NCBI RefSeq assembly: GCF_006345805.1
Contig: NC_043008.1
Location: 9,300,001-9,364,000, forward strand
DNA from: Octopus sinensis
Lineage: Eukaryota
Reading direction: 5' to 3'
DNA: 64,000 bases
Shown here: positions 1-64,000 of the stretch, piece after piece
Numbering within the stretch: the stretch's first letter is position 1
Layout: each line of letters opens with the position of its first letter
The notes under the pieces: generated by a model
What the model saw: the letters and a program-made list of their open reading frames with translations, nothing else
Databases searched by the model: none
What the model was told of the DNA's origin: nothing
Program-made: the position numbers and the translations under genes

Positions 1-540
1 TCACGTGATGTAAACTAAACCGTTACTAGTGTGATCTGTGAAATGCCTACATCCATGGTCGTGTGTGGTGCTTGTGCAAATAAACCGAATTCTAGCGTTG
101 TACGTGTTTATAAGCTGTAGATCTGTGTTCGATACCATGTGTCACATGTATAAGTGAACTTAGATCTTTATATTTTATCTTTGTGTGAATTTTACGTTGA
201 ATGTTTGAAGTTATAAATGTACAAATATTGCACTTCCAGAAAAATTTTTATGTCCCTGTTAGATGATTGCATATATATGATATAAGTATATATACGTAAG
301 TAAATGTGTGTGTATATTCGTTCGCAAGTGCGTATTCATCAGCTAAAGACTTTAAATGCTTGTTTCTGTTGCTTTTGTATATAACAACAACGGTGAATAG
401 CAACAGATGCTACAAGCGATATGGGAGGTAACTCTAACGGGACTTTGGGATTTCAAAAACAAAAAAAATGTCATTCTGTGTCTCTATTAAGATAGCCTAC
501 CTAATGCATTATGATAAGCCTATGTTATCTCTTTATATTC

Positions 541-1057
541 TTCCCGGATCTATTTGATCTTCTTACGTTTTTTCTTTTTCGGGTGGCTGCAGTGGTGAAC
601 CTGGAGCGCTTGAGTTGGGGCGGTTCCCGTTCAAGTAACCTATTTCTTTACTACCCACAAGGGGCTAAACACAGAGGGGACAAACAAGGACAGACAAACG
701 GATTAAGGCGATTATATCGATTCCAGTGCGTAACTGGTACTTAATTTATCAACCCCGAAAGAATGAAAGGCAAAGTCGACCTCGGGGGAATTTGAACTCA
801 GAACGTAGCGGCAGACGAAATACCTATTTCTTTACTACCCACAATGGGCTACACACAGAGGGGACACACAAGGACAGACAAACGGATTAAGTCGATTATA
901 TCGACCCCAGTGCGTAACTGGTACTTAATTTATCGACCCCGAAAGATGAAAGGCAAAGTCGACCTCGGCGGAATTTGAACTCAGAACGTAACGGCAGAGG
1001 AAATACTGCTAAGCATTTCGCCCGGCGTGCTAACGTTTCTGCCAGCTAGCTCGCCTT
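541..1057 (-). mobile_element. tRNA-derived SINE family A, tandem partial plus full copy with 3' extension
   Basis: Body GTCGACTTTGCCTTTCATCCTTTCGGGGTCGAT..AAGTACCAGTT and B-box GAGTTCAAATTCC on the minus strand; flanked by a 40-bp direct repeat (501-540 / 1058-1097). Confidence 0.85.
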
Positions 1058-1649
1058 CTAATGCATTATAATAAACCTATATTATCTCTTTATATTCATA
1101 GAAGCCACAAGCTAAACACTTGATGTGGCCAAACAAATTGTAGGGGTTTGCATTTAACTTTACTAAATGTAGGGTCATTTCTCGTAGAATTAGTATTTTG
1201 ATAACCAGTTAAATGCTTAGTCGTAATAAATCTCTTATGGTTTTGAAATACTTTAATTGTTGAAGTTGTTTTTCAGACCAGGTTATGCAGTTTAATCTAT
1301 ACGTCAATAATGGGACGATCTAAATGTTATATATACATAAGCTGCAAATTTATTGGAGGCTTTATCATAATTATTTCAATTTGTTTTGAACAAGCAATCG
1401 ATTAAAATATACATGTACTCAATAAAAAAAAATTATGAAAAGAAAACAAATGTTTATGCATCTTAAAAATATGACAGAAAAGTAAATTTTTGCATTAAAA
1501 AAAGTTAAGGGGAAAGAACTCTTTATTTTTGACGATTTCAGCAAAGAAGCCTTTATCATAGAGGCAAAAATCCATTTCCATCAGCGACCAGCGAGGGCCC
1601 TCGATGAATTTCGATCTTTTGAGGGCCTCTTCAATGGTATGTACACACA

Positions 1650-1830
1650 CACACAGCCAACAGGTGGACTCGCACAGCTGCCGAGTGGTATCAAAGACCA
1701 TTTGGACGACTTCTGCCGCGATGGGAAGGATATTTAGTTAAGCGATTTGGGTCAGGATGGAAAAGAACGACGCAATCAAAACAGAAGTGGAAGCGCATTG
1801 TGACCAGCGATGTATAACGACACCTGATGT
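1650..1830 (+). mobile_element. RTE-clade LINE C-terminal fragment
   Basis: Translates NRWTRTAAEWYQRPFGRLLPRWEGYLVKRFGSGWKRTTQSKQKWKR, the RTE-type RWT..W..RP.GR...RW tail. Confidence 0.55.
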
Positions 1831-2391
1831 CTAATTAATAGTGTGATGTGTGCGTGTGTGTGTGTGTGTTTCTTTGAGTTTGTGTCTGTTCCTACCACCC
1901 CTACCGCTTGACAGCTGGTGCTGGTTTGATTATGTCCCCGTAACTTAGCGGTTCGGCAAAAGATATTGATCGAATTAACACCAAACTTAAAAACAAAATC
2001 AGAACTGGTATCGATTTATCCGACTAAATTCTTCAAGACGGTTCCCCAGCATGTCTGCACTCTAATAACAGAATCAAATAAAAAAAAAATAAATCCAATT
2101 TGTTCGCTGGAAGTCCCTGTGTGACAGTGGTCATCATGCGAGACTCTTCTCTTCTATTGAATAGTTTTGTTTACTCAAAATATTTCTTGCGTCCAGACTT
2201 TCAGGTGAGATTATTTATTATTTAACGGGATTCAAATAACGGGATTCCAGCTTTTCTGTTATATATATATATGTGTGTGTGTGTGTGTGAACTTTATTTG
2301 TCTCTCAGATCAGTTGATGTGAAAGAAAATAGTAATCGTTATAAACGAAAGGAAACATTTCAAGCCAGAAACCCATCCCCAATGTTGTATA

Positions 2392-2592
2392 TATTTCTTT
2401 ACTACCCACAAGGGGCTAAACACAGAGGGGACAAATAAGGATAGACAAAGGGATTAAGTCGATTACATCGACCCCAGTACGAAACTGGTACTTTATTTAT
2501 CGACCCCGAGAGGATGAAAGGCAAAGTCGACCTCGGCGGAATTTGAACTCAGAACGTAACGGCAGACGAAATACTGCCAAGCATTTCACCGC
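2392..2592 (-). mobile_element. SINE family A copy with target-site duplication
   Basis: Same body as 640-1050; flanked by CCCCAATGTTGTAT on both sides. Confidence 0.85.
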
Positions 2593-3395
2593 CCCAATGT
2601 TGTATTATGTTGATCACGAATTGTAATAAGCTTACTTTATTAGCATTACAGATTATTAGAAACCTCTTTGAATGATTCACGTTGAACAGGGAGGGAGTGA
2701 ACAAGAGTTCTTGTTTGTTGTCATATCAAAAAAAAAGGGGGTGGGTAAAAAGCCCCTTCAGTCATGAACGACCATAAGATTGCCCCTAGAAAGTTACCCT
2801 CCGAGGCACAATTCCGGGCAAGGTTACCGATGTCATCCAAGGGAAAGACAAAGGTCGATACAGCTTGGCACCAGTGACATCACAACTCATTTCTACAGCT
2901 GAGTGAACTGGGGCAACGTTAAGTAAAGAGTCTTGCTCAAGAACACAACATGCAGCCCGGTCAAGTAAAGTGTCTTGCTCAAGAAGCTTGTTATAATAGT
3001 TTTAATATCAGTTTCTACGTACTTAGATAGATCTGGAGTATGTTATCACGACACTCCTTGATGGGGTTGCTAGTCTGAGTTACAAGTAGCACATCTAGTT
3101 TTAATCCCAGTTAACAGAAAATTGTTCTGATTCTTAGTTTATTAAAATCTTAGTTTATTAAAATCCCTTAATTTATTACTCACTTTTTGACAAGTTGTGG
3201 TGCACCTGAGCACTGTATACAATAATTTCATTATTATTAAAATCTGTTAGTTTTATCAATTTGTAATTTTATAACTGTGAAAGACATTTTACCTTTTTCT
3301 GATTGAAGCAAAATTGTCTGTGATGGTTCTCATGTTCAATTCTTTATACTTCCACAGTTTTTATTTCATTTTGTAGGCGATGTCATATTTATACC

Positions 3396-4828
3396 ATGAC
3401 TAAACCAGAACACACGCCTTTCCCATCGCCTGAAAGAGCTATATATGGATTTGCTCTCTATCTGGGATCTTTCATCTGTATTGGTGAGTCTACTTCCATT
3501 TTGCAAACAGGCTAATTGTCTGTTTCTTTACTAATTACAATCTGATTTCCAGTTTATTATTGTGTATATTGAGTATCAGACAAACTGTCTTGTGCTAGTT
3601 ACATTCCATTGCATTCTGGGTTCAAATCTTGATGAGATCATCTTTGTCTTGTTTGTTGTCATATCATAAAAAAAGGGTAAAAAGCCCCTTCAGCCATGAA
3701 TGACCATAAGATTGCCCCTAGAAAGTTACCCTCCGAGACATAGACACTTTCCTTCTCCTCCTATACAGTGGGGGATGTGTTCAGACACATAAACTGAAAG
3801 AGAGAGGGTGGAAGGAGGGAGGAAAAGAAAGGGTGAGAGAATGGGGGAGGGAGGTGAGGAAAGAGAAAGTGGTGAAGAGAGAGAGAGAGAGAGAACAAGA
3901 CAAACTTTAAAACATCTGATGTCAAATAAGTCAGCATCGACTCATCAGTGCCAAAACATCTCTTACACCAAAACGTTGATGTGTCACAAGTTTGCTGTGA
4001 TGAATGAAAGGCCGGTTCCCACTTTGTGTTGCACAGATATAAGCCCTGAATATATTTCCTCAAAGAAACCTTGTGTGGTCCCTTATACAATCTGTGTTTA
4101 TATATTTCTCTATTTTCAGTCCTTTACATCGGCTGGGCCTTTATTCCCGACAGTTACCTCCATTCTGCAGGATTAACGTATTATCCCCAAAAGTAAGTAC
4201 TGTTGATTGATTTTTATTTGTGTTCTTATAAGCAATGTCAGTTCCTGGTTAAAATGGCTCCCCTCACCTGAGACTCTGTTTCTACCTACAACCAGTCTTA
4301 GGCAAGTTATGTGTACATCACAACTTCCACTTTACATTGAAGATAGTAAAGCTTATCAAATGACACTGAATTTCTTACTCTTTCAACAAATACTTGTTTG
4401 CTGTGCTAATGTGTTTATCGCTTGAAGAATTGCACTGGTATGAAACTTGACACAAGAGACAAACTCTCAGTTTCATTTTCAATATATATATATACATATG
4501 CTGAGAACCCCTTCGGTCATGACTGACTGTGGCATTGCACCTAGAAAGTTACCCTCCCAGGCACAAGTCCGGGCAAGGTTGTTTATGGAAGACCAACAGT
4601 CGCCCATGCATACCAGCTTCCCCTCTCTTTGCCACCAGTGTTATCCAAGGGAAAGGCAGATACAGCTTGGCACCAGTGACATCGCAACTCATTTCTACAG
4701 CTGAGTGAACTGGAGCAACATGAAATAAAGTGTCTTGCTCAAGAACACAACATGCAGCCCGGTCCGGGATTCCAACTCACAACCGTAAGCTTGACGCTCT
4801 AACCACTGAGCCATGTGCCTTATATATA

Positions 4829-4859
<31 letters not shown>

Positions 4860-5182
4860 CATATATACATATATATATACATATGCATATATAATAATAA
4901 ATATTAGGGAATAAATCCAAATTTACAGGGAAAAAATCAGATTTAGGATTAAATCGATTTTATAGTAAAATATTATAAAATATTATAAAATATTATAAAA
5001 TATTATTAGAGACAAAACCACTATTTCCTTGTTTGTTTTGCAAAATAGTGGTTTTGTCTCTAATAATATTTTACATATGCATATATATATATGTATATAT
5101 ATGTATATATATGTATGTATATATATGTATATATATGTATGTATATATATGTATATATATGTATTATATATATATATATATG

Positions 5183-5235
<53 letters not shown>

Positions 5236-6209
5236 ATATTTCGGAATGGTCATATTGCCAGTTTAGCCAATAAATCTTGCACAACAAATATTTAAACGTT
5301 ATATATATATATATATATGGCTGTGTGGTAAGAAGCTTGCTTCCCGACCACATAATTCTGGGTTCAGTCCCAATCATTTATGAACTCCCAGTCCTGAGCT
5401 ATGGTTAATCATTTATGAAAATATCATTTTCGTCCATGATCAACTTTACGATTTTTTCTGATGAGATTGGAGGGTAATCAATCTTTTTCCTGCTCAACAG
5501 TTTTAGAAAAATAAATCTTAACGTATTACTGTTTCATGATGTATTTTTATTTTTCTTCTTTCAAGGTACTGGGCTGTTGCAATTCCTGCCTATATCATAA
5601 TGATCGTTCTTCTTGGCTATTTAGCATATTTTGCCTTTGTTTTTATAAGCACAGAAAACTTAGACTCCCTCAATACCATCACCGGTAAGAAATACTTCAT
5701 TAATACAAATAATTAATCAAGTCTTGTTTTGTCAAGTTTGTCTCCAGGGTGAAAGTTTCTGTAGTTTGTATGCTGTCATTAGTGTTGGACACTGATCAAA
5801 GCCCAGATCATCATCATCATTTAACATCTGCTTTCCATGCTGGCATGAGTTGGACGGTTTGACTGAGGACTGGCAGGCCAAGAGGCTGCACCAGTCTCCA
5901 ATCTGATCTGGCAAAGTTTCTACAGCTGGATGCCCTTCAAAGTCAACCACTCCGAGAGTGTAGTGGGTGTTTTTTTACGACCACACTCAAAAGGTGCATG
6001 GGATCCAGTCCAGCCGCACTGGCAATGACCATGCTTAAACGATGATTTTCACGTGCCGGTAGGCGACACTGGTAACAATCATGCTCGAATGGTGCTTTTC
6101 ATGTGTCACCAGCATGGGAGCCAATCTGTGGCCCTGGCAACGATCACGCTCGGATGTGCTTTCAACATTCCACTGGCATGAGTGCCAATACATATTGGCT
6201 TTTAACTCC

Positions 6210-6250
<41 letters not shown>

Positions 6251-6892
6251 CGTAAATATAAGAGAGTGACCACTATGTGGTCGACTCTAACACTAAAAAT
6301 AGATCCGCTACGGTTTCAACCACGAAGAATTGTTTCCGATGAAAGTTATCACAACTATTAGCATAAACGAACAGGGCAAATAAAAAATAACAAAAATGCA
6401 GATTAATTCTGGACAATTGTTTCGCTATTAATAAATTATGTAATTTTACTCACATAACATATCTGTAGCTCCTCAGCAGAATTTGTCTAGAGTACAATTT
6501 ACTCAACCGCATCTATTTTTAGTGCTAGAGTCGATCACATAGTGGTCACTCTCTTATATTTACGTATAAACTTTATTGTATTCCTGGTTTTTATGCACTA
6601 AGCCACTTGGTGTTAAATTGATGGTACTATTAAATTAGTATCCAATTTTCTCACCCTTATTAGTTGATTATATATATATATATTTATATTTATATACAGA
6701 ATGTTTTATTACAGACAATGATATTAAAAGGAAGCCTGCTTTACTTTCCTTTTCTTGTTTTCTTTTGCAGACAAATACGCTTTGTGCAAAAATGAAGAAA
6801 ATATTGTAGAGAATTCCATACCAAATATTTATGACTTAAGTGTTTCTGAAGTAACTAGAAAATATTATTTAAATGGAGAATCATTTAATTAA
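3396..6892 (+). CDS. PIGP: Phosphatidylinositol N-acetylglucosaminyltransferase subunit P (GPI-GnT subunit), 4 coding exons, 133 aa
   Basis: Exons 3396-3483, 4120-4192, 5566-5684, 6771-6892, all GT-AG with matching phases (402 nt). Translation [64 protein letters not shown]...[17 protein letters not shown]...[13 protein letters not shown] matches the PIG-P family (PERAIYGF, LTYxPQKYWAVAxP). An acceptor at 3375-3376 implies an unlocated upstream non-coding exon. Confidence 0.95.
4500..4820 (-). mobile_element. tRNA-derived SINE family C (further copies at 2750-2985, 3670-3740, 14770-14920, 46135-46480, 60275-60505)
   Basis: Head GGCTCAGTGGTTAGAGC..GTGAGTTGGAATCCCGGACCGGGCTGC followed by GTGTTCTTGAGCAAGACACTTTATTTCA..CCAGTTCACTCAGCTGTAGAAATGAGT. 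Confidence 0.8.
4885..5062. repeat. AT-rich dispersed repeat ending in a ~28-bp hairpin (relatives at 38680-39090 and 46530-46790)
   Basis: AATATTAGGGAATAAATCCAAA.TTACAGGGAAAAA shared between copies; ATTATTAGAGACAAAACCACTATTT...AAATAGTGGTTTTGTCTCTAATAAT fold-back. Confidence 0.55.
5810..6200 (-). mobile_element. RTE-tail SINE/LINE 3' end family D with (GAT)n tail (further copies at 12910-13245, 15105-15360, 21350-21850, 44060-44300, 48700-49080, 58410-58575)
   Basis: Shared TTTCTACAGCTGGATGCCCTTCCTAACGCCAACCAC and CATCATCATCGTTTAACGTCCGTTTTCCATGCT segments. Confidence 0.75.
6249..6566. mobile_element. ~315-bp element with ~55-bp terminal inverted repeats carrying the intact HHR (Penelope-like/retrozyme-like non-autonomous element)
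   Basis: TACGTAAATATAAGAGAGTGACCACTATGTGGTCGACTCTAACACTAAAAATAGAT at the left end and its near-perfect reverse complement at the right end; located in PIGP intron 3. Confidence 0.7.
6405..6483 (-). ncRNA. Type I hammerhead ribozyme motif, core intact
   Basis: Minus strand: AAUUCUG-CUGAGGA-GCUA(~38 nt)UAGC-GAAAC-AAUU-GUC-CAGAAUU. Shows a 7-bp stem I, the CUGANGA and GAAA core, a G-C closed stem II, a short stem III with palindrome ACAAUUGU and a GUC cleavage triplet. Confidence 0.85.
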
Positions 6893-7016
6893 TAAAACTA
6901 ATTTAAAACAGAGACCAATGAGTTCATATTTAAATCTTCACAGGTAAACACCATTACCTCCGGTTATACAATGAACTAATGTTCTTTTCACCATCTAACA
7001 GCATTCATGGTGTTAA

Positions 7017-7239
7017 CCCTTTTGTTACTGTATTTATTTTGAGATGCTCTGTGTTTCTTTCAATTTCTTTAAATATAACAAAGAATTTAGTAAATTAAAT
7101 TTATCTATCATTCTGCTAGTGTTAGGAACGTAAATTGTGACTAAGGTTTGGTGGAAGATTTTAATTCAAAACTTAACGAAAACAAGACATTTGTTTCTCA
7201 GAGCTAGAGCCAGTTTCAGCCGGGTTGGTAATGAAAGGG
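7017..7239. mobile_element. piggyBac-type MITE (~225 bp); other copies at 25443-25600 (partial) and 49712-49931
   Basis: TTAA|CCCTTTTGTTAC...GTAATGAAAGGG|TTA termini; CCC..GGG ends with a TTAA target are typical of piggyBac. Confidence 0.75.
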
Positions 7240-7242
7240 TTA

Positions 7243-7459
7243 TGTAAGGTGGCGAGCCGGGCGAAATGCTTAGCGGTATTTCGTCTGCCGTTACGTTCTG
7301 AGTTCAAATTCCGCCGAGGTCGACTTTGCCTTTCATCCTTTCGGGGTCGATTAAATAAGTACCAGTTACGCACTGGGGTCGATGTAATCGACTTAATCTG
7401 TTTGTCTGTCCTTGTTTGTCCCCTCTGTGTCTAGCCCCTTGTGGGCAATAAAGAAATAG
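7243..7459 (+). mobile_element. SINE family A inserted at the MITE end
   Basis: Full head to tail; 15-bp duplication GTAATGAAAGGGTTA at 7228-7242 and 7460-7474. Confidence 0.85.
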
Positions 7460-8433
7460 GTAATGAAAGGGTTAATTTAGTAAACCACAAGAGCAGTACA
7501 GTTAGCAAGTAACTGAAGAATGTGAGATTAGGAACAGTTTGTTCTTTAGATTCTGTGTCTAAATGCTAATAAATAAATTGTTGTTCATTCACTCTAAGGT
7601 AAATATAAGAAGCTTAGTAAGTTACTGGGAAGACATCAGTTCATTTTGCTAGTACAACCCTATAAAAATTACTTGAGTTACCAAAAGATGTTACTGTAAA
7701 GTTGAGGTGTCAAACAAACTGAATTGAATTTTTGATATTTCATTTAGCAAGACATGACCATTGAATAGTCTTGTTTTCTATAAATCTGGAACCTTTAATT
7801 AAATCTGAACTTGTTGGAGATTATCTCTTTTACTTGTTTCAGTCATTTGACTGTGGCCATTCTGGAGCACCGCCTTTTAGTCGAACAAATTGACCCCAGG
7901 ACTTATTCTTTGTCCACCACATCGCTTTCGCCAACCCTGAAGGGGAGCTGGGGCAATTGCTTCGTAGATGAATTCTCCTGGTTGACAATAGAGGGCATAA
8001 ACAAAGGCATTAGAAGTTCAGCTTCTTAAATAAGTATCAAGAATAGATTAAAGTTCATTCTGTTGATTACAATTATTGTTAAACTGATGAAAGACAAAAT
8101 CTGAAATCAGAAAGGTAAAACAATAAAAAACAAATTCATGCTTGAAGCCATCATGGCTGCATTAAATACAACAACAATATCATATTTTATTTGGGTTATT
8201 TACATCATCTTCTCTGGGAATGTTGAGAGGCCGTAAGTATTCTGGGTGATATTTTGATCTTTTGGTCAAATTGTCTTACATTTTGCTGGTTGGAGTACCA
8301 TGCCAGTTGGTCAGGCCATTCTAGTGTCAGAAAATAATCAGTCATTCAAGAATAGCAAAAAAGAACAATGACTGTTGACAGTTTCTGGTTTCATCAGAGA
8401 TTTTAGTTTTGTAGCTGAATGAAACACATGTCC

Positions 8434-11400
8434 TTACATTCCCATTCCTGCACGTTCTGATTGCTCAATACAAGCCTGAAGATTTGTTTCAAAAAGATTA
8501 CACCTGAAATAAATACAAATACATAGATTGAGACAAATGTTCATACAAAGTAACCATCTTCATAACACTGTAACAAAATTTTAACTTTTGGTGGGGCTTT
8601 GGTCATTAAGTGTGAGCAATCAGAGGAAACGACTACTATTCCCTTTAAATTTTGCTTTTATGACCTAATATCAATATTTTGAAACTGATCTATTTTCCAC
8701 TAGCAGTATTGCCTGGTGTTGCTCAGGTTTGTTTCAACCCTTTAGAATTGGAATTTTTGAAAAGTAAAAATTCTGCATTATGTAGCTTTTTATTCTCTTT
8801 AAGGGAACATTTTTTTGGTTGAAATACACCGAAAAATGGCGACACAGCAGTCAAAAAATCGTGAAAAAAAATAGGGATTTTCATAGAAAAAAAGTGCCTT
8901 TTTGATGTAAATAATTTTTGGTGTTAACATGGTCTGATTTGAATGTTTTCTTCTACGGAAGGAAGAGCAAGCCTTCTTCTATCATACTCTCAACTTGTGC
9001 CGCAGGGTCTCGGAGGAGATAGTGTTAGTTGAAGGCTACCAAATCTGCCACACATACAGACAACTTCAGCTTTATATATAGAGAGATTACATTTCAAACA
9101 GGCTCAGGACTGAATTGCTGAAGCAGAAATATCGTTACAGCAAATATTCTGCTCAGTACCACAGATTTGCTTGACTTTAACCACTTGAGCATGTCCCTTA
9201 GTGGCTGACAATATGTGCATCTCTGATCATGAGCAGGAATACTTGGGGAGCATCATAACCATGTGCTGAGAGGGATTCTTTGGGGTTTGAATAAATGGAA
9301 CAAAAGCAAAGTTTGAAGGAAATAGTAGCCATTTTTCATAGTTTCTAGGGGTCAGCTAAAAACAACAGTCGCTACCCAAGGACAAAAATCGTGTTGCATA
9401 GGGTGATAAAAACTTGTTGCATCAGCACAGACCATCAGTTTATATGGGAGGATATATGAAACTATCAGAATATACAGTGGCAAGCTGGCAGAAACGTTAG
9501 CATGCCGGGCGAAATTCTTAGTGGTATTTCGTCTGCCGCTACATTCTGAGTTCAAATTCTGCCGAGATCGACTTTGCTTTCCATCCTTTCGGGGTCAATT
9601 AAATAAGTACCAGTTAGGCACTGGGGTCGATGTAATCGACTTAATCCGTTTGTATGTCCTGGTTTGTCCCCTCTGTGTCTAGCCCCTGTGGGCAGTAAAG
9701 AAATACGAAACTATCAGAATATTACTGATACAGTTCTGCCATCAATCCCAAAGAATTGAAAAGCAATGTCGTCAATTCTAACAGAATTTGATATTTAGAT
9801 TTAAGGGGAGGCAAATAAGCATTGCAAACATTTCATTCGGTGATCAATTACACTTTTATTTTTTTTTTTTACATTTCTACTCAAAGGCTGTGGCCATGCT
9901 AGAGCACCAATTAATAATGGTTTCTTACATTGGTATATTCAATTGATAACTCTGTGCCACAGAGATACTCATCAAGCAGACATGGCAAAGACAATTTAAT
10001 GATTCAAGAAATACTTGGAAACCAAGGTTTAGATCACAACCTTCACATTGAATATATTTTCAAACAACTAAAACATCTTAATTGTATACCTATCAACATC
10101 ACCTTCATTTTCTATGTCTGGTTTTCTATGGCTGATTGAGTCAGATGGATCCTTTACTGTACGACAGGTCACCAAGTGTGGCTGTCTTTTGTCATTTTCC
10201 ATACGAAGTTACTTACAGGTTGAGCCGGCTTCTTCTCTGGTCCTAACAGCATCACAAACCATGGTGGCCCACGCTCGACGGTCACTGGAGACAGCGAGCC
10301 ATTCACGGTTCCATCTGCGCAGACCGACCACCAGCGGACTGCACAGATGGAACCGCGAATGGCTTCTTCTATGAATCCTACTACTACCATACGAAGTTCA
10401 ACATCATAAGATCTACTTCCGTCCTTGTCTTCCAATTCCTTCCACTTGGATCTTTTGGCATTTCTCTATCCATCTCTTATTATCCACACATATTACTTGT
10501 GTGCAACAATAGTCATCTCTCTTACACACAGCATCTGATTCCTCTTATGCCCAGTTTTTCTTCCAGCATATTTGTATCACATCACACTTCATCTCTCTCC
10601 AGCCTTGGCACACACAGCCACTGTGTTCATATTCAATATCCAGATATCACTACCATACAACATTAAAATTCACACACAGGCAATTTATGATCTACCCTTC
10701 ACTCAAAGAAAGAAATTCCTTGTTATCAGCAGATGTAAAACCTCCCTGAACTGTTTCCATCTTGTTCCTATCCTGGTTACTATGCTTTCAGAGCATTCTT
10801 CTTCTCCATGGCTGATTAGATTGCTCTCATTGCAAAAGCAATCAACGACGTCTAATGGAGCTTTCCAAGTATTGAAAAGAATTCTAGTGATGTTCTGTGC
10901 AGGAGGGCAGAAACTACAGGTAAGACCTGACTCAGACCAGAACCCATCCAACATATACCAGAATAAAAACATAGACACAATATGCTGCTGATTGGATAAG
11001 GAATCTGGAATTCGTTATTGGCAGAATCTAGTCAGAACCACAGATAACTTTTATAGAAAGTAGTTCTGTCGTTAACAGATGTATACCACAAACGAACTCA
11101 CTGTAGTAAAGATTGTTTGCCAACATAACATGGCAGTCCTGGTTTAGGACTAATGTTGCTGTAATTTAGCCCCAGGAGACATTGTCTCCAGTTTGGCTAT
11201 ACAAAACAATCTGTGTCCTTACATTTTCGAACAAAGGAACCTAGCACCCCCACCCAGCTCAAAACAATATCTGTGTATCGCGATTTCTGAATTATTTCCT
11301 TTCATCACCTAGATTGATTCCCATGTTCGAAAATACAAGGACGGATCGTGTCGTATAGCCAGCTGGAGACGATGTCTCCTGGGGCTAAATTACAGCAACA

Positions 11401-14400
11401 TTTGTCCTAAACCAGGACTGCCGTGTTATGTTGGCAAACAATCTTTACTATAAAGTACTGTTGATGAATATCTCATGTTGTGAGATTTAAAAATAGTAAT
11501 TTTCTAAACGAACTCATGTTAACGAGAACTTTTCCCCACAGAAAGTTTTGGAAGTGTTGCAGGTAATGTGATACCACTTATTTCTATGCTCAGTAGAGTC
11601 AACTTCATCTTTCATCTTCCCAAGGTTAGAAAGATAAGACTTGGTAATAAAGAAGAGACCATCTTCATTGAATTTACTAAACAACCTAACACTGAGAAAC
11701 ACCTCCATTGTGTCAAGAAAAACGACATCTCCCTCACCTGATTGGCATGTCCAACGAGTAAAATGGATTCTTTAAGGCGTAGTCAGAGTAAACTTCATAC
11801 ATTTTCCTAAGAAGCTGTTCCACAGCAATTTGTCGCAGATCCGTGAGTGCCAGAAACTTGAGGCCTGAAATAATAAACAAAAATACATTCAATAATTATA
11901 ACTAGAGTCCTCTTCTCAGTCACCAATCTCTTGTAGAGATGATGATGATAATAACAAAGGTGGATGCCTATCTATGGGCTCCATCTGTCTCTCATATCAG
12001 TGGCTCCCTGTTAGATCATGCTATTGTGGCATACATTGGATGAAGTAAGTTCAAATTCCGCCGATGTCGACTTTGACTTTCATCCTTTTGGGATTGATAA
12101 ATTAAGTACCAGTTGCGTACTGGAGTTGATCTAATCAACTAGCCCCCTCCCCCAAAATTTCAGGCCTAGTGCTTAGAGTAGAAAAGATTCTATTGACTTC
12201 CTATAAACTATATTTCTTTAAACTCTTGTTTCGGTCTTTCTAATTTCCAATCATTTTCAGTTGTCTTAGCTATATACATTTTCCACCAAAACAAAACTGG
12301 AGCTTCTGGGATCAAATCCAATCTAGAGGAATGTGTGTGTGTGTATGTTTAGGGACAAGGCAATTTAAAAATTTTAAATGACCGGATCAACTGGAAACTA
12401 GTCTTTAAGAGAGGAATATGAAAAACTAAGACCAATAAGTCTTGAACATTTAAATTAATAGGAACTGTTGGCTCTTTGACAAAAATGCAGAAAGTAAAAC
12501 TTGAACAAATCAATCAGTTTTTTGCCTTACCTGTCATACTTTGGAAACAATGTAATTTGAATGTGTCTGTCTCTATCAGGTCAATTCCAGAAGAACGTGG
12601 CTCAGGAGAAAGTTGGCAGCTGATGGTGTATAATCTACAGATAAATGATAAAATTGATTAAACAATGAAGCTATAAAACGGCTGTTCAACCTATTCACTG
12701 TAGAAATCTCAGGCAAACACAAGAGTTTCCCTGTGAAGAACCTCATTTTGTGATATAGGTCTTCTTGAGTAGGGGTGACTACAGATGCTGAATAATGAAA
12801 GATAATATACATCATCATTTAATGTCCAGCTTCCGAGCTGACATGGGTTGGGTGCTTCAACAGAATCTGAAAAGCTAGAGGACTGCACCAAACTTCACTG
12901 TCAACTTTATCATCATCATCATTTAACGTTCGTTTTTCATGCTGGCATGGGTTGGACGATTTGACTGAGATCTGGGAAGCCAGGAGGCTGCACCAGGCTC
13001 CAATCTGATCTGGCAATGTTTCTACAGCTGGATGCCCTTCCTAACGACAACCACTGTGAGAGTGTAGTGTGTGCTTTTTACATGCCACCAGCACAGGAGC
13101 CAATCAGGCGGGCCTGGTATATATCACGTTCAGAAAGTAATTATTACATGCCACCGGCATGGGAGCCAGTCAATGGGTACTGGCATTGGCCACATTTGGA
13201 TGGTACTTTTTACATGCTACTGGCAATGTCAAGTGGCATGCCAAATGAAGACAGATAAATTAAGTACCAGTTGCATACTGGGGTCGATCTAATTGACTGA
13301 CCTCCTCCCCCCAAATTATGGGCCTTGTGCCTAGCGTAGAAAATATTTCTACTTCAGAAACTCGTACTGTCTGAAATGTAATGGAAAATCACTGTTTTAA
13401 AACATTGATGTTCAGGTCAGAAAAGCAAAGGGTGAAGGGGATAGTAGTCATTTCCTTTGATTTCTAGATAGAAGAAGCAAAGAGGAAATAACACTTACTG
13501 ACCAAATACAAAAAAAAGATAAAAATTTTCTTACACAGTGTTCTCCATCAGTGATGGGTAAATCTGTGATGCAGAGGAAAATTTCCATTTCCTCAACTTC
13601 AAACACAGAAAACTGCAGCAAACACTGGATTGTGAATCCCTCAATAACAACAAATGCAATAAAAACAACATGGAGATGAAGGAATTCAACTTACGAGTGA
13701 AACATGCTGGCAAGCATAATTCTTTCGTTTGTCGTTAATTTTGGCCGACCAAATTTTATGTTGATTGGGTAATTTTCTTCACAGGCCAAAAGTTCCAGAA
13801 TGTCACGGCCATCCTTGAGATATCGACCTTCAGCCGTAATTCCATTAATACCAAGTACAGTATGTCCCACTGAACAGAGAGAAAAAAACTGAATTGTACA
13901 AAGAGCCATTTTATGGACAATAAAACAATAAGTCAAAAATATAAGGTAGACATTCTTCTTTTCTATGTCTGTGTGTCTTATCATCATCATTATTTCTCTT
14001 TATCACAAACTTTGTTGGAGCTCCTGGAGTCTTGCATTCATAGCAGGCTTGCTACCTGCATGCTACGGTACCATGCTATCCATTCTTTACAGTTATCTAA
14101 TACTTTCCTGATTATTCTGGCCGTGCCAAGGAGGCAAACCTTTTGTAACAGTTCTACTGGGCACTCCATTCTAATTTCCTTGATATTACCCTTGATGCTT
14201 TCTGATACTGTTCCCAAGGACCCAACAATAACTGGCACTATCTTCACCTTCATTTTCGATAGCCAAGTTATTTTGTACTTAAGAGGGTTCTATCTATCTT
14301 TTTGCCTTCCTTCTTGACTATTCGTCTGTCAAAGGGGCATGCAACATCAACTATATAGCACATGTGGTGCACCTTGTCCACCACCACTAGGTCTGGTCTG

Positions 14401-16395
14401 TTATGCTCTAGCACCTGATCTGTTGGCATTGGGAAATCCCAGAAGATTTTGCTAGTCTCCAACTCTGCCACTCTCTGCACTTTGTGCTCATACCATGTCT
14501 TGCCACTCTCTAGCCCCAACTTTTTGTAGTTTCCAATGTAGTACTTTCACAACTTGATCATGTCACCACAACTTGTAGTGGTTTTGGGCAAGTCTAGGGC
14601 ATCCATTCATGATATGGCCAATGGTTTCATCCACTCCATTGCAGATATGGTACAGCGGAGACACTTACTAATTCCTAAGGCTGATCTTTCAGTCTGTGGC
14701 CAAAGTTTGGTCTTGCGCTGCCAAAACAGAGCTCTCAGTCTCTTTTATGATTATTATTATTATGTGTGAAGATGCATGACCTAGTGGTTAGGGTGTTACC
14801 CTCACAACTGTGACATCATGGTTTCACTTCCTAGACCAGGTGGTGTGTTGTGTTCTTGAGCAAAACACTTTATCTCACATTACTTTGCGATTACTTTGAT
14901 ACCAGATGCATGATATGCTGTGTCTGGTCATTCAACAAAAAGCTGACCACTCATACATCATCTTTGACCGAAGAGTCCATCGTCATTATTATTATTATTG
15001 AAGGCAGGCAGTGAGCTGGCAGAAATGTGAGCACGCCAGGTGAAATGCTTAGCGGTATTTTATCTACCATTACATTCTGAGTTAAAAAAACTACTCTCGG
15101 ATCATCATCATCATTTAGCGTCCCCTTTCCTTGCTAGCATGGGTTGGACGGTGAAACTGGGGCCTGGGAAGCCAGAAGGCTGCACCAGGCTCCAGTCTGA
15201 TCTGGCAATGTTTCTACGGCTGGATGCCCTTCCTAACGCCAACCACTCCATGAGTGTAGTGGGTGCTTTTTATGTGCCACCGGCACAGGTGCCAGACGGG
15301 GCTGGCAAACGACAACGCTCGAATGGTGCTTTTTACGTGCCACCGGCATGGGGGCCAGGCGAGACTATCCTAAAAATAACAATGGAAATATTTCTTCGGA
15401 AAGAAGCGAAATTTAAAAGTAACTGTAGCTTTTATCCATAATATTATAAGATTGTTATATACATACATATATATATATAAATATATATATATACACACAC
15501 AACATATATATATATATTCAAAGCTATTATGTTGCTATCCAAAGTCTCTGCTTTTTATCAGAAATAAAAACGGAAAGGTTTATACCTTATGTCCACTGAG
15601 TAGCGATGGAGTTGAAAACTCAGCTTATTCTATTATATATTTATATATATATATATATATATATATAAATGGTACTATTCAAGAAGAGTGGTCCCGGTGC
15701 GCGCACTCGCGCATCCGCGCTAGCTAGTCGTGCCTAGTCGATCCTTACTTTGTTTTTGTTTTATTTACTTTGTTTTAAAAAAATTATTTATTTTGTGTTT
15801 TATTTACTTTGCTAGGTAGTCGTTGTAGGATCGAATAGTCACGACTAGCTAGTGCGGATGTGCGAGTACGCGAGTGCGCGCACCGGGACCACTCTTCTTA
15901 AATAGTACCTATATCAATTATTCCTAAACAAGAATAATTCTTGGCAGTGACTTGGAAGTCACTGCCAGTTAAGTATATATAAAGAGAGAGAATTTTCCCT
16001 CCCGTTTGTAATTTCAGGTACGTTTTATATGCAATTGCAAAAAGTAAATATAAAAAAAAGACAGATAGAATGTGTGTAGGGTTTAATCTGAAATAAAATT
16101 TAAGTTTAAACGGGTGGAAATATGAATAAATATGAAAATTAGATGAAAAAAGAGAAAGGAGAGAGACCCACCTCCCAAGGTTTTTGGTTGGAGAGAGAGA
16201 GAGGAAGGGTCAATACAAACCTTTAACGCCGTCTCGTTCGCCAAAAGAAACGACTACTTTGTCATCGTGAACCTTCAGAACGATGTCCAAAGGATAACCA
16301 AACGTCTTCTCTATTTCGGGTCTGTTGGAATTCTGGTCGAATTGATAAATAAGGCCTCCAGCCTTGTTAATGATGTAAACACTCAAAACAGCCAT
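8434..16395 (-). CDS. TRAPPC4: Trafficking protein particle complex subunit 4 (Trs23/synbindin), 5 exons, 216 aa
   Basis: Exons (minus) 16395-16221, 13869-13695, 12634-12531, 11864-11738, 8503-8434 (175/175/104/127/70 nt), all GT-AG and in frame. Peptides [54 protein letters not shown] and [19 protein letters not shown] are diagnostic of TRAPPC4. Confidence 0.97.
8700..9086 (-). mobile_element. Non-autonomous Helitron-like element (~390 bp) in TRAPPC4 intron 4
   Basis: The minus strand begins A|TCTCTCTATATATAAAG and ends CCTGAGCAACACCAGG (hairpin) CAATACTGCTAG|T: 5' TC, 3' hairpin plus CTAG, inserted between A and T. Confidence 0.7.
9474..9706 (+). mobile_element. SINE family A copy with 16-bp TSD
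   Basis: GAAACTATCAGAATAT flanks both sides. Confidence 0.85.
10420..11000 (-). mobile_element. RTE LINE reverse-transcriptase C-terminal fragment (decayed)
   Basis: Translates ..[55 protein letters not shown].., with stops and frameshifts. Confidence 0.75.
11104..11451. mobile_element. Fold-back element with ~130-bp inverted arms
   Basis: TAGTAAAGATTGTTTGCCAACATAAC...TTTTCGAACA versus TGTTCGAAAA...GTTATGTTGGCAAACAATCTTTACTA; located in TRAPPC4 intron 4. Confidence 0.75.
13975..14750 (-). mobile_element. R4/Dong-clade LINE 3' fragment (CCHC finger plus restriction-like endonuclease)
   Basis: [48 protein letters not shown] and [27 protein letters not shown]; short (TAA)-type repeats at both ends. 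Confidence 0.85.
15671..15909. mobile_element. MITE with ~80-bp GC-rich terminal inverted repeats
   Basis: GGTACTATTCAAGAAGAGTGGTCCCGGTGCGCGCACTCGCG... and reverse complement ...CGCGAGTGCGCGCACCGGGACCACTCTTCTTAAATAGTACC around a T-rich core. Confidence 0.8.
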
Positions 16396-16559
16396 TTTTC
16401 AGTGCAGACAACTCGTTGTGGCGAGGAGAATAAATTATTATCGACCAGTGTGATGGATGCGGGACTTCAGACGAACAACAACACTCCTTCCCCCCATCCG
16501 TTTGTCGTTTTAAGTTTCCGTCTATCAGCGTGACAGGAGGGAGAAATACATTGCGCTTT

Positions 16560-16597
16560 CATTATCATCATCATCATCATCGTCATTATCATCATCA

Positions 16598-16652
<55 letters not shown>

Positions 16653-16832
16653 CATTACTATTATTATTATTATTATTATTATTATTAGTTCTGAGTTCAA
16701 ATTCCGCCGAGGTCGACTTTGCCTTTCATCCTTTCAGGGTCGATTAAATAAGTACCAGTTACGCACTGGGGTCGATGTAATCGACTTAATCCCTTCTCCC
16801 AAATTTGAGGCCTTGTTCTTCCAGTAGAAAGG

Positions 16833-16888
<56 letters not shown>

Positions 16889-16895
16889 CATCATT
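16560..16895 (+). repeat. (CAT)n/(TAT)n microsatellite with an embedded 5'-truncated SINE A (16688-16830)
   Basis: Visible triplet runs flank the GAGTTCAAATTCCGCCGAGGTCGAC body. Confidence 0.85.
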
Positions 16896-17169
16896 ATATA
16901 CTGGTTCTAACTTTCATCAGGTATAAAATGTATGAAAATACGTTTGACCGGTGATCTTTCATTTATTTTCATCAATTTTCAACTTTAGCCAATTAAGTAT
17001 TGGTGACCCTAACACACTTCTGGAGAAAACCCGGGAATATCCTTTGTCAAGCTAACTGTCGGACAACAGCTGATGAGAGAGAGAGAGAGAGAGCAGGGGT
17101 GGTGGAGTGGAGGGGAATGAGGGTGTGTATGAAACTCTGGGAATTGTTAAACAACTAAACCTGAGATCG

Positions 17170-17560
17170 TAGATGCAGTGGTTTCTCGTGGTTCTCCGTC
17201 GGTTACGACGACGAGGGTTCCAGTTGATCCGATCAACGGAACAGCCAGCCTGCTCGTGAAATTAACGTGTGAGTGGCTGAGCACTCCACAGACATGTGTA
17301 CCCTTAATGTAGTTCTCGGGGAGGAAGATTCAGCGTGACAAGGCTGGCCATTTTGAAATACAGGTACAACAGAAACAGGAAGAAAGAGTGTGAGAAAGCT
17401 GTGATGAAAGAATACAGCAGGGTTCGCCACCACCCCCTGCTGGTGCCTCGTGGAGCTTTAGGTGTTTTCGCTCAATAAACACACCCGATCAGGAAATCGA
17501 AACTGCGATCCCACGACCGCGTGTCCGCTGCCCTAACCACTGGGTCATTACGACTCCACA
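17170..17560 (-). mobile_element. tRNA-derived SINE (further family; related head at 50440-50525)
   Basis: Minus-strand head GACCCAGTGGTTAGGGCAGCGGACACGCGGTCGTGGGATCGCAGTTTCGATTTCC with A/B-box-like motifs. Confidence 0.6.
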
Positions 17561-19958
17561 GTGATTTAATAATAAGAAAAGTTGCTGAAAAATATTTTAC
17601 AAGGGAGAGAGTTCGGTGCAGAATAACAAATTGAGATTGCATAGTTTCTTCCCTTGTATTAATTACACTTTAGCTGAAGACCAGATTATCCGGCAGTATT
17701 TTTGGACATCCCAAGGGTATTTAAAGAGCTAGGATGGTCGAAGGTTTATGGAGAATCAATATCGTTTTGTCGCAAAACTGAATTTAGTTGGAAATATTTG
17801 ACTCTTTAAATAGTCTAAAAAGTTCACATATGTAGTATTGCCTTGAGAGACAAACTTTCTGAAAGCTGTTGTCCCCTTATTATAAATTTGTCCCAGCTTC
17901 TCTCTTGAGAGTTGTAATCTTTATTATTCTTTTACTTGTTTCAGTCATTTGACTGTGGCCATGCTGGAGCACCGCCTTTAGTCGATCGAGCAAATCGACA
18001 TATTCAGCTTCTTGGTGAAAACTCCTCAACGTTCAACAGAACAAAACAATACGAAGAAAATCCTTAAACAGAAAGAATAATGGTTTTATTTAATTGTGGT
18101 CTGCGCTGCATTGAGATAAGAGTTTCTCAATGTTGTGTATGCGAGATAGTATATAAGAATACCTTGAAATAAAAACGATACATTTTATAACGGAGGACGG
18201 TCGTAAGAACAACCTACATACACTCAACGATTCTCTTCCAAAGATCAAATGCAAAAAGGGAAGATTTTCCTTCCACTTTTCGTTTTATAATACGTAGAGC
18301 GCAAGTCTCTCACTTCCAAGTAATCCAGAAATTCATAGAATGTTCCAGAACATTCTACGGAAGGTCACTCCAGCTACATCCCTTTTTAAATTTTTTATTT
18401 AATTAACTGAGAAGGCGCTATAAGTCCCACAGCAGAGTACCAGCTTTGAAGTGATTTATTCTTTGAGAGAATTTTGCTATCCTACAACAAAACGTGTGTG
18501 TGTGTGTAGTGGCGGATGCGGGGGTGTTGCCCTTGTTGCCCTGGCAACGCCCTTTCTAGCCGAACCGACACCAAATATAATAACCTTGTTATTTTATTTC
18601 CTGCAGTTTCACAGCATTATTCTTTTATATGCATATCGCCTGCCACAACAACATTAGAATACGTAAAAATGTGTTCATTTGTTACGAATTGCTATTCTCA
18701 CGTTACACAGTATTTTTTTTTTCGAAACTTTTGAGCAACACCCTAAAAAGAGCCCTTAATCCCCAACCCTGATTTGGGTGTGTGCGTGCGTACGCGCGTT
18801 TATTAATAATTCTTTACAATTTTGCCATAAGGCCAGAAATTTTAGGGAAAGAAGGGATTTGCCGATTACGTTGACCCCCATTGATCAACTGGTACTTATT
18901 TTGGCTTGCCTACACAACTGTGCATCCCACCCACGACCACCACCACTGACTTTGTTTCATCGTAACTTTCAGGAAAATGGATATTTTCCTAACGAAATTT
19001 TCTTCGTATATGCTTCAGAGGGTATAGATCTGCCCACGGTGGGCGTGGGTGGAAGTACCGCCCGCTTTGGGACCCACTGATCTATATATATACCTTCTGT
19101 GTTGGTCTTTGGTAAGCAATAAACAATTTAAGCTCCCGTCAAACTGTCCAATCAAAGCCAGAATGGAAAACGGACGGATGATGATGATGATGATGTCGAA
19201 AGAATTTATAACTCTACTGTGACATAAAGTATTGATTTCTTACATGTGGCTACGACTTCGAAAGGTAAAGGGTAACAAGACTGCGTAAGATAACTTTCTT
19301 TATTGGCCACACAGGGCTGGACACAGAGGGGACAAGTACAAATGTAGAGCTTTTCTTCTCGGAGGTGGAAAAGGAAAAAGAAGAAAAAAAGGAAACAAAT
19401 GTAAAATTTCTATGAAAAGGGATCGGAAAAAAAAAAAAGCGATCAAAAGGGATCGTGTATCACAGTAAGAAAAAAAAAAATTTTTCAAAGTAACAAAAAA
19501 GATTTGGTTCATCCGTGGAAAGAAAAGCCTACAGAAAAGACCACGGTAACCTCAGGCAGGGAGGAAATAAACACATGAGAGCAAAGTGCTCTCTCTCTCT
19601 CTCTTTTACGATTTACAGGATCATACTCAAAGTGGTTTCGTCACTCGCACGCACCATCTTTGCTACATTCACCCACCTTTTTTTGAAACTTTCACGAGAC
19701 AAAACCTGCCTTTCCAAGACTGTGTAAGATAACATGCTTTACCAAAGAACATAAGACGTGTAAGAGAAATGACTGGGACTGAAAAATTGAAACTAAGTTG
19801 TTTGTTCAACTCCCTGCGAATCTATTTAAAATCTTTTATGTTCAACAATATGATTGAGAGATCCTTCCTGTGTCACAATCGTAAGGTGTAACATCTGTGG
19901 TAAATTATTAACCAAGAACTCGTGTTCCGTCAACACCGGCGGTGTTGGTTAATTAAGC

Positions 19959-22900
19959 ATGGCGAAGTGCTTGTGTTTTGTGTCTCGTCTTCTTCTGTCG
20001 CCAAAATCTGTTTTTCCTATCCACCCGTCAGTTATTATTTCCAGTCGTGGTTATGCAAGGAAACAGCGATTACCACCAAACCCTCTTGAATTACCGACAG
20101 AAAAAGAGGAAATGACATTGATGGACCCCGACAACGACCTGGACGAGTGTTTTGATGATTATTATAACAGCCCCGACAACAAACTTCGGTCGAAATTTGA
20201 TATCAAAAAGTACGTATTGTGCATTTGATGTTCGGAAACTGCAGTAGTGTGTGTGTGTATGTGTGTGATACGTTTATTTGAAGGTGTATAAGCTTATGGT
20301 GGTTAATAGGATCTAGATATTAACCCTTAATAGTCGAGCCTGTGCTAATGGAGACCTCCGGCGCCCTTGACTAGCAGACCATATCGGGGATGGATTTCGG
20401 TATAAGTACTGCAAGTGGTAATAAATCTCTGAGCGAGTTATAAACAGTAGCTGCAACACATCATGACGTATATTTGCCATTTAAATATGGCTAACCCCTA
20501 AGGGTGGATGCTACTGTAGTTTGTAGCCCCAGGAGGACACCTCCTCCAGCTTGCTTTAGACACACTTTCTGTGCCCTATCGGTGTTTGCAAAGGCTTCCT
20601 TTTGCAAACACTGATAGGGGTTAGACATATTTAAATGGAAAATATACGTCATACTGGAAGTGGCTTTGTAAGAAAGTGGGTTTTTTTTTTATATATATAT
20701 GGGGGTTAGGGTTAGGGGTGGGAGAAAAGGGTTTCTGTTATCTTCATAAATGTAAACAAAGCCACTTACGGTACTTATACCGAAATTCATGCTAAAACAA
20801 CGGCCTTGACGCACAACACATGAACGAGGAAGCTTCTAGAGTGTCACTCAATCTGTTAGAAATAGCAGCTAAATTTCCTTCAATCGCAGTTTTCGTCCCC
20901 TTAAATAAGGAAGCGTACATTGGATACTCAACATGTGAAAACTGAAGATGGAATGGTGGAGTTCTGGTTTAGGCACCCCATGTAACCCCTCAGAACTTTT
21001 TTATGTTTTTTGAATTATCAGAAAAATTTTGCGAATTTGTGTTCTACACACGGGGATTTATACGATTATAGAATTTTTTAAAAAAAACAATTTAAAGTAT
21101 GGGCAGTTCGAAATTTTGGCTTAAATCCCAGCAATGGACTAGTAAATGTATGGGGAGAAAAATATTGAAAAACGTCAATTCATGTCAGAGTGACCAAGAA
21201 ATGAGGAAGGTATCAAGTGGTCGTGAGATGTGCTAAAAATAACAGCCAAATAACCCTTAAATCACACAAAATATTTATTCTTTTATATTTGTTTTTGTTC
21301 AAAGCCACTTCCTTCCAATATCACTCCTCCCCTCTTAAGGGATCTCTTGTCTTACAAATTACTTGACCTTGACAGTGCTGTTGCCACATAGAACCCATCC
21401 AATCCATTCTGTAATGTGATTGGTGTTTGGAAGGGCATCCAACGTGTAAAATCCATACCAAAACAGACTTTGCCAGTGCTGGTGCCACAGAAAGCATGCA
21501 GGTTATTCTGTAAAGTGGTTAGCATTAGGAAGGAACCCAGCTGTAAAAACTATACCAAAACGGACCTTGGAAGTAGAATGAAAAGAGCTGTTGTTGTGTA
21601 ACCCCAGGTCAGCTCTGATATGAATATTCCGTCAAGCAAGTCAAGCGACCTTGTACAGGGTCCATTGCTGGTGCCATATAAAAAACATGCAGTCCACTCT
21701 GTAACGGGGTTGACATTAGGAAGGGCATCCAGCTGTGAAAACCATGCCAAAACAGAAAGTGGGGCTAGGTACAGTCTTCTGGCTTACCAGCTCCTGTTAT
21801 GCTGTCCAACCCATACCAGAGCATGGAAGATGGGCCTTAAATGATGATGAATACTTCCAGAACACAATGATAAATAAAGTATGAAGTCAAGACATTATTG
21901 GAAGTAAATACTGTAGAGCTTATATATTGGTGTAGGAGTGTCTGTGTGGTAAGTAGCTTGCTTACCAGCCACATGGTTCCAGGTTCAGTCCCACTGCGTG
22001 GCACCTTGGGCAAGTGTCTTCTACTATAGCGTCGGGCCGACCAAAGCCTTGTGAGTGGATTTGATAGATGGAAACTGAAAGAAGCCTGTCGTATGTATAT
22101 ATATATATATGTGTGTGTGTTTGTGTATATGTTTGTGTCTGTGTTTGTTCCACCAACATCGCTTGACAACCGATGCTGGTGTGTTTACGTCCCCATAACT
22201 TAGCAGTTCGGCATAAGAGACCGATAGAATAAGCACTAGGCTTACAAAGAATAAGTTCTGGGGTTGATTTGCTTGACTAAAAAGGCGGTGCTCCAGCATG
22301 GCCACAGTCAAATGACTGAAACAAGTAAAAGAGTGTATGAAACTGTAAAAATGGAATCTTATTTGAGAAATTAAAAATTTTTTCTTTGTCTTACTTGCAG
22401 GATAATTAATCAGGAGAAGAAGAAGGTAAAACTAAAGATCTTAGAACGCAAATACTTCAAGACTCCCCAAGAAGCAAACTTCCTAACATGGAGGGCGAAA
22501 GAACAAATTCGTTTCTTAAATGCCGAATATCCTGAAGAATGGACACTTGAAAGACTGTCTCAGAGCTTTCCTATTAGCAAAACTGGTTTAATTAAATTGC
22601 TGTCTTCTACTTATGTGATGGATTCTGAGAAAATTTTAAAACATGATTCCAATGTAAAAAAGAGGTGGAAAAAGCTGAATGCAGAACTGTCCTTAAATGA
22701 AAGGGTCGTTAGTCCTGAATTCAAACATTTGATAGAATCAGGTAAATTGGAATTACTGAAAAATGCCGGAGGTTTAATGGAAGCTCCCAAATTGCCTTCT
22801 GAAATGCATAATGTATCAACGAAAAATTCTGAAAAGAAAATGGGTAGATTTGAAAGTATTTTACAAAATTATGAAAGATTTTCTGAAAAGCAAAACTATA

Positions 22901-23502
22901 TTTGTAATACTAGCAACAAACAAGATTTGGTTAAGCTGATGCCAGAAGAGCAAGATACAGGTGCCAAGATACCTATTGAAGAGTATAACGAGTCAAAGCT
23001 AGATTGGTCGTCTATTGATTATGAAATTAAAGAAACTGATGTCCGAGCAAGAAATTCTCATTTAGAACCTTCAGAAAACCTTGCTAATCAAATTACAGAA
23101 GAATACCTGAAAAATGCTCCAAGAAAAATACGGAGAAAAATAAAGAGTGGCGATATTAGTTTGTCTGATCTGACTTACTTGGAGGCTTATCAGTTAATTG
23201 GCACCGAAAAGGTAAAGGATATCGAAACATCATCACAGACCAAAACTAATTACGAAAATGAACAACATTCAGAACACAACAGGGATTCACTGTTGGAGGA
23301 ATTACTCTCTAAGTCAACATCCAGTGCTATACCTGTTGCAGGTAGTCACGAGAGAATGCCTGATTTTTCTGGTTTTACTGTTGATGATTTTGTAAATATA
23401 CCTGAACATGTTAAAGGATCAAAGGGAACCGTATACAAAAAGGATAATGCATATTATGATGAGTATGGGGAGTTTTTATACAAAGTGCCAATTAGCGAAT
23501 AA
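19959..23502 (+). CDS. NGRN: Neugrin (mitochondrial ribosome assembly factor, Rrg9/NGRN family), 2 exons, 450 aa
   Basis: Exon 1 19959-20209 (donor GTACGT), exon 2 22401-23502 (acceptor ttgcAG), phase 2. Contains LTWRAKEQIRFLNAEYPEEWTLERLSQSFPIS (neugrin domain) and C-terminal YYDEYGEFLYKVP, similar to the vertebrate FFDxxGNFLYRI end. The N-terminus is Arg/Ser/Leu-rich, like a mitochondrial presequence. Confidence 0.88.
21932..22335 (+). mobile_element. tRNA-derived SINE family B with CORE-like segment (further copies at 24500-24935, 25060-25433, 33575-33980, 48440-48680, 53430-53585, 58765-59225, 60650-61368)
   Basis: GGAGTGGCTGTGTGGTAAGTAGCTTGC..GGGTTCAGTCCCACTGCGTGGCACCTTGGGCAAGTG..(TA/TG)n..GACTGAAACAAGTAAAAGAG. 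Confidence 0.85.
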
Positions 23503-23649
23503 ACTAAAAATATTTTTTATTAAAATTTGTAAAGACAGATAAATTAAATATATCTTTTTGTGTCCTCGTTTGAAATCCTACGGAAATTGAGTCTGTATTT
23601 TGTCTTTCAATAAAATGATACCAGGCAATGTATTTGAGTTGATAAAATA

Positions 23650-24110
23650 AATAATAATAATAATGAAATAATTGTATACAGTGCTCAGGTGCACCACAAC
23701 TTGTCAAAAGTGTGTATAAAGTATATGCAGTGATGTACAAATGTCTGGAAAGCGAACAGTGTATGAGTCAGATACATACTTGCGTATTTATGGAGGGGGA
23801 GAAAATCAGGTGTAGTGTTGGCGAATCTCAGGAAGCATGGAAGGTTTGAAGGATGCAGTGCTCCGACAACTAACAACTGATGCTGGCAGTTTGTTCCATG
23901 CTTCAGCAACTCTCAGCATGAAAAAATGTTTCTGAAAGTCATGGGAGCTGTGCTGTTTTCTGACTTTGTAAACATGTCCACAGGTGTTAGACAGATGGAG
24001 TTTGAAAAGGTGCTCAGAGTTATTGTTAGTAAGATGGTTAATAATTTTATGGGTGTCTGCCAAGTCAGCTGCCAGACGTTGGAGTTTCAAAGTGTCCATG
24101 CCCAGGGAAG
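23650..24110 (-). mobile_element. CR1/L2-group LINE 3' end
   Basis: ..QKHFFMLRVAEAWNKLPASVVSCRSTASFK.. followed by a 3' UTR and (ATT)n tail; the same tail occurs at 3185-3238. Confidence 0.8.
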
Positions 24111-24722
24111 TAAGGCGTTCAGAATAATATTAGTGTGGTGTGTTCATTATGTCAACATCTACTTCGTGTCACAAAACACAAACATCACATCTCTTAAATT
24201 ATCATATAGCATGAATCCTAGAAATTCTAAAACAAATTTTTGGAAATGGTGAAATCTCAAAATGGACAATACTACTCTAAGAACTGTAGAACTTAAAAAC
24301 TCAGAAGACATTAAAAGACAAACATGCAAATTGAATGTATTGAACAGAAGTTATAAAAAAATAGTCCTAAACACATGTTACAAGTAAAACAGAAAATAAT
24401 ATAATAAGGAACAATCAACCTAGAACTGTAAACAGATTAAGGAACGTTACTATCTAACAACCTGTAAAACATACTCAAAATACAGAAATGTACTCTTTTT
24501 ACTCTTTTACTTGTTTCAGTCATTTGATTGTGGCCATCCTGGAGCACTGCCTTTAGTGGATCGAGCAAATCAACCCCAAGACTTATTCTTTGTAAGCCTA
24601 GTACTTGTTCTATCAGTCTCTTTTGCCGAACCGCTGAAGTTGAGGGGTCGTAAACACACCAGCATCGGTTGTCAAGCAATGTTGGTGGGGACAGATACAG
24701 ACACACAAATATATACACACAC

Positions 24723-24765
<43 letters not shown>

Positions 24766-25604
24766 TACGATGGGCTTCTTTCAGTTTCAGTCTACCAAAT
24801 CCACTGACAAGGCTTTGGTCGGCCCGAGGCTCTAGTAGAAGATACTTGCCCAAAGTGCCATGCAGTGGGAATGAACCCAGAACCATGTGGCTGGTAAGCA
24901 AACTACTTACCACACAGCCATTGCTGCACCTACTCCTGTAGTTAATATAAACCAAATGTAATCTAATGGAATAACGTATCACTTTAACTATTAGACTTCA
25001 ATCATTTTAAAACTACATGACACGGGAATAAACCAATGCAAACCAATATCTCTCTCTCTCTTTTACTTGTTTCAGTCATTTGACTGCGGCCATGCTGGAG
25101 CACCGCCTTTAGTTGAGCAAATCGACCCTGGACTTATTCTTTGTAAGCCTAGTACTTATTCTATTGGTTGCCTTTGCCGAACCGCTAAGTGACGGGGACA
25201 TAAACACACCAGCATCAGTTGTCAAGCAATGCTAGGGGGACTAACACACACACACACATATACATATATACGACAGGCTTCTTTCAGTTTCCGTCTACCA
25301 AATCCACTCACAAGGCATTGGTCGGCCCGGGGCTATAGCAGAAGACACTTGCCCAAGATGCCACGCAGTGGGACTGAACCCGGAACCATGTGGTTGGTAA
25401 GCAAGCTACTTACCACACAGCCACTCCTGCGCCTATGATCTGTTAACCTTTTTGCTACCATATTTCTGTTGAGATGCTCTGTGTTTCTTTCAATTAATTT
25501 TAAATATAACAAAGAAGTTAGTAAAATAACTTTATCATTAAGTTAGTGTTAGAAACATAAATTGTGACTAAGATTTAGTGGAAGATTTTAATTCAGATGT
25601 CTTG

Positions 25605-26060
25605 CAAACAACTCGCACATGCAAGTGTTACCAGTTAAAAGCTCCGTATACTGGAAGCTAGCAAGTGTATGGGGTCATCAAGAGAGAATGCGCGCCGTTT
25701 TGGGGCCTACCTCTCAACGGCATCAATGCGCACCGGCCCCCCTCACTGATATGAGGCCCCGCTTGCTAGATCAGCTGGTTATGAAGAACTCAATATCCTT
25801 CTAGCCATTGCTCATCGTCTCTTTTTAACCAAATCCAGTGGCTAGCCTTCTCCACTGTAGATTGGATATCAGTCATGGTGGTATTGACTTTAAGATGAGT
25901 TAGGCCTAGCGATAACAACAGTCGTCTCACGCTGTGTCCAACAAACCCTCTACATCCGACTTCGATAGGAAAATGTTCCGCTTTCCAGCCTGCGTCTTCA
26001 CATTCCTCGAGGAGGTTTTCATAACGGTTCAATTTTCGAGCCCAAGCAGTGTCTATATTA
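25605..26060 (-). mobile_element. HERO-like (restriction-like endonuclease) LINE 3' fragment
   Basis: RYENLLEECEDAGWKAEHFPIEVGCRGF...VEKASHWIWLKRDDEQW matches the C-terminus I recall for Hero-clade elements. Confidence 0.7.
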
Positions 26061-26711
26061 TCTTCATGAGGAACCGTTTTGTAAACACAACATTTGTATT
26101 ACAAAGTCAGAGGCAGTTTCAGGTACATTGGTATCAAAAAGGTTAAATATAAACCTTAATTATAGAAATATAAACTGAACCACAAAAGAAATGTCGCACA
26201 GATACTAAAAAGAAACGGGTTTATTAACAGGATCTTTGACCAGCAGATTTTTAAAATAATTTCTATGTAACTAAAAAATTTTAAACTTCGTATACTGGTA
26301 GAATGTGTTTATAAAACATCTTTTTCTTATGGCATTCTTGAGAAAATTCTGTAGTTTGTAACATATTTGTTGTTTAATTTCTTGCATTTCGGCAACTTCA
26401 ACCAATCAATGACGTCTATTGAGGTGAAAACATTTTCTGGAGGCGTCATATGAAAATGTCCCTGCTTTTTATGAGAAAAGAGATACCCTGTGGCCATAAA
26501 CTTAGGGGTCACTCGTAAACAGAGCTAGATAAGAAAACCGTTCCCTCTTTAGTGTCCACCCATAATTATGACCCTAGTATCGATCTATTGCATTTCAATC
26601 TGTTTTAGGGGTGGGGGAAAAGGTATGTTTTTTTCTTCAGAGATGTAAATAAACCCAATCTGTTCCTTAAACGAATATATAATATGTAACAGGGACATTT
26701 TTATATGATGC

Positions 26712-27665
26712 CAGAAGTTAGAAAATCGCGGAAGTTGGAAAATCCTCGGAAATTTTCGACCAAATTTTCCAGAAGTTAGAATATCCTCGGAACTTTCCAG
26801 GAAGTTTTCGACCATTTTCCCGGAAGTTAGAGAGTCCTCGGAACTTTCCAGGAAATCTTAAACCAAATTTCCCAGCAGTTGGAAAATCCTCGGAAGTTTT
26901 CAACCAAATTTCCCAGAAGTTAGAAAATCCTCGAAACTTTCCTGGAAGTTTTCAACTAAATTTCCAGGAAGGTACAAAATCCTCGGAACTTTCCAGGAAG
27001 TTTTCGACCAAATGTCCCAGAAGTTAGAACATCCTCGGAACTTTCCAGGAAGTTAGAAAATCCTCGGAACTTTCCAGGAAGATTTCGAACAAATTTCCCA
27101 CAAGTTAGAAAATCCTCGGGGCTTTCCAGGAAGTTTTCGACCAAATTTCACAGAAGTTAAAAAATCCTCGGAACTTTCCAGGAAGTTTTCGACCAAATTT
27201 CCCGGAAATTAGAACATCCTCGGAAGTTTCCAGAAAATTTTCGACCAAATTTCCCGGAAGTTAGAAAATCCTCGGAAGTTTTCGACCAAATTTCCCGGAA
27301 GTTAGAGAATAATAGTAATTCCTGGGAACTTTCCAGGAAGTTTTCGACCAATATTCAAAGAAGTAAGATAATCCTGTGAAATTCCCAAGTAGTTTTCAAC
27401 CAAATTTCCAGGAAGTTACTAAATCCAAGGAACTTTCGATGAGGTTTTCGACCAATTTTCCAGAAAGTTAGAAAATCCTTGTGACCTTCCATGAAATCCT
27501 CAGAACTTTCCAGGAAGTTTTCAACCAAATTTCCAGGAAGTTAGAAAATCTTTGGAACTTTCCAGGAAGTTAGGAAATCGTCGGAACTTTCCTTGAAGTT
27601 CACTACCAACTTTCCAGGAAGTTAGGAAATCCTTTTATCTTTACCTGAAATCCTCGGAACTTTCC
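26712..27665. repeat. ~950-bp minisatellite with a ~50-bp composite unit
   Basis: Unit approximately GGAAGTTAGAAAATCCTCGGAACTTTCCAGGAAGTTTTCGACCAAATTTCCC, with variable subunit order. Confidence 0.9.
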
Positions 27666-27795
27666 ATTAAATGTTTAGGCTGATATCAACAACAAACAAG
27701 ACGAAGACAAATATCCATGAAATGTAAATAATGTAACTAATGAAATAAATTTGTTTGAAATTTTAAGCTTTTTCCGTTGTTTTGTCCTACCACAG

Positions 27796-27859
<64 letters not shown>

Positions 27860-28457
27860 CATATATGTATATGTATGTATATATATATATATACATATAA
27901 TGTCATATTTTGATATTTATAATTATTTTTATGGACCATGTCCAATATTGGCAGATTTTCACAGTTCGCGGATTGCCTAGGAACGTAGCCCCCACGAATA
28001 CTGGCTGACTATTGTATATCATTACTCTTTTTCCTGTTAAATAACTGATCACAAATTTATTTTGAAAGTCTAAACTCTATAATTTAGTAATCCTCTTCAT
28101 AGAGTTATGTGAAAGATAGATTTAGACAAGATGAGATTAATATATTAAAATACCGATGTAAAGATTGTTAGCATTTAAAATATTTCAGTGGATTTAACAA
28201 AATTACGAAATCTAAGCGGGTCTTACATTTCTACAGAAGCACTTCATCACACATGCAATATAGGTATATTGCGGCTGGCATGTGTCGAAGGGTTTCATAT
28301 TTATCCGGAATCAAGTCAATTTTTGAACAATGCTGCATTCTAGCCTTCTTTATATAGAAGACAATCTCCGTTACTTTGGGACCGACATTAAGAAAGTCAT
28401 CTAGTTTATTCAGATAAGACTCTCAAGAAAAGTTTTACTATTTACAACCTTAAAATA

Positions 28458-29610
28458 TTGGGCCATCCCATAAATAATGCAGTTTTTTTTTTATTGCATG
28501 AAGTAAAATTTGGAGGGGGAGAAGATAAACTACTAGCATCAGCTTCCAATAAAAGCAGGTAGTAATTTCACCCTCTCCTTATTCTTAGTGCAAGTTTTGA
28601 AGAGTGCAGTTCGATTTTAACAATTATTTTTTTCCAAGCTATAATGGAAGTGACAAAGGAGCATATTCGACATGTTTTGCATTATGCGTTCAATAATGAC
28701 AACAACACAATGGAAACTGTGTGGAACATTAATACCGTATATGGGGATTGGACAATAAGCGTAAGCCAGTGTAATGGGTGGTTCCGGAAATCCTGAACCG
28801 GAAACTTACAGCCTAGAAGAGGAGCTGCGTCCTGGATAGAGCTCATTGAGGATGTCCTGCAAACCCTGCTTGAACAAAACCCCATTGTAACTGTTGAGGA
28901 ACTAGCAAAGCATCTTGGATTTGGTCATTCAACCATACATCAACACCTGCATGCCACCAGAAAAGTCAGCAAATTGGGTCAATGGGTCCCTCACAAACTT
29001 TCCCAGTCAAATCGCATTTGGAGAGTGAATGTGTGCTCTTCCTTGCTGTCATGTCTCACGAATGAACCTTTCTTTGACCTAATAATGACTGGTGGCAAGA
29101 AATGGGTTCTCTATAAAAATGTCAAGTGCCGCAAACAGCAGGTAGGGAAAGGAGAAACACTGGTACCCACCTGGCTAAAAATGGTCGTCACCCACATAAG
29201 GTGTTGATATTTGTCTGGTGGAATATGAAAGGTTTAGTCCACTTTGAACTTTTAAACTCAAGCCAAATAATAACAAAGGAGATCTACTATGAGCAGCTTG
29301 AGCGGTTTGAGACATTGCTAGAAAAAAACCGACCACCTTTGGTTTCAATACGAAAGGTTTTCTTCTATCAGGATAATATTCGGCCACATACAGTGAGGAT
29401 GAGATTCCAAAGGCTGGAGCAATTTGAATGGGAAACGATGCCCCACTCACCATATTCGCCAGACATTGCCCCATCTTATTATCATTTATTCTGCTGCCTT
29501 CAAAACCATTTGGAACGAAACAATAGGAATTCTCCAGACAAGATCAGAACAGTACTGATATTTTTCATCATGGACCAGTGAATTTTGGAAGAGGGGCCTT
29601 GCAATTATTT
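28458..29610 (+). mobile_element. Mariner (DD34D) transposon, inactivated, right end missing
   Basis: TA|TTGGGCCATCCCATAAATAATGC left terminus; ATG at 28644 MEVTKEHIRH..; WVPHKL, TGGKKW, QDNIRPH and YSPDIAPSYYHLF motifs with stops and frameshifts. Confidence 0.92.
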
Positions 29611-29873
29611 TATAAATCCTCGCTGTCTTTTTTCCTCGCTTACAACCTTGTGTAGTGGAGTAATAGGAGTAATAATTTAAATGGTTCATAGACCATTGGG
29701 GCCTACTTCTAGCAGACTGGTGTTGTAACCATTCAGCACCCTTATTATAAATTTCATATATATATATATATGGTTAATCCAAACATGAAAACACAAAGAG
29801 AAAACACAACAATGCGAGGACGTGGAACAAATATAGTATTATTGGACGCTCGGGAAGGAAGGGAAGAAGGAGG

Positions 29874-29908
29874 GCTTAATGTTTCGAGCAGAGCTCTTTG
29901 TCAGAAAC
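29874..29908 (-). ncRNA. Degenerate minimal hammerhead motif in a Penelope-like repeat remnant (~29760-30000)
   Basis: Minus strand: GUUU-CUGACAA-A-GAGC-ucu-GCUC-GAA-ACAU-U-AAGC. The architecture is retained, but the core (CUGANGA to CUGACAA) and the palindrome (ACGU to ACAU) are mutated. Confidence 0.45.
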
Positions 29909-30042
29909 ATAGGAAAAGGAAAGATCCAAAGAAGGGAAGACGGAGGAAAAAAATCGTCAACGGTACACACACGGTCACATTATATATATATATAATATAT
30001 ATATATATATAGATAGGTAGATAGATATAGATATATATATAT

Positions 30043-30074
<32 letters not shown>

Positions 30075-30559
30075 CATATATATACTAAATCAATCAAACA
30101 TAAATCTTCATTCTGCTGATGTAATATATATATATGTATGTGTGTGTGTGTGTGTATCTATATATATATATATAAACATAGTTGTGTTTACACTCATATA
30201 CATACACTCAGCACCTCACACTGCCACTTCTCCAATAACTGTTGCACACACACACACACACACACAATATGTCCAACTAACTTTATTCATCCATTCATTC
30301 ATCCATGAGTTCTGTCCATCTGCTTGACTCTGTCTGTCCATCTGTCTCTGTGGTCATCTCTCTATCCGCATCCACACGCATCTCTGTGTCTTTCTCTTTA
30401 TCTCTCTCTCTCTCTCTATTTATCTTTCTCTCTTTCTATAAATTTGTTTATTTCCTTCTTTCATCTCTTCTCTCTCTTGCTTCACACACACACAAATTAA
30501 ACATTATATTTACACAGCCACTATTACTCACATAGATATACACACACAACAGCTAATTC

Positions 30560-31763
30560 TTATACACACACAACAGCTAACTCTTAGTATATACACATAC
30601 ATTTACTGAACACAATAATACGTATCTCAATATGTATAAATGTGTAGTGTGTATATAGTGCACAATGTATATATATATACACACCTTATGTTAAACACAC
30701 ACATAGTTTCACACACATGTTAGCTAAACAGAAAAACAGTCACACATAACACATACATATATACAGAAATATATGTATATACTCATACACGCATAACTGC
30801 ATACTACAAACACTCACACATACACACACACACACACATACAGCTACATATATATACAAAAGCTCACATACTAATATATACACTACTGCATACATAGACA
30901 ATTACAAGCATGCACAGATGTACACAGTGAGTTACACACACACACACACACACACACAATTATAGGCATAGTTTGTTACACACACTCACACACACACATA
31001 CATACACACACATACACAGAGCAAGACATATACACAATTACACACACATTAACAGCTAAATGTATGTACAGCTACACATACACATCTATGCATGCAAACA
31101 GACACACATGCAGACACACACACATAGACATGCACATATACATATAGCAATATACATAGACACACACATAAACACTCACTCAAATTTGTGCACACATCCA
31201 TACACAGTAAGACACATACACAATTACACACACATAAACAACTGCATACTCATACAGCTACACACATGTACATGTATACAGCAACATACACAGACACACA
31301 CACACTCACACACGCTTATATGTATGCAATTACACACACATACAAATGCACATATATACGACAACATATAGACACATACACATAACTATGCACACAAACA
31401 AACGTACACATGCACAACAACATACACACACACATGCAAATATACATATATACAGCAACATACACAGACACACACACACTCACACACAAATGCACATATT
31501 ACACTGACACACAGACACACATAACTACACACACAAGCAAATGCACACATACACAACTACAACAACAACAACACACACACTCAATTGTGCATATATATAG
31601 CAACATACACTGACACACACACACACACACACACACAAACAAATGTACGCAACAACAACAACACAAGCACACATACACATGCAAATGTGTATATATGTAT
31701 AGCAACATACACACACACACGCACACATAATTACCCACACAAATAAATGCATGCAACTACAAC

Positions 31764-31799
<36 letters not shown>

Positions 31800-32188
31800 C
31801 AAATGTGTATATAAGTATAGCAACATACACTGACACCCACACCCACACACATGCACACACATAACTACACACACAAACAAATGCATGCAACTACAATGCA
31901 CACACACACACACACGTAAATGTGCATATATATATATATAGAAACATACACTGACACACACACTCACACACACACACACACGCACACATAACTATACACA
32001 CAAATAAATGCATGCAACTACAACAACAGACACACACACACACACGTAAATGTGCATATATATAGAAACATACACTGACACACACTCACACACACACGTA
32101 CACAACTACACACACACACACACACACACATGTAAATGTGCATATATATATATAGAAACATACACTGACACACACACACACACACACT

Positions 32189-32221
<33 letters not shown>

Positions 32222-32530
32222 CACACACACACACGCAACTACAACTACAACAAAAACAACACACACACATACACACCCATGCAAATGTGCATATATATAT
32301 AGCAACATATACTGACACACACACACGCACACAAACAAATACATGCAACTACAACAACACACACACGCACACATACACACACACATGCAAATGTGCATAT
32401 AAATATATAGCAACATACACTGACACACACACACAACTACACACAAACACACAACAACAACACACACACACACACACATGCACACATACACAACACACTC
32501 ATAGCCACACACACACACACATAGATGTGC
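30560..32530. repeat. ~2-kb degenerate (CA)-rich minisatellite with a higher-order ~60-70-bp unit
   Basis: Recurrent TGCAAATGTGCATATATATAGCAACATACACTGACACACAC..ACAACTACAACAAC. Confidence 0.9.
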
Positions 32531-32759
32531 ACACTTACACAGTCTCACTGACAACAACTACAGAGAGCCAAGCCCATCTGCCGCCCACTACAAGAGACTA
32601 ACCATTAGCAGCAGCAGCAGCAGCAGCAACTAGACACCGGAGACCAAACCACTAGAGTGATGGCTAACACAAACCATGAGATTCTATGACAATGTAAGTT
32701 CTTTATTTATATTTGTCTCTCATTCTCTCCAGCTCTCTGCCTAACACTGTCCTTTCTTC

Positions 32760-32964
32760 TTATCTGGTTCTCTCTCTCTCTCTCACTCTCTTTTTCTCTT
32801 TCACTTTCTACATATCTATTTCTATGTCTGTCTATCTATCTGTCTCTCTATCAATCTATCTATCTATCTGTTTATCTATCTATCTATCTATCTATCTGTT
32901 TGTTTGTCTGCCTGTCTGTCGTTATCTCTTTATCTGACTGTCTATCTATCTGTCTATCTATCTG

Positions 32965-33031
<67 letters not shown>

Positions 33032-33119
33032 GTCTGTCTGTCTATCGATCTATCTATCAATCTGTCTGTCTATCTGTTTACTTGTTTCTTACTCCCTGCT
33101 TCTCTCTCTCTCTAACTCA

Positions 33120-33156
<37 letters not shown>

Positions 33157-33160
33157 AAAA
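32760..33160. repeat. (CT)n and (ATCT)n microsatellites
   Basis: Direct reading. Confidence 0.9.
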
Positions 33161-34171
33161 ATACCCACACACATACACACACACATATCTATATATATAT
33201 ATCATATATATATGTACACACAGTTTTCTGTACGTATAATCTAAGAACATATAAAAACAAAGACAACACTCACACACATACTTGTGTCTATGTATGCGTG
33301 TGTATGCATGTGTGTGTGTATGAGTGAGCGTGTGTATGTGTTTTTAAGTATATTAGAAATTGTTTTTGAAGCTAATTAAAAGTAGCTGATAATATTCATT
33401 AAAACCGGAATTGAATACAGACAGGGAACCTTTACAAACCTTATTACACAGCTACAGAGAATGACTGTAACTTCGAAGTCTCACTGGGAATTGCTTGTCA
33501 CGGAACGGTAAGCGGTTCTTGGTGAAACTTCATAGTTACAACCAGTCTGTATTTTTACATATACATACACATACAGGAGTGGCTGTGTGGTAAGTAGCTT
33601 GTTTACCAACCACATGGTTCCGGGTTCAGTCCCTCTGCGTGGCACCTTGGGCAAGTGCCTTCTACTATAGCCTCGGGCTGACCAAAGCCTTGTGAGTGGA
33701 TTTGGTAGATGGAAACTGAAAGAAGCCCGTCGTATATATGTATATGTATATGTGGTGGGGGTGTATATGCTTGTGTGTCTGTGTTTGTTCCCTCCAACAT
33801 CGCTTGACAACCGATGCTGGTGTGTTTATGTCACCGTTACTTAGCGGTTCAGCAAAAGAGACCGATAGAATAAGTACTGGGCTTACAAAAGAATAAGTCC
33901 CGGGGTCGAGTTGCTTGATTGAAGGTGGTGCTCCAGCTTGGCCGCAGTCAAATGACTGAAGCAAGTAAAAGAGTAAAAGAGTATACAGAAGCACATACAC
34001 ACACACACACACACACATATAAACATAAATGTGTGTGTGTGTGTATGTACATACTTACATACATACAGAGAAAAAGAAAATGAGCATTATAAATTCTATA
34101 TGTATACATAAGAAGTTTTGAAACAAGCTAAGACTTGAAGAAAACCAGTTGAAAGCTAAACTTCTAGTTAA

Positions 34172-34881
34172 CCCTTTCGTTACCGTATTTCTGTTGAGAT
34201 GTTCTGTGTGTTTCTTTCAATTAATTGTAAATAGAACAAGGAATTTAGTAAAATAACTTAGTTATCATTCAGCTAGTTATCATTAAGCTAGCTTAGTGAC
34301 AAAGGTTTGGTGGAAGATTTTAATTCAGAACTTATGAAAACAAGACATTTGTATTACAACGCCAGAACCTGTTTCAGTCAGGTTAGTATTGAAAGGGTTA
34401 AATTAATCATTTATTAACCCTTTTGTTACTGTATTTATTTTGAGATGCTCTGTATTTCTTTCAATTAATTGTAAATATAACAAAGAGTTTAGTAAAATAA
34501 CTCGGTTATCATTCAGCTAATGTTAGGAACATAAATTGTGACTAAGGTTTGGTGGAAGATTTTAATTCAAAACTTATGAAAACAAGACATTTGTACTACA
34601 GAGCCAGAGGTGGTTTTGGCCAGGTTACTATTGAAAGTGTTAAGTTAATCATTTGTTAACCCTTTTGTTACCGTATTTCTGTTGAGATGCTCTGTATTTC
34701 TTTCAATTGATTGTAAATATAACAAAGAGTTTAGTAAAATGACTTAGTTATCATTAAGCTAGTGTTAGGAATATAAATTGTGACTAAGGTTTGGTGGAAG
34801 ATTTTAATTCAAAATTTATGAAAACAAGACATTTGTACTGCAGGGCCAGAGGTGGTTTCAGCCAGGCTGGTAACAAAAGGG
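34172..34881. mobile_element. Three tandem piggyBac-type MITE copies
   Basis: 34172-34397, 34418-34639, 34660-34881, each TTAA|CCCTTT...AAAG(G/T)G|TTAA. Confidence 0.85.
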
Positions 34882-35022
34882 TTAATGCCCAAATTCTTTG
34901 CCTTTAATCATTTCGGGGTCGATAAAATAAGTTCCAGTTGAGCACCAAGTTCAATGTAACTGACTTAACACCTCCCCCAAAACTGCTGGCCTTGTGGCAA
35001 AATCTGAAACCATTATTAATTA

Positions 35023-35074
<52 letters not shown>

Positions 35075-35075
<1 letters not shown>

Positions 35076-35432
35076 TATGTTTGACTTTTGCTTTATATTT
35101 GTACAAGTTGGCTCCAAGTCTCACCCAGAGACCTCAAGAGACAACAGGTTGGAAGTTCATGTTGTTGTTATGCCTAGTGTGCCATATATTTGGTTTTGTA
35201 TTTAGTGTTGTAGTAGTGAATGTCTAAAAAAAAAACACACAAAAATTATTTTTGTTTTAAAACTTGAGATTACATAGAAAGTATTTTGCGTAGGGTATGA
35301 GCAGTTCCCATGAGCACTATCTTTTGAATTTCTGCCATTTTTGGGTTTCCTAGTATCTGAGTTAGGTAGCAATCAGCCCCTTTTGCTATAATTCCCAGGG
35401 CACCTATGACAACAGGTATTGTTTTAGTCTTA
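35075..35432 (-). mobile_element. R4/Dong LINE 3' end with (TAA)n tail; second copy at 37190-37545
   Basis: KTIPVVIGALG..AEIQKIVLMGTAHTLRKILSM* followed by a 3' UTR. Confidence 0.75.
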
Positions 35433-35447
35433 CTATCATTCCCAGGG

Positions 35448-35512
<65 letters not shown>

Positions 35513-35893
35513 CATTACATGCATGGGGAGGGAAGTGCTGTCCTCAAGTGAATTTATTAAAAAGTGGATGAAAGTTGCGAAAATGGCAAGAGTGGATGGT
35601 ATCTCTCTCAGTGTAGATCTGTGAGTCGCAGAGAAGGAATTGGAGAGGGCACTTCCTCTTGGTGATCAGGGAAATCTCAGACTGTAGTGTTCCTCAATTT
35701 TCCCTAGAGGTCCTCCTGTATCAGCAGGTCTACATCTCTATCATCCCCACTTTATTTTTTGAACCTTTGTATGTTATGTATATATCCTTTATTTTTTCAG
35801 TGTATGTCCCTTCTTTTCCATTATATGTAAATCACCACACTTTATGTCTGTCTTTCTATTATCCCCTTCATCCTTCGCCCTTGTAGAAAATAA

Positions 35894-36350
<457 letters not shown>

Positions 36351-36778
36351 TTGTTATTGTTATCATTAAGGCGGTGAGTAGGCAGAATCGTTAGCAAGCT
36401 GGACAAAATGCTTAGCGGTATTTCATCTGCCGCTATGTTCCGAGTTCAAATTCCACTTTGCCTTTCATCCTTTCAGGGGTTGATAAATTAATTACCAGTG
36501 AAACACTGGGGTCAATGTAATTGACAAGTCCTCTCCCGCAAAATTTCAAGCCCTGCGCCTATAGTAGAAAGGATTATTATTATTATTAAGATGATGAGCT
36601 GGCAGAATTGTTAGCACACGGGGCAAAGTAGTTGTTGGCAGTTCATCTGAGTTGTAATTTTGCCAAGGTGGACTTTGCCTTTCATCCTTTCAGGATCAAT
36701 GAAATAAGTACCAGCTGCGCCCTGGAGTCAATGTAATCAACTTACTCCAGCCCCTGAACTTGCTGGCCTTGTGCCAAA

Positions 36779-36844
<66 letters not shown>

Positions 36845-36869
36845 GATGTTGCACAGTATACAATATCGA

Positions 36870-37180
36870 GGGGTTGTTGATTGAAGATATTGTGTCTACC
36901 GGGGATTTGTACTGTTTGTCAAGTCACAACAAGGACTCAGACAGACAGTTCTTTACCCAATATGTGTGCAGTTCTAAGTAATGTCATCTTTTGCGCTACA
37001 CCTAGATTGTAGGGTATTTCTAAGGTTTTCAGATGTTTTTGAAGATTAGGTGGTATTGAACCCAATTCTCCGATGACAATAGGGATAACCTTTATGTCTA
37101 TCTCTCGTAGCAGCCACATCTTAGCAATCTCAATACTCAGGCCTCTATATTTTTCAACTTTTTCTCTTTCTTCCATGATA
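36870..37180 (-). mobile_element. R4/Dong LINE 3' fragment, different subfamily
   Basis: EKVEKYRGLSIEIAKMW..VIPIVIGELG..AQKMTLLRTAHILGK. Confidence 0.75.
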
Positions 37181-37586
37181 TTATTATTATTTTATGTTTG
37201 ACTTTTGCTTTGCATTTGTGCAAGTTGGCTCCAAGTCTCACCCAGAGACCTCAAGAGACAACAAGTTGGTAGTTCATGTTGGTGTTATGCCTAGGGTACC
37301 ATATATTTGGTTTTGCACATAGTGTTGTTCTAGAGAATGTTTAAGAAACCATAAGAAAATTATGTTTGTTTTAAAACTTGAGATTACATAGAAAGTATTT
37401 TGCGTAGGATATGGGCAGTTCCCATGAGCACTATCTTTTGAATTTCTGCCATTTTTGGGTTTCCTGGTACCTGAGCTAGGTAGCAATCAGCCCCAATTGC
37501 TATCATTCCCAGGGCATCTATGACAACAGGTATTGTTTTAGTCTTCAGGTTTCACATTTAGTCTTCAGGTTCCATATTATTATTGA

Positions 37587-37642
<56 letters not shown>

Positions 37643-38237
37643 TATCATTATTATTATTATTATTATATTATTATCATTATTATTATTATTATTATTACTA
37701 TTATTATTATTATTATTAATAAAGTCACTGTCACTCAAAGGCAGCAAACTGGCAGAATTATTAGCATGCCAAGCAAAATGCTGAGAGGAAATTCATCTGT
37801 TTTTATGTTTTGAGTTCAAAATTCCACTGAGGTCAACTCTATCTTTCATCCTCTTGGGATTGACAAATTAAGTACTGGTCAGGGTCAATTAAATTAAGTA
37901 CACTGGGATCGATATAACTGACAAGCCTCCTCCCCCAACAATGCAGGCCTTGTGCCTATAGTAGAAAGGATTATTAAAGTCACAAAATATTCAGTTTGTT
38001 AGTTTGTTCTGGACATGTGTTTCTGGTTACATGGAATTACAGATAACTAGTCACATGTCTAGTTCACTGGTCTTCATAGATCTTCACTGTGATCTGTGTA
38101 TGTGTGTGTTTATAGGAACATATGTGTATATATATATATATATTACAAAAATGTATGGTAGTCTAAATATATGCACGTGTATATGAACGTATAATACATA
38201 TATGTATTTATAAACAACTCTATACATTATATATTTA

Positions 38238-38268
<31 letters not shown>

Positions 38269-38618
38269 TTATGAGTTTGTGTATTTACAAATATGATTAT
38301 TTGTATATATGTGTGTTTACCTCACCGGAGGAACATAATGTGTATGGTGTTTGTATGTATACACACACACACAAGTATGTATATATACACATTATATATA
38401 TACACACATACACATATATATATTTGCACATTATATATATATGTATGAATGTATGCATCTCAGGAGGACCATTAATTCAATAATGTGTGCTTGTTTATAA
38501 TTAGCATTATGCTAATAATAAACATAATAAACATAATGACCTTCCCAAGATACAGAATCTGTCTCAACATAGAAGTTCATGTTAAGAATCTTGTGAACTA
38601 AATACAAAAATAATATAT

Positions 38619-38670
<52 letters not shown>

Positions 38671-38769
38671 TGATAATTATTATTTGAGGGAATAAAATCC
38701 AAACTTACAAGGAAAAAAGAATTCAATTTAGAAATATTATATCAAATACCACACAATATAATATATATA

Positions 38770-39090
38770 TAAAATATTAGAAAAAAACCCACCTTTTATC
38801 AATTCAAAATGAATAATTAAATTACACCATCTAGAAAATTCCATATAATAGAAAAGTTAAAATTAAAATAACAATAAAAAGTAAAGATTAAGTAAATTAC
38901 AAAAATAATAAAAATGTATATAATAGGTTTTTCTACCTATTATATACATTTTCATAATTTTTGTAATTTACTTAATCTTTACTTTTTATTGTTATTTTAA
39001 TTTTAACTTTTCTATTATATGGAATTTTCTAGATGGTGTAATTTAATTATTCATTTTGAATTGATAAAAGGTGTTTTTTTCTAATATTTT
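38770..39090. repeat. Near-perfect ~160-bp-arm palindrome with a 6-nt loop
   Basis: Centre ..TATAATAGGT-TTTTCT-ACCTATTATA..; the arms match with only a few mismatches. Confidence 0.9.
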
Positions 39091-39327
39091 TTATATATAT
39101 ATATTTAAAAATATATGTATATATGTATAAATGTGTGTTTGTATATATATCTATATATATATAATAATTATGATAATAATCTATGGATGAAATTTATAAA
39201 TATTTCAATGCATCGCTATGCACGTTTCCACAAATGACGTGTTTCTTATGATCATAGTCTATATTCCTGTGATGATTACAGTACAACCCATCATATTCAT
39301 AGACAACAGGTGGATCCAGCCTGATGA

Positions 39328-40352
39328 AATGAATGCATGAACTATGATCTACTCAATGTCCATGGATACAACACATTGTACTGTTATCATCCAAGGAATA
39401 CCATGATTGTAAGAAGCATGTGACTAGTGGAAATGCACATACCAATGCATTAATGTGCTAGTAAATTCCATCCATAGAATATTAAGACAAAGAGCACGAT
39501 TCGATAGCAAGATATTTTATTAGTTGAACGATATTTCAACAGTACGTCTGTCTTTGTTAAGTTCAAAATAAGAAGCGATAAAAGATATTTTGAATTTGAC
39601 AAAGACAGACGTACTGTTGAAATATCGTCCAACTAATAAAATATGTTACAATCGAATCACGCTCTTTTGTCTTGACTGTTTACCTTTGTGAAGAGTTACA
39701 TCAATCTTTTTAAAAATATTATTATTATTATCATTATTATTATTACTATATTTATCTCATGTTATATCCATACAGCTTGGTGCAGCCCCCCCCTCCCCCA
39801 ATAATTGCAGCATTTTGCCCCATCACTAAGTTCTGAGTTCAAATTCTGCTGAGGTTGACTTTACCATTCATCCTTGAGATAAATATAGTAATAATAATAA
39901 ATATAGTAATAATAATAAATATAGATAAATATAGTAATAATAATAATGATAATAATAATAATATTTTTAAAAAGATTGATGTAACTCTTCACAAAGGTAA
40001 ACAGTCAAGACAAAAGAGCGTGATTCGATTGTAACATATTTTATTAGTTGGACGATATTTCAACAGTACGTCTGTCTTTGTCAAATTCAAAATATCTTTT
40101 ATCGCTTCTTATTTTGAACTTAACAAAGACAGACGTACTGTTGAAATATCGTTCAACTAATAAAATATCTTGCTATCGAATCGTGCTCTTTGTCTTAATA
40201 TTCTATGGATGGAATTTACTAGTACATTAATGCATTGGTATGTGCATTTCCACTAGTCACATGCTTCTTACAATCATGGTATTCCTTGGATGATAACAGT
40301 ACAATGTGTTGTATCCATGGACATTGAGTAGATCATAGTTCATGCATTCATT
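39328..40352. repeat. ~430-bp inverted duplication containing a nested ~190-bp MITE-like hairpin
   Basis: 39328-39758 is the reverse complement of ~39876/39924-40352; the ORF track shows near-identical 60-aa ORFs on both arms. Confidence 0.9.
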
Positions 40353-40749
40353 ATTAAAATTAAGATGGTGAGCGGACAGAATCATTTGCATGCTGGACGA
40401 AATTGAAAGAAGCACAGAGCATCTCAAAATGAATTCAGTAGCAAAAGGGTTATACACTGGGAACGTGGACAGATTGTTCTGCCACCATCGCTGCTAATAC
40501 ATATGTTCTTTTTGATCTTTGACTTTTCAGAAAAATACCCAACAAATATGTGTCAGAATGTCAACTTGCCATTTTCCTCTTAATCACTGAGGATGTTGGG
40601 TCAGGTAACCTTCTCCAAGGCAAGGGTGAAGGAACTCAACATAGCATTTATTTCTGACAAAAATGGCTGAGCTAAGAATGGAGTGTATTAACCCATACAT
40701 GGCCTTGTAGCAAGATTAAGGCCTCATACATTTGACCTGTACCAGTATT

Positions 40750-41040
40750 AATGCACCTCAGTTTGGAATCAAGGTCACTTGCACAATGACCTCACGTTGC
40801 TAAACATAGATGTGGTGGCCCTCAGTAAAAGCAGGAATTTTGCAAGGCAAGCACTCATACCCATTTTTGATGACTATGAGATATTCTCATCTCTTGATCA
40901 ATCAAAATCAAGATGTTAGATTGCAGTATTAATCCAGAAATCCTTCGCTCTTAACGTACAAGTTGTCTTCCTGGATCCAGTTAATTAGGGATCTGAGACT
41001 TGAATGATAGTAAAAACGATGCCTTCAGACTAGAGAAGGA
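40750..41040 (+). mobile_element. Possible decayed APE-endonuclease (L1/Tx1-like) fragment
   Basis: WNQGHLHNDLTLLNIDVVALSKS..IAVLIQKS..VQVVFLDP resembles an APE N-terminus. Confidence 0.35.
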
Positions 41041-42190
41041 TGGCCTGGTTTTTTAAAATCCTCTAATGTATCTGTCTTTTTTGGGATATTCCTTGAGGGA
41101 GATTTGACAACTATCTCTTGCCAGTTAATAATTATGTTAATTGCATCAGTGTTTATATTGGCAAAGTTTATTTTGTAGAGAAGCAGTCAATTATACTTTA
41201 ACAATCTTCCCCTAGTCTCCACTCACAGTTGGTTTCCTATTTATAGATAATTTCTAATAATCAAATATTTCTCCCTCTATCTCTACTTTCACTTTCTATC
41301 TCATATCATTGCTTTTTATAAATTTCTCCCTTACATTTCATGTTTTCCCAAATTATTCATAATAACCTTATAAATTTTCCCACTTTTTATTTCTTTAATG
41401 CTACAGTTATGATTTTAAGGCAATTTTACTAATTGCAGTTCTCAATTCTGCTTTCTAATTACATTAAATATAACTCACCAATGTTTATTTTTATTTGTTA
41501 TATTCTAAACACAATTGTTATTTAGTTTCATGTCCCATTTTAAAAAAAAATTCTTTTAGAAACATATTTGATTTAATATCCTTTTATCCTTTTACTTGTT
41601 GAACTTTGGTCAGACTAAGAAATTACCTTTAAGGTTTTCAGCCAATCACATTGCATCCAGTATTTATTGCAGATCATTACTTATTTCATAAATCACTGTT
41701 TATTCAATGTCTATATCATCATCATCATTGTTCGACTGTGGTCAAGACAATGGAATTTACTATGCAACGCCAGACTTCACAGTCCATTATAGCATTAAGT
41801 AGGTCCTGTTGCTGGACGCCTGTATCCCTGGAGATTACATCAGGGTAGGAGAGTGTGCGTCCTCTGGTATCATGAGTAGATGGTTTCTAGAGGAGAAGAG
41901 TAAAAATTGCCTCGTTTTCAGCTCTACAACAATGTCCAGCAAACTGGACTCTCCTACCTTTCACAAGAGATGTCTATATACTTTCTCTCTACCGACTTTT
42001 ACTTTGGTCTGGTCAAAGTTGGATAAAAGTTATTGGTCAAGCGGTATTAATCAGACCACATATAGGATGAATGCAGAAACTACATAGTTACAAAGTGAAC
42101 TTATCAACCATTGTCCCATACCTTCACTGACACTTCACCATACATCAGTTTTTTCACAAAGTTCATAGAGAAACCAAGATTATTATTATA

Positions 42191-42755
42191 TTGGGTTGTC
42201 CAGAAAGTTCGTGCCGATTTTTAAAGAAAAGAAAATGGTCAATAAATACTTGCCATTACATTTTTAATCAACCAAATATGAACCATTTTGTTGCACAATG
42301 CGTCTCCATTTTTCCTTTAACTTGAAAATATCCTCTTCCCCGAATTGAGGTGGTTTCATGGCAAAGAATTCATCAAGGTATCTTTTTACATCATCTAAAG
42401 AATTGAAATTTTTACCATTAAGACTATTCTGCAGAGACCTGAATAAGTGGAAATCCGAAGGAGCAATATCTGGTGAATATGGAGGGTGGGGTAACACATC
42501 CCAGCCGAGCTGCAGCAATTTTTATCTGGTTCCCAAAGCATCAAGTGCTGAAAATGAACTTTCTTATCTTCATTTTAAAGGGTTACAGAATTAACACAGG
42601 TTATAGGAACATAAACCTTCATCCACGAAAAGATAGCTTAAACTGCGCTTCAGATGGAAGTGTAGTCAAATCCTATTTTATGGACTCAACCATGTTCTAA
42701 AATAAGTCGAAAGGTAAGCTACTATAAATCGGCACGAACTTTCCGGACAACCCAA
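42191..42755 (-). mobile_element. Internally deleted mariner (565 bp) with both TIRs and TA TSD
   Basis: TA|TTGGGTTGTCCAGAAAGTTCGTGCCGATTT...AAATCGGCACGAACTTTCCGGACAACCCAA|TA; encodes WDVLPHPPYSPDIAPSDFHLFRSLQN. Confidence 0.92.
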
Positions 42756-42959
42756 TAACTTGTGGCACACACATATGATGAGTTGATGTAATTTCCAAAG
42801 AAGCTGAGCTTACAGCATAGTTTGCAAGTCTCAGCCATAAGTATTTTATTTCCTTCATAATATAAATACGGTTGAGAAAAAGCTGAATGTCCTTCATTTT
42901 GTATCTCGTTTCCTCTTTCCTGCAAAAACGAGGCCTTGTGCCTATGTGGCGTATTTCAT

Positions 42960-43220
42960 CAATCTTAAATGTTGATATCCAATATGGACAGGCCGGAGCT
43001 GGATGTTGGCAGCTAGATATGAAGAACCTCCTGAATGTTGATAAACAGGATGCCGACAAATTGAATGCTGATGGTTTGAATATCTACATCGAAAAATATC
43101 AATATCCTAAACGTCAATAAAGAAAATGTGGATATCCAGAATGTCGATATCCTCAATGTTGACATTCTAAATACTGATATGCTGAATATCAGTATTAATA
43201 TCTTAACTGCTGATTATCTA
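42960..43220. repeat. Degenerate 15-bp minisatellite (AATGTCGATATCCT-like), followed by a (ACT/ACC)n tract to 43500
   Basis: Gives the NVDIL-like period in the ORF track. Confidence 0.7.
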
Positions 43221-43367
43221 ACTACCACAACAGAAACTACTACTACTACTACCATCACCACCACCACCATCACCACCACTACTACTACTACTACAACTAC
43301 CACCACCACCACCACCACCACCACCACCACAACTACTACCACCACCACCACCACTACTACTACTACA

Positions 43368-43402
<35 letters not shown>

Positions 43403-43451
43403 CACCACCACTACCACCACCACCACCACCACTACTACAACAACAACAACA

Positions 43452-43497
<46 letters not shown>

Positions 43498-43573
43498 TTC
43501 CCACCGCCACCACAACCTTCTGCTATTCAGCTCTCTTGACAGTTTCCTACAACTATATATGTCTGTGTGTGTG

Positions 43574-43619
<46 letters not shown>

Positions 43620-43817
43620 ATATAATCAAAATAAGCATCAAGGATATCCAAGGTAGTCGTTGCTTATTTTGATTATAATCACCCCATTTGATTTATATGG
43701 ATAATACCATACCTAATTCTGGTGCCTTTAACCTAAGTACCATATTCATCTGAATCTAAATTTTGCACATACATATATATATATATATATGTGTGTGTGT
43801 GTATAGATGTACGTATG

Positions 43818-43848
<31 letters not shown>

Positions 43849-45489
43849 GTATATATGTATATATTATACAGTATTTAATGCATACTACTACATCAACTAC
43901 TAAATGACATTACTCACCCCCACACATTCCTATAACATTGATAGCACGGATGGCTGAGTCTGTTTGGTGCCAGACAATTAGCTATGGAAACCAGTGGTTT
44001 AAATTCATATTCATCACTGCATTATGCTCCTGGCTAATTTCCTCTCAAAACAGCTCACATCATCATCACCATTGTACTTTAACATCTGTCTTCCATGCTG
44101 GCATGGGTCAGACAGTTTGACCAGAGCTGGTAAACCAGGGAACTGCACCAGGTTCCAGTCTTATTTGGCTTCGTTTCTATGGCTAGATGCCCTTCCTAGC
44201 ACCAACTACTTCAGAGTGTGTTCTGGGTGCTTCTAATGTCGCACTGGTATGAGCTCCTTTATGTGACAGTGGCATGAGTGCTTTTTATGCAGCACTGACA
44301 CAGTACTTTGCTGGTGGCCAATCCCCTTCACCAGGGTGAGTGTCCTTAAAATTTCTGCTGTGAAGGACAGGTCTTCTTGAGTACAACAATGTGCTGAGTA
44401 TCTCATCTGAAAGGTTCAACACCCTGAGGTTGTCCTTCCCTTTATTATAAATCAACACCACCAAACAGAAATGACTTTCTACTACTTTCTAGTGAGACAT
44501 TGCATGATTGACAAATGCTAAGTTAATTTACAGGGCTGAGATAGTTTACAGGGCTTGAGTAGCTTATAGGGATATGTTAGCTTAGAGTACAATGTTCAAT
44601 TTTTAATGTTGGGGAGCTGGCAGAAACGTTAGCATGCCGGGTGAAATGCTTAGTGGTATTTCGTTTGCCATTGCGTTCTGAGTTCAAATTCTGCTGAGGT
44701 CGACTTTGCCTTTCATCCTTTCAAGGTTGATTAAATAAGTACCAGTTAATCACTGGTACGATGTCATCAACTTAATCCCCTTGTCTGCCCTTGTTTGTCC
44801 CCTCTATGTTTAGCCCCATTTGTTCGAGGTGATACACATAGGAATTGAACCCAGAAATCCTATGAATGGAAAGCAAACTTTTTAATCCACATATCTATTC
44901 CTGTGCTCCAGATACTTCACAGCAACCTTGAAATCTTCTCCAATATAATCTAAATATGAAGATATGGTCGAAGATATAAGTGAGAGTTGATTAGTAATAT
45001 TTGATTATCCTGTTGCTAGCTGAGAGTTTCTATCTACTGCAGACATCAAGTTGTGTTTCTGGGGAAAAATATTGGATTTTATGTGCTTCACTTCCTTTAA
45101 CTGTTGGAAATAGGTGCCAGGCCTTTATAGAAATGTTATTTCTGATGGCCGGCATTCTATTTATTACCTATCTTTCAAACATAAAATTCTCCAGAATTAA
45201 TCCCTGCTTTCTGAAAATGTGAGAAATGGAAATAGTCAATTAGAGAAACTGTAGTCACCTGTTCAAGAATTTTCAATTAGATCTTCTGAAAAAGCTATTT
45301 ATCTTTCTGCAATGCCAGCACAGATATATAGAACTTAAATCCACTGTAGTATTTTGTTGTGTAGCTGTTAATTAATGTTAAGATTAATGTAAAAAATAAA
45401 TAATGCTGAAGCAAAGTAACACCAAATATATATAGTGCATGTGTTTTTATTGGCTAAACTGGCAAAATGACCATTCCGAAATATAACAA

Positions 45490-45975
45490 AATTTTGTATT
45501 TTTTTCTTACATGAATTGACCTCTCCTCATCACGTAAGATTTGTATCTGGTGTATTCATGCACAACATTTCTGATTGTTTTTTTCTGACACACAAAATGT
45601 TTTTGCAATTGACCTCATTGATTTTTTGGATTGTCTCCAATGTTTGGCTTCACTTCTTGAATAAATTCAGGTGTCCTAATAGAATCAGAACATTTGGAAT
45701 GTGTTTTACATTGTTATACAGGTAATACACTTCCATCTTCTTTCTCTGATTCACACCAAATTTTGTGGACAAAAGATCTTGCAACTTCCAGAAAACGAAA
45801 AATTTCTAAATCACCATGCTTAGCCTTCAAAGCCACAATTACAGTGTGCATTTTCATTTGATTAGTAAACATAGGGTCTGTCGTTGTTATTTTCTGAAAT
45901 AGAAGTTCAATAAAAATTATTCAAATAAAATAATGACTAAAAGTGCACGTGTCCTCAAATACTGTCCTCACCATG
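45490..45975 (-). mobile_element. maT/DD37D-like Tc1-mariner 5' fragment
   Basis: TA|CATGGTG terminus; MKMHTVIVALKAKHGDLEI..VARSFVHK..IRTPEFIQ..SMRSIAK..VSEKTIRNVVHE..YKSYVMRRGQFM (DNA-binding region). The subfamily call is from recall. Confidence 0.65.
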
Positions 45976-45982
45976 TATATAT

Positions 45983-46035
<53 letters not shown>

Positions 46036-46040
46036 AATAT

Positions 46041-46133
<93 letters not shown>

Positions 46134-46480
46134 CGTGTGAAGGCGTGTGGCTCAGTGGTTAGAGCATCGAGCTTACGATCGTGAGGTTGTGAGCTCGAAT
46201 CCCGGACCGGGCTGCGTGTTGTGTTCTTGAGCAAGACACTTTATTTCACGTTGCTCCAGTTCACTCAGCTGTAGAAATGAGTTGCGACGTCACAGGTGCC
46301 AAGCTTTATCGGCCCCTTTGCCTTTCCCTGGATAACATCGGTGACGTGGAGAGGGGAGGCCGGTATGCATGGGCGACTGCTGGTCTTCCATAAAAAAAAA
46401 ACAACCTTGCCCAGACTTGTGCCTCAGAGGGTAACTCTCTAGGTGCAAACCCATGGTCAGTGTCTGACCGAAGGGGGTCA

Positions 46481-46527
<47 letters not shown>

Positions 46528-46783
46528 ATATAAATTAGAGATAAAACGACTGTTATACAACTCAGATAGTGGATTATTTATTTTTATACTTTTTGAGATT
46601 TAGTTATCTGTTTTATAAAAATATATTTTATTTGTTTTTTATGTTTTGGTTTATGTCTATCACAGTTTGAGTTGCATAATAGTGGTTTTATATATCGAAT
46701 TTATATTTTATATATTTATATTGTGAAATTTGATTTACTACTAAATTGAATTTTTCCCTGTAAGTTTAGAGTTATACTCCCTA

Positions 46784-46814
<31 letters not shown>

Positions 46815-47289
46815 CATTGTATATATATAAATCCCCCTCTTTCCTTCCTCCTCCTCTCCCCCTCTCTCACTCACCCCTATCTCTCACCATCTCTCCCCTT
46901 CTGTCTTTCTGCCTGTCTTCTCTCTCTCTCTCTGTATATATTTATATATATGTGTATGTGTGTAAGTATCTATATGTATATGTACATACACACACACACA
47001 AGATGATTAGAAAATGTATGAGGCCCACTTCCAAAATACATTTAAAACAAAGAAACCGAAAGAATAAAACACACAAAACTCTGATCGAGTTGAGCTGCTA
47101 TATTTACTGAAGAAAAGAACATTTTCTGAAATAGAACAGGAAATCCAATGGTTCGTTGATGGTGAAAGCTTGCAAAGAATTGTGGGATTATAGAAGTGTG
47201 GAATTGATGGTGGAGCTACTGACAGGAAACAGTTCTCTGAGTTAGGAGCAAAAAAAGGAAAGCTTTTCATCAGATGATAAACCAGTAAT

Positions 47290-47319
47290 GGCAGTGATGA
47301 CGACGATGATGATGATGAT

Positions 47320-47369
<50 letters not shown>

Positions 47370-47552
47370 GGTGGGGATGATGATGGTGATGGCACTGGTA
47401 GTAATGATGGTGGTGGGGGTGAGCATTAGGATAATCGTTCGCATCAGGATTATCATGATGGTTATAATGATGGTTTTTATATAGCCCTTCTCATCCTCCT
47501 CCTCCACCTCATCATCATCATCATCACCATCTCCTTCATGATCATGATCATG

Positions 47553-47592
<40 letters not shown>

Positions 47593-47885
47593 CCCTCACT
47601 ATCATGATCATCATTGTCATTATCATGATCATCTTCCTACTTTACTTCCTCCTCCTCCTCATCACTATCATCCACACCATCATCATCTTCATCACCATTG
47701 TCATCGTTGTCATCATCATCACTATCATCGTCTAAGCCTAACCACCACCACCATCATCATCCTCATCATCATCCTTCTCCTCCTCCTCCTCCTCCTCCTC
47801 ATCATCATCATCATCATCATCGTTATCATCATCAACATAATCATCGTTGTCACCCCCACCCTCCCCATCATCATCATCATCGTTA
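47290..47885. repeat. (GAT/GGT)n block followed by a (CAT/CCT)n block
   Basis: Direct reading. Confidence 0.9.
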
Positions 47886-48018
47886 ACATCTATAATGAAA
47901 ACATCATGAGGATCCGGGAAGAAGAAGCTATCTTCAAAGCTGTCAGTTGTTAGACAAAGTTAAGCTAAGCTGTGCTACAAAGCATAATGTTTTGAGTTCT
48001 TCAGCCTTGATCTGAGTA

Positions 48019-48065
<47 letters not shown>

Positions 48066-49304
48066 TGCATGCATGATTGTACAGACACACACACTCAGAG
48101 GGCCATATATATAAACGCACAACCTCAAAATCTATTTGTTTTTTGGGTTGGAAGTCTGCTATCGTGCACTAAAAACTGTGTTCGAAACCAACAAGCTGGC
48201 AAACCTGATTAGCATCACACCATCTTGGATGATGCAGCAGCCCTAGTTACAGAAAACTATGAAATAATCACTACTGACACATCTTTGGTTATGGGTCGGC
48301 TTGATCAAGATTGGCCTAGGGTTAAATAACAACTGCAGTGGTCAGTGTTCTGTTTTGGAGAGACACAAAGATATCTAACACACAGGTAAACACTTCTGGG
48401 AGTGAAGTTGAAAGCTGCCTGAAATTATTAGAAAATAACATGATAGTATACAACGAGCTTCTTTCAGTTTCCATCAACCAAATCTATGGCTATAGCAGAA
48501 GACACATGGGTAAGTGTCTTCTACTATAGCCTCGGGCCAACCAAAGCCTTGTGAGTGGATTTGGTAGACAGAAACTGAAAGAAACCTGTTGTGTGTGTGT
48601 ACGTATATATATATATACGACGGGCTTCTTTCAGTTTCTGTCTACCCAATCCACTCACAAGGCGTTTGTCAGCATTGGAGGCTATGTTATATATATATGT
48701 ATCATCATCATTATCGTTTAATGTCTGCTTTCCATGCTGGCATGGGTTGATTGAGGACTGGTGAGCCAGAGGCTGAACCAGGCTCAATCTGATCTGGCAA
48801 AGTTTCTACAGCTGGATGCCCTTCGTAACGCCAACAACTTCGAGAGTGTAGTGGGTGCTTTTACGTGCCACCGGCATGAGGGCCAGTCAGGCGGTTCTGG
48901 CAATGACCACGCCCAAAATGTGTTTTTATGTGCTACCTGCATGGGAGTCAGTCCAGCAGTATATGTGCCAGTAAGGCAACACTGGCAATGATCACGTTCG
49001 AATGGTGCTTTTCCCGTGTCACTTGCACGGGAGCCAATCTGTGACCCTAGCAACGATCACATGTGTTTTCGGTGCGAATGGTTTTTTTTATACGGTGCCA
49101 TTTTTAAAATCCTGTAAATAATAATAATAATGGTATTTTTATATAAGCTTCAAGCTTACGGTGATCACAGTGCAATGACTAAGGAAAATAGTCTAATAAA
49201 GGGGTATATAAGCCCTTGACAGAAAAAAGAAGGCCTTCAAATCTGACAGAATAAGATAACAAATCCAAGGCTGTGAGGAGATTTCAGGACATATATAATA
49301 AAAT

Positions 49305-49353
49305 AGTCTTACAGCTGTTTCTGGGATATTATAGATATCCCTTCATCAGAGAC
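49305..49353 (-). ncRNA. Minimal hammerhead ribozyme motif (Penelope-like type)
   Basis: Minus strand: GUCU-CUGAUGA-A-GGGAUA-ucuauaa-UAUCCC-A-GAAAC-AGCU-GUA-AGAC. Stems I and II pair, stem III is the palindrome ACAGCUGU, and the cleavage triplet is GUA. An A.A opposition sits at the base of stem II. Confidence 0.75.
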
Positions 49354-50739
49354 AATGTGAGAAAATATTTGAGTTTGAATTATTGTAGAAAAGACAGGGA
49401 ATATAGTAGGAAATAAGAGAATGAAAGTAGAAATAAGATATATAAAGTTATTGTAGTTGCAGTTCCATTATTAGAGAAAAATGGTGTACAGAAGTAGTAA
49501 AACAGTTTCATGTACATGGTGTGTAAGTTCCAATAGTTTTTTTTATCTTTTTTAATATAATTTTATTTTTGGATAGAATATTGTGTTTTCTTTTCCTTTT
49601 ATGCAAACTGTCAAATTTAACCCAAACACCCTATAAATCTGACATTTGACAACTCTGTATCCCAAGAATATATGGGGATAAGCATCTAATGACTACCATG
49701 GTGCTGTTTAACCCTTTTGTTGCTGTATTTATTTTGGGATGCTCTGTGTTTCGTTCAATTACTTTAAATATAACAAAGAATTTAGTAAAATAACTTAGTT
49801 ATCATTAAGCTAATGTTAGGAACATAAATTGTGACTAAGGTTTGGTGGAAGATTTTAATTCAAAACTTATGAAAACAAGACATTTGTACTCAGAGCCAGA
49901 GTCAGTTTCAGCCAGGTTGGTATCAAAAGGATTAAGAATTCACTTTCCAATGTTGCTCACTGTTTTTTCTGCATAGGAAAGGGTTTTTAATAAACGTTTG
50001 TTGACTGTGATCATATTAAACATGGTAAATTGATTAAAAATCGATTATCACCATAACAATAATATTCTCCAAAGAAATTTGATAAAATTTCTGACAGCTA
50101 AAATCTAAATCTAAAACAGTGATTTAATTATTGAGTTAAAGACAATATGGCAATTAAAATATGTATCTCTCACCCCTTTAGTAATTAGTTAAACTGGAAC
50201 TATTTCTATAAGTTTTTCAATAGATTACCTACAAGGATAAACATAGCCATGTCCCAAAATCAGCAAAGTACAGTGAGTGAAAAACTTAACCCTTCCAATT
50301 ATTGGTATAGACCATGTGATAGATTTTTACAATCTTTGTGGAGGACCGGTCAGAGTTCTTCTCATTTATCCACATGCAGCTCTTGGCACTACTATAGAGC
50401 CATGGGAGGCGAATTGAGCTTGTGTGGAGGCACATGGCCTAGTAGTTAGAGCAGTGGACTCGCGGTCGAGAGATCACGGGTTCGAATCTCAGACTGAGTG
50501 TTGTGTTTGTTTATGAGCGAAAGGTGAAACAACAATGAGCTTGAGAAATTTCCAGAGGAATCTGGAAATGGTATCATTTGCTCCCGGTCTTCCATGAAAA
50601 CGTGTCTTGTCTTGGGGATATATTACCTTGATGAGAAACAGGTGAGGGTTGGTGAAAAGAGGGGTAATTGGCTGTAGGAAAATCTACCTAAATAAATTCT
50701 GTCTGACCTAAAAAAACTATGGAAAAGTGGACATTAAGA

Positions 50740-51148
50740 TAACGATGATGGCGATGACGACAACAATGACGAAAATGATGATGATGATGGTGATGACAAT
50801 GGTGGTGATGATGATGATGATGACGACGACGACGATGGTGATGACAATAGGGCGGTGAGCTATAAGATCGTTAGCACGCCGGGCGAAATGTTTAGAGGTA
50901 TTTCGTCTGCCGTTACGTTCTGAGTTCGAATTCTGCCAAGGTCGACTTTGCCTTTCATCCTTTCGGGGTCGATTAAATAAGTACCAGTTACGCACTGGGG
51001 TCGATATAATCGACTTAATCTGTTTGTCTGTCCTTGTTTGTCCCCTCTGTGTTTCGCCCCTTGTAGTAAAGAAATAGATGGTGATGATGGTGGTGGTGGT
51101 GATGACGACGACGATGATGATGATGATGATGATGATGACGACGACGAC

Positions 51149-51179
<31 letters not shown>

Positions 51180-51181
51180 TC

Positions 51182-51218
<37 letters not shown>

Positions 51219-51245
51219 GTGATGATGGTGGTGATAATGACTTTA
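50740..51245 (+). mobile_element. Full SINE A (50850-51077) inside a (GAT)n microsatellite
   Basis: Complete head to tail with (GAT/GAC)n on both flanks. Confidence 0.85.
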
Positions 51246-51854
51246 TATTTCATTTAAAAAAAAATGTGACTTAGAAGAATTAGCAGGGCATCAGACAAAA
51301 ATACTTGTGGTACTTAATTCCATTATTTTGGATTGTGTATTTATATCCCGCTGGGGACCAACTTTTTTGCCTTTTCATTCTTCATAGACTGATTAAAATA
51401 AGTACTGCCAAAATCCCTCACCCCACCATCACCCCACCCCCTGCTTTCCTACCAAATTTATGGTCTTGATCCTTTGTGCTTGTATTAAAAATCAATATCT
51501 TTTTCATTAAATTGCCATTTTTAACCAAATTCCTGCAATTGGTAGAGGGCTCGTGATTTCACCGTTCCACTGAGTGGGTTGTGCAGTTATGCAGAAAATT
51601 AGTCAGGTAATAAAAACAAAATAGAATTTAGTGTTCTGAGATGGCAGTGTTCTTAGTCTAAGTATAAAGCTCACTTCCAGAAAATTCCTGATATAAAAAT
51701 AAAAAAAACAAACAAGAAGAAAAAGAAAAAGAAGCATGCAGAAAACGGTAAAGATACTGAACTGATTTCCCTGAAGAAAAATGCAGTTTGATTAGAAAGA
51801 AGGAAAGAAAGAAAGAAAGAAAGAATGAATGACTATAATGAACTTGGCTCCAAA

Positions 51855-52277
51855 TAACAATTGTGTTAGTAGTAGTAGTAGTAGTAGTAGTAGTAGCTGT
51901 AGCAGCAGTGGTGGTGATAGTAGTAGTAGTGATGGTGATAGCAGCAGTAGTGGTGGTTGTACTGGTGGTGGTGGTGGTGGTGCTAATAGTAGTAGTAGTA
52001 GTAGTAGCAGCAGTGGTGGTGATAGTAGTAGTAGTGGTGGTGATAGTAGCAGTAGTGGTTGTGGTGGTAGTAGTAGTAGTAGCAGCAGCAGTGGTGTTGG
52101 TGTTGGTAGTGGTGGTGGTGGTGGTGGTGTTAGTAGTAGTAATAGTAGTAGTAGCCGTTGGTGTAACCCCCCCCCATCCTTTACCCAGAAGCTTGGCTTA
52201 TGTGAGTTGTTGATTGGTTGTTTGTTTGCTGTACCATATTGGGTGGGGTTGGATGTGCAGGTGAGAAAATAAAAACA

Positions 52278-52324
<47 letters not shown>

Positions 52325-52325
52325 G
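51855..52325. repeat. (AGT/GGT/AGC)n and (CAA)n microsatellites
   Basis: Direct reading; explains the poly-V/S/L ORFs. Confidence 0.9.
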
Positions 52326-52589
52326 CAGCTTCATCAATGTACTAAATTAGCAAACGAGGATTTATAACGAGTGATAAAAAGAAAATTGATAATTCATTAA
52401 TGAAGATAAAATTAGCCACACCAGATACTTGAGTTATTATCTTTTAATGTTTTTATTTAACAACTAAATTAGAGTTTTGAAAAAAAACAGGATTGTGTTA
52501 TACAAACTGTTCTATATTTTTTTGAGAAATGAGGAATTTTGTGCATTATTTACATTGGACAGATTTGTGTCCTCATCTTGTTTCTTGTT

Positions 52590-52635
52590 ACCACAACATT
52601 TCGGCTAATTTACTCTCCAGCCTTCATCAGGTGTC
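52590..52635 (-). ncRNA. Decayed copy of the same minimal hammerhead motif
   Basis: Reverse-complement copy of 53041-53086 with ACGU changed to AUGU (CpG decay) and CAGCC changed to UAGCC. Confidence 0.5.
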
Positions 52636-52693
52636 CTGGTAGAATTTTGAACCCAACCCTGGGTTCTCGTTCCTAAGGTATTTTTTTTGCTGA

Positions 52694-52742
<49 letters not shown>

Positions 52743-52925
52743 TATTTATTATTATTTATTATTATTTATTTAAGGCACTGCCTGGAATTGAACTCGCAAT
52801 CTTGGGTTAGTAGCTCTTAGGCATATAACATAATGGTTAAGAGTGCAGGCTGCTAACCCCAAGATTCTGAGTTCAATTCCAGGCAGTGCCTTGAATAAAT
52901 AATAACAAGAATAATAACAAAAATC

Positions 52926-52974
<49 letters not shown>

Positions 52975-53040
52975 TAATAATATCAGCAAAAAGAATACCT
53001 TAGGAATGAGAACCTAGTGTTGGGTTCAAAATTTTACCAG

Positions 53041-53086
53041 GACACCTGATGAAGGCTGGAGAGTAAATCAGCCGAAACGTTGTGGT
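53041..53086 (+). ncRNA. Minimal (dimer-type) hammerhead ribozyme motif
   Basis: GACAC-CUGAUGA-A-GGCUG-gagaguaaau-CAGCC-GAA-ACGU-U-GUGGU. Stem III is reduced to the palindrome ACGU, stem I is CAC/GUG, and cleavage would follow GUU. Confidence 0.65.
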
Positions 53087-53831
53087 AACAACAAACAAGA
53101 TGACACAAATCTATCCAATGTAAATAATGTAAATAGTGTTATATATATATATTTGTATGTCTGTGCATTATTGTGCATGAGTGTGTATGCATGTATAAGC
53201 ATATGTTTGGGTGATTGTATATATATTAATGGGTGTGTATGTGTATCTGTATGTATTTATGTTTGTGTGTATGCACTCATGAGTGTATGTATGTATATGT
53301 GTATATGTATGTCTATTGGTTTCACATTTTAGCACAAAGCCAGCAATTTCGAGGTTGGGATTGAGGGAGGGATTACATCAACCCCAGTACTCAACTGGTA
53401 CTTTTTTTACCAACTCCAACACACAACAGCCTTCTTTCTGTTTTCATCTACTAAATCCACTCACAAGGCTTTGCTTGGCCCGAGGTTATAGTAAAAGAAA
53501 CTTGCCCAAGGTTCCACACAGTGGAACTGAACCCAGAACCATGTGACTGGAAAACAAGCTTCTTACCACACAGCCACACCTGTACCTATGTATGTATATC
53601 ATTCTGTTTGAAAGTGTATAAAGATTTAGCAGCTGAGATTTTTGTTTAAACTACACACCTGCATATATAAAATACGCATAAAGCTACAAGACCCCCACAT
53701 ATCAATAGCTCTTTGTTGCCAAATAGAAAGAAGCTTTTGCACCATGCAACTGCTCGTCACAACTCTAATTTGCATAACGAATATGCTATATATGGTAACT
53801 CTTCGATTAAAAAGATAATGAATGATAAAAA

Positions 53832-54330
53832 GTGAAGTATATTTGCCACTTAAATGTGGCTAACCACTAAGGGTGGATGCTACTGTATCTTGTAGCCCCA
53901 GGAGAACATCTTCTCCAGCTGGCTATTGACACACTTTCTGTGCCCTATCGGTATTTGCAAAGGGAAGCCATCCTTCCCATCATCGACCTGATGTGATATA
54001 CATGGACCCGGGTTTCTGGGTATTTACCCATCGTCAGTGCACGACAATCACCGGTCTTCGATGCGAAGGGGTCCCAATGCAAATACATATATCCTTTTTC
54101 AGTGACGAAAAGTCACTGATCATGCACTGACGATGGGTAAATATTCAGAAACCCAGGTCCGTGCGTACCACATCAAGTCGATGATGGGAAGGATGGCTTC
54201 CCTTTGCAAATACTGATAGGGCACAGAAAGTGTATCAATAGCCAGCTGGAGAAGATGTTCTCCTGGGGCTACAAGCTACAGTAGCATCCACCCTTAATGG
54301 TTAGCCACATTTAATTGGCAAATATACTTC
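53832..54330. mobile_element. ~500-bp fold-back element (~210-bp arms) with HHR-like cores; partial relative at 20420-20660
   Basis: GTGAAGTATATTTGCCACTTAAATGTGGCTAACC... and ...GGTTAGCCACATTTAATTGGCAAATATACTTCAC. Confidence 0.85.
54001..54159. ncRNA. Pair of inverted hammerhead-like cores
   Basis: Minus 54001-54041: CUGACGA-UGGGU-aaau-ACCCA-GAAAC-CCGG-GUC. Plus 54127-54159: CUGACGA-UGGGUaaauAUUCA-GAAAC-CCAG-GUC. Stem I pairs only with a 2-nt offset, so activity is uncertain. Confidence 0.5.
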
Positions 54331-56580
54331 ACATTGTCGTGCAGCTACTGTTTATACCTCGTTCAGAGCTTTATTAATGATAAAAAGATTAATCCAGTTA
54401 GATCTGCCATGTAAAATATGAGGGTGAGAGAGTTCTAAATACAAAAAAATAACTTACCTGATGAAATTCTGGATGCCTCACATGTAAATTAGATTGGCAC
54501 TGGCTCTTTCAAGACTGAAACTTAAAGGAAAAGTAAATCCTGGATGAAAATCAAATCTTTGAATTCATTCCAATTTAACCAAAATTTTGGTAAATGTTTG
54601 GAACCTAGATGTTCAAGAAAACAATAAAAGGCAGCTTGACAATGTTGAAATGGTAAAGACATGCCTGAAATATTATGGGAATTTTATGAACATGTTCCGG
54701 GTGAGTAAATCTAGTTAGAATTAAGTGTCAAGGAATATAAGCATGGTATGAATTTATGCATCTGTGTATGCATTCATGTGGAACATCAGATTCGTCAGTG
54801 CTGAAGAGAGCGATACATTCTTTAATGTTACATCAAAGTGTAATTTTATAGAACTAAATCAAAGACCTTCTTATAAAATATGCTGATTTTAAATTTATAT
54901 AACAAATGACTAATTAAGCAATATTTTGCACAACAGGATAGATTTATGATAGTGCTTAGACTTTGCTGAAATGTTTGAGGCCATTCATTTGCAATACATT
55001 CTATATATGTGTATATACATATATTGTTTTGGTTTACAGCCCTCAACGTTTGCTTTTAATGTTTTGTTCTCATTGTCCTGTTCTTGTTACCACTTTCAGC
55101 CTCCGCAAAAAATCCTAAATTTTATTTAATTTGCTTTGTGGGAAGGAGTTTCAACAAAGTTGCATATTGTCCTTACCTCCGAAATGCAGAGTAGATGAAA
55201 CAGGGACAACTGAAGAAGGGGAATGTTCTTTATGTTTCATGTCATGTTTCTCTGTTTTTTTGTTGTTCGAAGAAAAAGTTTGTTTTCTATGTTTTTGTTT
55301 TTATGTTTTCGTTTCTCATTGTGTTCAACGTTTTTTTGATGTCCTGTACCCATATATGAATTCATGAATTTATTTATTTATTAGTTTTTTGAAATACATA
55401 TTCTACCTGTGAATTTGCATGTGTAATCTGGGAATGCATGCAATGAGCTTCTGTACAGAAAACACTTGGTGAGAAATGGAGAAAAATTTGAAGAAAGAAG
55501 GAAAAAATAATAATAATAATAATTACAACAGCATCAGCAAAAATAATGATAATTGTTTCTGATTAAGGCACAAGGCCAGCAATTTGAGGGGAAGGGGTCA
55601 AGCTGATATCTTCAACTCCAGTACTTGACTGGTTCTTTATTTTATTGACCACGAAAAGAGGAAAACTCAAAGCTGACCCTGGTGAGATTTAACATCAGAA
55701 TATAAAGAGGTGTACTTACATATAAGAGAACAAAGTGTACGTACACCGCTATATATATATATATATATATATAAAATAAAATACAAAATGGGACAAGAAC
55801 GCAAAACATCTGGACAACTAGGTGATACAAAAGGGGACAACAAAACATCCAGATAGACGATACAAAAAAACAAGGACGGGTCATTCGAAGCCTTTTATCT
55901 TCAGTCAAGAACCGGATCATCCTTGCAATTTTGGTTGATTAATCTTGAGATTGCTCCAATCTGGCCAGCCCCAAGGAAAAACTAAGCTAAGAGCATTAGA
56001 TTCCTTGGAAAAAAGCATCGAATGTATACGAAACAAGGACGGAAAAACAGACGATATTACACGAATATAAATACAAAAATACAATAAAAAAACAATAATA
56101 TAAAGAGGTGTAGCTACATACAGCAAAGCATGATAGCCAAGACATCATTAGTTGCCTTGACAACAATACGACTATTATTATTACTACTATTACCACTCCA
56201 TTCCCTAGAAAAAACAGAATGGATCTGAATGTGATTCTGAAAATATATAGAGTTAGAAATACATCAAATTATCACTATTTATATAACTGACTTCTGATTT
56301 AAGGGAATAAACGTCTTTTTGGATGTATATAAATAGATAGATGGATCACATGACTTAGGATTCACCAGGAAATATATTCTAGTCATTTCTCATGTAGAAA
56401 GAAAAATCCATGTCCATAATATCTGCAGTTTATACATACATATATATATAGATACATATATATATGCATATTAAAATATATATATATATACACATGCATA
56501 TTTTATATATGTATCTATATATATCTATATATATCTATATTTATATATATATATATATGTATATATATGTATATATATGG

Positions 56581-56614
<34 letters not shown>

Positions 56615-56625
56615 GTATATACATA

Positions 56626-56677
<52 letters not shown>

Positions 56678-57685
56678 GTGTGTGTATATATATATATATA
56701 TATAATATATATATATGTATATATATATGTATATATATATGTATATATATATGTATATACATATATATATATATATATTCTTCCGATCCATTACGTTCAG
56801 TGTAGGTGTTAGTGATATCTTAATATGTAGGGAGATAAAAACAAAAAACAAAAAAAAAACATTACCCCAAGCAATGTCGTTAAGATATATTTATATATTA
56901 TGTTTAATAATATTCTCGGTATTGAGTGAGAGAATTCTTGGCAACACAAATGGCTGCTTATATTCAATATAAAACAAATTGCATAGGAGTTTTATTATAT
57001 TTTATTATATTTTATTTTATTTTATTTTATTTTATTTTATTTAGTTAGCAATATTGTTGTTACCAGGAGAATCACCAGCCTCCAGTTAGTTTTGTTCTAT
57101 TTATGCAATATATAAATGCAGCACCAATTATTTTCTTTATTTTTAAGCCCACGAGTTTGGACAGAATCGGAAGGTTGTTGGTGCCGCTCTGGCAGCAGTC
57201 TGTGGCATTGTGTATTGAACAACGTCAGTTCTTTGTAAAAGGTGCCACACTCGATGCATGTTGCAAGGGGGTTTTGTTGGCTGGTCTGAGGTGGTGACTA
57301 GTGGAGTTGATGAATGAAAATGAATTTCTTAGGCTGTGTTAAGAAGGAACCGAACAACACCTGTGAACATTTAACAGGTGTTATTATTGCACTGTGAACG
57401 CGTGTGGCTTGGTGGTTAGAGCATTCAACTTGCGATTGAGAGATCATGAGTAAAAGAAAGAAGTAAAAACATATAATAATGGTTTCAAATTTTGCCACAG
57501 GGGCAGGCATTTTTACGGAGGGGATGGGCCGATTACAGTAACCCCAGTGTTTCATTGGTACATAATTTATTGACCCTGAAAGGCAAAGTCAACCTCAGCA
57601 GAGTTTGAACTCAAAACACGAAGACAGACAACATACTGCTAAGCATTTTACCCAGCATGCTAACAATGCTGCCAGCTCACCACCT

Positions 57686-57735
<50 letters not shown>

Positions 57736-58576
57736 CCTTTCTACTGAAGTTACAAGGCCTGAAATTTGTGGGGAGTGGGTAAGTCTATTGCATTGACCCT
57801 GGTAGTTGACTGGTACCCATTTTATTAACCCTGGGACAATGAAATGCAAAGCTGACCATGGCAGAATTTGAACTCAGAACATAAAGGGCTGGAAAAATAC
57901 TACTAAGCATTTTGTGCAACACATGGACCAATCTGCGGTTGGCCCATCATAACTGGAAACCACAGAGCTGTACTCATGGCAATAGAGATTCCTGACATCT
58001 ATCTGCTATCTGTCTTAATCGTCTTCCTGGGTTGTCTGGCTGTGGCAAAGAAAGGAGACACAATGCACAGCTAACTCAACATTCTGCCTGGAAAGAAGTG
58101 AGATGTGGGAACAAGTCAGCTGGTCTCAATGCTCTGCAAAGAGCATCGGCTCTAAAAAGGGCACAAGGAGAAGATTCTAGAAAATTGAATCACATAATGG
58201 CTTGATTCAATTGGTTGTTTAATACACCAATCATGTGAAACTATTCGGAAAGAGTCAGTAGCTTTCTTAAGAAGATGGAACTCCATACCACACAAGTAAG
58301 GTATCACAAACCAGCACCGTACATATACAAAAATTAATCATATTCCTTGCTTTATGGTATGTCATCTAATCAGTCCCATTTATATATGTATGTATGATTG
58401 TATGTATATATCATCATCATCATCATCATCGTTTAACGTCCGTTTTCCATGCTAGCATGGGTTAGATGGTTCAACCGGGGTCTGGGAAGCCAGGAGGCTG
58501 CACCAGGCTCCAGTCTGATCTGGCAGTGTTTCTACAGCTGGATGCCCTTCCTAACGCCAACCACTCCGTGATTGTA

Positions 58577-58679
<103 letters not shown>

Positions 58680-60767
58680 TTATACTTGTACATATGTCTA
58701 TATATGTGTGTATGTATACATTTGAACACACACACACATGCACAGATACACACATTTTATTTTTTACTTGTTTCAGTTTTTAGACTGTGGCCATGCTGGG
58801 GCACTGCCTTGGAGATTTTTTTTGTCAAATGAGTTGGCCCCTGTACTTAGTTTTTTTCTTAATGCCTGGTACTTATTATATTGGTCACTTTTGTCAAACC
58901 GTTAAGTTACAGGGATGTAAACGCACCAACACCAGTTGTCAAGTCATGGTGAAGAACAAACACATATACAAAGATGTACACACACACACATGCACACACA
59001 AGCACGCACACATATATGTATATGTATGAATATGTATGTATGTTTGTGTGTGTGTGAGTGTGTGTATGTGTGATGGGATTCTTTCAGTTTCCATCTGCCA
59101 GATCTACTCACAAGGCTTTGGTTGGCCTGAGGTCCATGGTAAAAGATACTTATCCAATGTGCCAGGAGGTGGGACTGAACCAGGACCCATGTGGTTGGGA
59201 AGCAAACTTCTTGTCACACAGCCATGCCTGTTTCTATACTGATACCAACATCCATATGTGTGTGTGGGTGTACATAAGAGTGTTTGTGTGGTTTGGTATT
59301 TAAAGCTTTTCAATGATGAGGAAATAGAAAGTAAAGTACAAATTGATCCCAATAAGCAACAATATAAATTAATGACTGATGTTAGCTTCATAAAAGGAAG
59401 CCAGCAAGAAAGAAATTTTTACCATTAAAAATAATTAAAAAAATGTTGAATAAATAAAAAATAAAATAAATACAAACTGTTTAAACAAATGGCAACTCTA
59501 GGAGGATCCTCCTACTTAGAAAAATATTAACTATTAACAAAGGAAGAGGAAGACAGTTCTCTGTGGACATTGAGAACAATATCTGTAGGACAATTTTGCT
59601 TTTGTCATTTAAATCCAGGATAGCAGACTCAAGAAGTTCCTAAACAAAGAAACATGTCTATTTTGCTATGAGTGACTGAACAAAAGACGACATCCATTTC
59701 AGTGAGTAAGATTAAAAGCAAAGAGAGAAACAAATATGAATATATATTTTTTTTTTAAATGTGAAGAGTGGTTATCATTTATGAATAATTTTAATGAATG
59801 ACGATATTGTCTGTAATATCATTTGTCTGAAAGTGAAAGTAAAATTGCTGTGTGGATAAGGTGCGTTTGGATTTCCAGCTCATAAATTTTGTGTTCAATT
59901 CATCTCGTTATTGGCAGTAAAATAGACCTAAAGGCAAATCTCTTAATGTTTGTTTGAGACGAAGGAGATTCTTCATTATTATCAGAAAAGTTTTTCAGTT
60001 CAAAACTTCTACAATATGTTTGTGGAGTATTTGGTTAATGGGTTGTTCTAATCAGTTTCCATGGGCTTGCAATGGTTAATGAACACGGCCCCTTCATCAA
60101 GACCAAAGTAATAAAAAAAAAAGAAGTATAATTAATTCTATAATTTTAGTTTACTAATGTGTTGGGAAAGTTAAAATGATTATCTTGGAATGTAACTTGA
60201 ACTCACTCTCATCTGGTTTATGTCATGAAACTAGAGCTAAAAGCTTGACCTCAAAAGTTTCCCACACTTTCTGGTTTAGTGGTTAGGGTGTCAGCACCAT
60301 AATCGTAAGATTGTGGTTTCGATTCCTGGGCTAGGCGATGCGTTGTGCTCATGAGCAAAACACTTCATTTTACATTGCTCCAGTCCACTCAGTTGGCAAA
60401 AATGAGTAACGCTGTGATGGACTAGCAGGCATCCCGTACAGCTGGGGAACATGTACGCCATATAAACCAGGAAACTGGGCCCATGAGTCTGGATAGGCTT
60501 TGAAAGGGCGTATTCATTTATTTATTTTTCTTATTTCTATGAAATGAAAGCTGACATTGAGTTGGATGGATTTTATTTTAGGCAGATTTTCTATGGCCAA
60601 ATGCCCTTCCTATCACCAACTGTTACCTATTTCTGAGCAAGGTAATACTTCAACTTGGTTATGCAAAATACTGGAAATTGACAACACTTCTTGTACGAAG
60701 GTGACAATCATTTACAACTATCAAGCAATGTGAAGACAAGGAAACACAAAAATGCCTGCACACACCA

Positions 60768-60803
<36 letters not shown>

Positions 60804-61132
60804 ACATGCCCACACACATTCACACACACACAGACACACACATTCGCATACATTGAAGTAATATAAAAAGCAGACTTCTTTTCGTCTCCCATCAACCAAA
60901 TCCACTCACAAGGCTTTGGTTGCCCTAGAGCAGTCATCATCATCATCGTTTACCGTCTGCTTTCCATGCTGGAGCACTGCCTTTAGTCAAGCAAATCGAC
61001 CCCAGGACTTATTCTTTGTAAGCCTAGTACTTATTTTATTGATCTCTTTTGCCGAACCGCTAAATTACGGGGACCTAAACACACCAGCATCGGTTGTCAA
61101 ACGATGTTGGGAGGACAAACACAGACACACAA

Positions 61133-61191
<59 letters not shown>

Positions 61192-61691
61192 CATACCTAT
61201 ATACGACAGACTTCTTTCATTTTCCGTCTACCAAATCCACTTCCAAGGCTTTGGTCGGCCCGAGGCTTTAGTAGAAGACACTTGACCAAGGTGCCACGCA
61301 GTGGGAATGAACCCAGGAACCATGTGGTTGGTAAGCAAGCTGCTTACCACACGGCTACTCCTGCGCTGTATCTAATAACACTGTAACTGTAACACAGACA
61401 CAACAGAAAATATGGAAGAGATGGAAAGCAAACATGAAACCAGAGAAAAAAGCATCCAGAATAGTATTTAGTTGTGTTTATTTAATGACAGTTAATAATG
61501 TTCTGCTTCACTCCATATATTATGAATGATAATCGTCGGATGCATTCCCCAAATGGACAATTATTTGGTGTTTAAATATATCGCATTACAAGTGTAATTC
61601 CCTCTGGTCGTTTTCATCTGAAAGTTATACATGACCTTTGAAAAGATCTCGTATAGAGAGAGCTAGATGTGACACTGCATGAGCGTGTGTG

Positions 61692-61725
<34 letters not shown>

Positions 61726-61916
61726 TTGTATCTATTTATCTGTCTGTCTCTCTCCCCTCCTCTCTCCCCCTCTGTCATCTCTCTCTCTCTTGCTCTCTCT
61801 CTATATACATATGTGCATATATGGCTACATATATGTATACATGTATGTATATATATATATATACATGTATGTATATATATATATATATATTATATATATA
61901 TACATATACATATATG

Positions 61917-61949
<33 letters not shown>

Positions 61950-62539
61950 ATGTATGCATATATATATATAATATATAATATATATATATATGTAATACAT
62001 ATATATACATAATATATATATATGCATGCATGCACACACAAACACATGCGTGCACACACACACACACACACACATGCACACATATATCATCTTCTTGAAA
62101 CATCTGTTTTCCACTCTGGCATCGGCTGGATGGTTTGATAGGATCCAGTGAGCTGCAAGGTAGAAATAGTGTGGCCAGGAATAATAATGAGGAACTGAAG
62201 TGGTTTTAGGTGTTGGAGGGAGGGAGGAAGGGAGGAAGGTAGGCATCAGAAAGGAGGGGATGTAATATGGGGCCGATTTTGCTCTCAGGCAATAACAGCC
62301 ACCACATACTACCATCGATAGAAGAATGATAGGTATTAAGGGAATGAGAACTGGGGGAAATAATGCTTGATGGTATAGAAGGAGAGAGAAGTGAGACAGG
62401 GCCCTGCACCTATAAACATAACTGAGTGGTTTTAGGATATCATGTTTGCCATGATGGATTGGTCTTCTCAAGAATAGTAAATCACCAAATATATATCAGC
62501 CCTCTGTCGTCTTTTCTATAAGGCTCAACATTTTAAGCC

Positions 62540-62960
62540 ATCAAAACTTCATCCTGGATCTTCATGGATCTTCCTGGATCTCCCTGTTCCACAAATTCTG
62601 TGCATTTTAAGCAATTGGCACTTTTTTATACAACTGTTCTCATCCATATGCATCACATTATCAAAGCAGTGTCTTCTCTCTTGCGCATTACGGCTGATTC
62701 TTCTTATGTCTAATTTTCCCCTCAGCACCATTAACACTTTATCGTACAAGCACACTGACATTGCACATCCAATGAAACATACTAGCTTCATTCCTCTCTA
62801 GTTTTCACAGATCTACATTCAGGGCCCACCGCTCACTACCTTGTAACATTGCTGCACATGCACCAGCATCACATAATCTGCCTTTCACTCAGAGAGAAAG
62901 ACCTTTTGTTGCCAACAGGGGTTATAGCTCTCCTGGCTTTCTCTCCATCCTGTTTTCATT
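62540..62960 (-). mobile_element. RTE LINE C-terminal fragment
   Basis: ..LRGKLDIRRI..QERR..MHMDENSCIKKC..GTGRSRK, the same family as 10420-11000. Confidence 0.7.
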
Positions 62961-63109
62961 CTAACAACAAATTGGAGATGGGGGTTATGTGATTTTTGAA
63001 CGCATCAAAAAGCTGTCAGTGGATATACACTCTTTTGCAGCAGTCAATACTGTGTCTAACACGACCCATCATCTGAAATTTTGAGACTTCTGTCAGGTTT
63101 TTGTCTTAC

Positions 63110-63560
63110 ATCACACATAAAGTAAATTTTGAGGAACTGTGGTTATTCATTTGCGGGTAACAGGGAACCAATGAGGTGATAGACTTGCCCTTGAACTTTG
63201 ACGTTGGGGTAAATTCATGTTTATCTATCTTCTTAGATGCACTAAACGATGCTATTTGAAATGCAGAGTTGTATTGTCTGATATTGTTCACAAAATCCTT
63301 TGACTGGATGGAAATGCCTTCAGGAAGATCCATAAGAGGTTGAGAAGGAGCTGGTAGTGCTGGCAATGTTACCTGACTGCCTGGGCAGCACATACCATTT
63401 GTTTCATTTGAAAATTTTAAAGCTCTACATAAACGACAATTTGTGTTTAGCACACCAATTTGGACAGAGTTATCATTTTTATAAGAATGGAACGGATCAT
63501 ATCTGAAAATAGCTTCAGGAGTTGTGAAGAACGAATTTGTACATTGTCTGTTTCTGAGAG
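63110..63560 (-). mobile_element. Helitron Rep/helicase N-terminal fragment (frameshifted)
   Basis: CRLCRALKFSNETNGMCC..LPALPAP..FVNNIRQYNSAFQIASFSA..FTPT..(frameshift)QGQVYHLIGSLLP, typical of the Helitron N-terminal region. Confidence 0.85.
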
Positions 63561-64000
63561 CTATTCTATTGGACTTCAGTCTAATCATTAAAACATTGAA
63601 ACACACACATTATTTATGTGTGTGTGTGTGCGTGTTTGGATGTATAGAATTTCTTCCGTAATATTTGATTTGACTTTATAATTTCATTTCATTCTGCTGA
63701 GGCTGCTTTTCTCCACTGACCATTGTCAATGCCGTAATTTATTTCTATGAAATATGGAAATCAAATTAATAGAATTATTGATTCCTCATCAACAGACAAG
63801 GATTAGAATCATTTATCTGTGCACGAGAGAGAGAGAGAGTGTACTTTCATATGTCCTTACTTCTGTGTGTACGTATATGTGTGTTTGTTTCTAAGTGTGT
63901 ATATGTGAATTAATTTCAAGTCATAGGTTTAATTTCGTATTAGGGCACAAAAGACACGGGCTTTTGCAAGTGGGATGAAAGAATGAGAAGTTGGGATTAA

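What the first reader, a model, noticed from the sequence alone, without database searches (positions are those of the whole stretch)
6405..6483. Intact hammerhead ribozyme antisense in PIGP intron 3 and on the TRAPPC4 strand downstream of that gene
Seen: every conserved core nucleotide (CUGAGGA, G10.1-C11.1, GAAA, A15.1-U16.1, C17), a perfect 7-bp stem I and a palindromic short stem III (ACAAUUGU), with predicted cleavage between 6412 and 6411. Known: such HHRs mark Penelope-like elements and retrozymes, and short-stem-III forms often cleave as dimers. Inference: it lies about 1.7 kb past a candidate TRAPPC4 poly(A) signal (minus-strand AATAAA at 8186-8191), so it could cut TRAPPC4 read-through RNA entering the convergent PIGP gene, acting as a co-transcriptional terminator.
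Basis: partly seen in the sequence, partly recalled or inferred. Interest (0 to 1): 0.8.

Follow-up and report, generated by a model that had tools for sequence, protein, structure and literature searches.

The report
Transposon-borne hammerhead ribozyme in octopus intron
A complete hammerhead ribozyme motif really is there, but it is carried by a young 421-bp mobile-element insertion that Octopus sinensis and O. vulgaris have and O. bimaculoides lacks, so it is most likely ordinary transposon cargo and not a terminator for the neighbouring gene.

Summary
On the minus strand, 6483..6405 carries every conserved hammerhead core base, a 7-bp helix I, a G-C-closed helix II and the palindrome ACAAUUGU as helix III. 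The predicted cut lies between 6412 and 6411. It scores 34.7 bits on Rfam Hammerhead_1 (gathering 34), but only when about 300 nt are searched. Larger scans miss it, probably because the loop of helix II holds 38 nt where the family consensus has six.

The window is Octopus sinensis CM016870.1.

The new finding is that the motif sits in a ~421-bp insertion (6248-6668) lying in a (TA)n microsatellite. The insertion has 60-nt inverted arms and a 100-nt tail on one side only. O. vulgaris has it with an identical ribozyme. O. bimaculoides has an empty (TA)n site but the same convergent gene pair.

This layout fits a truncated insertion made by Penelope-like retroelement machinery. A MITE is the main rival.

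Folding predicts a poor monomer (helix III p~0.01) and a classic double-hammerhead dimer.

The terminator idea has no support. Verdict: a new member of a known kind, of low to moderate interest.

The parts
6405..6483 (-). Type I hammerhead ribozyme motif; predicted cleavage 3' of C17 (6412), between 6412 and 6411
   Evidence: Sequence read. Rfam RF00163 34.7 bits, E=2.9e-7. Only descriptor hit in all accessible sequence. None as good in 400 simulated windows.
6477..6483 (-). Helix I, 5' strand (AAUUCUG); pairs with 6405-6411 (CAGAAUU), 7 perfect base pairs
   Evidence: pair probabilities 0.53-0.99 in the isolated 79-mer.
6470..6476 (-). Core box C3 U4 G5 A6 G7 G8 A9 (CUGAGGA)
6424..6469 (-). 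Helix II: GCUA/UAGC (G10.1-C11.1 closing pair) enclosing a 38-nt imperfect hairpin where the family consensus has a 6-nt loop
   Evidence: helix II pair probabilities 0.98-1.0. cmscan models part of it as a 34-nt insertion, the probable reason larger scans miss the motif.
6412..6423 (-). G12 A13 A14, then helix III ACAAUUGU (2 bp plus AAUU tetraloop as a monomer, or an 8-bp intermolecular duplex in a dimer), then C17
   Evidence: Monomer helix III p~0.01; the homodimer MFE is the double hammerhead.
6248..6307 (.). Left inverted arm. In the retroelement reading, this is the 3' end of the sense copy that carries the ribozyme (sense on the minus strand).
   Evidence: 60 nt, 95% complementary to 6508-6567.
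6508..6567 (.). Right inverted arm. In the retroelement reading, this is a second, strongly 5'-truncated copy whose sense strand is the plus strand.
   Evidence: One of the three arm differences (6535) arose only in O. sinensis.
6308..6404 (-). 97-nt unique spacer between the ribozyme and the left arm. In the full-element fold it competes for pairing with the ribozyme's helix I and core.
6484..6507 (-). 24 nt between the right arm and the 5' end of the ribozyme (the head-to-head junction in the retroelement reading)
6568..6668 (+). One-sided ~100-nt extension ('tail') outside the right arm. It is part of the same insertion.
   Evidence: Absent together with the arms from O. bimaculoides. No match elsewhere in the window or the loci.
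6213..6247 (.). Left (TA)n flank of the insertion (target microsatellite)
   Evidence: O. bimaculoides has a single (TA)n at L002 ~13684-13700.
6669..6696 (.). Right (TA)n-like flank of the insertion
5685..6770 (+). PIGP intron 3, which hosts the insertion. The ribozyme is antisense to PIGP.
   Evidence: Exon mapping. PIGP identified. CDS range taken from the L001 annotation (window = L001 minus 6605).
8434..8503 (-). Last coding exon of TRAPPC4 (stop codon 8436-8434)
8186..8191 (-). First minus-strand AATAAA after the TRAPPC4 stop codon (candidate poly(A) signal)

Best explanation
The motif is a genuine type I hammerhead ribozyme sequence. It arrived as cargo of a ~421-bp mobile-element insertion (6248-6668) in a (TA)n microsatellite in PIGP intron 3. 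The insertion happened in the common ancestor of O. sinensis and O. vulgaris, after the split from O. bimaculoides.

The most likely vehicle is Penelope-like-element (PLE) machinery. The inserted RNA would be either the 3' end of a PLE or a retrozyme-like non-autonomous RNA derived from one. In this reading, both target strands primed reverse transcription. That produced two head-to-head, 5'-truncated copies whose 3' ends point outward into the microsatellite. One copy is 260 nt, has its sense on the minus strand and carries the ribozyme. The other copy is 60 nt plus a 100-nt tail and has its sense on the plus strand.

In its parent element, the ribozyme would process multimeric or tandem transcripts by pairing two copies through the palindromic helix III (a double hammerhead). 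Here it is a single copy, antisense to its host gene. It is probably a weak or inactive self-cleaver with no host function.

Shown here: the motif, the insertion with its empty site, the inverted arms, the tail, the (TA)n target, and the in-silico preference for a dimer.
Inferred: the PLE-type mechanism, the direction of the event (insertion, not deletion), and the lack of function.
For: Motif.

Insertion and empty site: O. vulgaris has the whole 421 bp at 99.3% identity, with an identical ribozyme. O. bimaculoides has one (TA)n where O. sinensis has (TA)n-insert-(TA)n.

Age: the arms differ at 3 of 60 positions, and by only 2 of 60 in the sinensis/vulgaris ancestor. Introns of O. sinensis and O. 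bimaculoides differ by about 8-12%. This argues for a young insertion over an old element that O. bimaculoides lost.

Architecture compared with published PLE hallmarks:
- (TA)n is a preferred target, an inverted 5'-truncated copy often adjoins the main copy, a tail occurs at one end only, and the hammerhead lies near the 3' end (PMC8557442).
- A PLE protein cuts and extends both DNA strands, and the tail corresponds to the sequence between two reverse-transcription start sites (PMC11167929).
- Most PLE hammerheads occur as single motifs in truncated copies, or as pairs on opposite strands (PMC4209133).
- Invertebrate type I hammerheads have a 2-bp helix III capped by a tetraloop (PMC7229834).
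- Retrozyme monomers are dispersed across chromosomes, with about 43% in introns (2026 preprint).
- O. vulgaris has recently active Penelope-like families (PMC13282606).

Dimer preference and poor monomer or in-context folding.

A second outward-facing inverted pair, with PLE-style minimal hammerhead-like motifs and one end in (TA)n, lies at 52573-53103 in the same window.
Against: - No reverse transcriptase or GIY-YIG coding sequence lies next to the insertion or anywhere in the accessible DNA.
- No second copy of the 421 bp was found in the window or in the three other loci, so neither family membership nor homology to a PLE terminus could be shown.
- The tail is ~100 nt, against the 30-40 nt usually reported.
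[quoted passage not shown] This motif does not.
- A 60-nt inverted repeat ending in TACGTA can also be read as MITE terminal repeats with a TA duplication.
- Direction of the event rests on arm similarity alone. There is no alignable outgroup, because the Argonauta intron does not align.
- Cleavage activity and transcription are untested.
Confidence: 0.6

Rival explanations
1. The 320-bp unit 6248-6567 is a MITE or foldback DNA transposon with 60-nt terminal inverted repeats and a TA target duplication. The hammerhead lies in its internal region, so this would be a ribozyme carried by a class II element.
For: - The arms are 60 nt and 95% complementary.
- The termini read TA|CGTAAAT...ATTTACG|TA inside a TA-rich target.
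- Tc1/mariner remnants are present in the window (Pfam Transposase_1 at 29126-29581).
- Recently active Tc1-mariner and MITE families are reported in O. vulgaris (PMC13282606).
Against: - The segment missing from O. bimaculoides is not bounded by the arms. It runs ~100 nt beyond the right arm to 6668, so a second event would be needed.
- TACGTA is itself a palindrome, so a TA duplication cannot be told apart from arm sequence.
- No other copy sharing the arms was found.
- Hammerheads are not known in class II elements, whereas the retroelement reading explains the outward-facing 3' ends, the tail and the (TA)n target.
Confidence: 0.17
2. One reading: the ribozyme has been co-opted to cut TRAPPC4 read-through RNA as it enters the convergent PIGP gene, giving a co-transcriptional entry point for termination.
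For: The strand and position are right. It lies on the TRAPPC4 strand, 1703 nt past the first AATAAA and 1951 nt past the stop codon, inside the convergent gene. The catalytic core is intact.
Against: - It is absent from O. bimaculoides, and no hammerhead is found at the Argonauta locus, although both have the same convergent gene pair.
- It is a single copy whose predicted active form is a dimer.
- Helix I has p~0.05 in the context of the whole element.
- Seven poly(A) hexamers lie upstream of it on that strand.
- There is no excess conservation.
- An antisense orientation inside an intron is the ordinary outcome for a transposon that survives in a gene.
Confidence: 0.04
3. The motif arose by chance in AT-rich transposon sequence, has no hammerhead ancestry and is not catalytic.
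For: - Extrapolating from the simulation, roughly 0.5 motifs of this quality are expected per 2.7-Gb genome under my permissive descriptor.
- The score is only 0.7 bits above the Rfam gathering threshold.
- The 38-nt loop 2 and the absence of a defined loop 1 are unusual for a type I hammerhead.
- No family of related hammerheads could be retrieved.
Against: - The expectation for this window alone is about 1e-5.
- By my scaling of the E-value, the single-family expectation is about 6e-4 per genome.
- The motif sits in an insertion whose layout matches the one element class known to carry exactly this hammerhead type.
- Features that my descriptor did not require are also present: helix III is a perfect 8-nt palindrome, and loop 2 starts with CA and has AAUA near its 3' end, which cmscan aligns to the consensus loop CAAAUA.
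Confidence: 0.08
4. The element is old, and O. bimaculoides lost it by recombination or slippage between the two flanking (TA)n tracts. The ribozyme would then not be specific to the sinensis/vulgaris lineage. This concerns only the direction of the event and is compatible with either the retroelement or the MITE reading.
For: The insertion is flanked by direct (TA)n repeats, which can mediate a precise deletion. No alignable outgroup is available.
Against: The arms were 58/60 identical in the sinensis/vulgaris ancestor. This is less divergence than the ~8-12% between O. sinensis and O. bimaculoides in the same region. However, 60 nt gives a wide error, and gene conversion between the arms is possible.
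Confidence: 0.15

Closest known systems
Hammerhead ribozymes of Penelope-like elements (Cervera & de la Pena 2014, PMC4209133; Craig et al. 2021, PMC8557442)
   Same: Type I topology; G10.1-C11.1 pair; short palindromic helix III that favours a dimer; mostly solitary motifs in truncated copies; inverted copies on opposite strands; (TA)n targets; a one-sided tail; ribozyme near the 3' end of the element.
   Different: No RT/GIY-YIG ORF or pseudo-LTR is present here. [quoted passage not shown] Helix I is a full 7 bp and helix III has 2 bp plus a tetraloop, so the motif is 'canonical' and not 'minimal'. Loop 2 holds 38 nt. The tail is about 100 nt, not 30-40.
Metazoan non-LTR retrozymes (Cervera & de la Pena 2020, PMC7229834; Li et al. 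2026 preprint, 10.64898/2026.07.22.740005)
   Same: AT-rich, non-coding, a few hundred nt long, with a type I hammerhead whose helix III is 2 bp plus a tetraloop as in invertebrates. Dispersed monomer copies exist, many of them in introns. They are thought to derive from PLE terminal regions.
   Different: Retrozymes are defined by tandem repeats that yield circular RNAs. Here there is one ribozyme and no tandem unit. Inverted arms are not a described retrozyme feature.
Double-hammerhead satellites (newt satellite 2; Forster et al. 1988, as cited in PMC4209133)
   Same: Weak helix III; the predicted active form is a domain-swapped dimer with an extended intermolecular helix III.
   Different: Those occur as tandem arrays, so two ribozymes lie on one transcript. 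This is a lone copy.
Conserved intronic hammerheads of amniotes (HH9, HH10; de la Pena & Garcia-Robles 2010; from my own knowledge and the reference list seen)
   Same: A hammerhead inside an intron of a protein-coding gene.
   Different: Those lie in the sense orientation, are conserved over hundreds of millions of years, and are stable monomers. This one is antisense, lineage-specific and transposon-borne.
Co-transcriptional cleavage elements downstream of poly(A) sites (from my own knowledge)
   Different: No evidence of transcription, cleavage or conservation. A sister species with the same gene layout lacks it.

Membership tests
Hammerhead ribozyme, type I (Rfam RF00163) | Conserved core: C3 U4 G5 A6 N7 G8 A9, G12 A13 A14, A15.1-U16.1, H17 | tested here: met
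   All present: CUGAGGA, GAA, A-U, C17.
Hammerhead ribozyme, type I (Rfam RF00163) | Three helices around the core, with helix I open-ended | tested here: met
   Helix I has 7 bp. Helix II has 4 bp with a G-C closing pair, followed by an extension. Helix III has 2 bp plus a tetraloop, or forms an 8-bp palindrome.
Hammerhead ribozyme, type I (Rfam RF00163) | Covariance-model score at or above the curated gathering threshold | tested here: met
   34.7 bits against 34, full-length match. It is found only when ~300 nt are searched and is lost in scans of 2.7 kb and 64 kb.
Hammerhead ribozyme, type I (Rfam RF00163) | Loop 1 / loop 2 tertiary contacts needed for fast cleavage at cellular Mg2+ | tested here: inconclusive
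   Loop 2 starts with CA and has AAUA near its 3' end, which cmscan aligns to the consensus loop, but it holds 38 nt in all. No defined loop 1 lies beyond the 7-bp helix I.
Hammerhead ribozyme, type I (Rfam RF00163) | Site-specific self-cleavage | not testable with these tools
   Needs in vitro transcription and a cleavage assay.
Penelope-like element (PLE) insertion | RT plus GIY-YIG ORF flanked by pseudo-LTRs | tested here: not met
   The insertion is 421 bp with no ORF longer than 58 codons. No GIY-YIG motif occurs in any accessible sequence. At most it is a truncated or non-autonomous copy.
Penelope-like element (PLE) insertion | Insertion signature: inverted 5'-truncated copies, one-sided tail, microsatellite (TA)n target | tested here: met
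   compared with the description in PMC8557442 and PMC11167929. The tail is longer than typical.
Penelope-like element (PLE) insertion | Sequence homology of the insertion to the terminus of an autonomous PLE in the same genome | not testable with these tools
   No octopus whole-genome or Repbase/Dfam search is on hand. Indirect attempts failed.
Metazoan non-LTR retrozyme | Tandem repeats of a ~170-400-nt unit, each with a hammerhead | tested here: not met
   A single ribozyme and no tandem unit. The 9-nt repeat GAAACAATT downstream is not significant.
MITE (class II non-autonomous element) | Terminal inverted repeats | tested here: met
   60 nt, 95% complementary.
MITE (class II non-autonomous element) | Target-site duplication directly flanking the repeats, and an empty site that restores one copy of it | tested here: inconclusive
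   A TA duplication is possible but cannot be separated from the palindromic TACGTA termini. The segment absent from O. bimaculoides extends ~100 nt beyond the right repeat.
MITE (class II non-autonomous element) | Multi-copy family sharing the terminal repeats | not testable with these tools
   No other copy in ~135 kb of octopod sequence.
Ribozyme-type co-transcriptional terminator of TRAPPC4 | Present wherever the convergent gene arrangement it is meant to serve is present | tested here: not met
   O. bimaculoides and Argonauta hians have the PIGP/TRAPPC4 convergent pair but no hammerhead.
Ribozyme-type co-transcriptional terminator of TRAPPC4 | Transcribed on the ribozyme strand and cleaved in vivo | not testable with these tools
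   No RNA-seq access.

The most novel reading that the evidence does not exclude
The hammerhead is carried by a true terminal-inverted-repeat DNA element (a MITE), which would be the first link between hammerhead ribozymes and class II transposons. Alternatively, the young insertion has already been co-opted, so that read-through or antisense RNA between the convergent TRAPPC4 and PIGP genes is cut at 6412/6411 in O. sinensis and O. vulgaris but not in O. bimaculoides.
Probability: 0.1. Interest if true: 0.55.

Novelty: new member of a known kind. Interest (0 to 1): 0.25.

Why it matters
Hammerheads carried by Penelope-like elements and retrozymes are common in invertebrates. I found no published record of one in an octopus genome, and this one would escape routine Rfam annotation. 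Genome surveys that rely on default Infernal filters may therefore undercount hammerheads with an enlarged loop 2.

The locus also offers a natural presence/absence pair. O. sinensis and O. vulgaris carry the ribozyme-bearing insertion between two convergent housekeeping genes, and O. bimaculoides has the empty site. A comparison of stranded RNA-seq could directly test whether a solitary transposon hammerhead has any effect on host transcripts.

Otherwise the finding is ordinary transposon cargo, and the terminator story should not be carried forward without RNA evidence.

Tried and rejected
(1) Whole-window Rfam scans, in gathering and E-value modes, did not report the hammerhead, and neither did a 2.7-kb scan. 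For the same reason, the negative Rfam scans of the O. bimaculoides and Argonauta regions exclude only compact hammerheads. My descriptor scan is the usable negative result.

(2) Attempts to retrieve other copies of the element all failed:
- A protein search with the 58-codon frame 6449-6276 found no word-sharing candidate.
- The exhaustive representative search gave two weak hits to long proteins, which I did not inspect and take to be unrelated.
- A metagenome scan with the arm core found nothing.
- A metagenome scan with the 3' half of the ribozyme gave five hits with no CUGANGA box upstream, which I take to be chance matches.

(3) I looked for PLE coding remnants. ORFs of 130 aa or more yielded only a mariner transposase fragment among the ten scanned. 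A GIY-YIG regular expression over six-frame translations of all loci found nothing. I prepared a six-frame Pfam scan but did not submit it, because no second copy of the element exists in the window.

(4) A possible degenerate second ribozyme 88 nt downstream (shared GAAACAATT) was rejected (shuffle p=0.12).

(5) I tested for conservation between O. sinensis and O. vulgaris. There were 3 substitutions in 421 nt of the insert and 0 in the 79-nt ribozyme, against 39 in 2032 nt of the flanks. This is marginal for the insert and uninformative for the ribozyme.

(6) Other core-like strings were checked. 54013-54037 and 54127-54151 have U10.1-A11.1 and are arms of a foldback element. Rfam gives no hammerhead hit for them or for the 52.6/53.0-kb pair.

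(7) I made an alignment for a custom covariance model but did not build the model, because a model made from the query itself would add nothing beyond the descriptor scan.

(8) The supplement of the O. vulgaris repeat paper holds no consensus library.

Full report
1. THE OBSERVATION

The minus strand from 6483 to 6405 reads AAUUCUG CUGAGGA GCUA-(38 nt)-UAGC GAA ACAAUUGU C CAGAAUU. Every conserved hammerhead position is present:
- C3-A9 at 6476-6470.
- G10.1 at 6469, paired with C11.1 at 6424.
- G12-A14 at 6423-6421.
- A15.1 at 6420, paired with U16.1 at 6413.
- C17 at 6412.

Helix I is a perfect 7-bp duplex (6483-6477 with 6411-6405).

Rfam's Hammerhead_1 model matches the site end to end at 34.7 bits (gathering score 34), with E=2.9e-7, when only 6300-6600 is searched. 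The hit disappears when 2.7 kb or the whole window is searched. cmscan places a 34-nt insertion in loop 2, and this probably defeats the speed filters. Routine annotation would miss this ribozyme.

A descriptor of my own, relaxed to helix I >=4 bp, helix II >=3 bp and helix III >=1 bp, finds this site and nothing else. It was run on both strands of the window and of the orthologous loci of three other octopods. In 400 simulated 64-kb windows with the same dinucleotide statistics it hit once, and never at the observed quality. Chance is therefore negligible for this window. My extrapolation of about 0.5 such motifs per 2.7-Gb genome means that chance is not negligible for a genome-wide screen.

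2. WHERE IT IS

The window is 100% identical to Octopus sinensis CM016870.1, and window position x corresponds to L001 position x+6605.
- PIGP is on the plus strand, CDS 3396-6892. Its third intron spans 5685-6770.
- TRAPPC4 (Pfam Sybindin) is on the minus strand, CDS 16395-8434, with its last coding exon at 8503-8434.

The motif is therefore antisense in PIGP intron 3, on the TRAPPC4 strand. It lies 1703 nt past the first minus-strand AATAAA (8191-8186).

The ribozyme lies inside a small mobile-element insertion.
- It is flanked by 60-nt inverted arms, 6248-6307 and 6508-6567, which are 95% complementary.
- O. vulgaris has the same structure, with an identical ribozyme.
- O. bimaculoides lacks everything from about 6248 to 6668. 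Where O. sinensis has (TA)n-insert-(TA)n, it has a single (TA)n.
- The missing segment is larger than the arm-bounded unit. It also includes about 100 nt outside the right arm (6568-6668).
- One of the three differences between the arms arose only in O. sinensis, so the arms were 58/60 identical in the sinensis/vulgaris ancestor.
- The surrounding introns of O. sinensis and O. bimaculoides differ by roughly 8-12%. This favours an insertion after the split from O. bimaculoides, which a recent repeat study puts at 13-33 million years ago (PMC13282606), over a deletion in O. bimaculoides. With only 60 nt and no alignable outgroup, this remains an inference.

4. WHAT KIND OF ELEMENT

Read on the ribozyme's strand, the layout has five features:
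- A 260-nt sense copy (24 nt, ribozyme, 97 nt, 60-nt end) whose 3' end abuts (TA)n.
- A second copy joined head to head with it. It consists only of the same 60-nt end plus a 100-nt extension, and its 3' end abuts the other (TA)n.
- Both 3' ends face outward.
- The copies are 5'-truncated.
- The target is a (TA)n microsatellite, and a tail is present at one end only.

This is the published signature of Penelope-like element (PLE) insertions. Those elements carry their hammerhead near the 3' end (Craig et al. 2021). It also fits the finding that a PLE protein cuts and extends both target strands and starts reverse transcription at two internal sites, with the tail being the sequence between them.

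Cervera and de la Pena described most PLE hammerheads as solitary motifs in truncated copies, sometimes as pairs 100-700 bp apart on opposite strands. Animal retrozymes carry the same class of ribozyme and are now argued to derive from PLE termini. They also occur as dispersed monomers, about 43% of them in introns. O. vulgaris has recently active Penelope-like families.

I therefore read the insertion as a product of PLE machinery: either a PLE 3' fragment or a retrozyme-like passenger RNA.

The weaknesses of this reading are real:
- No RT or GIY-YIG coding sequence is anywhere near.
- The tail is longer than the usual 30-40 nt.
- I could not retrieve a single further copy of the family.

The main rival is a MITE with 60-nt terminal repeats and a TA duplication. 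That reading does not explain the 100-nt tail that went missing together with the rest.

5. HOW IT WOULD WORK, AND WHETHER IT DOES HERE

As an isolated 79-mer, helices I and II form with high probability. Helix III (2 bp plus an AAUU tetraloop) has probability about 0.01, and the minimum-energy fold pairs core bases instead.

Two copies cofold into the classic double hammerhead. It has an 8-bp intermolecular helix III and swapped helix I strands, at -44.4 kcal/mol against 2 x -19.3 for two monomers. This is the mode expected for ribozymes that process tandem or multimeric transposon transcripts.

At this locus there is one copy, so a dimer needs two separate transcripts. In the context of the full element, the 60-bp arm duplex dominates the fold (-150.5 kcal/mol) and helix I falls to about 0.05. 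Co-transcriptional folding could still allow a short window of activity. All of this is prediction, and cleavage is untested.

6. THE TERMINATOR HYPOTHESIS

Nothing supports it beyond position and strand.
- O. bimaculoides and Argonauta hians keep the same convergent PIGP/TRAPPC4 pair without any hammerhead.
- Seven poly(A) hexamers precede the ribozyme on the minus strand.
- Zero substitutions in 79 nt between O. sinensis and O. vulgaris is expected by chance about one time in five at the local rate of 1.9%.
- An antisense orientation inside an intron is what is expected of a transposon that survives in a gene.

Transcription on the minus strand could not be examined.

7. COMPARISON AND NOVELTY

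The motif is a member of the type I hammerhead family by sequence, structure and model score. Catalysis and tertiary contacts are untested.
- It works like the hammerheads of PLEs and retrozymes.
- It cannot be filed as a retrozyme, because the tandem-repeat criterion is not met.
- It can be filed as PLE-derived only on architectural grounds.

I found no paper reporting hammerheads in octopus genomes. This is a new member of a known kind, of low to moderate interest. Its practical value is twofold: it is an example of a hammerhead that default Rfam scans miss, and it offers a natural presence/absence pair for testing whether a solitary transposon ribozyme affects host RNAs.

Noticed in passing
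window 52573-52766 and 52910-53103: A second outward-facing inverted pair: 194-nt arms, 91% complementary, around an (ATT)n tract and a hairpin. Each arm carries a PLE-style 'minimal hammerhead'-like string. On the plus strand, starting at 53046, it reads CUGAUGA-A-GGCUG...CAGCC-GAA-ACGU-U, with the extra base after A9, a G10.1-C11.1 pair and a palindromic ACGU, but a weak helix I. The right end abuts (TA)n. Rfam does not call these motifs.
   Followed up: partly
window 6248-6307 / 6508-6567: The 60-bp near-perfect inverted repeat would form a long duplex in PIGP pre-mRNA about 200 nt upstream of the 3' splice site of intron 3. In a heavily RNA-editing animal this is a plausible ADAR substrate. 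Not tested.
   Followed up: no
window 6300-6600 compared with the whole window: The hammerhead passes the Rfam gathering score only when ~300 nt are scanned. It is lost in scans of 2.7 kb and 64 kb, probably to the speed filters. Hammerheads with a large loop 2 may be systematically under-annotated.
   Followed up: yes
window 7256-7439 and 9504-9687: Two copies, 93% identical, of a ~184-nt SINE-like repeat. One lies in the PIGP-TRAPPC4 intergenic region and the other in the last TRAPPC4 intron. Similar sequences recur in the translated frames of the window.
   Followed up: no
window 29126-29581 (+): A mariner-type transposase fragment (Pfam Transposase_1, E=4e-14). Further mariner-like DDE fragments are visible in the six-frame translation.
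   Followed up: no
window 39525-39631 and 40049-40155: Two identical ~107-nt hairpins in inverted orientation about 420 nt apart. They score 54.6 bits on mir-6095, well below its gathering score of 100. They are probably the terminal repeats of another foldback element or MITE, not microRNA genes.
   Followed up: no
window 53940-54230: Another foldback with long inverted arms. Its CUGACGA...GAAA strings have U10.1-A11.1 and are not hammerheads. Rfam reports only hairpin-like microRNA matches below threshold.
   Followed up: partly
window 22597-23502 (+): The longest ORF in the window (301 aa) has no Pfam match. The wider stop-to-stop frame is rich in charged residues. Possibly an exon of an unannotated gene or a transposon ORF.
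   Followed up: no
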